DNA of 63,542 bases, the filler included, from Pelomyxa schiedti (Eukaryota > Protista > Evosea), in NCBI GenBank assembly GCA_020536535.1. It is 14 parts of 14 records of this genome, joined end to end, with 100 filler letters (N's around TTAATTAATTAA, not from the genome) between each part and the next. Parts side by side here need not be neighbours in the genome. Positions count along the whole stretch, not along the records: positions 53,423 to 56,139 come from JAHLWZ010001915.1; 13 more parts are not named here. One strand, 5' to 3'. Positions 1-63,542 of the stretch are shown piece after piece; positions within the stretch are counted from its first letter, which is position 1; each line of letters begins with the position of its first letter. The position numbers were made by a program, and so were the translations under genes. Under the pieces are notes generated by a model, which saw nothing but the letters and a program-made list of their open reading frames with translations, was not told the origin of the DNA and ran no database searches.

Positions 1-582
1 GCCACAAAGATTGCCGTAAGAGACGCAACTTGCTTGGCAATCTGGTACTTAAATTCAATAGGAGGTATGATTGATAGTGGCCGGTACCTGAACTTCAATG
101 AGAAATAGCATAAAATGTTAATTACTCGACGTTTTGCCAAAATGACCGCAGAGGGACAAGCAAACAAAACTAAGAATTTGTTGGTACCATGTCAACGCCA
201 ACGGAAATTCAAAGTGATACGCCTTGTAGAGGCGAAAATTAGTGGACGTTGGGAATAGTTTAGAAATTGACCTGCATGACGTATTTATTGAAAAATACAA
301 GAGAAATGCTAACAGTAAAGTAGAAACCCACTACCGACACAATTTGTAGCCTGTTACCCTGTCAAATAAAAATAAAGAGAACAATAAACAGGGATTCTAC
401 ATACACTTCTTTGAGGAGGGGCGCCATTGGCGCCCGCACCAGCGCAACCCCTGCCGTACCTCCCCCACTAGACGACATCCTCTGATGATTTTTGATCGTG
501 ATTCACCGACTCTTTCCTGACCGAAGCCGTAACGGGACGATTTCACATCATGGTGTGGTGTGGTGTGGTGTTACCCACTTGA

Positions 583-1124
<542 letters not shown>

Positions 1125-1224
1125 NNNNNNNNNNNNNNNNNNNNNNNNNNNNNNNNNNNNNNNNNNNNTTAATTAATTAANNNNNNNNNNNNNNNNNNNN
1201 NNNNNNNNNNNNNNNNNNNNNNNN
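1125..1224. other. Artificial contig linker N44-TTAATTAATTAA-N44 (13 copies)
   Basis: Identical 100-bp spacers with stops in all six frames start at 1125, 2232, 4138, 8227, 19186, 21385, 22543, 24498, 25913, 53323, 56140, 60868 and 61998. Confidence 0.98.
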
Positions 1225-1646
1225 CACATGAAATCGCCAAGTCCAACGACGTAGTGAGCCTTATTGCCGCAGACAAGAAGCTGAAGGAAACACTTTCTGA
1301 GTGCACACAGCTCACATCATCAGGAGCAATGACACCATGCCTCTCTGCAAAAAATGTCATGCACCACGTCAACACCCAGGCACTCAGGCAGGTACTCAAC
1401 AACAACTTTGCATCAGTGCAATACACTTACCACCAGCCACCCAAAACCAACATTGCTGATGTCAAGGTTGACTCCAAGGCACTGTGTGTCAAGATTCCGC
1501 AAAATGGCAGCAAGTCAAAGTCTTCTTCTGAATCCAAATCTGGCTCTGGGAAAGGAAACAGAGGACTCAAGATAGGTATTGGACTTCTTGGTCTTCTGAT
1601 TCTCATCATCAAAATCTGGGGGTATGGTGAGAAAGGCCAAGGTTGA
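1225..1646 (+). CDS. 3' part of a hypothetical protein with a C-terminal hydrophobic segment (possible tail anchor)
   Basis: Open frame ending GLKIGIGLLGLLILIIKIWGYGEKGQG. No family recognised. Confidence 0.35.
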
Positions 1647-1664
1647 TATGAAACCTGGGTTGAT

Positions 1665-2231
1665 ATGAAACCTGATGTCAACTTTATCTTCTTCAGATAT
1701 CAACTGGAAACTGTACAGATGTACACAGAGAACGCTACACGCCCAACCGGCGCCATCACAACCCGAGGCCAACTGGGAGCACTCGCAGCAGGAGCGACGG
1801 TGAATCGGTGTGGTGCCGACAGCCCCATGCAGAGAGTTATGGGACGGGACCACGCGTCGTCGTTCCTCCGCATCCTGTGGTTCGACGTCGTCCTTCCCAC
1901 AATCAGGCTTTTCGTGCTGGATGTGCGCGGATCGGCCCTCCGCGACGGGGCCCTCAGGCAGAAGGAGGTCGCTGTTTCCTTCGCCCTGTCACCCCTGCTG
2001 ATGAGCATTTTTCGTGAGCCGTCATCTGTGCCCAGACTGGATTTCAGCCCAGTGTACAAGGCCCTGCCGTCGTGGGCAAACAGCCCCTCCTCCCACAATC
2101 GGATTCGAGATGACAGCACCGCCTGCAACACCAAGTGGGTGGCCTCGGTGGGAAACTTTGTAAGAAGAGGAAAGGAGGTGATCAGCGGCAGCCTTACAGT
2201 TGCTCCACTTATGGGAGGGGCGATCAGCACA
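1665..2231 (+). CDS. Distant member of the ARDQ/RCGxxSP superfamily, 3' truncated (likely ATG at 1719)
   Basis: RGQLGALAAGATVNRCGADSP matches the RDQLAALLACLAVPRCGARSP motif of the array genes. Also FALSPLL and CNTKWV. Confidence 0.65.
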
Positions 2232-2331
2232 NNNNNNNNNNNNNNNNNNNNNNNNNNNNNNNNNNNNNNNNNNNNTTAATTAATTAANNNNNNNNNNNNN
2301 NNNNNNNNNNNNNNNNNNNNNNNNNNNNNNN

Positions 2332-2777
2332 GCAGCCCGTATCCACATCGTCGGATCGTTCTGCGGGAAAGTGACAATACCAGGAAAGGGAGTGAAGCAG
2401 CCCAAGGGATTAGCCGAGGGCGCATAATTCGACGAACCTTTGTTGATACAACCATAAGGCGAAGAAGAAGCGGAGGAACAAACAGAGACCACGGCGCGAG
2501 GCAACTTGGCTCCATTGTTCCTTTTTTGTGAGCGCGAGTACCGCGATTTAGTCGTGCCGTTTTGGTAAAATTGCTGTGTGGATGGGTAGTTGACCACCAA
2601 GGGTTGCTGCTGTTGGTATCCCGAGGTAAAAACAAACACTGGAAGGCCGGTTGTGGGGTCCACTGCAACGCTACCGACCGGGACTGTGTTTTGGCGCGAG
2701 AGTGCCATGACGTGGGCATCGTCCTCACCTGAAGACGAACTGCCCGACGACGAAGAGCTCGGGGGACAGGCCTGCAT
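2332..2777 (-). CDS. N-terminal part of a hypothetical Ser/Gln-rich protein
   Basis: Open frame from ATG 2777 to the contig end. No family recognised. Confidence 0.4.
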
Positions 2778-4237
2778 CGATGGGAGGGAGGAGAATGAAT
2801 TCTTGAAGGAGTTTTTCTGCAACTTTTGTATGTTTGTTTGGTTCGTATTTTATGTTTTCGTTCCATTTTTCGCTCGGCATAGAAAGAAAACAAAGGTGGC
2901 TGGAGACTTTTTTGGACGGTGATTTACGTCAGGCACAGAGGAAATGGGAGAATGTGCATTTTGATCTTTGAAGTCGGTCCCAAATTGACAGTTGGCAACT
3001 TGGCGTACCTACTGATTATCCCACAGATTTCCCAAAAGCACTGCACGTTGATGTTGGCTTGTTTTCCCAGTCTCGGCGTGTTCCGTCCACTTCTTCAAAT
3101 CTGATGTTGTGCCCTTCACGAAAAACATCGCAAAACCAGACAGAGTCACCGCCATTCTGTTTTTAGCTTAGTAGTTAGTGGGCTAATAGTACCAGTAAAG
3201 GAAGATAAAAGATACCCATTTATCTCACCATATTCCTTAGTTCTCTGGGAAGTTCTGAGCAAGGGTTTAGAAGCATGTCAACGTTCTTACTGACTAGGGA
3301 CCACGTTTTTGTTCTTCTTCTTGATACCACAGGTACAAAGCAGATGCCAGTCAACACTGTTCAGTTTTGTTTCATGATCGTTTTGCATCCTGTGAACTTG
3401 GCATGGCAATGTTCATAGAATATGTCCTCCAGAAAAGGACTAGCGGCATAAAGATATTTGGTCATTTATTCAGCATCCACATCGACTGAGACCAACCGTG
3501 ACCAAAAACAAAGTTTGAATGCCATTCCCGTGGACACGCAAGCAAGCGCATGGAAAAGTCCAAATGATGCTCACGTGCTACAAAATATTATTACACTGTG
3601 ATCTCCCATGTTCGAAGATTAAAAGGCGGTGAAGTATGGAGTTTTGAAGAGCAAAGCAAAGTTTTGAAGAGAAAAGGACCAGCTCTTTGTTGAAAGACAC
3701 TTCCCGAAAACGAGAACAAACAAAAATTTTTTTGTTCCTCCTTCGAGTCGTAGATTGGCTTTCAAAATTTTTCCTTTTCAAAAAGCAACTTGGCGATACA
3801 GGAAAGTGTTTTCGTCAAATTAATATTCTTTCGTTATTGAATACAATAGGTGTTAGGCCGTCACATCTCACACATCGGCAGCTTTCTGGTCTCTTCTGTC
3901 TCCAGAGATTCCCACGTTACAACATTTCGCTGCATCGAATAAGCCATATCAAAAGGAGAGCCATATGGGTCCTATCATTCATCAGACAGCAACGGAGCGG
4001 GAAGAATCCAGTGGGTAGTGCGACTGGGAATCCTGGTGGAGGTGTTTGATAGAGGCACAAAGCTTCCACGTAATCCCGCTCCATGGAAAACCAGTCATAG
4101 AGTTCTGCTACTCGGAGCAAGTTTTCGTAATCCCTCANNNNNNNNNNNNNNNNNNNNNNNNNNNNNNNNNNNNNNNNNNNNTTAATTAATTAANNNNNNN
4201 NNNNNNNNNNNNNNNNNNNNNNNNNNNNNNNNNNNNN

Positions 4238-7173
4238 GACTCTAACAGGTGTTTGATTCCTGCAGGCAAACCCAAGGTGATCCCTGTTGGAATTTATACG
4301 GACACTTTAAGAGATTGGCCGTTCTACCTTGAGTTGTTCCCATCCCTCATCAAGGACTGGGGCCATAAGATTCACTTTTGCGGTTGCTTCGGAATCAATT
4401 TGGCAAATGGTGAGGCTTTGCCACCAATGAGACCATTGATGCTGTAAATCACGAATCTCATGTTATGGCTCTTATTGGCAAAGCCATCACCAACACTGAG
4501 GGTGATGAGGAAAAATGGGCTGTACCACCAAGCTGGTTCCAACTGCACAAAGTCATGGGAAAACACAAGGAGGAAGTCATTACCTGGTCTCAGTTCATCA
4601 AATTTGCACATGAGAATGGAGTTGGCAGACCAGAGGTACAGCATTCCAGCACAAATATATCCCTTGACAAGGAGTTCCTGGCAATCAGGGGCTGCGTCGA
4701 CTACCTGTCAGACATGGGTGACATTTTCCACTTCTGGCACAGTGCATTCTCTTTCATCAGGGATGGGTCCCACCTTCAGGACCAAATTATTGTTTTGAAA
4801 CCCTCCTGGTTCAATGAGACCATGACATCAATCATAAATCAGCTTAACCCTAAGTTTACAGATGGGACTTGTATGTCCAGTGTACTTTCACAATCGAGTC
4901 CAAGTGAAGGGGCACTAAATCAAAAAGCTATTGTGCAGGCACTCAATCCAATGGCCAAACTAGGAATGATGATGACTATCAGCGGCAAGGCATTTTTATC
5001 ATTCTCCCTCCTGCCCAATACCTCTCAAAATGGTCGGAAGACCTTCTGGAGCACAACTGCTATCAAAAACGGGAAGATGGTTGCATGTGGGCGACACCTC
5101 GACTTTGGATTCTTGCCTGTGGAATTGTTCTCAAGAGTGATGTCCTCAATGTGCAACATTCCCGGCGTTGAGGAACCGATTTTGTTTTGGCAAAATGGTC
5201 TCCTGATTTACCGGTTCCTGAAACCTGATGACAAGGATCACATGTATTATTTGCTGATGACCCGCACTGAGGACTCTGTGACAGGGAAGACCCAAGTGGA
5301 GATTCTGGTGAAATCAGTGTGCAGTGCGAACAAAGAAATCACGTGGAAGGACAGTTTGATGATCCCAGCAATCAATTTTCTCCACCAAATCATAGAATCA
5401 CATTTCCATTTCCTGGTTGTGCAGTCATTCCCTTGTCCACAATGCATGTTGACTTCATCCAGCCACCCTGCTTTCTTCTCTCAGGAGGAGATCATTGAGG
5501 CAGCACTTGACAAAACAAAACAGTTGGTGTGCAGGACACACGCCACTCAGCAACTGTCATCTGTTGCACCCGACCTCTTCAACCTTGGATTTCCTGTGAT
5601 CCTCGCCGACACAATAATGGAGGCAAACTCCACTGCACCCACTGTCACCCGTACCGATTGTGGTGAACGCCCTGTCACACTTCAAGCAACCGCGTGGTTT
5701 CCCACGTCTGACAAGGCTCCAAAAGCCCTCCTCAGTGGGAAGAGGATACTGAAAGAGGTCACCGCACTGAGTGCGATTCCGGAACATCCCAATGTTGTTA
5801 AGTTCTNNNNNNNNNNNNNNNNNNNNNNNNNNNNNNNNNNNNNNNNNNNNNNNNNNNNNNNNNNNNNNNNNNNNNNNNNNNNNNNNNNNNNNNNNNNNNN
5901 NNNNNNGCAACCGCGTGGTTTCCCACGTCTGACAAGGCTCCAAAAGCCCTCCTCAGTGGGAAGAGGATACTGAAAGAGGTCACCGCACTGAGTGCGATTC
6001 CGGAACATCCCAATGTTGTTAAGTTCTTTGGTGCGTGTGCTCGTGGTGAAACAATGCTGAGATTGAGCGAACAGCAGCCAATGCTCACTCTCCCTCCTGA
6101 TTTGGTTGATGCCCCCCCAGGCTGTGCAAGTGAATCACTTTCTTTAGGAGCACTGCTGAAAAGGTGCATCCAACAACAGCAAGGGAATGACGAGACACTG
6201 CTTGAACGAATTCTCCCAATGAGACTGAGGGAAATGATCCTGAGAAATGTTGCACGGGGTCTGAAGCACATGCACAGGCAATTCCCTCCCATTGTTCACG
6301 GGGACATTCAAGCCGGTTTGTTTCCTCTTCCTTTTGATTGGTTCCTCCACTCACCAACTGAACAGGAAACGTTGTGATCACGTCGCTGGATCCGTCAGGA
6401 TCAGGCCCTTGGGCAAAGGTTTTTTTTTTCCATCCCATTTCAGAATTCCGTTTTTTCTCAACTTCAAACAAGCTCACAATGCCGATGGCGCCACGTGATA
6501 CTCCCACGGGGAGGACGGTGCCATCACAATCAAACGGGAACATGAGCCCCGAAGCCATCCTTCACCTCAACGATCTCTCGTGTTCCCCCGGAACCAAATC
6601 AGACGTCTGGGCATTTGGTATCCCCCTCCCGCACATACATACCCCACACCCTCTCTCCTTTATTCGTTGGATCACCCACCCTCTTATACAGGGCTTCTTG
6701 TTCACCACATCTTTGCGCCACTGTGGCTTGTTGCACTCAAGCCCATTGTCGTCGCTCGAACACACTGCCATACCACGATACCCGGCTATGGCACTGGTAC
6801 TTCGACCATGTCACAGGGTGTGCCTCTTCTATCTGAATGATTCCCAACTTGACTACAATCCGCAGTCACATCCTTGTGTGGTCCTAACTACCCAGACACC
6901 GCGGCGGCGACGACGACAATGACGACTATGACGAAGAAGCTGCCACAACCTGGAGGAACGTGGGTTGAGCGGTTCCAAGTTGGGCACGCCTTGTCGACCA
7001 GGGCGTTTGTTGTGGACGTGGAGTCGTCCATGGACCAAGCGACAACGATGGCAGGCACTGTGCCTGGATGGGCTCGCCAGTTAATGGAGTGTTGCCTGGT
7101 GCCCAACCCATCATTCAGGCCAACCATCCGCGCCCTGAGGGCAATCTGGCGCCTCTGCTCCCCGTTGCCTTGA
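4238..7173 (+). CDS. Roco-family protein (end of Roc, COR, degenerate kinase); 5' truncated, multi-exon
   Basis: COR motifs VPPSW, VDYLSDMGDIFHF, IVLKPSWF, GFLPVELFSRV and FWQNG, then kinase fold HPNVVKF, HGDIQAGNV, SDVWAFG and RPT. Introns 6316-6365, 6419-6472 and 6618-6691. Confidence 0.85.
5807..5906. other. 100-N scaffold gap with about 120 bp of flank duplicated on both sides (6 such gaps)
   Basis: 5687-5806 is repeated at 5907-6026. The same pattern occurs at 7508-7607, 10461-10560, 27871-27970, 32927-33026 and 36470-36569. Confidence 0.93.
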
Positions 7174-7214
7174 CACCAAAAAAAGAAAGAAGAAACTAGC
7201 TTCTTGGAATTAAA

Positions 7215-8226
7215 TTGTCTCGCGACAATTCCCAACCAACAGTGGCGAGTCTACAAAAACCACGAGGACGCGTGGGCCCTGGTGGGGGGGGATCCCGCAG
7301 AGTACCGCACTTCATGACGCCAGTCACACGGTCGGGCCGTGACTGTTTCAGTCCCCCCGCAGCTGCTGCGACCCCCCCCACTACCACCACTTTTACCGTA
7401 ATCAGTGTGAGGAGCACCGGCACGATTATGCCCACGCGTGCTCCTTCTATGACTATAGCTCTCACCACCACCACGACCGCATCAAACAACTCCCGAGCCG
7501 CCAGACCNNNNNNNNNNNNNNNNNNNNNNNNNNNNNNNNNNNNNNNNNNNNNNNNNNNNNNNNNNNNNNNNNNNNNNNNNNNNNNNNNNNNNNNNNNNNN
7601 NNNNNNNCCACTTTTACCGTAATCAGTGTGAGGAGCACCGGCACGATTATGCCCACGCGTGCTCCTTCTATGACTATAGCTCTCACCACCACCACGACCG
7701 CATCAAACAACTCCCGAGCCGCCAGACCCTCGTCACCGACAACAGAAACAACAAGCAAGCCGGGGCCAACCGTTGGATCTCAAGCCACAAAGATTACAAC
7801 CTCTAGGAGTAGTACTAGGAGCAATGCACAGGCCACAACAATAAAAACAGTTGGCAGCACACCACCAGGTGCTTCTACTCAATCAGCAGCAGCTGTTTCT
7901 TCTCCTACCCATGTTATCGCTGCTGCTGCCGTTGATGTAAAAAGAAAGCCTGTGACAAACGCTGTAGTGGCCAATAGTAAGCGTAATGCTGCGGCGTCAA
8001 GTGCAGCTGTAAATAGCACCAACAATATTCACAAACCATCAAACACCAAAACAGTTGTGAGCACGTCTGTATCTCCCTCAACAGGTTGTGTGTCTACTAC
8101 TCCTAGTTGTACTCGCAATTCATCGCACAACACTGCACCGGCACAAGAGATAATTCCCAGTTGTACTCCATCAGTACTGGTTACAACTGAAATAAAGAAG
8201 GAATCAGACCATAGGGATACTCCGAG
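7215..8226 (+). CDS. Ser/Thr-rich low-complexity N-terminus of a hypothetical protein, 3' truncated
   Basis: Long open frame across the duplicated gap, dominated by T/S/A/P. Confidence 0.45.
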
Positions 8227-8326
8227 NNNNNNNNNNNNNNNNNNNNNNNNNNNNNNNNNNNNNNNNNNNNTTAATTAATTAANNNNNNNNNNNNNNNNNN
8301 NNNNNNNNNNNNNNNNNNNNNNNNNN

Positions 8327-10402
8327 AAAAAAACAATATCTCACACACACAGGAAAGTGCGTTTTGCACCCAGACAGGCCACTTGAGAGGTTCTGTGCCA
8401 CTGACAACCTCCTCATGTGCCTCGAGTGTGCCTTGGAGCATCACCGCGCTCACGATTTGGTGACAATTGCAAGACAGGCACAAACAGTAATGGAGCAGGT
8501 TCCTCACATTGTTGAGTTCATCAACAAGAAGAGAGCCCTACTGGAAGAAGCGGCACAACAAACTGAATGTGCCCTCAGTACCCTCACGGAGGTGTGACTT
8601 TGTGACAACAATTGCGTTTCGTAATCTCCTCATCCAACAAACAAAAAAGATTCAAAGGAGAGTTGAAGGACACATCAACGGCACCATCAACAGACTGATG
8701 AAGGAACTTCAGAAAAAGAAGGACGCACTGCTTGCCAACACATCAAAATTCTTTGAAACCAGGAGGGGATCCCTCAAATTACAACTGAAATGCACACAGT
8801 CTGCTATTTCACAGTTGAATGACTCTGAGCACTACTTGAAGACTTCAGCGGCTGCTTGCCAAGCAACTCGCGGGAACCTCCTGTCTTCACTTGTAATCAC
8901 CACGTGCGCTCCAATCCTCACAAATCACGGCAACTGGGAAACTTCTGTGTTGGTGCGTTTGCCTCACTTACTATCCCCCTATTCATTCCACTTTTGTGAC
9001 ACACCTCTAAGGGACGACCTCAAAACACTCTGGCGTTGTTGAGTGCATGTGAGGGCACATTTCAGATAAAACAAGAAGATGCCACTGCAGCTCTCACGTG
9101 CATCAAAACCCTGTCGATTTCAAGTGTGTATATTTTTCACACCAACATAACTCCGGTGTAATTCACCGCACAGAGAGTGTCTAAAACTAACCAAACCAAA
9201 CAAAACCAGCTGTGGTTGGAGACGTAGAGCTTGCACTGCACACAATGAGGCTCATTGTTGAAGGTGAACTCGAACAAGCCTTTTTCAACTGTCTTCAAAT
9301 GTTCCCTTGTGTTTTGCATGGGCCTCTTTGTGAAGTATGTTGCACCCCCAAAGACGATGAGGAAAACCACATGTGTCCAGGACACACAATCAAGACACAC
9401 AACCTGTATGAAACGTTTGCTATGGTTCTTCTGTATTTCATGCTGCGCTTCAAACCTTCCCTCTCCAACAGCCTTGGCCCGTTTACCAAGCACCCCGCGG
9501 TCTACCTTAGGGATGTCTTGCTCCCAAATAGCTCCCCAGAATCACACGTTTTTCTAAAAGTTGTGATTGATGCCGCCATGTCATTGGTGCCACCACAACC
9601 ACTTCCATCACCACCAGCAGCGCCGAAAGCCCCACCCTCCAGAATCTGGTCTCTGTTTCAGGCATCTCCAGAACAACAACCAGCATCATCACCACCAGTT
9701 ACACCATCCATATCCACCTCACCTTCCGAACCACAAAATGACTGGAAGTGTGGTGTTGCAGCATTGGCGCATGTGATCAGTGGCTACATTTTTCACTGGG
9801 GTGTTGGTGGCGTGAGTGAGGACTCCAAAATGGCACGCAAGGAAAACAATGATGCCACACAAACAGCATCACGCCTCACTACTGTGCCCAAGGCATTGGC
9901 TGAGTACTTCATTAGCAGTCTGCTTCACAGCGGCGCATGCTTGCCCACCAGCAAAACAGAACTAGTAGAGCACTGGGAGGCGTCGGCGCAGCTCGGCCAC
10001 GTGGCTGCGCAGCAGGCAGTTGGCTGGTGTTACCTGACAGGTGGTACCAGGAGCGGGCGCTGCAAGAAGAACGTGGTGGAGGCAGTGAAGTGGCTTGCCA
10101 TGGCATCAGAGGCCGGCGATGCGTGGGGACAGTACAACATGGCCACACTGTATGAGACTGGGTGTAAGGAGGCCGGTGTGAGGAACGACGTTGCAGAGGC
10201 GGTGAGGCTGTACAGGCTGTCTGCCGCCCAAGGCCTCAGTGAGGCGCAATACGAACTGGGTGTGATCCTGTTGGATGGAACAGACACCGGCGGCGGTGGA
10301 TTGCAACAGCAACGCGAGGAGGGTGTCAGGTGGTTGTCACTGGCGGCACACCAAGGACACAAGGCGGCAATAGACAAACTCAAGGCAAAGAACAAACTTT
10401 GA
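8327..10402 (+). CDS. B-box + coiled coil + C-terminal Sel1-like repeats (TRIM-like paralog A); 5' truncated
   Basis: B-box2 CVLHPDRPLERFCATDNLLMCLECALEHHRAH, a helical E/K/Q-rich segment, and Sel1 repeats (EAVKWLAMASEAGDAWGQYNM, EAVRLYRLSAAQGLSEAQYELG). Confidence 0.85.
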
Positions 10403-10746
10403 CCCAAATTTCTGAAGTTGTCGCCACAGCTTCGTGTTTTTCTCTTTCCCCAACCAACCANNNNNNNNNNNNNNNNNNNNNNNNNNNNNNNNNNNNNNNN
10501 NNNNNNNNNNNNNNNNNNNNNNNNNNNNNNNNNNNNNNNNNNNNNNNNNNNNNNNNNNNNCTGGCGGCACACCAAGGACACAAGGCGGCAATAGACAAAC
10601 TCAAGGCAAAGAACAAACTTTGACCCAAATTTCTGAAGTTGTCGCCACAGCTTCGTGTTTTTCTCTTTCCCCAACCAACCAGGTTGGTCAGAGTACCCCT
10701 GGCGAGTGTTCCCAACCAATCATGATCAGGGTTAGGTGAAAACTTC

Positions 10747-13226
10747 ATGATCGTGATGATGGAGCCAGTGTCGTCGAGGTACGTGTGCTGGGTTTGTTAC
10801 CATCCAATTGTTTGTGACGATGAGTCGCCGAGGTTGTCGCAGTCGCAACTGGTGTGTGTATGTTGGGGGTTGTTTTTCTGGTTTTCCTTTTGACTGACAC
10901 TGCGCCTGTCACCAAAACAGGAGTGCGGACACAGAGTGTGCGGGGGCTGCATGGTGTCACTCTGCACATCCGCTTATCTGTCATTGTCGTCGTCCGCACC
11001 ATCACAGGTGAAGGTGGGGACTACAAAGGGGGATGAGGGCGATGTGAATATTGAGTGCCGGGTGTGCCACCGCGTGACGACACTCAGTGTGCGGGAGGTC
11101 TTTGCCAGTGCGCCTGTTGACGCCCGCCATCATCATCATGATGGAAAAGGTGCCTCCCACCAAGGTTCGGTTCCTGTTATAAGCTTCTATCTATTAATTG
11201 TCACACAGTCACGTGCGTGTTGCACCCAGACAGGCCACTGGAGATCTTCTGTGTCACCGATAAGATCCTCGTGTGCCTTGAGTGCGCCTTGGAACATCAC
11301 TGCACTCACGAATTGGTGACAATCACAAGACAGGCACAAGCAACAACAGAGCAGTGCCCTCTCATTGTCGAGTTCATCAACAAGGAGAGAGCCCGCATGG
11401 AGAAATTGGCACAGCAAACTGAATGTGACATCCTGTCCCTCACTGAGGTGTGTGGTTGTTGCGACGGCATTGATTTCTAACCAGAATGGGAAACAAAAAA
11501 AAGCGTAAAAGGAGAGCTGAAGGCTACATTAACGGCACAATAAACAGACTTGTGAAGAGACTTCTGAAAAAGAGGGACACACTTCTTGCCAACACATCAA
11601 AAGTCTTTGAAAGCATAAATAGAGCCCTCGACTTGAAACTGAAATGCGCGCAGTCTGCAGTCTGTCAATTGAATGAATCTCAGAACCAATTGAAGGTGAC
11701 AGCTGCTTGTAAATCACAGACTGGTGGGATCATTATCCCGTCTTCACTTGTGATTATCACTGAATGCAGTCCGGTTCTCACTAATTACAGCAACTGGAAA
11801 ACCTCTGTGGTTTGTTTGCTCACTTCACCCCTTTTCTTTTTCAATTTGATTTTGTACAAACTCCGCAGGAACAACTTCGTGATAACACCCTGCCTTTGTT
11901 GAGTGCTCAATGTGAGGGCAGACTTCACATCAAACAAGATATCCCTCCGGGACTCAGGTGCATCATAAACATGTCGATTTCAAGTGTGTAGTACACTTCA
12001 CACCAACCCTAAGTCATAAAAAACCGCTGACAAACAGACAAAAAAAAACAGTGGTAGTTGGAGACGAAGAGTTTGCACTGCAGACAATGAGGTTCTTTGT
12101 CGAAGGTGAGTTCCAACAAGCTTTTGGCAACTGCCTTGCAATGTTCCCTTGTCCTTCGCACGGGCCTCTTTGTGAAATATGTGCCACAACCAGCAAGGTG
12201 TGTTCAAGAGTCAAGAAGACACACAACCTATCTGAAACAGTTTCTCTGGTTCTTCTGTGCTTAATGCTGTCCTTCAAGCCTTCCCTCTCCGAGAGCCTTG
12301 GCCCGTTTACCAAACATCCAGGAACCTACATCAGGAGTGTATTACTTCCAAAGTGTTCCCCAGAATCACAGGTTTTTACCGTCTCTGTGATTGATGCGGC
12401 CCTGTCATTGGTGCTGCAACCTCCACCCCCAGAACAACCACAACAGTCACGGCCAGTCACATCATCCACCTCACGTTCAGAACCACAACAAAGTGATTGG
12501 AAGTGCGGTGTTGCTGCATTGGCACATGTGATGCGTGGTTACATGTATCGCTGGGGTGTTGGTGGTGTGAGAATGGACACCACCAAAGCACTCCAGGAAT
12601 ACAATGAAGTGATATCATCTTGTTTGGGGGAGTCAACAACATCATCGCCATGCCTCAATGTGCCCAATGCAGTGGCGGAGAACTTGCTTGGATGGGTTCT
12701 TTACGGCAGCAGCCCACTCTTGGACCCCAACAACAAAACCAGAGTTATTGAGCACTTTGAGGTGTCAGCACACCTTGGCCATGTAACTGCACAGGGTAAT
12801 CTTGGTTGGCTCCACTTGACAGGATACAGTAGCCCTGGTGGCTTTAAGAATGTGAGCGAGGCAGTGAAGTGGCTTGGCAGAGCATCAGAGGGTGGTGATG
12901 CCTGGGGACAGTATCACCTGGCCCAGTTGTATGAGACTGGGTGTGTGGACGCTGGTGGTGTGAGGAAAGATGTGACGGAGGCAATGAGGCTGTACAGGCT
13001 GTCTGCTGACCAAGGGTGGGATGAGGCACAATACAGGCTGGGTGCGTTCCTGGTGGATGGTACCGCAACCACAGACAGCCGGGGTGGTGGTGGATTGGTA
13101 CAAACACAACGGCAACAGAAACAGCAGTGGAAGGAGGAGGGTGTCAGGTTGCTGCTGTTGGCTGCTGACCAAGGCAACAACAAAGCAAAGGACAAACTGA
13201 AGACGATGAAAACTCTCCTCCCCTAA
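10747..13226 (+). CDS. RING + B-box + coiled coil + Sel1-like repeats (TRIM-like paralog B)
   Basis: The spliced RING reads CWVC..CGHRVCGGC..CRVC (intron 10852-10920). B-box CVLHPDRPLEIFCVTDKILVCLECALEHHCTH follows intron 11165-11208. Sel1 repeats lie in 12700-13200. Co-linear with paralog A. Confidence 0.87.
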
Positions 13227-13351
13227 CTAAATAGTCGCTCCATGACTGGTTCACTTTGTCTTGAGAGAATTTTTTTGGCGTTTGACACCGCGGTTATCGT
13301 TCTTGAAAAAAAAGCTCAATTCGAGGAATCAATCATAGCCATAATCACGTG

Positions 13352-15954
13352 ATGCAGCCACGCCAACGCGACGGCGACGTGGAGATGTTCACCAGCTCCG
13401 AACAAACAACGGAGGATCTGGGCTCCTCCTCGTGCACCTACAGAGGCCGGCTCGTGGACGGCCTGCCCGACGGCAACGGCAGCTACACCTTCCCGGACGG
13501 CGCGACCTACGACGGCGAGTGGCGCCGCGGGGCCCGCCACGGCCGCGGCGTGTACCAGCGGCCCGCCGGCCCCGGCGCAGGCGTAGGCGGCGCAGGCGTC
13601 GTCCGGTGCGACGGCGAGTGGCGCGACGACGTGCGCGACGGCTGGAACGTGTGCCGCAACCCCGACGGCGGGTGGTTCGAGGGCCTGTGGCGCGGCCACC
13701 GCTGGGCCCGCGGCGCCTGGCACGACCCCAACGGCGTCGACGTGCTCGACGGCTCCTGGGCCTGGAGCGACGCCGACAGGGCCAACAAGATGCAGGGCTG
13801 GGGCGTGCACCGCCGGGCCGCCGTTTCCGGGGGCCATTCCCCCGACGGCGCGAGTTATGGGATCGGCGCCCAGACCGTGTACGAGGGCGAGTGGGACGGG
13901 GACAGGTGGCACGGCGTGGGCACGTGGAGGTCGCCGTCGGGCGACATCTACGACGGCCAGTTCGACCACGGGAAGAGGAGCGGGACTGGGAGGATCCTGT
14001 TTGGTGACAATGGCGAGGAAGGGGGAGGGAGCTATGTAGGGGGGTGGAAGGACGACGCGTTTCACGGGAGGGGGGTGAGGCTGTGGGCGAATGGGACGAG
14101 GTATGAGGGTGACTGGGACATGGGGAGCGTTGTGCTAGGAACAGTGGAGAATTCTATTCCTCTTCCTGACTCCCCACCGCAGAGTCAGGGATACTTTCCG
14201 TTAATTTGTTCCGTATGTCTTATCTTTGTGAGCCTGGGCTGCCTTCTTTGGGGAATCTGGCAAAAGAGAAAGCTGGAAGCAAGATTAAAAGAAGAAAGAA
14301 AGGCAAACCAAAAGCATGCTAATTTGGAACTACATCAAGAATCAGAAGTGCTTATCATCAAAGAAACAGATCTGGATGTCGTCATGTCACGAAATTATTC
14401 ACGACCAAAACCATTGGGGACTGGAGCCTACGGCACTGTTTTCAAAGCCATGCATGTTCCATCATCTAGAGACGTTGCTTTGAAGGTACTTCATAAAGCG
14501 TTAAGGTCATCCTTCAATGTTGCTCGTTTCCGGCTTGAAACGGAGGTTTGCAGAAGAATAAACCAACAAGCTTCAAACTACAAAGCTCAAACACAGCACA
14601 GATTGTGAGTGGGTTGAGGCATCCCAACATTGTGAAATGCCTTGGTACATGCAAAACAGCATCTGGGAAACTGCTGATCGTGTCTGAGCTCATGTGTTGC
14701 AGTCTCAGGCAGCTTCTTTCTCAGGTTTTTTTTTCCCCAGGAGAGACTCACCCATGTCACAGCTAGTAACTAAGTTCAATTCCAAAATAGAAACTATTGA
14801 ACTTCCATGAAGTGGTGGCCATTGCACTTGGCGTTTCCAGGGGAATGGACAACCTTCACAAGTATTCTTCTCCTTAAGATTGCTCCAAGAAATATCCTAT
14901 TCCTAAACGTAAAACAGACAAGATTACACGCACGGTGATCTTACCAGCAATAATATCCTTTTGGATTCACATGGAACTCCAAAAATAAGTGACTTTGGTG
15001 TGTGTGCCTCTTCACACCTTCAAAGCTAAAAAAGGAGAAAAAGGTCTATCACGTGCAATGAATTCCCAAAGACCAGGTACAGCAGCAGTTTACATGGCAC
15101 CGGGCCATTGTCACACGTCAAAAGGTTTCTCCTCCATTTCATATCACACCAACAAATGCACCCCAAACCATCAATTTCACACTGATATTAATTTGATTTC
15201 ACACTCATTTCAGGAGATGTGTGGAGTTTCGGGATACTGCTTGCTGAAATGATCCATGGTGTGATCCCTGATTCTGCTGTCCCCACTTTGCCTGGCAAAG
15301 AGCAAAATATGTATTTCCTGGAGCAACAAAGGAGAGCACTTCCACCATCTGATGTTGAAGGTTTGTATCCTCACTTCATTCCTTTCATTATTGTGTAAAT
15401 CACTCACTCAAACAGAGGTGGACCGGCTTTGCCGAGTTGCCCCTGATTTCATCGCTGTTGTTGCAGAATCTCTTGGCAGGAGGAATGCATGCCTCTCAGC
15501 AGTGAGCACCATTGTTCACTCACCTGACTCTCTCTTGTTTACTCGAAGCCGTGGTTGCGAATCTGCTGCCGTGGATGCCCTGGGTACACAGGAACTCCTG
15601 TTCTTAATCACTCAGTCATGCCTGTCAATTTGTGGTAACTTCTGTTCTTCAGTTGATTCAAACGCCCAACACATGCAAATCACAGAGAAGAACCGGCTTC
15701 CATTCACAGTGATCGAGCAGCTTCTGTTCAGTTGTGCATCTGCAGCCGTTGCCTCATCATCGGGAGTATGTGTGGTGGCACGGGGCCAAGTGAACGATGC
15801 CATCACACAGTGGCTGTTGTCACTCGCTCCTGTAATAGCTTCACTGCCATTCCCACCAGAACCCCCGGTGAACCTGCAAGAACTCTCAGAAGACAGGCAG
15901 TTTCCACCTGTCTTCAACCCGCGTCCCGATGTTCCCAACTTTCCTGAGGCATAA
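13352..15954 (+). CDS. MORN-repeat + transmembrane + TKL-type protein kinase, multi-exon
   Basis: MORN repeats (YDGEWRRGARHGRG, YDGQFDHGKRSGTG), TM segment LICSVCLIFVSLGCLLWGIW, and kinase motifs LGTGAYGTV, VALK, HPNIV, HGDLTSNN, KISDFG and YMAP. Intron 14546-14601. Confidence 0.88.
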
Positions 15955-16038
15955 TTTCAATCAGGACTTGGGAAAACGAGAAAACTGAGGTATTCTGTTT
16001 CTTTTTTTTAAGGCACACCAGCGAAAACAAGAAATCAT

Positions 16039-18232
16039 TCAAGTGTCCTTCCTGGCAAGAATGTCATCGTTTGTGAGTCCCAGAGTGCGCATTGACACAG
16101 TTGTGTGGAGTGGCGACAGGAAAACAACTCGCATGAGGTGCTCCTTGACAAACGCACCTGTAATTTGAGGAAACACACGCAGCAGCATCTTCCACATTGG
16201 CACGCTGATGTTTGCCTGTTTGAATGCCTGAAGTAATGAGGCAACACGGAATGCTGGATTCCATGGTAGTGGCGAGGTGGCCATCAGGTCGTCAAATGAA
16301 ATCTTGCACGTGCGGAGCAGCCACTCAGCGCATGTGACTTTGTTGCTGTCAATCAGAACTCTCATCAAGTTGTTCATGACGTACCCACATGTGACTTGCT
16401 CTGGTGGCAAGAAAGATTGGATCAACCACCTGACAACCTTTCCAGACTGCACCCGGCCGCTGCCTTTAAGACCCCTGGCAATTTTGTCAGCCACAAACCC
16501 ACCACGATTTGGTGACACAAAGTGCATGGTCTGTGACAGGCTCCACGATTCCACAGCACAGGCCACAGTGTACACTCGGAAACGCCTGACAACAGGGAAG
16601 GTGTCCAGCACAGCCCCAAATTCATGTGGCTTTTTACGAAGAGGCGTCACAGCACCCTCCACTGTATCTGGACTGATGTTGCCCAATTTTGCATGAGAAA
16701 GGAACCAGTGCATTCCACGAGAACCAGGGTGATTCCAACAGATTTGTGAAAAAGATGCCCCAGTATTGAATGGATCAGAATTCACAACAGACATCACATG
16801 GAACGTGTTCTCTAACCACTCAGCAATTGATGTGTTGTTCACTGAGAGTGCCTGAACGAGACATGCTTGAAGATCTTTGGCTGTTGGAGCTGTTGTTGTC
16901 ATTGACAGAATGAACTTCACTGTTTCCACGTTGTCTTTCTCGTTTCCGCATACTGCAACTAAATCCTGAGGAGTGACCGGCGACAATTCAGTGATGCAGG
17001 AGCTCATGATTTCCTCGTCGGCAAGGAGCTTACTGGAAAATTTCATCAACTCTGGCTTGGTCAGCTCTTGTGGCACATTGTCCAACACCCACTTCAAACC
17101 TTTGTAACTTCTGACACCCAACAGGTGCGAATTTATTGGCACCTTGAATGTGTTCTTGATCCATTGGCACCCTTCCTCAAATTCAGTGTCATCCCTCTGC
17201 TGTGCCAGCTCCATATACTTGAGAAGTGTTCTAGTGCCAACCAAGGCTGGAATTTTTGCCCCACCACTGAAAAACCACTCCATGCAGAGCTTCACAACTT
17301 CCACACTTGCACTGCCAAGAAGATTTTCTGGCTTCAGGTATTTCCTGCAAGCACCCAAAACACCAGTCGTGGATGCCAACCACTTCACAATGTCAACGTG
17401 GCCCCGTCTCACAGCACACTGAAATGGTTTGATGAGCTCCCAGTCCTCAGTGCCAACGCCGCCGAACCTTGACATCACCCACTTGACAGCGTCCAGGTTT
17501 CCACCCTTGCATGCCTCAAACAACAAGCTCTTGCACGTCTCGCTCATCTCTCTGAGCGAATCAGCAATGTCTGGGTTCATTCCGGGCCACCTCAGTGACT
17601 TGAAGTAATAAGTCGTCCCGTCAACCAGTTCTTGTGCCACCGCCAAGTGTCCTCCTGTTGTGTGTGATAAGCTTCATCGTACACATTTAAATTAAACAAG
17701 CAAGTGCATCAAACACCCACATACACAAGCCCTCCATAATCACACACACAGTCAGAGACAATCACGCCATACCCGCACAGAGTCCTTTGAGCACAGTGAG
17801 GCACTCCTTGTCGTTGTTCCTCGTTCTGGCGGCGTGTCCCACAATCCATTCCGCGCACCTCTTGCTGCCTGCAAGACCCGCGCACCTCAGCCCAAAATAC
17901 CGCGACGTGTGCACCACCACCACATCCACCTTCCCCTTCTTCGTTTCGGGACTTACGTCGTCGTTCCCGTCGTAGTCGTCGCTCTCCTCGACTGCACCAG
18001 CACCCATAACTGCTTTGCAGGCGCGCGGCACGAGCGGAAAAAGAGCGTCAGCGAGGGCCATCAACCCGACGCAGTCGCCGACGCGCCACTCGCCGCGGAC
18101 GCCGGTGGGCACAGCCAGGGGGACGATGTCACGCCAGACCATCAACGACACACTGAGAATGTACCCTCTGCGCTCTTGTCTTTGTTGTTGCTGCTTCCAA
18201 ACCGGCATCGTCGAGCTCTGTTGACTCATCAT
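16039..18232 (-). CDS. Ankyrin-repeat-like helical protein, two exons (intron 17655-17772)
   Basis: LLFEACKGGNLDAVKWV and AVRRGHVDIVKWL. The splice joins LKGLCA to GGHLAVAQEL in frame. Homologous to the ORF at 62810. Confidence 0.8.
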
Positions 18233-18424
18233 AAGCAGATTTTGCGCCTGTCATCTGCTCCTCATCAAAAGTTTTCTTTTCTCAGAAGTCGAAACAAGTT
18301 TGGCGCCAGTTCAACAGCTCCGGTGGTGCCAAGAGTGAAGAGAGAGACTGGGGCATGGACTTTCAACCGACGAAAAGAAAAAGCTCCTGGAGCCACTCCC
18401 AAGTGAGGTTAACCATTGTCACCG

Positions 18425-18880
18425 AGTTTGTCCTTCAATGCATCGAGACGGTGGTGTGGGGTGGTGACATGAAAACAACCCACACGAGGTGCTCCTCGAC
18501 GAACTAAATTCGAGGAAACACGCGCAGCAGCATATTCCACATTTTAACACTGATGTATGTTTCTCTGAAGGTATGAAGTACTGTGGCAACCTGTGAACGA
18601 AAGAAGAGTGTGAGTGGCTGCTACGGTGGGCCGCCAAAGCAGTGAGCATTAATTACCTCATCAAATGAAATCTTACACGTGTGGATCAACCACTCGGCAC
18701 AACACATGTGACTTGCTGTTGAGAAATGAACGATTGGATCAACCACCTGACAACCTTTCCAGACATTTTAGTTGTAGGCTTTTAATTAATCGATTTTTGC
18801 AATACGTTGAACGGAATTAATGGCAGACATCACATGGAACGTGTTCTGTAACCACTCAGCAATTGATGTGTTGTTCTTGC
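18425..18880 (-). pseudogene. Deletion-collapsed remnant of the ankyrin-like gene
   Basis: Three co-linear blocks match about 16070-16232, 16292-16447 and 16790-16843 of the intact gene. The intervening sequence is missing. Confidence 0.8.
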
Positions 18881-19367
18881 TCCCTGCAGTTTCGGGACTT
18901 CCGTCGTCGTTCCCGCTGTTTTTTTATTCTGCCATTTTGCGTACCGTCGCTGTGCCACTCCATCATCGGATTTTTTTTCTTGGAAAGGTTGAAAAGGACT
19001 GGGACTCACAGTTCGGATGACCGCGGCACCATGTGGAGTCTATCAGTGGCAACAAAGGTCGATGTTGATAGGACTCTCGTTCCCATTTGAGTTGTGTGCG
19101 TGATAGTGTCTATCAAGAAGAATTATTTTTGTTATTATTCCTATTTACAATCTTTCTGTGGTACAACGGCGGGTGATTCAAGGAANNNNNNNNNNNNNNN
19201 NNNNNNNNNNNNNNNNNNNNNNNNNNNNNTTAATTAATTAANNNNNNNNNNNNNNNNNNNNNNNNNNNNNNNNNNNNNNNNNNNNCCCCCCCCCCCCCCC
19301 CCCACCCCCAGTATTTACCTTTCTCATGTCTCAACACAACAAACACAAAACTGCACACAATCCAAAG

Positions 19368-21164
19368 TTCCCAAGACACCAAGCAACATCAGGATTGGGA
19401 GCATCACTCACGAGGGTTTCGAGTTCACATGTGACTCTCCATCCCTGGTCAAATACAACTACCCAGCCATTTCAGTGATTGTGGAGATTGTTCAGAACAC
19501 CAGTCAACGTGAAGGAGCACCAACATCAAAAGGTAAAAATTCCCCCCCCCCCACCAAGAAGGATGATGATCACTTTTACCTTCTTTGTTGCAGGTAATAC
19601 AGCAGCTGTTGTTGACAGCCTTCAGTGGGAAGAAGTTTACAATGGCGTGGAAAACACGTGCATGATTGGTGGTGGTTCCACACAAGCACACGCAGCAAAG
19701 GGTGCAGTGGCAAAGGTGAAAGCAGACACAGAATACATTGTGAGGTGCTGTTTGTGTGACCACCTTGGTTGCGGTGACTGGGCCATCGCCCCTCACCCTG
19801 TCAGAACTCTTCCTGATCCCCGTTTGTTTCACAATCCCCAATGTTTCTCCATCTTTACCTTTCCCAGAACCACTTGCGCCAATCAACGTGAGGATTGTTA
19901 CGACACCACAACAAGGACCAGCAACACCAACACTCGAGTGGACTCCAAACCCTCAGGGTCCCAGGCCATCCTCGTTTGTCATCCAATCAAGGCGTATCAG
20001 CAGGAATCACAATCCCAACCAACAACTGGAAACACAACCAACGGAGGGAAGGTGGGCACAGGCAGGGATCACAAAAACCTCGCAACAACAAGAGCCACCC
20101 ACGTCCATGGACATCACTCCAGAAATGGTAAATTCTGGTGGCTCTGGAGTCGAGTTCAGGGTTGCAGCACTCAATGGACCCTCAGCACCCAGCCCATGGT
20201 CCAACGTTGCGTTGTTCAAATGTGTGTGTCCCCCACACCAACAACCAACACTTATGGGCTTCTGAGGTCACTCAATAATCTTTCTGACAACAACAGGTGA
20301 GCCGCCAGGTGACCTTCACATCACGATGTTCCCCACGCTGGACTGGTCACCACCTTCACCAACAACACAACCACCACAGTGGTACGTTGTGCAGAGGAAG
20401 CCACACAACGCACCACCTGAATCAGAATGGCAAGAAGTGTGCCGTGGAACACAGACATCGTGTGATGTCACTGCCGTTGGATCACCACCAATCAGGCGTG
20501 GAGATAACAGTGAGTATGACTTCAGGGTTGGGTCACTGTGTGCTGGTGTGGTCATGTCAACCACTTGGAAGTGGCTGCAGAACATCACTGGTGTGCATTT
20601 GTTCTTGTTCCATCAACTCCCACTGACCAACCAACACACACAGGCGCATTCACGTGGGACCCCTCATCGTGCTATCAAACTAACCTGAGTGACAACAACC
20701 ACATTGCAACTGGTGTCAGTGGTAATAATTCCACAACAGTGTGGACAACACAGTGTGTCACAACTGGCTCCGTGGCAGTTGCACGAATCACACTCATCAA
20801 AAGGGATACCACCTGCAGTACCCCATTCATCGGCGTTGTTGGCCCAGCAATCACGTCCAACCAGCCCACACCACCATCAGGCTACATCTACAGCAGGGAG
20901 GGCTTCTGGGGCTTCAACCTGGGCAACAGGACCACGTGGCACAACGGGAAGCAACAGCCCATCGGTGACAGCAGGAACGGGTGCGACAACACACCAGATG
21001 GGACTGTGATCACAGTGACAGTGGACATGACTCACCCTGGTGGTGGAACAATGAGTGTGAGGGTGGGTGACTGTGACAGGGGCGTTGTGTGTTGCAGTGG
21101 TCTCCCGTCACCCCTCAGGTTCGCCTTCTCTGCCTGTTGTGGTCACGTGATCAAGATAGAGTAA
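19368..21164 (+). CDS. Three FN3 domains + SPRY-like beta domain; 3' half of a TRIM-like gene (5' truncated)
   Basis: FN3 signatures VPKTPSNIRIGSITH..WEEVYNG..TEYIVRC, LEWTP..VEFRVAALNG..PWS and LDWSPP..WQEVCRG..EYDFRV. The terminal exon FTWDP..FIGVV..DGTVITVTVDM is SPRY-like. The 5' end overlaps 53423-53570. Confidence 0.78.
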
Positions 21165-21208
21165 ATTCACATTTTAGCGAAACTAACGCAACCACGAAGA
21201 GGCGCGTG

Positions 21209-21384
21209 ATGGGTGACGTAACGCGTCCCACCAGCGATGAGGCGGTTGCGGTTGTGCCGTCTCTCGAGGCAATTGCCATAATGCCCCCGGCGCCGCCCTC
21301 CCCGGCGCCGTCACCACCATCGTCGCCGGACTCGCCCCCTCCCATCATCGCCCCCGTGCCCGTCGCCTACCACCCACCCCCCTG
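21209..21384 (+). CDS. Pro-rich N-terminus of a hypothetical protein, 3' truncated
   Basis: GC-rich open frame from ATG 21209 to the contig end. Confidence 0.3.
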
Positions 21385-21484
21385 NNNNNNNNNNNNNNNN
21401 NNNNNNNNNNNNNNNNNNNNNNNNNNNNTTAATTAATTAANNNNNNNNNNNNNNNNNNNNNNNNNNNNNNNNNNNNNNNNNNNN

Positions 21485-21618
21485 GCGACGCCGTTGCTGC
21501 CCTCGAGGTAGCAGTTGGCGAGGTCGTACATCGCGTCGGCGTTGCCTGAGCGGACCTGCTCGATGAGCGAACCAATGTAACTCACGTCGTCCTTGTATGC
21601 AGTCGCGGTGTCGTCCAT
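21485..21618 (-). CDS. N-terminus of a Sel1-repeat protein
   Basis: MDDTATAYKDDVSYIGSLIEQVRSGNADAMYDLANCYLEG is homologous to the start of the gene at 36614. Confidence 0.75.
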
Positions 21619-22143
21619 CAAGAAAGAAAATTCGGCAGAAGTGATGTTCCTGAAAAGATGCGAACAGGTGTGACGGGTCAGAGGGGCCAACTACTTGACT
21701 GCCGTAGTGTTGGGAGTGTTATATTATGATCACATTTACTACTATCATCATTATTCCCACTCCTTTCTGCTCTTGTTCCCGTCATCAGCCCCACCAACTT
21801 TACGGGAATGCGATCCCCAAGAGGACATCAACAAGGTTCAACCGCTGATGCACCAAGGCATTCCCATCATCCAGTTTCGAAACCCTGTGGAAGTCGCCCC
21901 AATGTGGCTACATAATCGGGTGGCAGGGCCCGCTCGCCGCCATTTGCGATCGGCATGGTGTCGCCCATTTCGAGGGAAACACAACGGTGCTGAAGAATCT
22001 GCTGCGAGGAGGTGAGGCATCGATTTGGCTTCCCAGGGAGTCGAACCAGCCAGCACCTCAACGGCAAGTGGTGATCTAATCTAATCTTATCTTTCCGGAG
22101 ATTATTTCTCCGAAGGAAGTTGAAAAAACTTTTGTTGGTTGAG

Positions 22144-22542
22144 ATGTCGCGTCAACAGTCGTCGGCATCCTCTCCTCGTGGTGACACCACAAAGGGGAGG
22201 CCAATCATCAAATGTTTTGTAGTCGGGGAGTCATCGTCCGACGCTTACCTCTTCGACCTGCTTCGCAAATACAGCAAGCCCAGCAGAGGCGTCACTGTCG
22301 GAGCAGTGGGAGGCAGTGCTCATCAATCGCCCGCCATGACCGATGAAGACGAGGCCTCGGCACTCCCGACGACGCTCACGATCACAGTTATGGGGCAGAA
22401 AAGCAATGACGGCAGTCAGTACTCTCCATTGACCAAGGCAACAGCGAGTGAAGTTTCTGGTTATGACCTCGGTGGCGTCGATGTTGCTTTTCACAGGAAC
22501 GGCAGCAGAGAGATGAGATACGGGTGTGCGAAGGAAGCAGGA
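22144..22542 (+). CDS. Possible degenerate Rho/Rac-like GTPase N-terminus, 3' truncated
   Basis: IKCFVVGESSSDAYLFDLLRKY resembles Rac [20 protein letters not shown] but lacks GKT. Confidence 0.4.
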
Positions 22543-22642
22543 NNNNNNNNNNNNNNNNNNNNNNNNNNNNNNNNNNNNNNNNNNNNTTAATTAATTAANN
22601 NNNNNNNNNNNNNNNNNNNNNNNNNNNNNNNNNNNNNNNNNN

Positions 22643-24497
22643 CAGTGGTTGTTTTCCTTTTCCACCATGCTTTTCCTGTGGAGCTTTAGATCCCTTATGG
22701 GCTGCCACTTGGGTGGGAGAGTCTGATTCACTGTCACTTGCTTCTTGCCCACCAGACAAGTCAGAAGAATGCTTAGGCACTCTGGGGGAGCAATCTTGGT
22801 CTGCCTCTGAAGAGGATTAAAATCAAAATGCCAACTGAAGACTTACCTTGGGGTTCAGCACTATTCGATGCACACTCTTCATCCATGGGTTCATGTGGTG
22901 TTTCTGTCATGAATGCTGAAGTACTTGTTGGAGTGCTCTCAGGAGGTACAAGAGTCGCAGTTGCTAATATCTCCTGTGGGATGAAGGCCAACCAGCTCGG
23001 AGTTGGGACAAGGGCTGGGGTGCCAGTAAGAAGTAATCGTACTTGAGGAATTGGAAGACTGGCAATTACAGTAATGGTAATCTGGGTTACTGAAGTTTGA
23101 GAAAATGTAGATTCCTCAGGGTGTGCGTAGGTCAAGCTTGGTACTGTATGACTGCAGTCAAAAGCTGCTGATGTTGAAACTGTTCCAATGTCTGTTGAGC
23201 CTCTGTTCATGATTTTTAGCAATAGTGTTTCTTTCATTCATGCTCTACAAATGTAGAAATGGAACCCATCAGTCACCAAGTACTGTGTCACTGAATGCCT
23301 TTTCCACAGTGGAACAACTTCCAGTTATCATACCTCGTGAATCAATGTTTGTCGCAGGTACCTCCAGCCAAGGAGGTTCAACTCCCACTGAGAGAGCCAG
23401 AGCACACACATTAATGTTGACATACAACCTCAGCATTGGTGGCACTCTTGAATGCAAGTAATGAATTCCCATTCTCAGCAGATCCACCTCCACTTGCAAT
23501 ATGTTTACTTGGAAAGAGGTGGAAGTTCTTCTCAAAGCTGAGATGACAATAGAATTGAACAATGGCTTTTTTGAGGTGGTGAGATTCTGAGTGGGTCATG
23601 ATGCCAACATTCCTCCAGAGAAAAACGCAGGTTGTTCTAAAAATTATCCAAAGAAGCAAGGCTCTCAGAATAGCATTGCTAATAGTAGGTCATAACCTCC
23701 CCCATAGGCAATTAAGTTGTTTTCCTTCTCCTGATCTTCAAATTTTTTCAGAAAACAAGTTCCCCTAGTTCCTTCAGACTTGTTGCAAAGGAAAGAGAGG
23801 AAAGAGAGGTACCTCTGTAACCACTTCAATGAGAGGCAGAACTTTTGATTCATCTCTGACTGCACCATCATACGCATCATAGCAAACAATACCTAGTTGC
23901 CGATGTGTGGGTAGGCCAAGCACGCCAGTGCACACATCACCATCAAGAAGTCCAGCAGCCATTACTTTATCCTGCTCTCCTTTGTGGTCTCTTCCTTTTG
24001 TGCAAGGTCTTCAGCCCCTTTTGCAGGGATGCACCCCCACTGACCTGAGATTCAAGAGCCTCAAGACTCTCCCATGCCTCCTACTTTCCCATCCTGAGCA
24101 CAAATCCAGCTGAAAGGTATGTCAGTCGTGAAAGCTAAACTTGGGAGGAACAAACTTGAGGTATGCTACAATCAGGTCCCATGGAACAGCACACTTTTTG
24201 AGAAGTATGTCTCCTGTGAAAAGTTGTGTAGAGAGAGAGAAATTTGTCAGCCGGGTCGTGCTGAACATTGCTTAAGTGGTTCAATCAATCCTGAAGAATG
24301 TTGCAGCTTTATGACAGTAATTGCATGGCGGATGTATTGCTTTTCCACCAGTGGTCCTGCTGGACATTGAGTTAGGCCAATGTGGGTGGGAGTTCTGGTG
24401 TACATTGAGAGCCTCAAGTTCAATGGCAACACTTTCAGCAGTTGGAGATGATTTTGCAGCACGCTTGTGCCCCAGTACATCTGGTACTTTGGCCATC
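22643..24497 (-). CDS. Multi-exon hypothetical protein, both ends truncated
   Basis: A series of short protein-like frames on the minus strand separated by intron-sized gaps. No family recognised. Confidence 0.3.
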
Positions 24498-24597
24498 NNN
24501 NNNNNNNNNNNNNNNNNNNNNNNNNNNNNNNNNNNNNNNNNTTAATTAATTAANNNNNNNNNNNNNNNNNNNNNNNNNNNNNNNNNNNNNNNNNNNN

Positions 24598-24715
24598 TGG
24601 GGCGAGAGAGCAGCGCCACGATGGAGGCCGCCCCGCGGGTGCCCCAGTCGTAGGCCTTCACGGCTCCCCGCAGCTCGTAGACTTCGACACTCCCGCACGT
24701 CGTTGTGGACGACAT
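24598..24715 (-). CDS. mpi: Mannose-6-phosphate isomerase (type I PMI) N-terminus, 3' truncated
   Basis: MSSTTTCGSVEVYELRGAVKAYDWGTRGAASIVALL matches the PMI type I LxxxVxxYxWG motif (human [22 protein letters not shown]). This frame is absent from the ORF track. Confidence 0.78.
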
Positions 24716-25427
24716 CGATGTATGAAACTACACAGCACCCGTTGGTCGCCTCAAGGATCAAAAAAAGCCTAAAATGAATATTTGATCTTAGTGCCATTGC
24801 CTGAGACTGGTCGGCCATCCCGATCCTGATACCACCCACGGGGTATCAGGACCACCTCCGTGGCTGGTATCAGGATCCTCCCTGTGTGCTCCTGGTGGTG
24901 GGTTCACCAGATCATCGGACTCAAGCTCCTAGCACCACACTACCCAACCCCTCCCAAAAGAACTCCATATCGCCGGTTCCGCACCGCGAAATTTGCTGAA
25001 GTCGGAAGTCCGTCTATGAGGAGGAGTAGTAACCTCTCACATATGTCAGTAGATTATAATGGCGAAAAATGAAGGCTACCTTTATTGAGTGTTGGAGTGC
25101 ATGTTGATGTTATCGCAGTGCGTAATCTGAATGTTTGGACTGGATTTGTTTGTTTTTGGTGAGGTTATTTCGGATACGGAAAAAAAATACATATCACAGG
25201 AGGAGGAACTATGTGCTGTTATTGTTCCCGCAGCAATGATTACATCACCAGTATGATCCGATACATCCAAGTGTTTTCAAAAACGTACTCACAGAGCAAT
25301 TCCCACCATACCCGCACTCATATCTCAGTGTTCCACACACAACATCCGCAGCAGTACTACTACACAGCACTACTGCACACAAGAGCAACCACCAGAACCG
25401 GCGGCGCTGGGTACCACCCGCGTACCT

Positions 25428-25566
25428 CATGTGGCAGCTGCCCTCGTGGCATGTGCGCCCATTGGCAATGCACCTCCTGGTGCCGCGTCTCTATGTAGTC
25501 GTGCCCGAGAGCCAGTGTGGGTGCATTGCCAATGGGCGCACATGCCACGAGGGAAATTGCCACATG
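25428..25566. repeat. Long inverted repeat: 34-bp perfect arms (25441-25474 / 25520-25553) with outer extension
   Basis: CCCTCGTGGCATGTGCGCCCATTGGCAATGCACC is the exact reverse complement of 25520-25553. CATGTGGCA (25428-25436) pairs with TGCCACATG (25558-25566). Confidence 0.92.
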
Positions 25567-26012
25567 CAGGGTGCCTGCCGAGGGGGGGAAGTTCCCACCT
25601 TAAGTTTTTTGACGAAATCAAACCTTCTTCTTTCCGTTGCTTCAATCTTATGCTTCTGGAAGGGATTGGTTTGGTTATTCTGTACCTCGCTCCGTTCTTG
25701 ATTACCAACACCCAGAGCCCCAATCTAGTCCAGACATCTACAATCAGATCTCTTATCTCTAGTAATGGAGCCGCAACAACAAGCGCCAGGTGCCATTACC
25801 AGCACCAACACCGACACTGTACTAGTAGTCACATCCACAACCACAGCAACAACGACGCAAGACCACAGCAGCCTCGGCGACGCGCCACTTGCCAACGCCC
25901 CAAAACCCCCCCNNNNNNNNNNNNNNNNNNNNNNNNNNNNNNNNNNNNNNNNNNNNTTAATTAATTAANNNNNNNNNNNNNNNNNNNNNNNNNNNNNNNN
26001 NNNNNNNNNNNN

Positions 26013-26364
26013 TGTATCACCTTGGTGTATGTCTCAGGGATGGTGTGGGTGTTGATTGTGACGTGGAGCAGTCACACCACTGGTTGGTGATGGCTGCCCA
26101 GCTTGGTCACAGGGGTGCTGCAAAGATCCTCATATCTGCAATATCTTCTTCATCTTTACTGAGCCACAGATCTGCAGAACCACAAGTGGAAGCATTGACA
26201 AAACAAGTTGAATCCTTGAAAGAACAGTTGGCACATTCTGAAGAGGTGTGTTCCATTTACAACCAATGAAGAATTTGAAACACACACAGAAAGTTGAGTC
26301 TCTGAGGAAAAAAGTGGCAGAGTTGCAAAAGGAGAAGGAAGATGATTGGCATGATGAACCCTGA
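26013..26364 (+). CDS. 3' end of a Sel1-repeat + coiled-coil protein
   Basis: YHLGVCLRDGVGVDCDVEQSHHWLVMAAQLGHRGA, followed by coiled-coil exons. Paralogous to 37250-37450. Confidence 0.7.
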
Positions 26365-26685
26365 CAAATCATCCAGGCATACTGCTGATGCACTCATACA
26401 CTGCATGATGTATTGTGTACATTGACCTTAGATGTCAGGGTCAATGGACAGGCTTGGTATCACTCCAAGAGATCTTGATGATTAATAGCCAAGCACAAAT
26501 GGAGAAAGAGGCAACAGACAGTGCATAATGCCACAATATTCGTTGTTGTTGCGTGGTTATTAAGAAAAGAGCATCTTCACGGAAGCAAATCAATCAGAAA
26601 AGGGAGCCCTTCATGTAAGCCTACCTCGACAAGTACTCCGACTCTCAATCAAAGTTTTTGACGTAGGAACGGAAGACAACCTCTT

Positions 26686-27852
26686 ATGCAAACATTTGGC
26701 GCAGTTGCACCTGCGCCCAGCCACCTCACCCTTGCGCGGGACCAACTCTTCGCCCTGCTCACGGGCGTGGCCATTCCGCATTGTGGGACGCGCAGCCCCG
26801 CCAGGCTCCTACCCGCCCCGGTCCTCGTAGAGGAAATCGGGGCCAAGTTGGTCATGCACGTCGAGAGGAGGGTCGTCATCAGGGGAATGTGCCGTCCCAG
26901 ATCTGCCGACAGCGAAGTTTACACCAAGATCGTGGTGTTTGCTGCAATTTCGTTGACGTATGGGGTGGTGAAGATGTGGTCCTGGAGTTCGAACGAGGAA
27001 CTGAGCAACGTCCGCTTCCTTGAGACAGCCGGGATCTGCTGGGTTGGAAACGGCTGTGCCGTTGTGCAAGGTTCCAGTGATTACGCACTTGCAATTGCGA
27101 ATTTGCGCACCAACGAGGTGATGGACGTGGCCGAGACGCCGGGGTTTTCAGTTGCCTCAGGGTTTCACTGCAGCAACTGCAGAAAGTGGATGGTCCTGTA
27201 CAACAACGAGAAGTCAATTGTGATATTGCTCCTCAGTGGTCTGAACAACAGTGAGGGGGAGGATGGTGACTGTGTGAATCACCAGGAGATCAGCAGGGTG
27301 GTAGAGACAGAAAGGACGGTGATGTGGGTTGACATGATCGGCGAGAACGTTGCTGCCTTGGTAACGATAGAATGTTGCGACGTTGAAGTGTGGTGCATCG
27401 ACCTTGAGGTGTCATTTGTGTCCGAGAAGCTGGCAGTAACGGGCAAGTTCCAGGGTTTTCCCACCATGGAGGAGAAGATGGTTTTCCACTCAAAAAAGCA
27501 CAAGGTTATCGTGGCAACACAGCAGTTGAATCAGCGGGGATGCCAGTGGAGACTGATGTCACTGCAGCTTCCTAAAGTTTTACACCAATCCGGAAACCCT
27601 CTGTACAAGGTGGATCACACTCACTTTGCAGAGCATGATAAGTCCAGAGGCACTCTGAGTGTGTTCTCAACTGACGACTTTGACAACCCTGTGCGTGTAT
27701 TCCTGCTGCATGGTGAGTTCCGACTTGGGAATGGGTTCATTGTGTTCTGGGAAGAAGGATACATTGACCTTGTTGACACTGTGACTGGGGCCTGGTTGTT
27801 GTGCCAACCATCATCTCGTCTCCTGCAGTTTCTTCTCATCAATAAATCTTGA
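26686..27852 (+). CDS. Array family member (ARDQL/CGxRSP motif + beta-rich domain), 388 aa
   Basis: Intronless ORF with ARDQLFALL..PHCGTRSPA, SLTYGVV, HFAEHD..TLSVFSTDDF and LVDTVTGAWLL. Confidence 0.85.
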   Translation: MQTFGAVAPAPSHLTLARDQLFALLTGVAIPHCGTRSPARLLPAPVLVEEIGAKLVMHVERRVVIRGMCRPRSADSEVYTKIVVFAAISLTYGVVKMWSWSSNEELSNVRFLETAGICWVGNGCAVVQGSSDYALAIANLRTNEVMDVAETPGFSVASGFHCSNCRKWMVLYNNEKSIVILLLSGLNNSEGEDGDCVNHQEISRVVETERTVMWVDMIGENVAALVTIECCDVEVWCIDLEVSFVSEKLAVTGKFQGFPTMEEKMVFHSKKHKVIVATQQLNQRGCQWRLMSLQLPKVLHQSGNPLYKVDHTHFAEHDKSRGTLSVFSTDDFDNPVRVFLLHGEFRLGNGFIVFWEEGYIDLVDTVTGAWLLCQPSSRLLQFLLINKS

Positions 27853-28180
27853 GGTTGGTATAAACAAAGTNNNNNNNNNNNNNNNNNNNNNNNNNNNNNN
27901 NNNNNNNNNNNNNNNNNNNNNNNNNNNNNNNNNNNNNNNNNNNNNNNNNNNNNNNNNNNNNNNNNNNNNNGGAAGAAGGATACATTGACCTTGTTGACAC
28001 TGTGACTGGGGCCTGGTTGTTGTGCCAACCATCATCTCGTCTCCTGCAGTTTCTTCTCATCAATAAATCTTGAGGTTGGTATAAACAAAGTGAGAGAGTT
28101 AGCTACTTTCAAGTTGTGTGTGACCATGCGTTTGTTGTTGGTGGGAGAAAAACGAGGAGTGTGTGCTGAATTTGTGTGGC

Positions 28181-28450
28181 TCATGCAGCATTTAGGGAAA
28201 ACACAATACTGACAAACGAGTGTGTGACAACAAGTCGACCTGAATGGTGGCTCCTCCACATCCACAGCTTTGCTGGATGGCAATCTTCTCTTCTGCATTC
28301 ATACACACATTCATACATGCAGGTCATGACTCAACCCACCAGACTCCTGCCGATGTCGCACACGAGCACGGCGTGGGGCACGAGGGACGCTGGGCTGCGG
28401 GGCACAACGAGCAGGGGGATTAGCTTGGCGGTGTCGGACGGCTCACTCAT
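28181..28450 (-). pseudogene. Deletion-collapsed copy of the 29483-30652 gene
   Basis: About 270 bp made of co-linear blocks of the 1170-bp paralog. Junctions lie at AACA (29502/29916) and CACCA (30223/30476). Confidence 0.88.
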
Positions 28451-28496
28451 TTTTTTTGGTTTGTAAACTGGAAGGTTTGTGTGATACATAAACCAA

Positions 28497-29223
28497 TTAA
28501 TTATAACGGCTTCGCCACAACATCACCACGACGCCAATCGCTAGTATAATGAACGTAATTCCAGCAAAGACAAGGAGCACTACACCAGCAGTGAGATCAC
28601 CAGTGTCCATATCCTCAGGATCATACTTGAAGAATGCATAATTCTCATAATCAGAAGACTCTGTTCCAGGGTATGTCAGAACTGTTTGATCAGGTTAGCA
28701 CAATGTATCATCATATGTATGTTGTGTGTATCTGTAACTCCCTTCTTACTTTTATCAGGGTTGAACCAGCAGGTATAGTTATGACCGATAGGCCAGTCTT
28801 CAATCTCTTCGTCTGCCTTGCTGTAACTGGTCCACACACCATTGTCTGTATCGGACAAACAGATTTTACCATAGTACCTGTGTGACATCACACACTACGT
28901 TGTTTCTCTGGAAGGAGGCATCATACACTTCTGGTGATGTGGCATTTGAACCAGTAATATCCACGCGCCACTGTGCCCTCCAATAGGTATTGTCTGTGTC
29001 CCAGTCATAGTAACTATACACCTCTTGGGTACCAATAAGAAAACTACAGCAAAAAAAAGCACAACGATGGACGTTCACCTTTTTCCCAGGCGTAGCAATT
29101 TGCCACTTCCATGTAGTAGCCGTTACTACGGTCCACAAGGTACCATATCCCCAATCCCAAAAAGATACAGAAGCAAGACACCCCAGCAGAAAAAATAAGG
29201 CAGGTGCGGAAGTGATCCGTCAT
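28497..29223 (-). CDS. Two-TM membrane protein with a Cys-containing, glycosylatable loop; multi-exon
   Basis: Spliced reading: MTDHFRTCLIFSAGVSCFCIFLGLGIWYLV..WRAQWRVDITGSNAT..IGHNYTCWFNPD..AGVVLLVFAGITFIILAIGVVVMLWRSRYN*. Confidence 0.7.
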
Positions 29224-29482
29224 TCCCTCCGGCGTTACTTTACGTTACAACGCGGCAAAAAAACCGTTGACTTCTCGGAATGCTGCTAGTGATGGTGACG
29301 GTGCCGTGGCGTGCTAAGTCCATCCAGTTATAAGCACTTACGTGTGACTGGGGCCTGGTTCTTGTGCCAACCATCATCTCGTCTCCTGCAGTTTCTTCTC
29401 ATCAATAAATCTTGAGGTTGGTATAAACAAAGTGAGAACCACAAATCTTGTTGTTTTTTTAAAAACTCGTGCTGAATTTGTG

Positions 29483-30652
29483 TCATGCAGCATTTAGGGA
29501 AAACATGTAAGGTACTTGGTAATTCTTGTCAGAATCTGTGAGTGATGAACGGGGGAATGGGAGGAATGGCTGGCGCAACAGCCAAGTGCCAGTGACTGCG
29601 TCAACAAGGTCCAAGTACCCCTCTCGTTGCGTAAGTGCAATGAGCCCATTCCCACATTGGAACTGGCCATTGATGCTGGCAAAGATGCGCAAAGCCGCCA
29701 AATGGTGACCAAAGTCGTCAGTGGAGAACACACTCAGGGTTTTGTTTTGTGGATCCTCTTCAGCAAAGTGTGTGTAATCCACCTTGTGTACACACCAGGT
29801 GGGCCAACTGACACTATCACAGGGGCCACGGAGTGACCTGAGCACCAGCTTTGTGGCACCACAGCTCTTTTCTCTCACATAAGTTGGTACAATCAACTTG
29901 TGGTTTTTGGAGCGGAACACAATACTGCCAAACCCATAAAACGAGTGTGTGACAACAAGTCGACATGAATGATAGCTCCTTTCCAAGTCAACACAAAGCA
30001 CCTGGTACCCACGAGAGGGGTAATCTACAGTTCTGGTTGACAGTGCAACTTCATCGTCGTTGATCATGTCTGCCTGCCACATCTTCCCAGTCACATCCAC
30101 AGCTTTGCACACACCTCCTGTCAGTCCAAGTGGCCGGATGGCAATCTTCTCTTCTGCATTCCGCCCTCGGTAGAGAACAGCCCACTTCCTTCCCTTGCAT
30201 ACATGCAGGTCATGACCCAACCCACCAACCGCCTCCTCCTCGTCAACCGTCATCTCCCGGCTGGATTCCACAACTTTGATGTTTGAGGGGTTTCCATACG
30301 GCCACAATTCCAGCCGGTACGCAACCTCGCCCCATCCCCGAAACTCCACGACACCCAGAGTCAGTGACACACCAACGGCAGCCAGGTTGAAGATTGTGTT
30401 TGTGTCCGTCGCATCCACCACGGGGGTATAGCCCATTCTGTACCCCTTCACGACGGCTCTCCTTTCCACGTGCATCACCAGACTCCTGCCGATGTCGCGC
30501 GCTAGCACGGCGTGGGGCGCGAGGGAGGCTGGGCTGCGGGCGCCGCAGCGGGGCACCACGACGCACGCGAGCAGGGGGATGAGCTGGTCGCGGGCCCACA
30601 GCACGTGCTCTGGCGGTGTCGGTGCGACTCGTAGTTGTTGGTGCTCACTCAT
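29483..30652 (-). CDS. Array family member, about 389 aa from ATG 30652
   Basis: WARDQLIPLLACVVVPRCGARSPA..SLTLGVV..HFAEED..VDAVTGTWLLRQP. Confidence 0.88.
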   Translation of the reverse strand: MSEHQQLRVAPTPPEHVLWARDQLIPLLACVVVPRCGARSPASLAPHAVLARDIGRSLVMHVERRAVVKGYRMGYTPVVDATDTNTIFNLAAVGVSLTLGVVEFRGWGEVAYRLELWPYGNPSNIKVVESSREMTVDEEEAVGGLGHDLHVCKGRKWAVLYRGRNAEEKIAIRPLGLTGGVCKAVDVTGKMWQADMINDDEVALSTRTVDYPSRGYQVLCVDLERSYHSCRLVVTHSFYGFGSIVFRSKNHKLIVPTYVREKSCGATKLVLRSLRGPCDSVSWPTWCVHKVDYTHFAEEDPQNKTLSVFSTDDFGHHLAALRIFASINGQFQCGNGLIALTQREGYLDLVDAVTGTWLLRQPFLPFPRSSLTDSDKNYQVPYMFSLNAA

Positions 30653-30709
30653 TTCCTTTTCCCAGAATAACGATGACAGCGTTCCGGTCTGTTGATTATT
30701 CAACCGTCC

Positions 30710-30850
30710 CGGACATCACCACTTGGTTTCTCTGAAAAGAGGCATCATATCCACCCACCACTGTGCCCTCTTAAGCAAATTGGAACGACGCGACGTCGGT
30801 GGTGCGGTGTGGCCCACAATCGTGCTAAGTCCGGTTATAAGCACTGAATG
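30710..30850 (-). pseudogene. Collapsed remnant of the two-TM gene and its upstream region
   Basis: Blocks match about 28885-28930, 28959-28980 and 29310-29338. Confidence 0.75.
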
Positions 30851-30954
30851 ACTCACCAACACACTAAGAATTTTTTTTTTGAATCCCTTTCAAATTTGTG
30901 TTGTATGTCAGTGATGAAGAAAGTGGAAGGTCAATGTGTGCTTTTTAACAGTCC

Positions 30955-32316
30955 TCAATACCATGAGGGATTGAATTGTGGAATGTTGAAATGAAAATGG
31001 GACGAATCAAATGGTACAGTGAAGGCACCAACATGTAACCCTGAGGGGCAATCATGCACTTCAAACGTGACTTCAGTTGTGGGAGTTGTAGTTGTGGTGT
31101 GACTACTGCCACATTGCATCGTTGTTGAGGCAATGAGGCACGACTGGTGAGTTCCTTATGATGGTGATGCCCAGGTGCAAGGGACTGAGAGTGTTGGTTC
31201 CCCAGTCAAATTTCCAGTGTGATACATTTTGAACAGTGTGGGACACTTGACGAGTAGATGGCTGGTGCCAATTGGCACAACACTTGCTTCCAGGGAAAAC
31301 GCATCACTTCCTTGCCAGTTGTGCTGTCCACAACAGAGTAAGATGACACATCGAGAGATAATGCAAGGTGCACAAGGAACCACCAGCTTGGAGGCCAGAG
31401 TCTGGCCACACAGCACCACTTGGATAGTCATCTCCACACTGGGTAGTTGCAGTAACAACTAATTGCCCTTTTTTGGAACTGGCTTGCAAGTCCCAGAATG
31501 TCACAGTACCACCTGTGAAAAACACTATCAGGATGTCACTAAATGGTGAAAAATAGCATTCCCCAACATAACTCCAATAACCATCTAGATCAAACGCCAT
31601 TTCTGGTGGCTGAGAACCACCACCACCAGCGCCAGTTCCAACAGCTGATGCACTCCACACACACACACTTTTTCTTGGTGTTCAGGGTGAAGAAACCCCA
31701 CAATCCACTTTCTGTCGCAGTACAGATCATGTTTTGGTGCCACTTGGGACGAACACATCACAATCTCACGAGTTGGTGACGAGGGTGTGGCGTTTGCACC
31801 CACCACTATTTTCATCAGGAGCCTGCTGTCCCCAACGCAGCCACACACAGTGGAACCGGGCTGGATGTGGAACCAAGAGTGCTTGACAACCCCCAGTGTT
31901 GGTGACACACTCACGAACAAGAAGTGATCCTGGATTGGGAGCCTGAACACAGCCTCATCAGATGGCCTGAGCACCCACTCCTCAGCCCACGCCCTGAACA
32001 GAACCGTTGATTGTACCCACTGCACCAGCCCTTGTGGACAACAAGAACCAACGCAGCGGCTGCTACCTGTTGTTCGTTTCTGTACTCTTCCTCTTTGAAA
32101 TGATTCAGAAGCAGCAGTGGCGACGAGTGTGGGTTGTTGTTGTTGTGGTTGTGGTTGTTGATGTTGTGGGGGTAATGCACAACAAAGGAGGAGGGCCATC
32201 ACCTGCGACTTGGCTGTTGGCGGTCTTCTTTGTGTCTGTGCTGGTGTTGTTGTTGGTGTTGACGAAGAGTTTGCTGTTTGGTCCTGCTCCCCCATTTTGC
32301 TCTGTTGTTGTCCCAT
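30955..32316 (-). pseudogene. Divergent SPTLGVV-superfamily gene broken by frameshifts and a stop (or unusually small introns)
   Basis: AKSQVMALL, WAEEWVL, FVSVSPTLGVV, CDRKWIV, HTGNL and HDCPSGLHVGAF are spread over three frames. In-frame TAA at 31156-31158. Confidence 0.6.
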
Positions 32317-32660
32317 CCTCGAAGAACAAGCCACTGTGTTTTCGGGTTTGAGAAAGACAGACTATGGAATCGATTTGTTGCTTGTGATTGAGATTATCCA
32401 AGGGATAATGGATCAGGGTAACACAAGCACTGGACTCGTGGTTGAGATCTTCAGTCTTACCACAGAAGTTGGATGAAAAGGGAAAGATGGCGAAGGTTGT
32501 GATGCATAACGGGCGCCACAACGAACATGGTGACACTGGTTGCCTGCGCGTCCCTTCACGCCACCAACGGCGTCACTGACGAGGGACGTGCTGATGACCA
32601 TCTCCCGGTTCGTACTGGCTCATTGGCCTGTCTGACTCGTGTATATGAGGATACCTTGTT

Positions 32661-32825
32661 GTTTTGTTTTGTTTTGTTTTGTTTTGTTTTGTTTCGTTTC
32701 GTTTCGTTTCGTTTCGTTTCGTTTCGTTTCGTTTCGTTTCGTTTCGTTTCGTTTCGTTTCGTTTCGTTTCGTTTCGTTTCGTTTCGTTTCGTTTCGTTTC
32801 GTTTCGTTTTGTTTTGTTTTGTTTT
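32661..32825 (+). repeat. Compound pentanucleotide microsatellite (GTTTT)6(GTTTC)23(GTTTT)4
   Basis: Counted directly from the sequence. Confidence 0.95.
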
Positions 32826-34468
32826 GTTCGATCTTCCACCCAAGGGTGATGTGCTGACAATTGTTGGGACCGCCAGGAAGAGGTTGGGCATGTGGGGTGT
32901 CATCTGGACCTTGCCAGAACCTACTCNNNNNNNNNNNNNNNNNNNNNNNNNNNNNNNNNNNNNNNNNNNNNNNNNNNNNNNNNNNNNNNNNNNNNNNNNN
33001 NNNNNNNNNNNNNNNNNNNNNNNNNNGTTTTGTTTTGTTTTGTTTTGTTCGATCTTCCACCCAAGGGTGATGTGCTGACAATTGTTGGGACCGCCAGGAA
33101 GAGGTTGGGCATGTGGGGTGTCATCTGGACCTTGCCAGAACCTACTCAAGTGAAGGTAGGTCGTTTATACAATTTGCACATCTGATCTTTGTATAGTTAG
33201 TTTACTTTTTTTGCCGTATTACAAAGCCGAGTACGGTACATGTATTTTGTGCACAATATGTCGGCGCCGAGGTAATACGCTCGCCGGGACTTGTTGTGGA
33301 GTCCATGGTTGTACGGTCCGGCCGGTTGTACATCCGGTAAGACGGGGACGGGTAGAGGGGTATGACTAACAGTGATGGAAATCAAATAGGTCCGGTGGTA
33401 ATACAATTGGGTAATGGAACAGAATTAGCTTCAGCGGTATGAGTACTTCCACTGAGGGAAATGGATTCTCAGGTGTGGAACAATCTGTTCCGCTTCAGGA
33501 ACTGGAATATTAAAATGCGGATCACTATTTGCACTTGGCGGAATACTTGGAGTACCAAGCAATACTTGGTCTGACCCAGGCGTGTATATCTTCGTACATG
33601 TTCGGCCACCAGTACTTGGCAGCAGTAGCATGAAAGGTTGTTTGCTTGCTTGATATAAAACTTTTGCATCATCCCTGATACCAATTGTCTCCAGCAAATT
33701 GTTTGTTTGACAATAATAAAGATTGCAGTCGGTAATAACCCAAGAAACTTAGTATCTCGAAGTGCGATGTTGGCTGTTTGCTTGATATAAAACTTCGGAC
33801 TACTTTTCTATGATTCTTGACAAATTGGCTTCCAATTGTTTGTTTGATCTTTCAGAAAGGTAAGCTGAAAAACCCCATTAGCACAGATCCTTGTTCCCCT
33901 TTCCAGGGATTCACTTACCGGTACATTGGGTATAATCCAAAATAGAGTACACTAAGTAACTTGCTAATATTAACCAGAGTAAATCTTTGGATTTGGTCTG
34001 ATAACTCCCCGGCGGGAGTGTAGTGTTCCCTGCAGTTCCCTCTCTATTCCAACACTAATGCCAGTACAGTGTTTGTTGCTTTTGCACTCAGGAGGACAAT
34101 ATATTCACATTTGCATCGGCACACAGAGGTGTCCATTTACGGCAACAAATCATGAAATCAGATTGGTCTTGGCAACAATAAATAATAAATAAATACCGGC
34201 ATTCTGACAGATCCACAATTTTCAGATTATATTCAATGGTTGCAACAGTAATAAGTAATGAATTAGTAGTTAATAAACTATTTCGAAATAAGAGCCTTAC
34301 ATCATACTTAGCTTTGGATCTGTTGTGCACATTCGCTTCTATGTCAACTCCCGCTCTAATCCCATTCCAAGATGGCTGCTGCTGCCAGTGTGTGAGAACT
34401 ATCCTCCAGCTGAAAACGCTAATTCTACAATTTTGGCTGATGAAGAAGAATAAAAAACAGGTCATTCA

Positions 34469-34768
34469 TTACAACGTTCCACACTTGCAATCAGGCAGCG
34501 CGTGGTGCATGGCATTGGCGCGTATGTCATTCACTTGACAACCCTTCTGGCTGTTGCACACAGGGCAGCAATACACAATGTACCTCACACCAGTGGTTGC
34601 ATTCTGGTTGGCGAAAATGACGTGGCATGCACGAGTGGCCACCCCGTTGCATCCGTTGGTTGCGCACTTTGTTGTTGAGTCACAAGGGGCCCCTAATCCA
34701 CTGTAATGAGTACACCCAGTGGTTCCATTGAGGTGTTTCACACGACACGAGTGGTTCACGTAAGCCAT
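34469..34768 (-). CDS. 99-aa Cys/His-rich protein with HNH/His-Me-finger-like spacing
   Basis: Intronless ATG-TAA ORF with 12 Cys and the pattern C35-x4-C40..H49..Y63-I-V-Y-C-C68-x2-C71-N72. Confidence 0.65.
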   Translation of the reverse strand: MAYVNHSCRVKHLNGTTGCTHYSGLGAPCDSTTKCATNGCNGVATRACHVIFANQNATTGVRYIVYCCPVCNSQKGCQVNDIRANAMHHALPDCKCGTL

Positions 34769-34856
34769 CGCTGCTGTTGTTTAACCTTAACCTTTAGGTG
34801 GGAAAAGAATACAGACCTTATTATTTCGGAAAGAAATAAACACTCTGGTGGAGGCC

Positions 34857-36203
34857 CTATAACTCAAGATTTTTTGGAGGACAGAATTTCCCCGAGTTAG
34901 TTGTAATCAACAGCACCACTTCATCATCGTTGACCACGTCCACCCACTCGATCTGTCCTTCAACGGGCACAACAACTTTGTTGTGCAGCCATCCGCCGCC
35001 GTGCAGTCCAAATGGAAGTCCCAGTGGCCAGATTGCAATTCTCCCACCAAAGATCTCTGGGTACATGACAACCCAATTCCCGCTTTTTAACATTTTGATG
35101 AGAGGCCATTCAGCGGCGTCACCAAGCACCTCCTCCTCCACAACCCGCATCTCCGCGAGATCGACAAGTTCCACCACATTCCGCCAGCTGTGGACAGCCA
35201 AGCCGTCGCCAATCCACATGTACGGCAGACGGACATGCACATTGCAGCACCATGCCGATAATCTGACCACACCAAGCGTAGGCGAGATGCCGATGACCAC
35301 GAGCTGCAGTGGGTCGAGGTGGAGGGGGCCACCGGGGCGCCGGGCCGCATGGCCGCCCCCGCCGCCGCCGCCAAGGACCAGGTGGCGGGCGCCCATGACG
35401 AGCACCGTGCCCACGTGCGTGACGAACCTCGCGCCGATGTCGCTGGCGAGCACGTGGTGGGGCACGAGGGAGGCGGGGCTGCGGGCGCCGCAGCGGGGCA
35501 CCGCGAGGCAGGCGAGCAGGGCGGCGAGCTGGTCGCGGGCCCACAGGGCGCGCTGGGGGGCAGGCAGTACGCCACGCACTGCGAAAGGGGTATTTACGGG
35601 CTGCTGCTGCTGCTGTTGCTGTTGCTGTTGCGGATGTACTGCTTGCTGTAGTTGTTCCGCACTCATTCCTGGGATGTATTTTTTTGATTCGATACTTTCC
35701 AGGTGTTGTGCCTCAACTTGGAAAAGAGCTATGAGTCAGGCCAACTTGTGGTTGCAGACTCTTTCAGCGGGTTCAAGAGCCTGGAAGGCATGGTTTTCAC
35801 CTCCAAACAGCACAAGTTGATCGTGCCAATACGTGGGAGAAAGAAGAGCAAAAAGAGCAAGGATGGTGGTGGCTACCCTCTGGAGCTGAGGTCACTTCGT
35901 CCACACAAAGTGTTGCGCACTTGTCCAGACAAATTCGTTGTTCTCCGCAAAGTGGATAGCACGCACTTTGCAGAAGCAGGCAGATTCCACCACGAGACCC
36001 TCAGTGTTTTTTCAACTGCCGACTTTGAGAGCCCTGTGCGCCTCTTTCCACTCAATGGTGATTTCCAGTGTGGACAGGGTTTTCTTGCATTGATGCACCA
36101 AGAGGAGGGGTGCTTTGACATCGTTGATGCAGTCACTGGCACTTGGCTGTTGCGCCAGCCAACCCTCTCCCATTCCTCCCACTTGTTCTTAGACATCTCA
36201 TGA
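34857..36203. pseudogene. Array family member split by inversion of 34884-35699 (N-half on the minus strand, C-half on the plus strand)
   Basis: The minus ORF 34857-35666 ends ..VVLLITTNSGKF. The plus frame resumes QVLCLNLEKSY at 35700. Paralogs read PSGNFQVLCVDL continuously. Confidence 0.87.
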
Positions 36204-36613
36204 ACACACACCAGTCATTCATTCTTTCCCTTACTGGCAACAACCGTTGTTCTCTTCAGTGTCAGTGTCAATTTCGTTGTACGATTGCTGTAAAACACCC
36301 AACACCGAACCGAAATTGACACTGGAGAGACAACGGCTTCCAGTACAACTAATTATTCGTTCTTGTTGCTCGAACGAAGGCACCATCAATAAATGACACA
36401 ACACACAGACGACGTAAGGTACATTGCATCCCTCACTGAGAGGGTTCGTGCAGGTGACCCCTGCGCAATNNNNNNNNNNNNNNNNNNNNNNNNNNNNNNN
36501 NNNNNNNNNNNNNNNNNNNNNNNNNNNNNNNNNNNNNNNNNNNNNNNNNNNNNNNNNNNNNNNNNNNNNCTAATTATTCGTTCTTGTTGCTCGAACGAAG
36601 GCACCATCAATAA

Positions 36614-38769
36614 ATGACACAACACACAGACGACGTAAGGTACATTGCATCCCTCACTGAGAGGGTTCGTGCAGGTGACCCCTGCGCAATCGTGGACTTG
36701 GGTGATGACAGGGCGATGGGGCAGCTTGGGTGGTGCCCAGCACGGCGTTGGGGTGGAGTGTGACAAGCATAGGGCTGTGTCACTCTACAACGACGCAATC
36801 GCCAAAAACAAGTCGAATTCGTGGAGGCTTGGCGTGTGTTATTTGCGTGGTGAGGGCGTGGAGAGGGACTGGGCCAGGGCTGCGCAGCTCTTCCAGCAGT
36901 CTGGTGGCAGTGGTGACGCCAAGGCTTACCTTGGGTGGTGCTACTTGTGGGGGTGTGGTGCGGAAAGGGATGTGGCAAAGGCAGTAGCGATGCTCCAAAG
37001 TGCTGCTGCGAGTAGTGCCAAGGCCATGGTTTTCCTTGGGTATTGCCTCGAAAGAGGCATTGGTGTTGCCAAGGATCCCGGCAGGGCAGATGCATTGTAT
37101 GACAGGGCAAAGTTCAGAGTATGGGATGCAGAGGCACTTGGGGAACTAGGATTGTACTGTCAGAAAGGTGACTGTGGAGCACCAATGGACAGGAGGGCAG
37201 CTGTTGGGTATTTCCTGATGGGTGCACAGCGTGGTGATCCTGTTTCAATGTTTCACCTTGGTGACTGTGACCTGGAGCAGTCATGCCACTGGCTGGAGAA
37301 AGCCACCCAACTTGGTCACATGCAGGCCTCAAAGATTCTATCGGCATTGTCCTTCCACAATGCCAAGAGCCTGGGTGACTGTGAGGAGGCACAAGAAGAG
37401 GTTTCAAATGATGCATTGATACATCAAGTTGAATCCCTGAAGGCACATATTGGGGCGGTGAGTCTCGTGCCTAATACAGCACCAAACAGATTCATTAATT
37501 TACATTTAACTTTTCTTTTGACAGCTCCAAAATGAGAACAGACAACTTGCCAGTCGTATAAATAATTCTGTGGCAGCTGATGATACATCTCTGAAGAAAC
37601 AAATAGCAGAGTTGAAAAAGGAAAAGGAAGAGGTTCTGGCACATCCACCCTCCACTCAGATTGGTTTTTTTTGCAGCCTAATTGTTTTTTGCCATACTAC
37701 AGTTGCAGAAGGAGAAGGAACGACTTCTGCATCATGTCGAGGACACAGAGGCAGCTCTCTATCAAGAACAAACTGCTGGAGTCACGTTGAGGGACCTCGT
37801 TGGAGAGGTGGAAAGATACAAGGTTTCTTTTTCCTCTTCACATACCTGCACTCACGCTGTCATCACCAATCAGATAATTGTGAACACAATGACATCACTA
37901 ATTTCAGCAACTCCCAGTGACTTTGGAGTGGAGAAGCTCCTTGGCACAGGTTCAAATGCTGCTGCATTCAAAGTGCAATACCGAACCACAACAATCAACA
38001 GTGCTTACCACAATCAAGGGAGTAGCGCATTAGCATCAACTTTCAAAGCATCTCCAGGAGCAATTAAAACAACCACAGACATGGTGATGAAGGTGCTTTT
38101 CAACTGGGAGAACACACCACAACAGACAATGTTGAGGCAGAAATACATGGCTGAGTGTGTTGCCCTCTCATTGGTTCCAACTCACCCAAATGTGATCCAC
38201 CCTCTTGGTGCCCTCGTCATACCTCGGTATTTTTTCTAGGACCACCACAAATAACTAACAGTTGCACTTTGTACACAGCCTCCCAACAGAGTTTGTGGAG
38301 AAAATTCCAAGTGACAAACCAGTTTATCGACAACTGTGCCACAACAAGTCATTGGCCATTCTGATGCCCCATTGTGGCATCAGACTCTCATCGTTCATTC
38401 CCCTCTCTTCGGGCAGCAACCAGAAGACTGTTGAAATAGCACATAATCTTATCATTCAAGGACTCAAAGCTTGTTTTTTTTCCCCCGAGCTGAGGCAAAC
38501 GCTTCACACAGTTCTGTGTGTTACTGTGTGTCACCCCACTTAACCATGACAGGTCAATGCGAAGACTGTCCCTTGACCTCCTTCTGGTCTTTTTTTTTGA
38601 CTGTTTGGTGTCTAGAAACCAACAAAGGATGTGTTCAGACCCATCTACACACCAGATCAACAAAATCAATAAACACTTTGTTCTTGTTTCAGCCACTCAC
38701 ATGCCTCATTTCACTTGGGGTGCAAAGGTTCATGAAGAGCTCAAATCCAACCAGTTGGAATCCGTGTAG
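36614..38769 (+). pseudogene. Sel1 repeats + coiled coil + kinase N-lobe; frameshifted and lacking the catalytic loop
   Basis: Multiple Sel1 repeats with a frameshift near 36735 (GQLGWC|QHGVG). The kinase reads LLGTGSNAAAFKV..MVMKVL..HPNVIHPLG but has no HRD or DFG before the stop. Confidence 0.65.
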
Positions 38770-39998
38770 GAATTCGGGAGGAATGGCAGGCGCAACAGCC
38801 AACTGCCAGTCACTGCATCAACAAGGTCAAAGCACCTCTCCTCTCTCTGGGTAAAGGCAATGAAGCCATTTCCACACTTGAACTTACCATTTAATGTGAA
38901 GATGCGCACAGGTGTCTCAAAGTCATCAGTGGAAAACACACTTAGAGTGTGTCTGGAGCTGTCCTCTTCTGCAAAGTGCGTGTTATCCACCTTGTGGAAC
39001 AAGAAGTCTGAACAAGTGTGCAAGACTTTCAGTGGACGAAGTGACCGGAGCTCAACCACCCAGCTGCCATCGTTGCTCTTGTTTCTCTCATTCAATACAA
39101 CAATCAGCCCGTGGCCTTTGGATTGGAAAACCATATGTGTAAGGCTTCTGAACCCCTGGAACGAGTCTGTGACCACCAGTTGTCCTGACTGATAACTCTT
39201 TTCCAAGTCAACACAGAGAATGTGAAATTTGGCATCGTACTGGCCACCAGTCCTTGTCGACAATGCGGCTTCATTGGCATTGATCATGTCCACCCACTCG
39301 ACGCACACCACTCCTCGTCCTACATCCACAGCTCTGTTCGCTCCGTCACGTAGCCCAAGTGGCCGCACGGCAATCCTCCCCGCACCCTCCCCAAACAGGT
39401 GGTAGATAACAGCCCACTTGGCCCCCCTGCAAACCTGGAGTAGCCCGGGGCCGTCGCCAACGCCGATGCCGTCCACCACCTCCTCGACTGCCGTCATCTC
39501 CGCCAGGTCCACCACGTCCGCGACGTGCGAATTGCCAACGTACAGGTCGCATCTGCAGACGCCCATCCACGCCAGCACGCTCAGGGGGCGCTGGACCCCG
39601 CCCCAGCCCCGGCACCCCACAACACCCAGGGTCATCGACACCCCAACACACACCACGCCGGTCGGATCAGATGGCACCGCCTCCTCGCGCCTGGTGTCCA
39701 CGGCACCTGCACCTGCACCTGCACCACCGCTCTGTGGTGCAGCATCATAAGCAGCGGAAACCAAGTTGTACCCACAGACCACGGCGGTACTGGAGACGTG
39801 CAGGGCGAACCTCTGGCCGATGTCGCACGCGAGCACGTGGTGGGGCACGAGGGACGCTGGGCTGCGGGCGCCGCAGCGGGGCACCGCGACGCACGCGAGT
39901 AGCGCGGCGAGCTGGTCGCGGGCCCACAGGGCGTGATGCGGCGATGCGAGTGCCCCAGGCACCCCAACGCGTCGTGGCTGCAGTGCTTCCCTGTTCAT
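38730..39998 (-). CDS. Array family member, 422 aa
   Basis: WARDQLAALLACVAVPRCGARSPA..SMTLGVV..VDAVTGSWLLRLP. Confidence 0.88.
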   Translation of the reverse strand: MNREALQPRRVGVPGALASPHHALWARDQLAALLACVAVPRCGARSPASLVPHHVLACDIGQRFALHVSSTAVVCGYNLVSAAYDAAPQSGGAGAGAGAVDTRREEAVPSDPTGVVCVGVSMTLGVVGCRGWGGVQRPLSVLAWMGVCRCDLYVGNSHVADVVDLAEMTAVEEVVDGIGVGDGPGLLQVCRGAKWAVIYHLFGEGAGRIAVRPLGLRDGANRAVDVGRGVVCVEWVDMINANEAALSTRTGGQYDAKFHILCVDLEKSYQSGQLVVTDSFQGFRSLTHMVFQSKGHGLIVVLNERNKSNDGSWVVELRSLRPLKVLHTCSDFLFHKVDNTHFAEEDSSRHTLSVFSTDDFETPVRIFTLNGKFKCGNGFIAFTQREERCFDLVDAVTGSWLLRLPFLPNSYTDSNWLDLSSS

Positions 39999-40216
39999 TG
40001 TTGTGACTTTTTACAGAAAGTCGAAGAGAAAGGTTTCAGAAAGAATCTATGTTTTTTCCAGAGTCAGCTGCTTGTTGCAGCAGCGACACACCCGCGTAGT
40101 GGTCTCGGGTAACGCCGTGCATACCATAGAAATAACACTCAGGAAACCAAAACCGAAAGATCTCTGCCTTTGTGAGTTTGTACTGGTCATTCAACTCAAT
40201 CACTCAAACTGGTTCA

Positions 40217-42135
40217 TCACTTTTTGTTGGGGGGGTGCTGATGCTTCCTACTCTTGGCTTTTGGTTGATTATGAGCAACAACATCAATGTCGGTGTAGAC
40301 CGCGAGCCTGCATGATGCGTCTGCTCTATGTCTGGAAGAAGAGTTGTCAGAAGAAGAAGCCAACCTGTAACACCTCACAGCCTCCCTCACATCCTTTGTG
40401 AGCCCCTTGAAGCCGTGCTCGTACACTGAACCAAGTTGTCCCCAGGTTTCAGGTGCCATGGAAAAAGTTGATTCACGAAGGAGCTGCATGGCCTCATGTG
40501 GGGTACCTGCTGCCTGACCCTTGAAAATGAGTTGGCTCAGCAACCACTCAGCCTGTGTGCATCGGCAGTGGGCCTTAATGGCAAGCTGGATTCCAAGGCG
40601 GTAATGTTGACTGGCTTTGTTGTAATCCTTGTCTGTGCCAATACCCCTTTCGTACATCATTCCAAGGCTGGCATGTGCCTCCGCCACACCACCTTCCAAG
40701 GCAGATTTTTGCATCAACCCAAACGCTTTGGCATCATCTTTCTTAAATGCTTGTCCCATCAGATAGCACTGTGCCAGCTCAAACTGGGCTTGATGGTTTT
40801 ACTTGTCAATGGCTTTTTCGAAGTTCTGCTTCACCAAGCCTCCTCTTTTCAGGAAAATTGTGCCAAGCAGGGTTTGTGAGTCGGTGTCACCTTGGGAAGC
40901 AGAGAGCTCCAACAGACGCAGTGCTTCTTGGTTGTTTACCTCCAGACCCCAGACTCTGGTGCCAAGACGAGAGCCAAGAGCAAGTGCCATCTCGTACTGT
41001 GCCTTGGGCCAGCCTTGGTCACATGCAAGCTTCAGCCAGCTGATGCCCTCCTCCCTCTTGGAAGCGTTCATGTACAGCTTAAACATGCACTCTGCATCTC
41101 CTTTTTCAGCTCCAATCTGAAACAACCTCAAGCCCTCCTCACGGTTCAGGGGAACATCATCCCACGACCCAGTTTGGTAATCAGTGTCCTTCATGTACAT
41201 ACATCCCAGGGAATGAAGGGCAGGGCCGAATCCCTGCGAGGCAGACTTCTTCAGGTACTCCAAGTAGCCAAATCCATGAGTGTAGCATAGAAATAGTTGT
41301 GCAAATGGTTGACCTCTGTCAGCTGCGATCTTGAGGTGCTTCAGGCTCTTTGCTTCATCAGTGAACTGCCACCGCCCATACTCTTCTGAAAGAGCAACTC
41401 CAAGCAATAAGTGTGCCACGGTGTTCAACTTGCATTTGCTGGTTGCCATTTGTTCTTCCTCTGGTTGTGTGTCTGTGGTTTTTGTGTGTTACTTTACTTT
41501 ATCCTTAAAGTCACTCAATTCTTATTCTCATTCTTAACAAGGTAGAGAAAAAAAGAAAACAGACCAGACGTGGGGGTAGTGGCAGAAACAACAGAATCAA
41601 GGAAGTCAACCATCCATTGTTGCACAAAAGGTGGGTTGGACCCTGCCACACGAAACTGACCAGTCACCCCCAAATCCAGAGGCCACAAAGGCTCCAACAG
41701 CTTTGGCTCCGTCATGACAAGGAAAGTCCACACGAGGCTCGCCAGTGCAGCTGCTTTGCTCTGCGCCTTGTGCTCGCGGCTCAGCCCCACCTGCCTCCGG
41801 TACACCTCCCTCTGCTGATCAGCGACGCTCTGCTGGGAGCACTTGCCGCGCAGGTGCTGATGCTTGTCACAACGTGCGCCGCCAAGAATCAGCTGCAATG
41901 ACAGGAGGTACGCCTTGCCGGTGTCACCGTCGCCCCACGCACCAAGGCAGGCAGTGGCCATTTGTGTAACGGATGCAGCGCAGCATGGCGGCAGCTGGTC
42001 AGCCAAGACCGCCGCGTGCTGTGACGACGACGACGGAGACCTTTGTTTCTTCCCTCCCTTGTCATTGTGATCCTCTTCTTTGTGTTGTTGCTGTTTGTGT
42101 TTTTTTCTGCGTCGTGCACCACTGTGGTCGGGCAT
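40217..42135 (-). pseudogene. Sel1-repeat gene (intron 41473-41564) with an in-frame TAA at 40799-40801
   Basis: The splice joins ..ATTPTS-D-TQPEEEQMATSK in frame. Many Sel1 repeats. KAIDK*NHQAQFELAQCY continues the Sel1 consensus through the stop. Confidence 0.72.
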
Positions 42136-42439
42136 CTTTACTTGTTATTTTTTTTTTTTGTCCTTTCATCACCTTGGGTTTTTTTCCGTGTGCTGTTTGA
42201 TCATCATCGTTGTTTGACCCTCTGGCACCCAAACGGGCGGTCCCCTGTGTGGGAAAGTGATGACTTCCCTTTCACTTTCACCACAACCTCCTCTCTCACA
42301 CAAAAGTGTTCACTGTGATGTCGCAATTTGAAAGGAGGTGTGTGCAGAACCATCGACGTAACAGGCTGTTGATGTCCGTTCGCGAAAATCAAAAATTCCC
42401 AACGCATTAGAAGCTACAACAGTGATCAGTAAACAAATA

Positions 42440-43650
42440 ATGAGTGCTGAACAACAAGGCAATTCCCCTTTCGCAGCGCGTGGCGCACTGCCCACCCCCC
42501 AGCACGTCCTGTGGGCCCGCGACCAGCTCGCCGCCCTGCTCGCCTGCCTCGCGGTGCCCCGCTGCGGCGCCCGCAGCCCCGCATCCCTCGTGCCCCACCA
42601 CGTGCTCGCCAGCGACATCGGCGCGAGGTTCGTCACGCACGTGGGCAGGGTGTTCGTCATGGGTGCATACCACATGATCCCTGGCTGCAGCTACGTGACC
42701 GCCCCCGGTAGGGTTTCCGAACGGCTGCAGATCGTCGTCGTCGGCATCTCGCCCACGCTTGGCGTTGTGGATGTGTCTGGATGGTGCTGCAGTCAAAAGG
42801 TTGGGCTGCCGTACATGTGGATCGGCGGCGGCTGTGCTGTGCACACCAGGAGGAACGTGGCGGAACTGGTTGACCTCACAGAGATGCGTGTTGTGGCGGA
42901 GGAGGCAATTGGTCGCTGCGACGAAGGCTGGGGGTTCCCGAGGGTGCACAGAAGCAGGAACTGGGTTGTCATGTACCCGCAGGTGTATGGTGGGAGAATT
43001 GCAGTGTGGCCGGTGCTGCAGTTGCGACCACATGCGCTGAGTGGATGGGTGCACAACAAAGTGGTGGTGACCGTTGAAGGAGAAACCCAGTGGCTGGACA
43101 TTATCAACGACCAAGTGGTGCTGGTGACGAGAAAGAGGACTTTCCAGGTGTTGTGTGTAGACTTGGAAAAGAGCTATGAGTCAGGCCAACTTGTGGTGGC
43201 AGACTCGTTCCATGGGTACAAGGGCCTCGAGGACATGGTCTTCACTTCCAAAGAGTACAAGTTGATTGTGGCAATGCGCGGGAGAAAGAAGAGCAAAAAG
43301 AGCGAGGATGGTGGCTACCTCTGGAGCTGAGGTCACTTCGTCCACTCAAAGTGTTGCACACTTGTCCAGACAAGTGTGTTCTCCGCAAAGTGGATTGTAC
43401 ACACTTTGCAGAAGCAAACAGAATCGACAAGACCCTCAGTGTTTTTTCAACTGACGACTTTGAGACACCTGTGCGCATCTTCCCACTCAATGGTGATTTC
43501 CAGTGTCGGAATGGCTTCATTGCATTGAATCAGCCAGAGGAGGAGTGCTTTGACATCGTTGATGCAGTCACTGGCACTTGGTTGTTGCGGCAACCGTTCC
43601 TCCCCAATAACCCAGATTATCCCAACTACTGCTCGTTCCTGCACACATAA
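42440..43650 (+). pseudogene. Array family member with a 1-bp deletion frameshift at about 43320
   Basis: TACCT-CTGGAG here versus TACCTTCTGGAG in the 47875 paralog. The LELRSLRP..WLLRQP half continues in the shifted frame. Confidence 0.82.
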
Positions 43651-43853
43651 GTCATCATGTTTCTTCTTCTTGAAAGCATTGATCTGCTCCACAACACCCA
43701 CTGACATTGAATAAAAAAATATGTGGTCGGGCATCTTAACTTGGGTTTTTTTTCCGTGTGTTGTTGATCATCGTTTGACCCTCAACGGTCCCAAGACATG
43801 GCAGTAGTGCCAAAACACTCAGTCGCAATTAGATTCGTTTTATCGGTAAAACA

Positions 43854-45038
43854 ATGAGTGATCACAACCTACAACATGCAGTGCGCGGCACACTTGCAAC
43901 ACCCCCAGAACACGCCCTGTGGGCCCGAGACCAGCTCATGCCCCTGCTAGCCTGCGCCGCTGTGCCCCGCTGCGGCGCCCGAAGCCCTGCGTCCCTCGTG
44001 CCCCACAGCGTTATCGCGTGTGACATTGGCCAAACGCTGGTGATGTGTGCAGCCAGGAGAGTCATCATCGGTGGGTACAGATTGATTAACACTGCTGGTG
44101 GTGGGGCAGGTGCGAATGTGAATTCGACTGTTACTGACTGCACAGGTGGGGGGTTTAACCTGGTCGTTGTTGGTGTCTCGATTACACTGGGTGTCGTGGA
44201 GCTGTGGGGATGGGGCCAGATTGCACACCCTGGGGAAGTGGGGGGGTGGCTTGGAGGCAGCCTGCCTATGGAGAACAATACCCACATCCTCGTTGTGGAC
44301 CCGTTGGAGATGACGGTTGTTGAGGAGGAGGTGCTTGGATTTGAGCACTGCAAGTACCTCCAGATATGCAAGGGAAGAAAGTGGGCTGTTCTCTTCACAA
44401 AATTCGAGGCAGAGAAGATTGCCATCTGCCCACTTGGATTGAAAGGAGGTGTGTGCAGAACCATCGACATAACTGGGCAGATCGTGGAGGTGGATATGAT
44501 CGACGACGACGAGGTTGCACTGTCAACGACAGATGGGGATTACGCCTCTCGTGGAGGATACGGTGTGTTTTGTGCAGACTTGGAAAGGAGTTACAATTCA
44601 GGTCAACTTGTTGTCACACATTCCTTTCTGGGGTTTGGCAGTCTTGTCTTCCGATCCAAAAAGCACAATTTGGTTGCCCCAATGTATGCGGCAGAACAAA
44701 CCACCCTCAATGGTGGTGGACAACTGGTGCTCAAGTCACTTTTTACACGCGAAATGATCATTTGCCCAACCTGGAGTTGCAAAAAGGTGGATTACACACA
44801 CTTTGCAGAAGAGGACAAAACCAACCACACTGTGAATGTGTTCTCCACTGGCGATGACTTTGGGAGACCTGTTCGCATCTTTGCACTAAACAGGTTCCTA
44901 TGTGGGAATGGCATCATTGCATTGACCCAACAAGAGGAGGGGTTTGAAGAGGGGTGCTATGACTTTGTTGATGCTGTCACTGGCACTTGGCTGTTGCGCT
45001 GCCGATTGCCTTGTGTGTTGTACATGGCTGCTTCATGA
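43854..45038 (+). CDS. Array family member, 394 aa
   Basis: WARDQLMPLLACAAVPRCGARSPA..SITLGVV..VDAVTGTWLL. Confidence 0.88.
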   Translation: MSDHNLQHAVRGTLATPPEHALWARDQLMPLLACAAVPRCGARSPASLVPHSVIACDIGQTLVMCAARRVIIGGYRLINTAGGGAGANVNSTVTDCTGGGFNLVVVGVSITLGVVELWGWGQIAHPGEVGGWLGGSLPMENNTHILVVDPLEMTVVEEEVLGFEHCKYLQICKGRKWAVLFTKFEAEKIAICPLGLKGGVCRTIDITGQIVEVDMIDDDEVALSTTDGDYASRGGYGVFCADLERSYNSGQLVVTHSFLGFGSLVFRSKKHNLVAPMYAAEQTTLNGGGQLVLKSLFTREMIICPTWSCKKVDYTHFAEEDKTNHTVNVFSTGDDFGRPVRIFALNRFLCGNGIIALTQQEEGFEEGCYDFVDAVTGTWLLRCRLPCVLYMAAS

Positions 45039-45159
45039 ACCACTAAAAAAAAAAAAACAGGAGTTTCTTAGGGGAACTAGATTGGAAAAGCCTCTGTGGC
45101 TGCTGTTTTTGAAAAAAAGAGAGCCAGGAGAATCGTATGAGGTCAATGTGCATGCCCAC

Positions 45160-45620
45160 AGCGTCCTGAATCACAAAAAATCCGTTGCCACAGTGCATGT
45201 CAGTCAGAATGGGAAACACACGCACAGGGAAGTCAAATTCATCAGTTGAGAACGCACTCAGTGTGTGCTGATGCGTGTCCTCCACTGAAAAGTGCGCAAT
45301 CAATCTTGTGCACATGGTGGTAAGAGCAGTGCCACATTTTGAGGTTCAGAGGAGGTGGTCTCCTCAATGGATTCCCAGTGAGTTTCAATGCACAAGATTT
45401 CGCGGTCCTTGCCAGCTCCCCCTTTCACTGTCAACAGCGCTGCCTTGTCATCATCAACCAGGAATCCAATCCTCCTCCCATTCTCATCACTCAGTGGTTG
45501 GGCTGGTGATGATGATGCCGAGGACACAGCGAACAGCAAACCGCCCTTGTGGTTGTAGGTTGCATGTACTACTCCTTGTCGTTGATAGATTGTCTGCTGA
45601 CCACAACTCAGCATCATCAA
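45160..45620 (-). pseudogene. Deletion-collapsed copy of the 49325-50653 gene
   Basis: Co-linear blocks match about 49505-49685, 49727-49760, 49868-49890, 49925-50000, 50050-50105 and 50625-50750. Confidence 0.87.
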
Positions 45621-45681
45621 AAGTTGACCGTGGGGCTAATTGATGGCTTTCCCCGAAATCAACGAATCCTGTGTCTGTGAA

Positions 45682-46774
45682 ATGTCTGGCAACAACACGT
45701 CGCAGGCCCCACGACGGCGTGTCCCTCGAAAGGAGGATCGCGATTATGGGCGACCACTTGCTCCCAGACCCCTCTGTCGACGACACCGACGACATCATCC
45801 GGCATTTCGTGTTTGTTGGCGTGTCACCGACCCTCGGGGTCGTTGGTCTGTGGGCCTGCAGGGCCAGCTCCAAGTCCGCATTTGGTTGCATGCGCATCAT
45901 TCCAGCAGGGCTGTTTGGCGACCGGCTTGGCGTGATGGAAGGAACCAGGGATGGAAAGATCGGGATAGCCAATCTGGTGACACACGAGGTGAGGGAGGTG
46001 GACGACCCAGGGTTCGTTGGCACGTGGACGTACAGAGTGTGCAGCGGGAGGAAGTGGGTGGTGATCTGGGATTGTGTGAAACCGCAACAGATTGTGGTGC
46101 TGTCTGTGAGTTGGTTGGAACATCGGTCGCAGGAGAGTGATACCGAAAGCTATTGGAAGGTTGTGAACGTGGGAAGGAAGGCACTTTTGGTGAGTGTTTT
46201 TATGAACACCAATGATTGTGATGGAGATGGTGACGACGAGGCTACATTTGTGACGAGAGAGTACGGAGGCGTGACGATGGTGGACATGTGGCATGTGGAT
46301 TTGAAAAGGTCGTTTGAGTCTGGCGAACTGTTTGTCACTGGAACGTTCTGTGGGATTGCAACGCTGGTGGAGATCATTCGCACAACAGCTGTTTATCACT
46401 CAAAAGAACACAAGGTAATTTTGTCCTTGCCAAATGCAGATGGCACCACGACTCAATGGAAGTCAATCTCCCCATCACAGCTGCCCATCATTCTTCACGA
46501 GTCACATTGCCCAATCACCATGGTGGATAATTCATACTTTGCAGAGGAGGACAGAGCAAGTGAGACCCTGAGAGTGTTCTCAACTGATGACTTCGATCAC
46601 CCTGTGCACGTGTTCCCACTGAGGCGCAAGGACATCAAGGTACTCTGTGGGAATGGTCTCATTGTGCTCTGGGATGAGGGCCACTTTGATGTCTTCGACG
46701 CAGTCACTGGCACTTGGCTGCTACACCAACCATCACACCGCCCAATCCACAAGCTGTCACTTCGTGCCTTGTGA
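45682..46774 (+). CDS. Array family member lacking the N-terminal ARDQL/CGARSP motif (first in-frame ATG 45746)
   Basis: The beta-rich body is open (VSPTLGVV, FAEEDR..LRVFSTDDF, FDAVTGTWLLHQP). The upstream ATG 45682 is out of frame. Confidence 0.7.
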
Positions 46775-46853
46775 TGGTGATGTTTTTCTTCACTCAACTC
46801 AATGTGTTGGCAAAAAAAAATTGAAGTTGAAACTCCCAAAAAAAAACTCAACA

Positions 46854-47778
46854 ATGAACGAGGAACGACGAGTACGAGGACTGCCACTCGGCGTGCGCGG
46901 CATACTACCCCCGCCCAGCCAAGTCCTGCTCGCACGCGACCAGCTCGCCGCCCTGCTCGCGTGCGTCGCAGCCCAGCGTCCCTCGCGCCCCACGCCGTGC
47001 TCGCGCGCGACATCGGCGCGCGGTTCGTCACGCGCGTCGACAGGAGGCTCGCCATCAGCGGCCACAACCTGGTGTCCGCAGCGCCGCAACAACAACCGGG
47101 GAGTGGTGTCACCACGGAGGAGGAGGAGGCTGGCGGCGGCGGCGGCGGCGGCGGCGGCAAAGTCGATCCGTTCAACGTGGTGGTTGTGGGCGTGTCGCAT
47201 ACGCTGGGAGTGGTGGAGATGAGGGGATGGTGCGGGATCGAACGAAGCTTGGTTACGTTCGTGTTTGCGTGGAGTGGCGTTGGCTGGTCCCTGCCGATCC
47301 TGGATACGTCGAAGATAGCCGTGGTGGACCTGGCCGACATGACGGCCGCGGTGGAGGAGGTGCGTGGCGTGGGCCCTGTGAATGGGTCGCTGGAGATATG
47401 CAAGGGGTCCAAGTGGGCTGTCCTATACCCAAGGTACGATGCCGTAGGATCAGGGAGGATTGCTATACTGCCACTTGGAGGATTGCATGGAGGAGGGGCC
47501 TGCAAAGCTGTGGATGTGCCCGGGGAGGTCGCAGGGGCTGATATGATCAACGAGAATGAGGTGGCACTGTTTACGAGAACTGGAATTGCTGACACCCCAT
47601 CTGGATTCTCACACTCAATGGTGAGTTGAAATTCCAGGGGGGCTTCATTACCCTTCTGCACCAAGAGGAGGGACACTTCGACCTTGTTGACGCAGTCACT
47701 GGCACTTGGCTGTTGCGCCAACCGTTCCTCCCCCATTCAGACTCAGAACTCAACTGGTTCTTCCTAAGCAATGCATAA
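46854..47778 (+). pseudogene. Array family member with two frameshifting internal deletions
   Basis: ARDQLAALLACVA lacks VPRCGAR and changes frame at about 46965. A second jump at about 47595 goes to the ..VDAVTGTWLLRQP end. Confidence 0.83.
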
Positions 47779-47874
47779 ATTCTTTTGATTTGACTGTTGA
47801 CTTTATTATCATCCACCACCACTCTGCGGAGCAGATCGATGCCTATCAGGCCTGTACCCATGCCCACCCAGTAG

Positions 47875-49125
47875 CTAGTACTCGTCCGCCGCTGCCAGCA
47901 CCAATGACTTAGTAGAGGGCAGGAGCAAGAAGTTGGAATCTGGGTTATTGGGGAGGAACGGTTGGCGCAACAACCAAGTGCCAGTGACTGCATCAACGAT
48001 GTCAAAGTACCCCTCCTCTTGCTGGGTAAATACAATGAAGCCATTCCCACACTGGAAGTGACCATTGAGTGGGAAGACGCGCACAGGTGTCTCAAAGTCA
48101 TCAGTTGAAAAAACACTGAGGGTCTTGTTGGGTCTGTCTGCTTCCGCAAAGTGTGTACAATCCACTTTGTGGAGAACACACTTGTCTGGACAAGTGTGCA
48201 ACACTTTGAGTGGACGAAGTGACCTCAGCTCCAGAAGGTAGCCACCACCATCCTTGCTCTTTTTGCTCTTATTTCTCCCGCACATTGCCACAATCAACTT
48301 GTGCTGTTTGGAAGTGAAGACCATTTCTTCGAAGCCCTTGGACCCATTGAACGAGTCTGCCACCACAAGTTGGCCTGACCCATAGGTCTTTGCCAAGTCT
48401 ACACACAGCACCTGGAAGTTCCCAGAGGGAGTTCTCGTCACCAGCACCACTTGGTCGTCGATAATGTCCAGCCACTGGGTTTGTCCTTCGACGGTCACCA
48501 CCACTTTGCTGTGCACCCATCCACTCAGCGCAGGTGGTTGCAATTCCAGCACCGGCCACACTGCAATTCTCCCACCATGTACTGCCGGGTACATGACGAC
48601 CCAGTTCCTGCTTCTGTGCACCCTCGGGAACCGCCAGACATCGTCGCCACCGATCACCTCCTCCTCCACAACACGCACCTCCGCGAGGTCAACCAGTTCC
48701 GCCACGTGCTTGTTGGTGTGCACAGCACAGCCGCCGCCGATCCACATGTACGGCAGCCGGACGTCGTCTGCGTTGTGGCGCCATCCACACAAGTCCACAA
48801 CACCAAGCGTGGGCGAGATGCCGACGACGACGATCTGCATCCGGCTGTAAACATGGCCACTGGAGGTCACATAGACGCAGCCAGGGATCATGTGCTCTGC
48901 ACCCATGACAAGCACCCTGCCCACATGCGTGACGAACCTCTGGCCGACGTCGCACGCGAGCACGTGGTGGGGCACGAGCGATGCGGGGCTGCGGGCGCCG
49001 CAGCGGGGCACCGCGAGGCAGGCGAGCAGGGCGGCGAGCTGGTCGCGGGCCCACAGGGCGTGCTGGGGGGCGGGCAGCGCCCCACGCACTGCGAAAGGGG
49101 TATTGACGGGCTGTTCTGTATTCAT
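47875..49125 (-). CDS. Array family member (likely ATG 49125)
   Basis: Complete motif set, and highly similar to the 42440, 51864 and 34857/35703 copies. Confidence 0.9.
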   Translation of the reverse strand: MNTEQPVNTPFAVRGALPAPQHALWARDQLAALLACLAVPRCGARSPASLVPHHVLACDVGQRFVTHVGRVLVMGAEHMIPGCVYVTSSGHVYSRMQIVVVGISPTLGVVDLCGWRHNADDVRLPYMWIGGGCAVHTNKHVAELVDLAEVRVVEEEVIGGDDVWRFPRVHRSRNWVVMYPAVHGGRIAVWPVLELQPPALSGWVHSKVVVTVEGQTQWLDIIDDQVVLVTRTPSGNFQVLCVDLAKTYGSGQLVVADSFNGSKGFEEMVFTSKQHKLIVAMCGRNKSKKSKDGGGYLLELRSLRPLKVLHTCPDKCVLHKVDCTHFAEADRPNKTLSVFSTDDFETPVRVFPLNGHFQCGNGFIVFTQQEEGYFDIVDAVTGTWLLRQPFLPNNPDSNFLLLPSTKSLVLAAADEY

Positions 49126-49324
49126 ATAAATATCATGATAAATAATATTTCCTGATTGATAACACTGTCGCTGTACCATTCCCCAATACATGTTAATTAT
49201 TGTATACATTAACCATGTCCACCCACTCGATGCACACCACTCCTCGTCCTAGATCCACAGCTCTGTTCACTCCATCGCGTTAGCCCAAGTTAGGCACAGT
49301 TTTGGGTGCAGTTTGGGTGGTGTG

Positions 49325-50653
49325 TTACTTCTTACAAAACAAGGTTGACTTACTATGGCAATGGCAACGGCAACGACGTGCGATGTGTGCTTTTGTCTTC
49401 ATGAGGTGTGGAGGGAAAGTGGTATCATTCTCTGTAACAGAGAGCCAGCAGAATAAGAAGTGGGAGCATGAGGGAAAAGGGGTTGACGCAACAGCCACTG
49501 CATCAATGAGGTCAATGTGCATGCCCACAGCGTCCTGAATCACAACAAACCCGTTTCCACAGTGCATGCCGGTCAGAAGGGGAAACACACGCACAGGGCA
49601 GTCAAATTCATCAGTTGAGAACACACTCAGTGTGTGCTGATGCGTGTCCTCCACTGAAAAGTGTGTACCATCGATCTTGTGCACAGGGTGGTCATAGCAG
49701 TGCAACATTTTGAGTGGCCTCACAGACAGCAGGCGCCATGGAGGTGGTCTCCTCCAGAGGGGGAACATTGAGCCAATCTGTTGCAACATTTGGTTCTTGC
49801 TTCTCTTGTAAAGTGACACGATCACCTTGTGCTGTTTGGAGTGGAACACCACGCTGCGGAGTCCAACAGATTCCCAGTGAGTTTCAGTGACAGCAAGCAC
49901 ACCAGTGTCATAGGTGTTCTGCAGGTCAATGCACAAGATTTCGCGGTCCTTGCCGGCTCCCCCTCTCACTGTCAATAGCGCTGCCGTGTCGTCATCAACC
50001 ATGTCCACCGGGCCCGCCAGGAATCTCCCAACATCCACCACCTTCCAGCCTCCAATCCTCCTCCCATTCTCGTCACTCAGTGGTTGGGCTGGTGGTGATG
50101 ATGATGGCCGTATCACCACGTGCTTGTGCTGGTGCACCGTGAACAACACCACCCACTTCCTGGCCTTGCACACCTTGAAATTCGAAACATCAGCCCCAAC
50201 GTCCTCCTCAACCAAACTCATCCTCCTGAAGTCAGCAGTCACCACCACGCTCCTCTTGCCCCAAAGCCTAGAAAATGCAGCACAACCGTTTCCCACCCAC
50301 CCCAAATCAGGAGCCGGCAACAGTGTCCCACGCCCCCACAATTCGACAACACCAAGAGTGTGTGACACCCCAATGAACAACAGTCGATTTTGCGCGGCGG
50401 GGTGGGGACTGGGGAACGAGGCCAGGTTGCCGCCGTGAATGACGATCCTCCTGTCGACGCGCATGACCCACTGGCGGCCGATCTCGTCTGCTATTATGGG
50501 ATGAGGCACCGCGGACGCCGGGCTGCGCGCGCCGCAGCGCGGCACCGTGACGCAGGCGAGCAGGGCGCTGATTTGGTCGCGCGCACGCGCGATGTGGGTT
50601 GGTGGGGCGAGTACGCAGCGAACAGCAAAGGGCCCTTGTGGTTGTGGTTGCAT
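49325..50653 (-). CDS. Array family member, 442 aa
   Basis: ARARDQISALLACVTVPRCGARSPA..SHTLGVV..HFSVED..TLSVFSTDEF..IDAV. Confidence 0.85.
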   Translation of the reverse strand: MQPQPQGPFAVRCVLAPPTHIARARDQISALLACVTVPRCGARSPASAVPHPIIADEIGRQWVMRVDRRIVIHGGNLASFPSPHPAAQNRLLFIGVSHTLGVVELWGRGTLLPAPDLGWVGNGCAAFSRLWGKRSVVVTADFRRMSLVEEDVGADVSNFKVCKARKWVVLFTVHQHKHVVIRPSSSPPAQPLSDENGRRIGGWKVVDVGRFLAGPVDMVDDDTAALLTVRGGAGKDREILCIDLQNTYDTGVLAVTETHWESVGLRSVVFHSKQHKVIVSLYKRSKNQMLQQIGSMFPLWRRPPPWRLLSVRPLKMLHCYDHPVHKIDGTHFSVEDTHQHTLSVFSTDEFDCPVRVFPLLTGMHCGNGFVVIQDAVGMHIDLIDAVAVASTPFPSCSHFLFCWLSVTENDTTFPPHLMKTKAHIARRCRCHCHSKSTLFCKK

Positions 50654-50859
50654 GTACCGCTCCTCCTACTACTTGTCGTTGGTGGTTGTTGTTTTTATGC
50701 ATCTTGGTGATATTTATTGGCTGCTGACCACAACTCGCCATCATCAAAAGTTGATCAGGTAATCAGACACCAGTGCATCCTTGAAAATACTGTTCCTATC
50801 CCTCCCAGAAATTAGGAGTGGCAACGGAAAAACCCTGGGGCTGTTTGCTTGTGGTTCGG

Positions 50860-51005
50860 AAATCAACGAATCCTCAGACGGAGACGGACTCATTGTGCTC
50901 TGGGATGACCTTGATGTCTTCGACGCAGTCACTGGCACTTGGCTAACCACCGCCCAATCCACAAGCTGTCACTTCGCGCCTTGTGATGGTGATGTTTTCT
51001 TCGCT
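50860..51005 (+). pseudogene. Collapsed remnant of the 45682-46774 gene
   Basis: The upstream sequence GAAATCAACGAATCCT joins almost directly to sequence matching 46657-46800. Confidence 0.83.
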
Positions 51006-51059
51006 CAGCGATTGTTGTACAGGCCACAAAAATTCGAGCTGCTGTCGCAACAACACCCC

Positions 51060-51784
51060 CAAAAAATCCACCCACGTCGTCGCGGCCCAAATCGCTGCGC
51101 TGACACTGAGGGTCTTGTTGATTCTGTGCGCGAATGGGCGTCATTGATGTTTTGGGCATTGGGGGCAGGTCGAACATCGAAGTTTTTGACCCTGTGGGGA
51201 TGACTTTTGCTGAGGAGGAGGTGGTTGGCCTTGGCAAACACAATGGGTACATATGGATTTGCAGGGGGACCAAGTGGGCTGTTCTTTACAAAATGTTTGA
51301 TGATGTGGGGAGGGTGGAGGTTCGGCCACTTGGATTCACCTGCAACGCATGGTTTTCCACTCTAAATGGCACAAGTTGATTGTTCCAATGATTGAGAGAA
51401 GGAACAAGAGCCACGATGTTTGAGCTTAGATCGCTCCGTCCACTTAAAGGGTTGCACACTTGTTCAGACCTGCTGTTCCACAAGGTGGATAACACACACT
51501 TTGCAGAAGAGGACAGGTCCAGCAACACGCTGAGTGTGTTCTCAACTGATGACTTTGAGACACCTCTGTGCATCTTCGCAATAAATGGTAAGTTCAAGTG
51601 TGGGAATGGCTTCATTGCATTGGTGCAACAAGAGGAAGGATGCGTTGACCTTGTTGACGCAGTGACTGGCACTTGGCTGTTGCGCCAGCCATTCCTCTGT
51701 ATGCTTCTGTGTATGTTGCGTTTGCTAATGTGGGGATACTCACTCAATAACAGAAGACAGAAAGAGATGTGTTTCTTGTTGTAA
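51060..51784 (+). pseudogene. Fragmented array family member
   Basis: Remnants WICRGTKWAVLY and FELRSLRP..VDAVTGTWLLRQP lie in different frames, with the N-motif and middle deleted. Confidence 0.8.
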
Positions 51785-51863
51785 CACAGGAAACTGGTGT
51801 TTCTTGTATTTTACCCCAAGTCCCGATGCCAGCGCCATGCAAAGTAAGAAGAAACATGATGAC

Positions 51864-53075
51864 TTATGTGTGCAGGCACAAGAAGTTGAAATCTGGGTTA
51901 TTGGGGAGGAACGGTTGGCGCAACAACCAAGTGCCAGTGACTGCATCAACGATGTCAAAGTACCCCTCATCTTGTATCAATGCAATGAAGCCATTCCCAC
52001 ACTCGAACTTACCATTGAGTGGGAAGATGCGCGCAGGTGTCTCAAAGTCATCAGTTGAATAAACACTGAGGGTCTTGTTGATTCCGTCTGCTTCCGCAAA
52101 GTGTGTACCATCCACTTTGCGGAGAAAGCACTTGTCTGGACAAGTGTGCAACACTTTGAGTGGACGAAGTGACCTCAGCTCCAGAGCACGACAAGGCTGG
52201 ATCCCACCCTCACTCTTCTTTCTCTTTCTTCCCCCACGCATTGCCACAATCAACTTGTACTCTTTGGAAGTGAAGACCATGTCCTCGAGGCCCTTGTACC
52301 CATGGAACGAGTCTGCTACCACAAGTTGGCCCGACTCATAGCTCTTTTCCAAGTCTACACACAGCACCTGGCAGTTTCCAGAGGGATTTCTCGTCACCAG
52401 CACCACTTGGTCGTCGATAATGTCCACCCACTGGGTTCGTCCTTCGACAGTCACCACCACTTTGCTGTGCACCCATCCACTCAGCGCATGTGGTTGCAAT
52501 TCCAGCAATGGCCACACTGCAATTCTCCCACCATACACCTGCGGGTACATGACGACCCAGTTCCTGCTTCTGTGCACCCCCGGGAACCGCCAGACATCAT
52601 CGCCGATCACCTCCTCCTCCACAACACGCATCTCTGCGAGGTCAACCAGTTCCGCCACGTTCCTCCTGGTGTGCACAGCACAGCCGCCGCCGATCCACAT
52701 GTGCGGCAGCACGAGGTAGTCCGCATTGCGGCACCATCCAGACACGTCCACAACGCCAAGCGTGGGCGAGATGCCGACGACGAGGATCTGCACCCCGCTG
52801 GCGGTCGCGTAGACGCAGCCAGGGATCATGCGCTCCATGACGAGCACCGTGCCCACGTGCGTGACGAACCTCGCGCCGATGTCGCTGGCGAGCACGTGGT
52901 GGGGCACGAGGGAGGCTGGGCTGCGGGCGCCGCAGCGGGGCACCGCGAGGCAGGCGAGCAGGGCGGCGAGCTGGTCGCGGGCCCACAGGGCGTGCTGGGG
53001 GGCGGGCAGCTCCCCACGCACTGCGAAAGGGGTATTGACGGGCTGTCGTTGTTTCTGTCGCTGTTCCGCACTCAT
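51864..53075 (-). CDS. Array family member, 403 aa
   Basis: Complete motif set. Confidence 0.9.
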   Translation of the reverse strand: MSAEQRQKQRQPVNTPFAVRGELPAPQHALWARDQLAALLACLAVPRCGARSPASLVPHHVLASDIGARFVTHVGTVLVMERMIPGCVYATASGVQILVVGISPTLGVVDVSGWCRNADYLVLPHMWIGGGCAVHTRRNVAELVDLAEMRVVEEEVIGDDVWRFPGVHRSRNWVVMYPQVYGGRIAVWPLLELQPHALSGWVHSKVVVTVEGRTQWVDIIDDQVVLVTRNPSGNCQVLCVDLEKSYESGQLVVADSFHGYKGLEDMVFTSKEYKLIVAMRGGRKRKKSEGGIQPCRALELRSLRPLKVLHTCPDKCFLRKVDGTHFAEADGINKTLSVYSTDDFETPARIFPLNGKFECGNGFIALIQDEGYFDIVDAVTGTWLLRQPFLPNNPDFNFLCLHT

Positions 53076-53422
53076 TATTTATTTCGTTGGTTGTTGTTTG
53101 TATGCACTGGCTGAACCCAGCATACTCAAAAGTCTTGGGACTGCCCAAGTGTGCACACTTTTTATCGGGTTTATTAGTTTTCTCAGTCCAGAGACGAGGA
53201 TCTGAGACGGAAAAAAAAGGCGTTTTCTACAAGACCATCGGCCACGGGGTGCAACCGTTTGCAGGACTCAGCGTGGGCTGGATGCTGAGAACAGCCAAAA
53301 ACCTAATTTTTTTTCCTTTTCGNNNNNNNNNNNNNNNNNNNNNNNNNNNNNNNNNNNNNNNNNNNNTTAATTAATTAANNNNNNNNNNNNNNNNNNNNNN
53401 NNNNNNNNNNNNNNNNNNNNNN

Positions 53423-56134
53423 CATGCAAACTGGAAACCCTCGTGAGTGATGCTCCCAATCCTGATGTTGCTTGGTGTCTTGGGAACTGTGCATTGTGTG
53501 CAGTTTTGTGTTTGTTGTTTGTTGGGTTGAGACATGAGAAAGGTAAATACTGGGGGGGGGGGTGGGGGTGGGAATACAAACACACACCATTGAAAGCTGA
53601 AAATCGAATGGGGAGGGTGTTGATTGGCTTGTTTCCACAAAGGATGTTCATCATAAATGTTCCCTCCTTCTTGGGAACAACATTCACCTTCCACTTCTTC
53701 ATCACTTCTTCTTTAAATGTGTCCTCAATAGAGCAACAACAACTCACTTCACATCCACCACATGTTGTTGGTTTTGAAGTTCCTCCTTCAGATTCATGAT
53801 CTTCCCAGACCTTGGCTGTGATTATCTCTGGCAACACCTGCATTTGCCGTTGTTGTTGTTGTTGGTTTGGACTGATGGTTGTGCCAGTGTCTGATGGGTG
53901 GTGTGGAGAAACAGGTGCAAATGAACTTGCAGGGGGAGTGTTCCTGATGGCTTTTGGATGAAGCAGTGACACTGAAAACGAAAGTGGAGTGTTCATTCTG
54001 GTGGATGCGACAACATTCAAATCCCCCTTGTTGTCATTGTGGTGAGTGCCCTCTTCTTTTTTGTTTGCTTGCAGAAGTGACCTTGTGGGTGAGTCAATCT
54101 CGTCCAGCTGCCAACTGAAGTCATTCTTGGAGACTGGGAGTGGGAAAAGAAAAATGGTAGTCAGTGACTGTCGAGAGATGATGGTCAAACCTGAAAGGAC
54201 ATCACCAAAATGACTGCAAAGAACAAGTAGATCATCAACAAAGGAGGGAACAAACTGCACACAAGGAACCAAGCAAGGTTCACCAAGCACAATTGGAGCA
54301 TCAATGGCACAACGAGCCTGTGACTTGAGCCTTGGGAACACCCTCACAACCTTGTGGTTGTCTGTTGTTGTGGAATTTGTTCCAATCTCAATCACCCTCT
54401 CAATTATCTCCTGTTCTTTCTCAATTGTCTGAAGGTGGCACTCCAACAGTTCTTTCTGCCTTGAAAGTTCTTTCCCTGTGGTTGTTTTGAGCGAGGTGAT
54501 GATAAATTCACTCAACAAACACACCTTTTGAGAGAGATTCCAGAGTGATTTGATTGATGAGTTGCTCTGATTTCTTCATGATCAGTTTGACTGCTTTCTC
54601 TTGTGTGCTGACCACTTCTGATATTGCTTGTTTGGTACTCTCGTGGTTGTGAGAGGGTGACAAAGAAAAAGGGGGTGAATGAGGAACAGAATTTACCACA
54701 GAGAGGATAACTTCAGACCTCTGGACTGTGTCAATTGTGGATTTCACATAGCGTTCTTTTGAGGCCAGTTCCTCTGAGAGTGACTTCAGCTCTTTCACCT
54801 TTTCAAGTGCAGCCTCTTCAATTGGTTTGTTCTTGTGTTGCAAATCACTTTGTTTGTGCCTGTGTTCACCTGAGGGTGTGTTTTGTTTGTTGTCCGTTGA
54901 GAAGGGAAGAGACACGAATACCGTCAATCAAACACTCCAGGCACGCAGGTTCTTGGCATTCAATGCAGAATCGTTTCAGTGGTTCGTGGTGGGTCAAGCA
55001 CACATCTCTGTCCTTCACCATCGTCAATCGTGTAACTTGTGTGGGCAATGTGCAACCAGCCTCAGAGTTGAGGGAAGAAGGTGAAGTGCTTTCAGTCATT
55101 TTTACCAAATCAGCTGGCACACTGAATTTCTTCAGGTGCCTCTTTTTTGAAACACCAATGCAGTCCTTTTCATCACACACAAGCCACTGTTTTGTCTGCT
55201 GTTGTTGGGGATGATGACGAGTGCATTTGCACTGCCACACTGCAGAATCATCTTTACATACACCGCACTTGGCTGCAGCCCTTTCATGGATTGCAGTTAC
55301 TTCCTGCTGCATAGATTCATCTGACTGGCATGACATATTTGAGGATGGAGAAAAAAAGGGGGGGAAAATTGAAAATTAGTGTAATTGGTTACCTTCCAGC
55401 AGGAAAAGGAGGACCGAGGAGCATCGGGTGTTGACACATCATCCATGTCTTGTATTCTCGTTTCAGCCCCACATGCAGGGCACTTCACACAGACGATGCA
55501 AGCTTCACCACCACAACCACCGCCACTCTTTGTACAACAATCATCAGCGGCCGTCGTCGTGTCTTTGGCATCTCTCTCCTTTTTTTCCCCAGTGTCAGTC
55601 AGTCAGTATCAAGAAATGTGATTATACATTCATCCAGGGGAAAAAAGTGTGAGAGAAGAGAGAGAGAAGAGAGAGGGGTGTTGTACACACGATGTTTTGT
55701 TTCCCATCACCAGCAGACTGAGACACAACATCGTCGTTGAGCAGCAAGGCACCGGGGGGAGCACGGGACCACGCCCTCGCGTGGGCCCACACCCTCTCCC
55801 CGTCCCGCCGGCACACGCTGCGCCCACAACAACGTCCACAGCCCCCACCACTCCCCGCTGACCGCAGCGAAGAAGGTGTCGTCGACAAAGACGACGGCGG
55901 CGGCGGCGGCGGCGGCGGCGAGGTTGGGGGAGCGAGAACCACGGGGTCGTCGAGCACGCACAGGCACACCGGGCACTCAACGTCCGCGTGCCACCCCGTC
56001 ACCCCCGATCTGTCACCAACAACAGTAAAAACAACCTCAACTGTTGGTGTTTCTTGTTGCTGCTGTTGGGAAGGCGTCGATGAGATGTTGTTTTCGTCGC
56101 GCTGGTCGTTGTTGATGTTGTTTCCTCCTTGCAT
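53423..56134 (-). CDS. TRIM-like protein: atypical RING, two B-boxes, coiled coil, filamin-like Ig domain, start of FN3; 3' truncated
   Basis: RING CPVC..CGRSVCRRD..CPAC. B-box1 CGVC..CKC..CDEKDC..H. B-box2 CLTHHEPLKRFCIECQEPACLECL..H. E/K-rich coil, then WKVNVVPKKEGTFMMNILCGNKPI (filamin-like) and VPKTPSNIRIGSITH. Confidence 0.8.
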
Positions 56135-56239
56135 GGTTTNNNNNNNNNNNNNNNNNNNNNNNNNNNNNNNNNNNNNNNNNNNNTTAATTAATTAANNNNN
56201 NNNNNNNNNNNNNNNNNNNNNNNNNNNNNNNNNNNNNNN

Positions 56240-59200
56240 TGAAGATGTAGTGGCGGAGCTGGGGCATTGGGTTTGGGACCATTGTGCATTGCCACCGTGG
56301 ATAGCATCAAGCAATGCTTTCTCTGCCACAGAGAGACAATCTGGGTGCCGTGGAAAAGGGAGAGGTTTGGGTGAGCCTAATCACATTTTGCCACCCACAG
56401 TTTCAAAGCTTACCGGCGGCACCGCCAGTAAGATGAACCGGGGATCACACACACAAAAAAATAAAAGTGACAGGTAAATTGCCAAAGTGCTTTACCGGCG
56501 GCACCACCAACTTACTGGTTGGTTGTTATTGGTTGTGAATTTGGCACCAGTTAATCAAAATGCACAGGGAAAACGTACCTCCAGTATGACACTGAGAGAT
56601 GCCATCATACACACCCTTGATGTTGGTCACTGTGAGCACGATGGGCACTTTACCTTTATCTTGCCAGATCTGAGGGCTGATTCCCTCGAGGCACCAACTG
56701 CCCTGATGGAGTTTATCCCAGACAGCCGGGTCGTTACACCACCCCACATGCAGAATGTCCCTCTCCCGATCTTTGATTCTGCCCACATCCAGATCTCTGA
56801 CAAAATGGAGAAAAACGGTGGTGTTTTAGCAATACTGGGGGGCAGTATGGCGAGTGAGGCACTGTGTTGTGTGTCTATGCCACCCACAGATGAGCTGTGT
56901 GGAATTGTGTGACAGCTTTTACTCCTGCTGAAATTGAGCAACACTGAGTGAAACTACACTCCAAAATAAAAGCTGATCAAGATACATACGCATATGGCGG
57001 AAAAACTGCAAAAGATCCATCCACATGTACATGTTCAAAGGTGTTTCCGTTATCCCCTCACTCTCATTTCCATTACGATCTCTATTTTCAATTTCACTTC
57101 GTTTTTACACCAGTCAACACAGGGAGGACTGTGTGCTGAGCACATTTTGCTTTTTTTTATGGAATTGTACATGAGCGCCTTACCAATCTCCATGCATACA
57201 CAGACGGTCCAGGTAGAGAGAGGGGGAGGGCAGATTCTCTGGAACATCGAATTTTTTGTCCAAATTTGTTAACTTTGGGAATAGAGGGGCTCTTGATCTC
57301 CGATGTTCCAGAGAATATGCAAAGCAGAGGAGTGCTATAGAGTGGATAACTTCCTGTGTTATTGAGTCTCATCTATGTGAACCATTGTTCTTTCCCATGG
57401 TTGGGGAAAGGGCTGTGGATCGGGATGGTAACCAAAGGCTTACTTCTTACTTGCCTCTGAGACTCTGTCTGATTTATATCTCATAAACTTAAGAGACACA
57501 AGTTCACTTTTTACGGAAAGTCAGAAAATGGTCGTCTGATACGCGGCAAGACGGTTTTTTCCCACCTTCAGGGCTGTTGATGTCCGTTCACGAAAATCCA
57601 AAAACCAAAGTCGCGAAAACAATGACACCGCGATTCCCGATGACGGTGGTGCACACCGGGGGACACTCAGGTACGAATGTGTTTGGGAGTGTCCTCCCTT
57701 GGTGTTGGCACCCGTTGTTGTTGTGCTGCACCACAAAACAACAAAAACGAAAAAAAAAACACAACACACACAACGGTCCACAAAAAACGACCAACACGCG
57801 TCATCACCACCATGACTACAACTGACACGCACCACAAACACATAAAAATAGCTTGGTCGACACCCCAAGGTCATTACCGACTCAGGGATGACAACAGGGC
57901 TGGGAACACCGACACAACACCACTCAACAACACCCAGGCAACACAGTGGCGCCACACAAATCAAAAACTGTTGTGTGTCCCAACACCATCCCCCTCGGAA
58001 TCTTTCCCTTCGGACACGGCTAGCGTGCTTTGTCCCTCGGAAATCGTTTGAAACAGCGTGTCTGACAGGACTGCCGTGTCAGATGTGGGTAGAAAGTCCG
58101 ACACGTATGCTCAGAAAAGACATCAGCCGTGTCCGATTCTGGAACAGCTTCCGAGAAAGTACGTTTGCCGCGGTACCGATCAGGAAATTTCCTTGTTCCC
58201 AAACTAATTCCGAGTGCCGAAACTGCAGATCGGGGGATTTCCGTGTCGTGGAACCATCAAAGTGACATCAAATCTTTGGGTTTGGTTTTTGCGTGGTGTT
58301 GCTCTCCGATGCGGTGCATCATCATCATGCACCCCAAAAAAATGCTTGGTTGTTGTTTTGAATCGTTTTTCTTTCATTTTTGTGGGTGTTGGTCCACTCA
58401 ACAACCAATGTGTCATTTTCCCCCAAAAAATTCTACGTCTCCTTGGACTTGGGTATTTTTTTGTTGTACTTTGCGTGTAGACGGGAAATGGCCTCGTTTC
58501 AACCACAAGGCACCCTTTTTTTCTTGGGAGGTCATTCGTTTTTTTTTTCACCCACAACACACCACCGACAAGCAACCAACGTTGTAGAACGTCGTTGTGG
58601 TGTTCTCTCGCGAATTTGATGTGTGCTGATCGTGCAGGGCCTCAATGACCATTGAAACACACTTTGCGGTTTTTTCCGATCGATCTACAATCGGTAGATT
58701 TGGCAATTTCTCACTGTGGAGCCGCGTCCGTCCGACCATTTTAGGGTTACCGGAAATATCAGAACTTGTGTCTCTTAAGTTTATGAGATATTGTTACTTT
58801 GTGTGATCTTATACACCAGAGTTCTGCACAGTATCCTCTGGAACAGTTCCAACTTGCAAAAAAGAAAGCTAGTATGGAGAAATTTACACTTCCTGAAAGA
58901 GTGAAGTGGACTGAGCAGTGGCATTTTTATGATTCCCATGCAAACCCAAATGCAAGAAAACACCAGGAGATCTCTGTCAATCTACCTCAATCTGTGCATT
59001 CCATTGCTAATCCCGAGTTTGGACTCCAACCAATGTCTCAACAGCCTCTGGATCCATGGCACACAGAACTCCATTTACATCCTATTTATTCATCTGCACA
59101 GTGTCATCCTCCTGCTCTTCCTCCTGTGCTTCCTCCTGCACATCCTCCTGCGCTTCCTCCTGTGCTTCCTCCTGCTCCTCCCCCTCCTCCTCCACAATCA

Positions 59201-59392
59201 CAATCAGTTCTCAACCAATCTCATCAGAACCCTGAGGGAGATTCCCCACCATCTTCACAGCTGACCATGCCTCCTGACACTCAACAACCACAGGTGCCAA
59301 CACATAAACGAAGGAGGAAACAACAACCCTCTCAAACAACCTACCAAACCAGATTCAGAGCCCACCAATCAAAGGGAGCATCAAAACATTGA
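56240..59392 (+). pseudogene. Hypothetical multi-exon gene interrupted by the TIR element
   Basis: The frame ending ..RLCLIYI at 57480 continues as IVTLCDLIHQSS.. (ORF to 59392) if the element is removed. Product unknown; Pro-rich C-terminus. Confidence 0.5.
57476..58791. mobile_element. Non-autonomous TIR DNA transposon (MITE-like), about 1.3 kb, TA or ATAT target duplication
   Basis: ATATCTCATAAACTTAAGAGACACAAGTTC (57476-57505) is the exact reverse complement of 58762-58791. Inner AAAATGGTCG/CGACCATTTT pairs sit 19 nt from each arm. Six CGTGTC/GACACG motifs lie in 58013-58247. No transposase ORF seen. Confidence 0.85.
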
Positions 59393-60967
59393 GATTCGGC
59401 TGTGTTTGTTGAACAGCATTAAGAAAAAGAAAATACACTCAAATACACGCGGTACTGAACAGCAGCACAAAGCATTCAGGACCACACCATCTCGCACGTG
59501 GGAGAGTGTCGGAAGTCCGATCGGACCAAATCGAAAAAAACAAAAAAAGGACCCAGGCTGTGCCTGATTATTTTGAGGTGGGAAGCACATTGGTGTGTTT
59601 TTTGGACGTTGGCGTGGTGCAAAGTCTGTGCACAGCCCGATCGCCGACTGTGCACACCGATTACCAGAAAAAAGCTCGTTTTTTCGCGCTGTGCACAGTT
59701 TTTTGGTTTGGGCAGTCCCACGGTGCGAATATGTACCGAATGTTACTCCCAGGAGAGGCTGTTCCCAACCCCACAATTACTTGTGGGGAAGTTCTTCTGA
59801 GGTCTCAGCTCGTTTCCAGGGGATTTCCACGTCTACGAACCAATCAAAAAAAGAACAACAACTAAAAAGAGCGCCGCGAGTAGCGACCATCAAGGGATCC
59901 GGAGGACGCGCTAGGAGGCGGCGGCGGTGACAAGGACCGGGAAAGAGAAAAAGATCGCCACTGAGAGAGGCATCGGCACAGGAACAAGTACCCCCAGGCC
60001 CATGAAAAGACCTGCAAGGCAAAGGTGAGGGAGAGGGACAGGTACAGGTACAGCCACAGGGGCACAGCGCGGTCCCCTTGGTCTGGTTTCCTGGCGCCAA
60101 GTTGCTGTTTCCGGCCCACTATGGCTGTTTGGCTCTGTGTCCGTGTGACTTGACATGTACCTTGCGAGGCACCCTGCTCCGAAACCGGCCCCCGGCCGTT
60201 GGCCTTTGCCGCAGCCCTGCGATCCCAAACCCTTGCACATCTTGGCTGCGCGGTTGAACTGAAAAAACCTTCTGTAACAAAAACCTGGTTTACTGTGTGT
60301 GTGAACCGAAGCCAAATAAAGGCCAAGAGTCATTGAGACATTGATGGAACGCCATCGATGTGGGCTTACATCACTTCAATGCAACGTTCGTTGCAACCTT
60401 TTTTGGGGTTTGACCAGGGGACCGGGCGCTTTGGTGATCAGAAGTATTTCCGAAATTACTTTGAGTTGTACTTATGGGTGCTCCCAAAAATTTCATGGGG
60501 AAGGTGGGGTCAAAAATACAAACCCGTGGCAACTGTAAGCTCCTGCCAACCTAGTCAGGCTTTTGCCCAAGAATCAGGCTTTTCAATTTTTAACATGATT
60601 ACCCTTTTTTCCCTCTCTTGGTGGGAGTTTGTGTTTTTTTGGACTTTGAGGGGTGATCAGTTGAGGTGTGTCGCCGCTTTTCCAAGGGTGGTTGTGTGTG
60701 GGCTGCTGGCTTTTCTTGTGGCTTTCCTGCTGTTTTATTCACTGTTATACCCTCTGGATTGTCTTCTGCCCTTTCCTGTTCACCATCTGATGGAGGAGTA
60801 CATGGTGAGGGCTCAAGGTGCAAGGCGGGTGAAGAGGTTTCCAGTGAAGGCACATGTGTGGATTGTTNNNNNNNNNNNNNNNNNNNNNNNNNNNNNNNNN
60901 NNNNNNNNNNNTTAATTAATTAANNNNNNNNNNNNNNNNNNNNNNNNNNNNNNNNNNNNNNNNNNNN

Positions 60968-61997
60968 TGGTCAAAAGAGCGCCGCTGGCCACTTATGCCA
61001 CAACTCGTCTCTCGCTCAGCACTTGTGGGACGTCGCCACGGCCTCTCGACGGCGATACGCGATGCTCTGCACTGTGCACCGGCCAGCCGCGGGAATCGAC
61101 AAGTGCACCCACATTACGTCGTTTGGGGTATCGGCTCTGACGCTCGGCGTTGTTGGTGACGTCACTTGCAACTACAGGCGCGAAAACCCCATGCTTGATG
61201 AGACATACTTCTTTGATGGGGACCGCAGCGCAGCCAAAAACGTGGTTACTGGTGAATTTACAAGTTTGGGTACAAGGAACTTCCTTGTTTGCCAGTGTGA
61301 TGTCAATGATAGGTGGTTGATGGCTAGTGGATCAAGCTCATCGTCACCCCTAGTTCTGACTATAGCAAAGGTGAGTGAGACACCAATGGGAATAGTCGTA
61401 GGAATACCTTGTTCATCTGAAGTTCTACCTCCTTGCTGGATTGGGTTCAACAGCTCAAATCCCGAGCAGGCTGTCACTGTCTACCTATCTGAAGCTAATG
61501 CCACCAACATGTCCTTCACAATTCAGGTCATCAGTATCCAGGCACTTTTGAGAAAGGAACTTGCAATCATGAGCTCCACAAAGTTCATAACTCCAAGGAA
61601 ATATCCCGAGTTACAGTCAGTTCTCTGTATGAGGAGGAAAACTGGTCACAATGTGTTCATTTTGGGATTTCGTGGGTATGTTATGATGGTGGAAGAGCCC
61701 ACTGGTGCCATAACTCCTTTGTTCTCTGCACAGGGGGAGCTGGCTTGTACATCAATATCACAACTAGACAGTAGAATCTTCCTGGTCTCATCCACGAGTG
61801 CCGGCATCAATAAGCCACTCCAAGTCTATATTGAGTTATGGGACTGCAACGATGCTGACAAACCGCTAAATGTGGCGCAACAGCAAGATGGAATTTACCA
61901 GTGGATTGCTGAGTCGGGTTTATTCTTCAAGCTTTACAAATGTGCGATTACTACACACAATTCCAGGCACAAAGAAGGCAGATTCAGAGCCACAATC
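60968..61997 (+). CDS. Beta-rich protein of the CGxxS/xTLGV superfamily, both ends truncated
   Basis: The frame from 60969 reads GQKSAAGHLCHNSSLAQHLWD, SALTLGVV, VNDRWL, IELWDCN and AESGLFF. Confidence 0.72.
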
Positions 61998-62097
61998 NNN
62001 NNNNNNNNNNNNNNNNNNNNNNNNNNNNNNNNNNNNNNNNNTTAATTAATTAANNNNNNNNNNNNNNNNNNNNNNNNNNNNNNNNNNNNNNNNNNNN

Positions 62098-62626
62098 TGG
62101 TAATGTAACGACGGTTGGAACGTGGCTGGAGGGTCTCTTCACTACCGCGGTTGATTCCTTAAAAGATGAGTCAGAGACAATGAGCAGGGCAGCAGGTTAA
62201 AAACCAGTTCAATGAGCCGGTGACGTATTAAACTAACTTGAAAAGTTAATGATCTGGCTCAACACCGATACGCGTTGAAAGCAATCAAGGACAATATCGA
62301 GGTATAATACAACCGCAATCCTGTTGTTAGTTAGCATTTGCGTAACCTACATAAAGAGGGTCCAACCAGAGCCAAGCCTTGCCTCCGGGAGCAGTCAGTC
62401 AACTCACACATCGTCATCTTACGCCAAAACAACAAGAAGGTCCCCCGATTCACCTTCCTCTTCCTCTTCCTCGTCCTCGTCGTCATCCAGCGAGTCAGAG
62501 TATGACAGTGATACAGAGCAAAGAAAGAGGCATGGACACTACCACCACAGGAAAGAGAAAACGCACGGGCACAAGCTCCACACCCCACCCCCAAAACGCG
62601 GCAGGCCAAGGAAGCACACCATCTGA
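62098..62626 (+). CDS. 3' part of a multi-exon gene ending in a Ser-rich acidic tract and an AT-hook-like motif
   Basis: The terminal frame reads SSSSSSSSESEYDSD..PPPKRGRPRKHTI*. Confidence 0.45.
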
Positions 62627-62809
62627 TATTTTGATTCCACCTGAGAGTACTGTAACAAAAAAAATCTACCTATTGACATTACATGTAAGAAAAAACCTCT
62701 CTATCGCCCATAAACCACTTGTATAGAGCACTAGTGCTGGACCAGTACCCAATCGGCCTTGGCACAAACTGATATCAGAAGCTTCCGGACCGGAAGGATT
62801 TTTAAAAAT

Positions 62810-63542
62810 ATGAACAGGCGTGTTGATCGCGCGGAAGCGGTTTGCCACGCGGTCGGGGTTTCGCGGGTCGTGTGGGAGTGCGTGGTGTCGGCGGGGTGGC
62901 TGGACGACCAGCCGTGGGAGGGCGTTCGAACGCAGCTGGAAGAGCGCGGGGTGTGCTCCTGGCCCACCACCTTGTTCAGCGTGGGCGAGGCCATGTTCCC
63001 GCTGGCGGGGCTCGTGTGCGGCCGGGTCATGCGCGCGTCGGACGCGCGGGGGTGCCGCGTGTCCCACCACGCCGCCATCGCGAGCGCCGCGTCGGTGCCC
63101 AGCCCCGCGTGCGTCGCGTGGATAGTGGCCAACACGCACAGGTTCAGGGAATCATTATGGGCCAGGCCGACCATCGCCGCCGCTGCCTGTTTTTCTCAGG
63201 GGCTTGGGGGTGCTCTGGCCCCTCCTGCTGTCGTGGGTTCTGTTTCTTGTGGTGGATCGCCGCTCGGTGGGTTGCGCGGCGGAGATTGTGGGAAAGGGGG
63301 AATTGTCCCCGGGGGGAATTGTGAATTGAGGGTGATCAAGGAAATAACATCAGTACTGCTTGGGCTGTGCGGAGGTGGCCATGTGGATTTAGCCCGGAAG
63401 ATGCTGGGTGATTATGAGGGCGAGGGAGCCAATAGTGGCACATTGCCTTCACTGTGGGATGGGAGGTGTGTTGTGGGGTGGGGACACGTATGCGGTGAGC
63501 TGGGAACCACGGGCATGTTAAGGAAAAAGGTGGTAGAGCATC
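62810..63542 (+). CDS. N-terminus of an ankyrin-like family gene (paralog of 16039-18232), open to the window end
   Basis: The frame from ATG 62810 has no stop and is missing from the ORF track. VSRVVWECVV, GEAMFPL, ACVAWIV and KEITSVLLGLCGGGHVDLARKML align with the 18232 gene. Confidence 0.8.
   Translation, partial: MNRRVDRAEAVCHAVGVSRVVWECVVSAGWLDDQPWEGVRTQLEERGVCSWPTTLFSVGEAMFPLAGLVCGRVMRASDARGCRVSHHAAIASAASVPSPACVAWIVANTHRFRESLWARPTIAAAACFSQGLGGALAPPAVVGSVSCGGSPLGGLRGGDCGKGGIVPGGNCELRVIKEITSVLLGLCGGGHVDLARKMLGDYEGEGANSGTLPSLWDGRCVVGWGHVCGELGTTGMLRKKVVEH

Follow-up and report, generated by a model that had tools for sequence, protein, structure and literature searches.

In the TRIM classification reportedly laid out by Short and Cox in 2006 and by Ozato in 2008, class I (MID1/TRIM18, TRIM9 and TRIM67) is said to follow the order RING-B1-B2-CC-COS-FN3-SPRY. 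Classes VII and X (TRIM2, TRIM3, TRIM71/LIN-41 and TRIM45) are RBCC-filamin proteins with or without NHL repeats, in which the filamin repeat comes immediately after the coiled coil. We know of no class, among the eleven, that combines filamin with FN3-SPRY. Outside animals, the TRIMs reported are TRIM37-like only (subfamily A) and include the single Dictyostelium protein DdTRIM (PMC3503706; PMC5758549). These proteins resemble the family described here in being RBCC proteins of non-animals, DdTRIM even coming from the same supergroup (Amoebozoa), but they have one B-box, mostly with a MATH domain, and lack filamin, FN3 and SPRY (PMC3503706; PMC5758549).

The DNA analysed, which we call the window, is a stretch of 63,542 nucleotides from the anaerobic amoeba Pelomyxa schiedti (Archamoebae, Amoebozoa; GCA_020536535.1). 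Positions 53423-56139 are a 2.7-kb contig with a single gene on the minus strand, the strand of all gene features given below. Probably this gene belongs to a lineage-specific, multi-copy TRIM-like (RBCC) family and is present here in its 5′ two thirds, with the FN3/SPRY end extrapolated from paralogs. The gene model, with eight exons separated by seven GT-AG introns (49-112 nt) and all phases consistent, runs from an ATG at 56134-56132 to the contig end, where it is truncated 21 codons into an FN3 exon. At least five exon junctions agree with annotated paralog models, and the model fits the intron statistics of the P. schiedti genome, i.e., 7.4 introns per gene and 98% GT-AG (PMC8887013). The frame upstream of the truncated exon, with a RING-like region, Cys-His cluster, B-box2, helical region and filamin-like domain, is intact, and the phases of all exons fit. 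An exact look-up of two window ORFs in the contig collection gave no match. In the searches below, the exons were used one at a time, with whole paralog proteins standing for the spliced product.

The longest open stretch (53570-54524, the exon 6 region) was searched with HMMER against 1.84 billion representatives, which gave seven matches, the best being P. schiedti proteins at 76%, 83% and 42% identity. Two annotated sister genes each have a RING-like region, B1-like cluster, B-box2, coiled coil, filamin, FN3 and SPRY on one contig: Pelo_16864 (KAH3732300.1; 1210 aa; 13 exons; locus L001, 186-4472) with three FN3 domains, and Pelo_17833 (1104 aa; locus L003, 498-4413) with two. Pelo_15043 (locus L006) also has the full architecture on a single contig. 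L005, a 3.5-kb environmental contig from an uncultured distant relative (GC 37%, 30-38% identity), is collinear, with RING, B1-like cluster, B-box2, coiled coil, linker, filamin, two FN3 and the start of a SPRY. Because single contigs of two annotated sister genes and of an uncultured relative carry it, the order RING-like region, B1-like cluster, B-box2, coiled coil, filamin, FN3, SPRY is real. The prediction had given this order with three FN3 domains; the order stands in Pelo_16864, Pelo_17833 and L005, but the FN3 number varies among paralogs (one, two or three).

The window gene is like Pelo_16864 and Pelo_17833 in its exon-intron layout, per-exon protein sequence (67-95% identity), RING-like core (...SVCRRDGERVWAHARAW...), linker and filamin motif. 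It is unlike them in occupying a separate locus with diverged introns, and in being truncated after 21 FN3 codons where they have three and two FN3 domains. Against the fetched loci L001, L003 and L004, its DNA is ~75% identical overall (exons 72-97%, introns 47-74%), and by this comparison it is a paralog, not an allele, of the genes at those loci. Its domain set is typical of animals, as one would expect if the contig came from a contaminating animal or had lately been acquired from one. We reject this reading as extremely improbable, because the assembly holds at least six paralogous loci (several on 12-52 kb contigs beside unrelated Pelomyxa genes), the introns are short like those in the rest of the genome, and HMMER found no close animal protein among the representatives searched.

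Exon 1 (55691-56134), by ORF translation, encodes the ATG, a Gln-rich N-terminus and RING-like ligand positions 1-6, and its protein is 67-70% identical to exon 1 of Pelo_17833 and Pelo_16864. The first RING Cys pair, C-P-V-C (55964-55975), followed by LCVLDDPVVL, is invariant across the family alignment. A Pro/Ser-rich insert (55889-55930) lies in the loop between ligands 2 and 3 and includes a (CCG)8.7 microsatellite (55895-55920); paralogs have different low-complexity inserts in this loop, and L005 has none. In the RING-like core, C-G-R-S-V-C-R-R-D (55802-55828), Arg (55820-55822) sits at the His-4 position and Asp (55802-55804) at the Cys-6 position. The exon 1 donor, GTGTGT (55690), is kept in L001, L003 and L004, and intron 1 (55579-55690; 112 nt, GT..AG, with a possible alternative acceptor 3 nt further downstream) is 47-52% identical to the paralog introns. 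Besides a low-complexity linker, exon 2 (55393-55578; 76-78% protein identity to paralogs) contains the final Cys pair of the RING, C-P-A-C (55471-55482), and is followed by intron 2 (55325-55392; 68 nt, GTAACC..CAG).

Across the family, the RING motif is C-P-V-C ... C-G-[HR]-S-V-C-R-R-D ... C-P-A-C. The window copy has Cys or His at six of the eight ligand positions, and its zinc site 2 is without its His; motif alignment against the paralogs thus agrees with the earlier observation of Arg and Asp at two ligand positions. The core of Pelo_17833 and Pelo_15043 keeps the His (C-G-H-S-V-C-R-R-D), whereas Pelo_16864 has Arg like the window copy. No RING match was found by Pfam or PDB profile in the window exons or in any Pelomyxa paralog, and an exon-1 profile had no match among PDB sequences. 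The putative RING of these proteins is recognised by motif alignment and through the more canonical relative L005, in which all eight ligands are present. The first exon of L005 matches the RINGs of TRIM32, TRIM34, TRIM5 and TRIM39 (E 0.028-0.1), and nearly all of the 45 matches listed are RING fingers. The stretch of L005 equivalent to the window C-P-V-C region aligns to the RINGs of TRIM32, TRIM34 and TRIM5, and Pfam zf-RING_UBOX gives E 0.005 on L005, below its cutoff.

Since Arg stands at the His ligand, the window copy and Pelo_16864 may be weak or inactive ligases. A stronger reading is that the window copy is a RING-dead paralog or an incipient pseudogene, which would not ligate ubiquitin and would serve at most as a scaffold or dominant-negative heterodimer partner. 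Its two substituted ligands (zinc site 2 His to Arg, ligand 6 to Asp) and the microsatellite expanded within its RING loop fit this, as does the fast evolution of exons 1-3 (dN 0.19-0.26, the highest of the gene), and one family member (L004) has lost its start codon and carries a frameshift in exon 1. We nevertheless think it rather unlikely: the frame and all splice sites of the window copy are intact, its exon 1 dN/dS of 0.34-0.41 is well below 1, and additional Cys just upstream (R-C-C-G-R) might serve as replacement ligands. As Pelo_16864 has this Arg too, it is a state that has been retained, not an error of sequencing. With no stops within its exons and a summed dN/dS of 0.28-0.29 against two paralogs, the window gene is, by these measures, a live gene.

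Exon 3 (54922-55324) encodes an eight-ligand Cys/His cluster (55211-55267 and 55136-55177) and then B-box2 ligands 1-6 (54923-55000). On this exon alone, Pfam zf-B_box scores 23.1 bits (E 8.6e-5; cutoff 24.1) and covers just 28 of the 42 profile positions, because intron 3 (54870-54921; 52 nt) splits the domain and the remaining H-x-H opens exon 4. Pelo_18557, Pelo_13927 and Pelo_16864 are also spliced at this point. Exon 4 (54697-54869; 88-89% protein identity to paralogs, dN/dS 0.11-0.12) has the last B-box2 ligands, E-H-R-H (54856-54867), and then the onset of the helical coiled-coil region. In spliced paralogs, zf-B_box scores 31.4, 28.5 and 26.3 bits, and in L005 34.7 bits, so the predicted B-box2 holds at Pfam level in relatives.

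The predicted B-box1 needs more caution. An eight-ligand cluster does occupy its position, and the pattern C-x2-C-x7-9-C-x-C-x2-3-H-..-C-x2-4-C-x7-H is common to Pelo_17833, Pelo_15043 and L005. However, no Pfam or PDB profile matches it as a true B-box1, and its ligand spacing departs from the B-box1 consensus. For residues 8-85, the ESM Atlas returned B-box clusters at 0.86-0.89, under the 0.9 lead level.

The putative coiled coil covers ~120 residues rich in E, K, L and Q, from exon 4 to exon 6a. Exon 5 (54525-54639) continues it, with 96-97% DNA identity to paralogs and dS 0.085, and exon 6a (54191-54475) encodes its end and the linker LGEPCLVPCVQFVP...FGDVLS (54192-54287). This linker is the most conserved part of the family and is kept in L005 and P0006. 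Pfam TRIM_CC has no match in the window exons and matches weakly, below its 30-bit cutoff, in the relatives P0003 (E 0.0045) and P0006 (E 0.0026). No COS-type match appeared in any Pfam scan; the place of the COS box is held by the family-specific linker and the filamin domain.

Introns 4 (54640-54696) and 6 (54134-54190), each 57 nt, are in frame and stop-free, and the paralog proteins read ...LSV|SAKQAIS and ...FGDVLS|VSKNDF across the respective junctions. Read-through of both was ruled out, as they are spliced in all paralog models and are 51-65% identical between copies. An apparent frameshift at ~54520 is resolved by intron 5 (54476-54524; 49 nt, GT-AG). The paralog proteins, with ...ESLSKGKELSRQ across this junction, confirm the intron, and both a 14-nt intron and an error of sequencing that shifts the frame were rejected in its favour.

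Exon 6b (53588-54133) is predicted to encode a filamin-type Ig domain of eight strands with two disordered low-complexity loops inside. In an AlphaFold2 model of 53589-54131, the strands have pLDDT 70-89 and the loops fall below 50. The top Foldseek matches of this model are nearly all filamin repeats, including those of TRIM3 and Lin-41 (target-normalised TM 0.5-0.62). VIA gave Z 9.0-9.8 with rmsd 2.4-3.0 Å over 89-97 aligned residues, and among TRIMs the model scores Z 9.1 with TRIM3 (7o0b), 9.0 with TRIM45 (2ds4) and 8.5-9.1 with Lin-41. Because filamins proper score equally or slightly better than TRIM filamins, the model shows no specific affinity to TRIMs; bacterial Ig-like adhesin domains give Z values similar to those of filamins.

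At the sequence level, Pfam Filamin (PF00630) stays under its gathering cutoff of 26.9 bits on this contig (14.6 bits, E 0.06), in P0008 (14.9) and in L005 (17.7). The C-terminal filamin motif ...PKKEGTF.MNI..GNKPI...PI.F aligns to repeats of the giant proteins P0004 and P0005 (phmmer; E 2.9e-14 and 1.1e-10 for whole sequences, with single repeats weak), and the G-S-P-F-type motif in those repeats is taken for filamin-like. As judged from the model, a filamin-type Ig fold over the whole repeat is well supported.

Intron 7 (53487-53587; 101 nt) follows. It is copy-specific, has a C-run (the plus-strand G-run at 53551-53572) and is 73-74% identical to its counterparts in L001, L003 and L004, with 39-48 gap columns. 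After the AG acceptor (53487-53488), positions 53423-53486 translate on the minus strand as (V)PKTPSNIRIGSITHEGFQFA, which is the exon that had been predicted there. This exon 7 fragment opens the first FN3-like domain with 21 codons before the contig ends, and its paralog counterparts run on into FN3 and SPRY.

FN3 on this contig amounts to 21 residues, and the first FN3 has no significant match and is named from its sequence pattern. Later FN3 domains of the paralogs P0008 and P0007 score 30-32 bits with Pfam Tissue_fac (FN3-like; cutoff 27), with fn3 itself at E 0.003. Against PDB, a family profile matches the later FN3 units weakly to the FN3 of Robo3 and Neogenin (E 0.7-1).

The SPRY domain is absent from the truncated contig and was examined in the last exon of paralog L001 (3954-4469; model pLDDT 78). 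With Foldseek, this model has 126 matches at E<=1e-3. They include the SPRY of Ash2L (E 3e-7, TM 0.68, rmsd 2.6-2.8 Å over 154 alignment columns), HERC1, GUSTAVUS and SPSB1/2, and the SPRY domains of TRIM9 and TRIM67 superpose with TM 0.69. A whole-family profile against PDB sequences found SPSB1 SPRY as its best match (E 0.3), all SPRY and FN3 matches being sub-threshold, and no TRIM chain. The SPRY fold in L001 is well supported by its model, so the predicted filamin and SPRY domains hold at fold level, the former on this contig and the latter in a paralog.

The original prediction also joined this contig to an FN3/SPRY gene elsewhere in the window (19368-21164) on the strength of a reported near-identity between 53423-53570 and 19286-19430. 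The overlap cannot prove the join, because its exon portion is a conserved multi-copy segment that is 97-100% identical in three other loci of the same genome, each ~75% identical to this contig overall. Specifically, a 69-nt segment at the contig end, made up of the exon and 8 nt of intron, matches L004 (12879-12947) at 100% identity and both L001 and L003 at 97%. Joining the contigs by overlap is, on this comparison, unsafe. The position of the contig end has an explanation of its own: the paralogs have an almost invariant first FN3 exon, and a single-cell assembly made with SPAdes at k=127 (PMC8887013) breaks at such repeats.

It may still be that the gene runs on directly into the other contig, or that the latter is its allele from another of the seven pooled cells, which would give this gene exactly three FN3 domains and a SPRY. 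We put this only a little short of an even chance. The identity was said to reach into the intron, and the intron portion, intron 7, is copy-specific among the compared loci; if the other contig also matches intron 7, it is nearer to the window gene than L001, L003 and L004 are. Two SPAdes contigs abutting at a repeat usually have about k bases (127) in common, to which the reported overlap of ~145 nt is close, and paralog Pelo_16864 carries three FN3. On the other side, besides the multi-copy exon, stand the "a few substitutions" that make the overlap inexact. In addition, exons 5 and 7 have a dS of ~0.08, a sign of gene conversion, and such conversion could homogenise the flanking intron of recent copies too.

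Compared with class I TRIMs, the Pelomyxa family is alike in having two zinc modules after the RING, a coiled coil, and FN3 followed by a C-terminal SPRY. It differs in being amoebozoan, in having a filamin Ig between the coiled coil and FN3 with no COS match, in having one to three FN3 domains instead of one, and in a RING with long inserts and non-canonical ligands. It shares the position of the filamin repeat, immediately after the coiled coil, with classes VII and X, but has FN3 and SPRY instead of NHL repeats. The proposal of a novel TRIM class is fair as regards a combination not known from any of the eleven classes, but the proteins are already public: the family is in GenBank as "hypothetical protein", yet undescribed.

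Whether these likenesses reflect common descent is a separate matter. The family may not be homologous to animal TRIMs, its RING-like finger, B-box, coiled coil and binding domains having been assembled independently by domain shuffling in Archamoebae. Non-animal TRIMs reported so far are TRIM37-like only, with a single one in Dictyostelium (PMC3503706; PMC5758549), the HMMER matches of the coiled-coil and filamin exon included no animal TRIM, and the whole-family profile, as noted above, found no TRIM chain in PDB. We regard independent assembly as a real possibility but lean against it, because the R-B-B-CC order is the same as in TRIMs and the RING exon of L005 is nearest to TRIM RINGs. Likewise, filamin comes right after the coiled coil as in TRIM2, TRIM3, TRIM45 and TRIM71, FN3-SPRY comes next as in TRIM9 and TRIM67, and ESM Atlas leads (leads only) point to RING and B-box TRIM clusters.

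A bolder reading is that Archamoebae, with Pelomyxa and one or more uncultured relatives, have their own two-B-box TRIM clade, which would unite the filamin of class VII/X with the FN3-SPRY of class I and have at least six copies, variable FN3 number, fast-evolving RING/B-box ends and mid-gene conversion. We consider this reading, taken as a whole, improbable. If such a clade shares ancestry with animal TRIMs, complex TRIMs, beyond TRIM37-like ones, would be older than animals. The family is a test case for that view versus repeated origin by domain shuffling, and as a conserved, expanded amoeba family it broadens the known range of TRIM-like architectures.

A working protein can be sketched from these parts. 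The window gene would encode a divergent RING whose loops carry two low-complexity inserts, then the Cys/His cluster, B-box2, a coiled coil of ~120 residues, the linker and filamin, and by analogy with the paralogs would end in one to three FN3 domains and a SPRY. The coiled coil would form a dimer, and target binding would fall to the SPRY, FN3 and filamin domains. The RING of copies with the His ligand would bring in an E2 loaded with ubiquitin, while the Arg copies (the window gene and Pelo_16864) could be weak or inactive ligases that partner active paralogs. If the proteins are used to survey the amoeba's cytoplasm, which is packed with prokaryotic endosymbionts, they would be a protist counterpart of TRIM-based cell-autonomous immunity; a role in defence is pure speculation.

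The family is also relevant to genome annotation. Several of its members are mis-modelled (e.g., one is split in two and one has an in-frame exon piece removed), and others are fragments on short contigs. The mis-modelling arises because the assembly is broken by nearly identical exons. Protein homology searches added Pelo_17833 as a family member, along with one unrelated FN3-containing protein.

Judging from sequence, the combined architecture of RING, B1-like cluster, B-box2, coiled coil, filamin, FN3 and SPRY is real. The full domain order occurs in three single gene models of Pelomyxa schiedti, each on one contig, with three FN3 domains in Pelo_16864, two in Pelo_17833 and one in Pelo_15043. 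It recurs collinearly (RING, B1-like cluster, B-box2 and coiled coil, then the shared linker, filamin, a pair of FN3 domains and the beginning of SPRY) in L005, an environmental contig (ENA ERZ27257488, contig k141_45709, 3480 bp, coding 89-3480) that belongs to another eukaryote, one richer in AT (GC 37%). L005 is 30-38% identical to the P. schiedti family, a distance at which a fusion artefact would not stay conserved. A JGI fragment, P0009, comes from the same relative, so the family reaches beyond P. schiedti. The original prediction of this architecture thus holds in these four sequences, except that its three FN3 domains describe Pelo_16864, the other sequences having one or two. Because FN3 number differs among paralogs, three should not be assumed for the window copy.

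The piece at 53423-56139 (2717 bases, GC 48%) carries one minus-strand gene of eight exons and seven GT-AG introns (112, 68, 52, 57, 49, 57 and 101 nt in order), with all codon phases consistent, all splice sites canonical and no stops in the exons. Its ATG is at 56134, with the piece end at 56139 six bases away, and its final exon (53423-53486) reads (V)PKTPSNIRIGSITHEGFQFA before the opposite contig end cuts it off, leaving an open coding sequence of 2216 nt, or ~738 codons. The many short introns agree with the genome-wide figures of 7.43 introns per gene, 98.4% of them GT-AG (PMC8887013). An apparent frameshift near 54520 is explained by the 49-nt intron. Reading through the introns at 54640-54696 and 54134-54190 would be in frame and stop-free, yet both are spliced out in every paralog model. 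Window exons were searched singly, with whole paralog proteins used in place of the spliced product.

Exon 1 opens the RING-like region with E-C-P-V-C-L-C-V-L-D-D-P-V-V-L, followed by a 45-residue Pro/Ser-rich insert and C-G-R-S-V-C-R-R-D-G-E-R-V-W; exon 2 supplies C-P-A-C. A perfect (CCG)8.7 microsatellite at 55895-55920 encodes a Pro run in the loop between ligands 2 and 3, where paralogs carry different, Thr/Ala-rich low-complexity inserts and L005 has none. The prediction that Arg and Asp occupy two ligand positions is correct according to the paralog alignment: Arg in the window copy and Pelo_16864 stands where Pelo_17833, Pelo_15043 and L005 have His, and every P. schiedti family member aligned has Asp at the sixth-ligand position. 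Neither the window exons nor the Pelomyxa paralogs gave a RING match with Pfam or PDB-sequence profiles. L005 lends the RING call its support: there the motif is uninterrupted (C-x2-C-x13-C-x4-H-x2-C-x2-C ... C-P-L-C), with all eight ligands and no Pro-rich insert, and its exon matches the RINGs of TRIM32, TRIM34, TRIM5 and TRIM39 (E from 0.028). Nearly all of the 45 matches listed for this exon are RING fingers, and its match to Pfam zf-RING_UBOX (E 0.005) falls under the cutoff. An ESM Atlas feature search with Pelo_17833 residues 40-330 returned RING plus B-box clusters at 0.87-0.91, as a lead only.

An eight-ligand Cys/His cluster at 55136-55267 (minus strand) keeps its pattern from Pelomyxa to L005. 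It had no profile match, and the Atlas gave B-box clusters at 0.86-0.89 as leads; it is classed here as B-box1-like, an unproven call. For B-box2, exon 3 alone scores 23.1 bits against Pfam zf-B_box over the first 28 of 42 positions, a partial match because intron 3 splits the domain, which resumes in exon 4 with E-H-R-H; relatives in spliced form pass the 24.1-bit cutoff, at 26-35 bits.

About 120 helix-prone residues across exons 4 to 6a make up the coiled-coil region, for which Pfam TRIM_CC gave weak matches, in relatives only. Between it and the filamin domain lies a linker, LGEPCLVPCVQFVP...FGDVLS (54192-54287, minus strand), the family's best-conserved stretch in all relatives, L005 included. 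It matched no known domain and may correspond to the L2 linker of TRIMs or to an element of the COS kind.

Exon 6b reaches only 14.6 bits against Pfam Filamin. Modelled by AlphaFold2 from six aligned sequences, it forms eight strands (pLDDT 70-89) with two disordered loops, and Foldseek returned almost exclusively filamin repeats, TRIM3 and Lin-41 among them. VIA aligned it over the whole repeat (Z 9.0-9.8, rmsd 2.4-3.0 Å, 89-97 residues), with the filamin domains of TRIM3, TRIM45 and Lin-41 among the matches. On this model a filamin-type Ig fold is firm; membership of the filamin family is the weaker call, probable, because bacterial Ig-like adhesin domains have similar VIA Z scores. The exon's C-terminal motif also aligns with repeats of two giant repeat proteins. 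Only 21 FN3 residues fall in the piece, and this first FN3, which had no profile match of its own, is called from its sequence pattern; a later FN3 of the paralogs passes Pfam Tissue_fac (30-32 bits, cutoff 27). SPRY lies outside the piece, and its fold was tested on the last exon of Pelo_16864 (model pLDDT 78), which in Foldseek matches SPRY domains of Ash2L, HERC1, GUSTAVUS, TRIM9, TRIM67 and SPSB (best E 3e-7, TM 0.66-0.69, 126 matches at E<=1e-3).

The longest open stretch, 53570-54524 in the exon 6 region, has only seven HMMER matches among 1.84 billion representative proteins. The best three are P. schiedti "hypothetical proteins" (76%, 83% and 42% identity); P0007, at 33%, comes from P. 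schiedti too. Two full-length relatives, Pelo_16864 (KAH3732300.1, 1210 aa) and Pelo_17833 (1104 aa), joined the set through a cluster look-up and a subsequent search. All P. schiedti relatives lie on GCA_020536535.1 contigs, and the members named here are a lower bound on the family. At least five splice junctions match annotated paralogs. The window gene shares ~75% DNA identity with three P. schiedti loci across its whole length, its exons being 72-97% identical and its introns only 47-74%, and it is therefore their paralog rather than an allele. When the exons are compared with those of Pelo_17833 and Pelo_16864, dN/dS sums to 0.28-0.29, in keeping with a live gene. Synonymous divergence from the paralogs is mosaic, differing between 54922-56134 and 53423-54639: dS is 0.53-0.89 in exons 1-3, 0.43-0.47 in exon 4, 0.24-0.39 in exons 6a and 6b, falling to about 0.08 for exons 5 and 7. 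The pattern suggests that paralogs have exchanged sequence by gene conversion from the coiled coil to FN3, in the 3' part of the visible region, with the RING/B-box end free to diverge.

Two contigs were proposed to join through the similarity of 53423-53570 (reverse complement) to 19286-19430. The exon part of that overlap is 100% identical to the Pelo_13927 locus and 97% to those of Pelo_16864 and Pelo_17833; its intron part is copy-specific among the loci compared. The assembly used SPAdes in single-cell mode with k=127, seven cells entering the final version (PMC8887013), so a break in a near-identical multi-copy exon, with ends sharing about k bases, is expected. Were the identity to run through the intron as well, the other contig would be the window gene itself, an allelic form of it or a copy of very recent origin; we give this slightly less than an even chance.

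Known TRIM classes, reportedly eleven, include COS-FN3-SPRY (class I), filamin-NHL (VII) and filamin alone (X), and we know of none that unites filamin with FN3-SPRY. The P. schiedti family is thus an undescribed TRIM-like variant. The suggestion of a novel protist class stands as regards the architecture, although the proteins were already public as hypothetical proteins. Outside animals, Marin 2012 found TRIM37-like genes alone, one of them in Dictyostelium (PMC3503706), a 2018 review restates that single Dictyostelium TRIM (PMC5758549), and the P. schiedti genome paper mentions neither ubiquitin ligases nor B-boxes (PMC8887013).

If the protein works as TRIMs do, it would dimerise in antiparallel fashion through its coiled coil and bind a charged E2 through its RING. 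SPRY would then pick the target, with FN3 and filamin acting as spacers or secondary binding surfaces. Since paralogs differ at a zinc ligand (His or Arg), the family may mix active ligases with RING-impaired members working through heterodimers. As for the suggested defence role, surveillance of symbionts or prey is an attractive guess, and no more, prompted by the host's many endosymbionts (PMC10579272).

At 10001-14691 of JAHLWZ010000906.1, the annotation divides a single family gene between Pelo_13927 (398 aa, the RBCC half) and its neighbour (562 aa, FN3-like). Exon 1 of this gene has TPG for the paralogs' MQG and needs a frame change slightly downstream; either the copy is damaged or the assembly is at fault here. 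In Pelo_16864, a 45-nt in-frame stretch annotated as an intron (1042-1086 of its locus, L001) reads VWQCQCTHHRHSSQK, is stop-free and matches Pelo_17833 and window coding sequence, including three B1-like cluster ligands; the intron is probably mis-called. F-box proteins are other ubiquitin-ligase substrate receptors, and at 9644-15164 of JAHLWZ010000980.1 Pelo_15043 adjoins two genes with F-box matches, one of which also matches a Kelch-type beta-propeller, an adjacency that may be chance.
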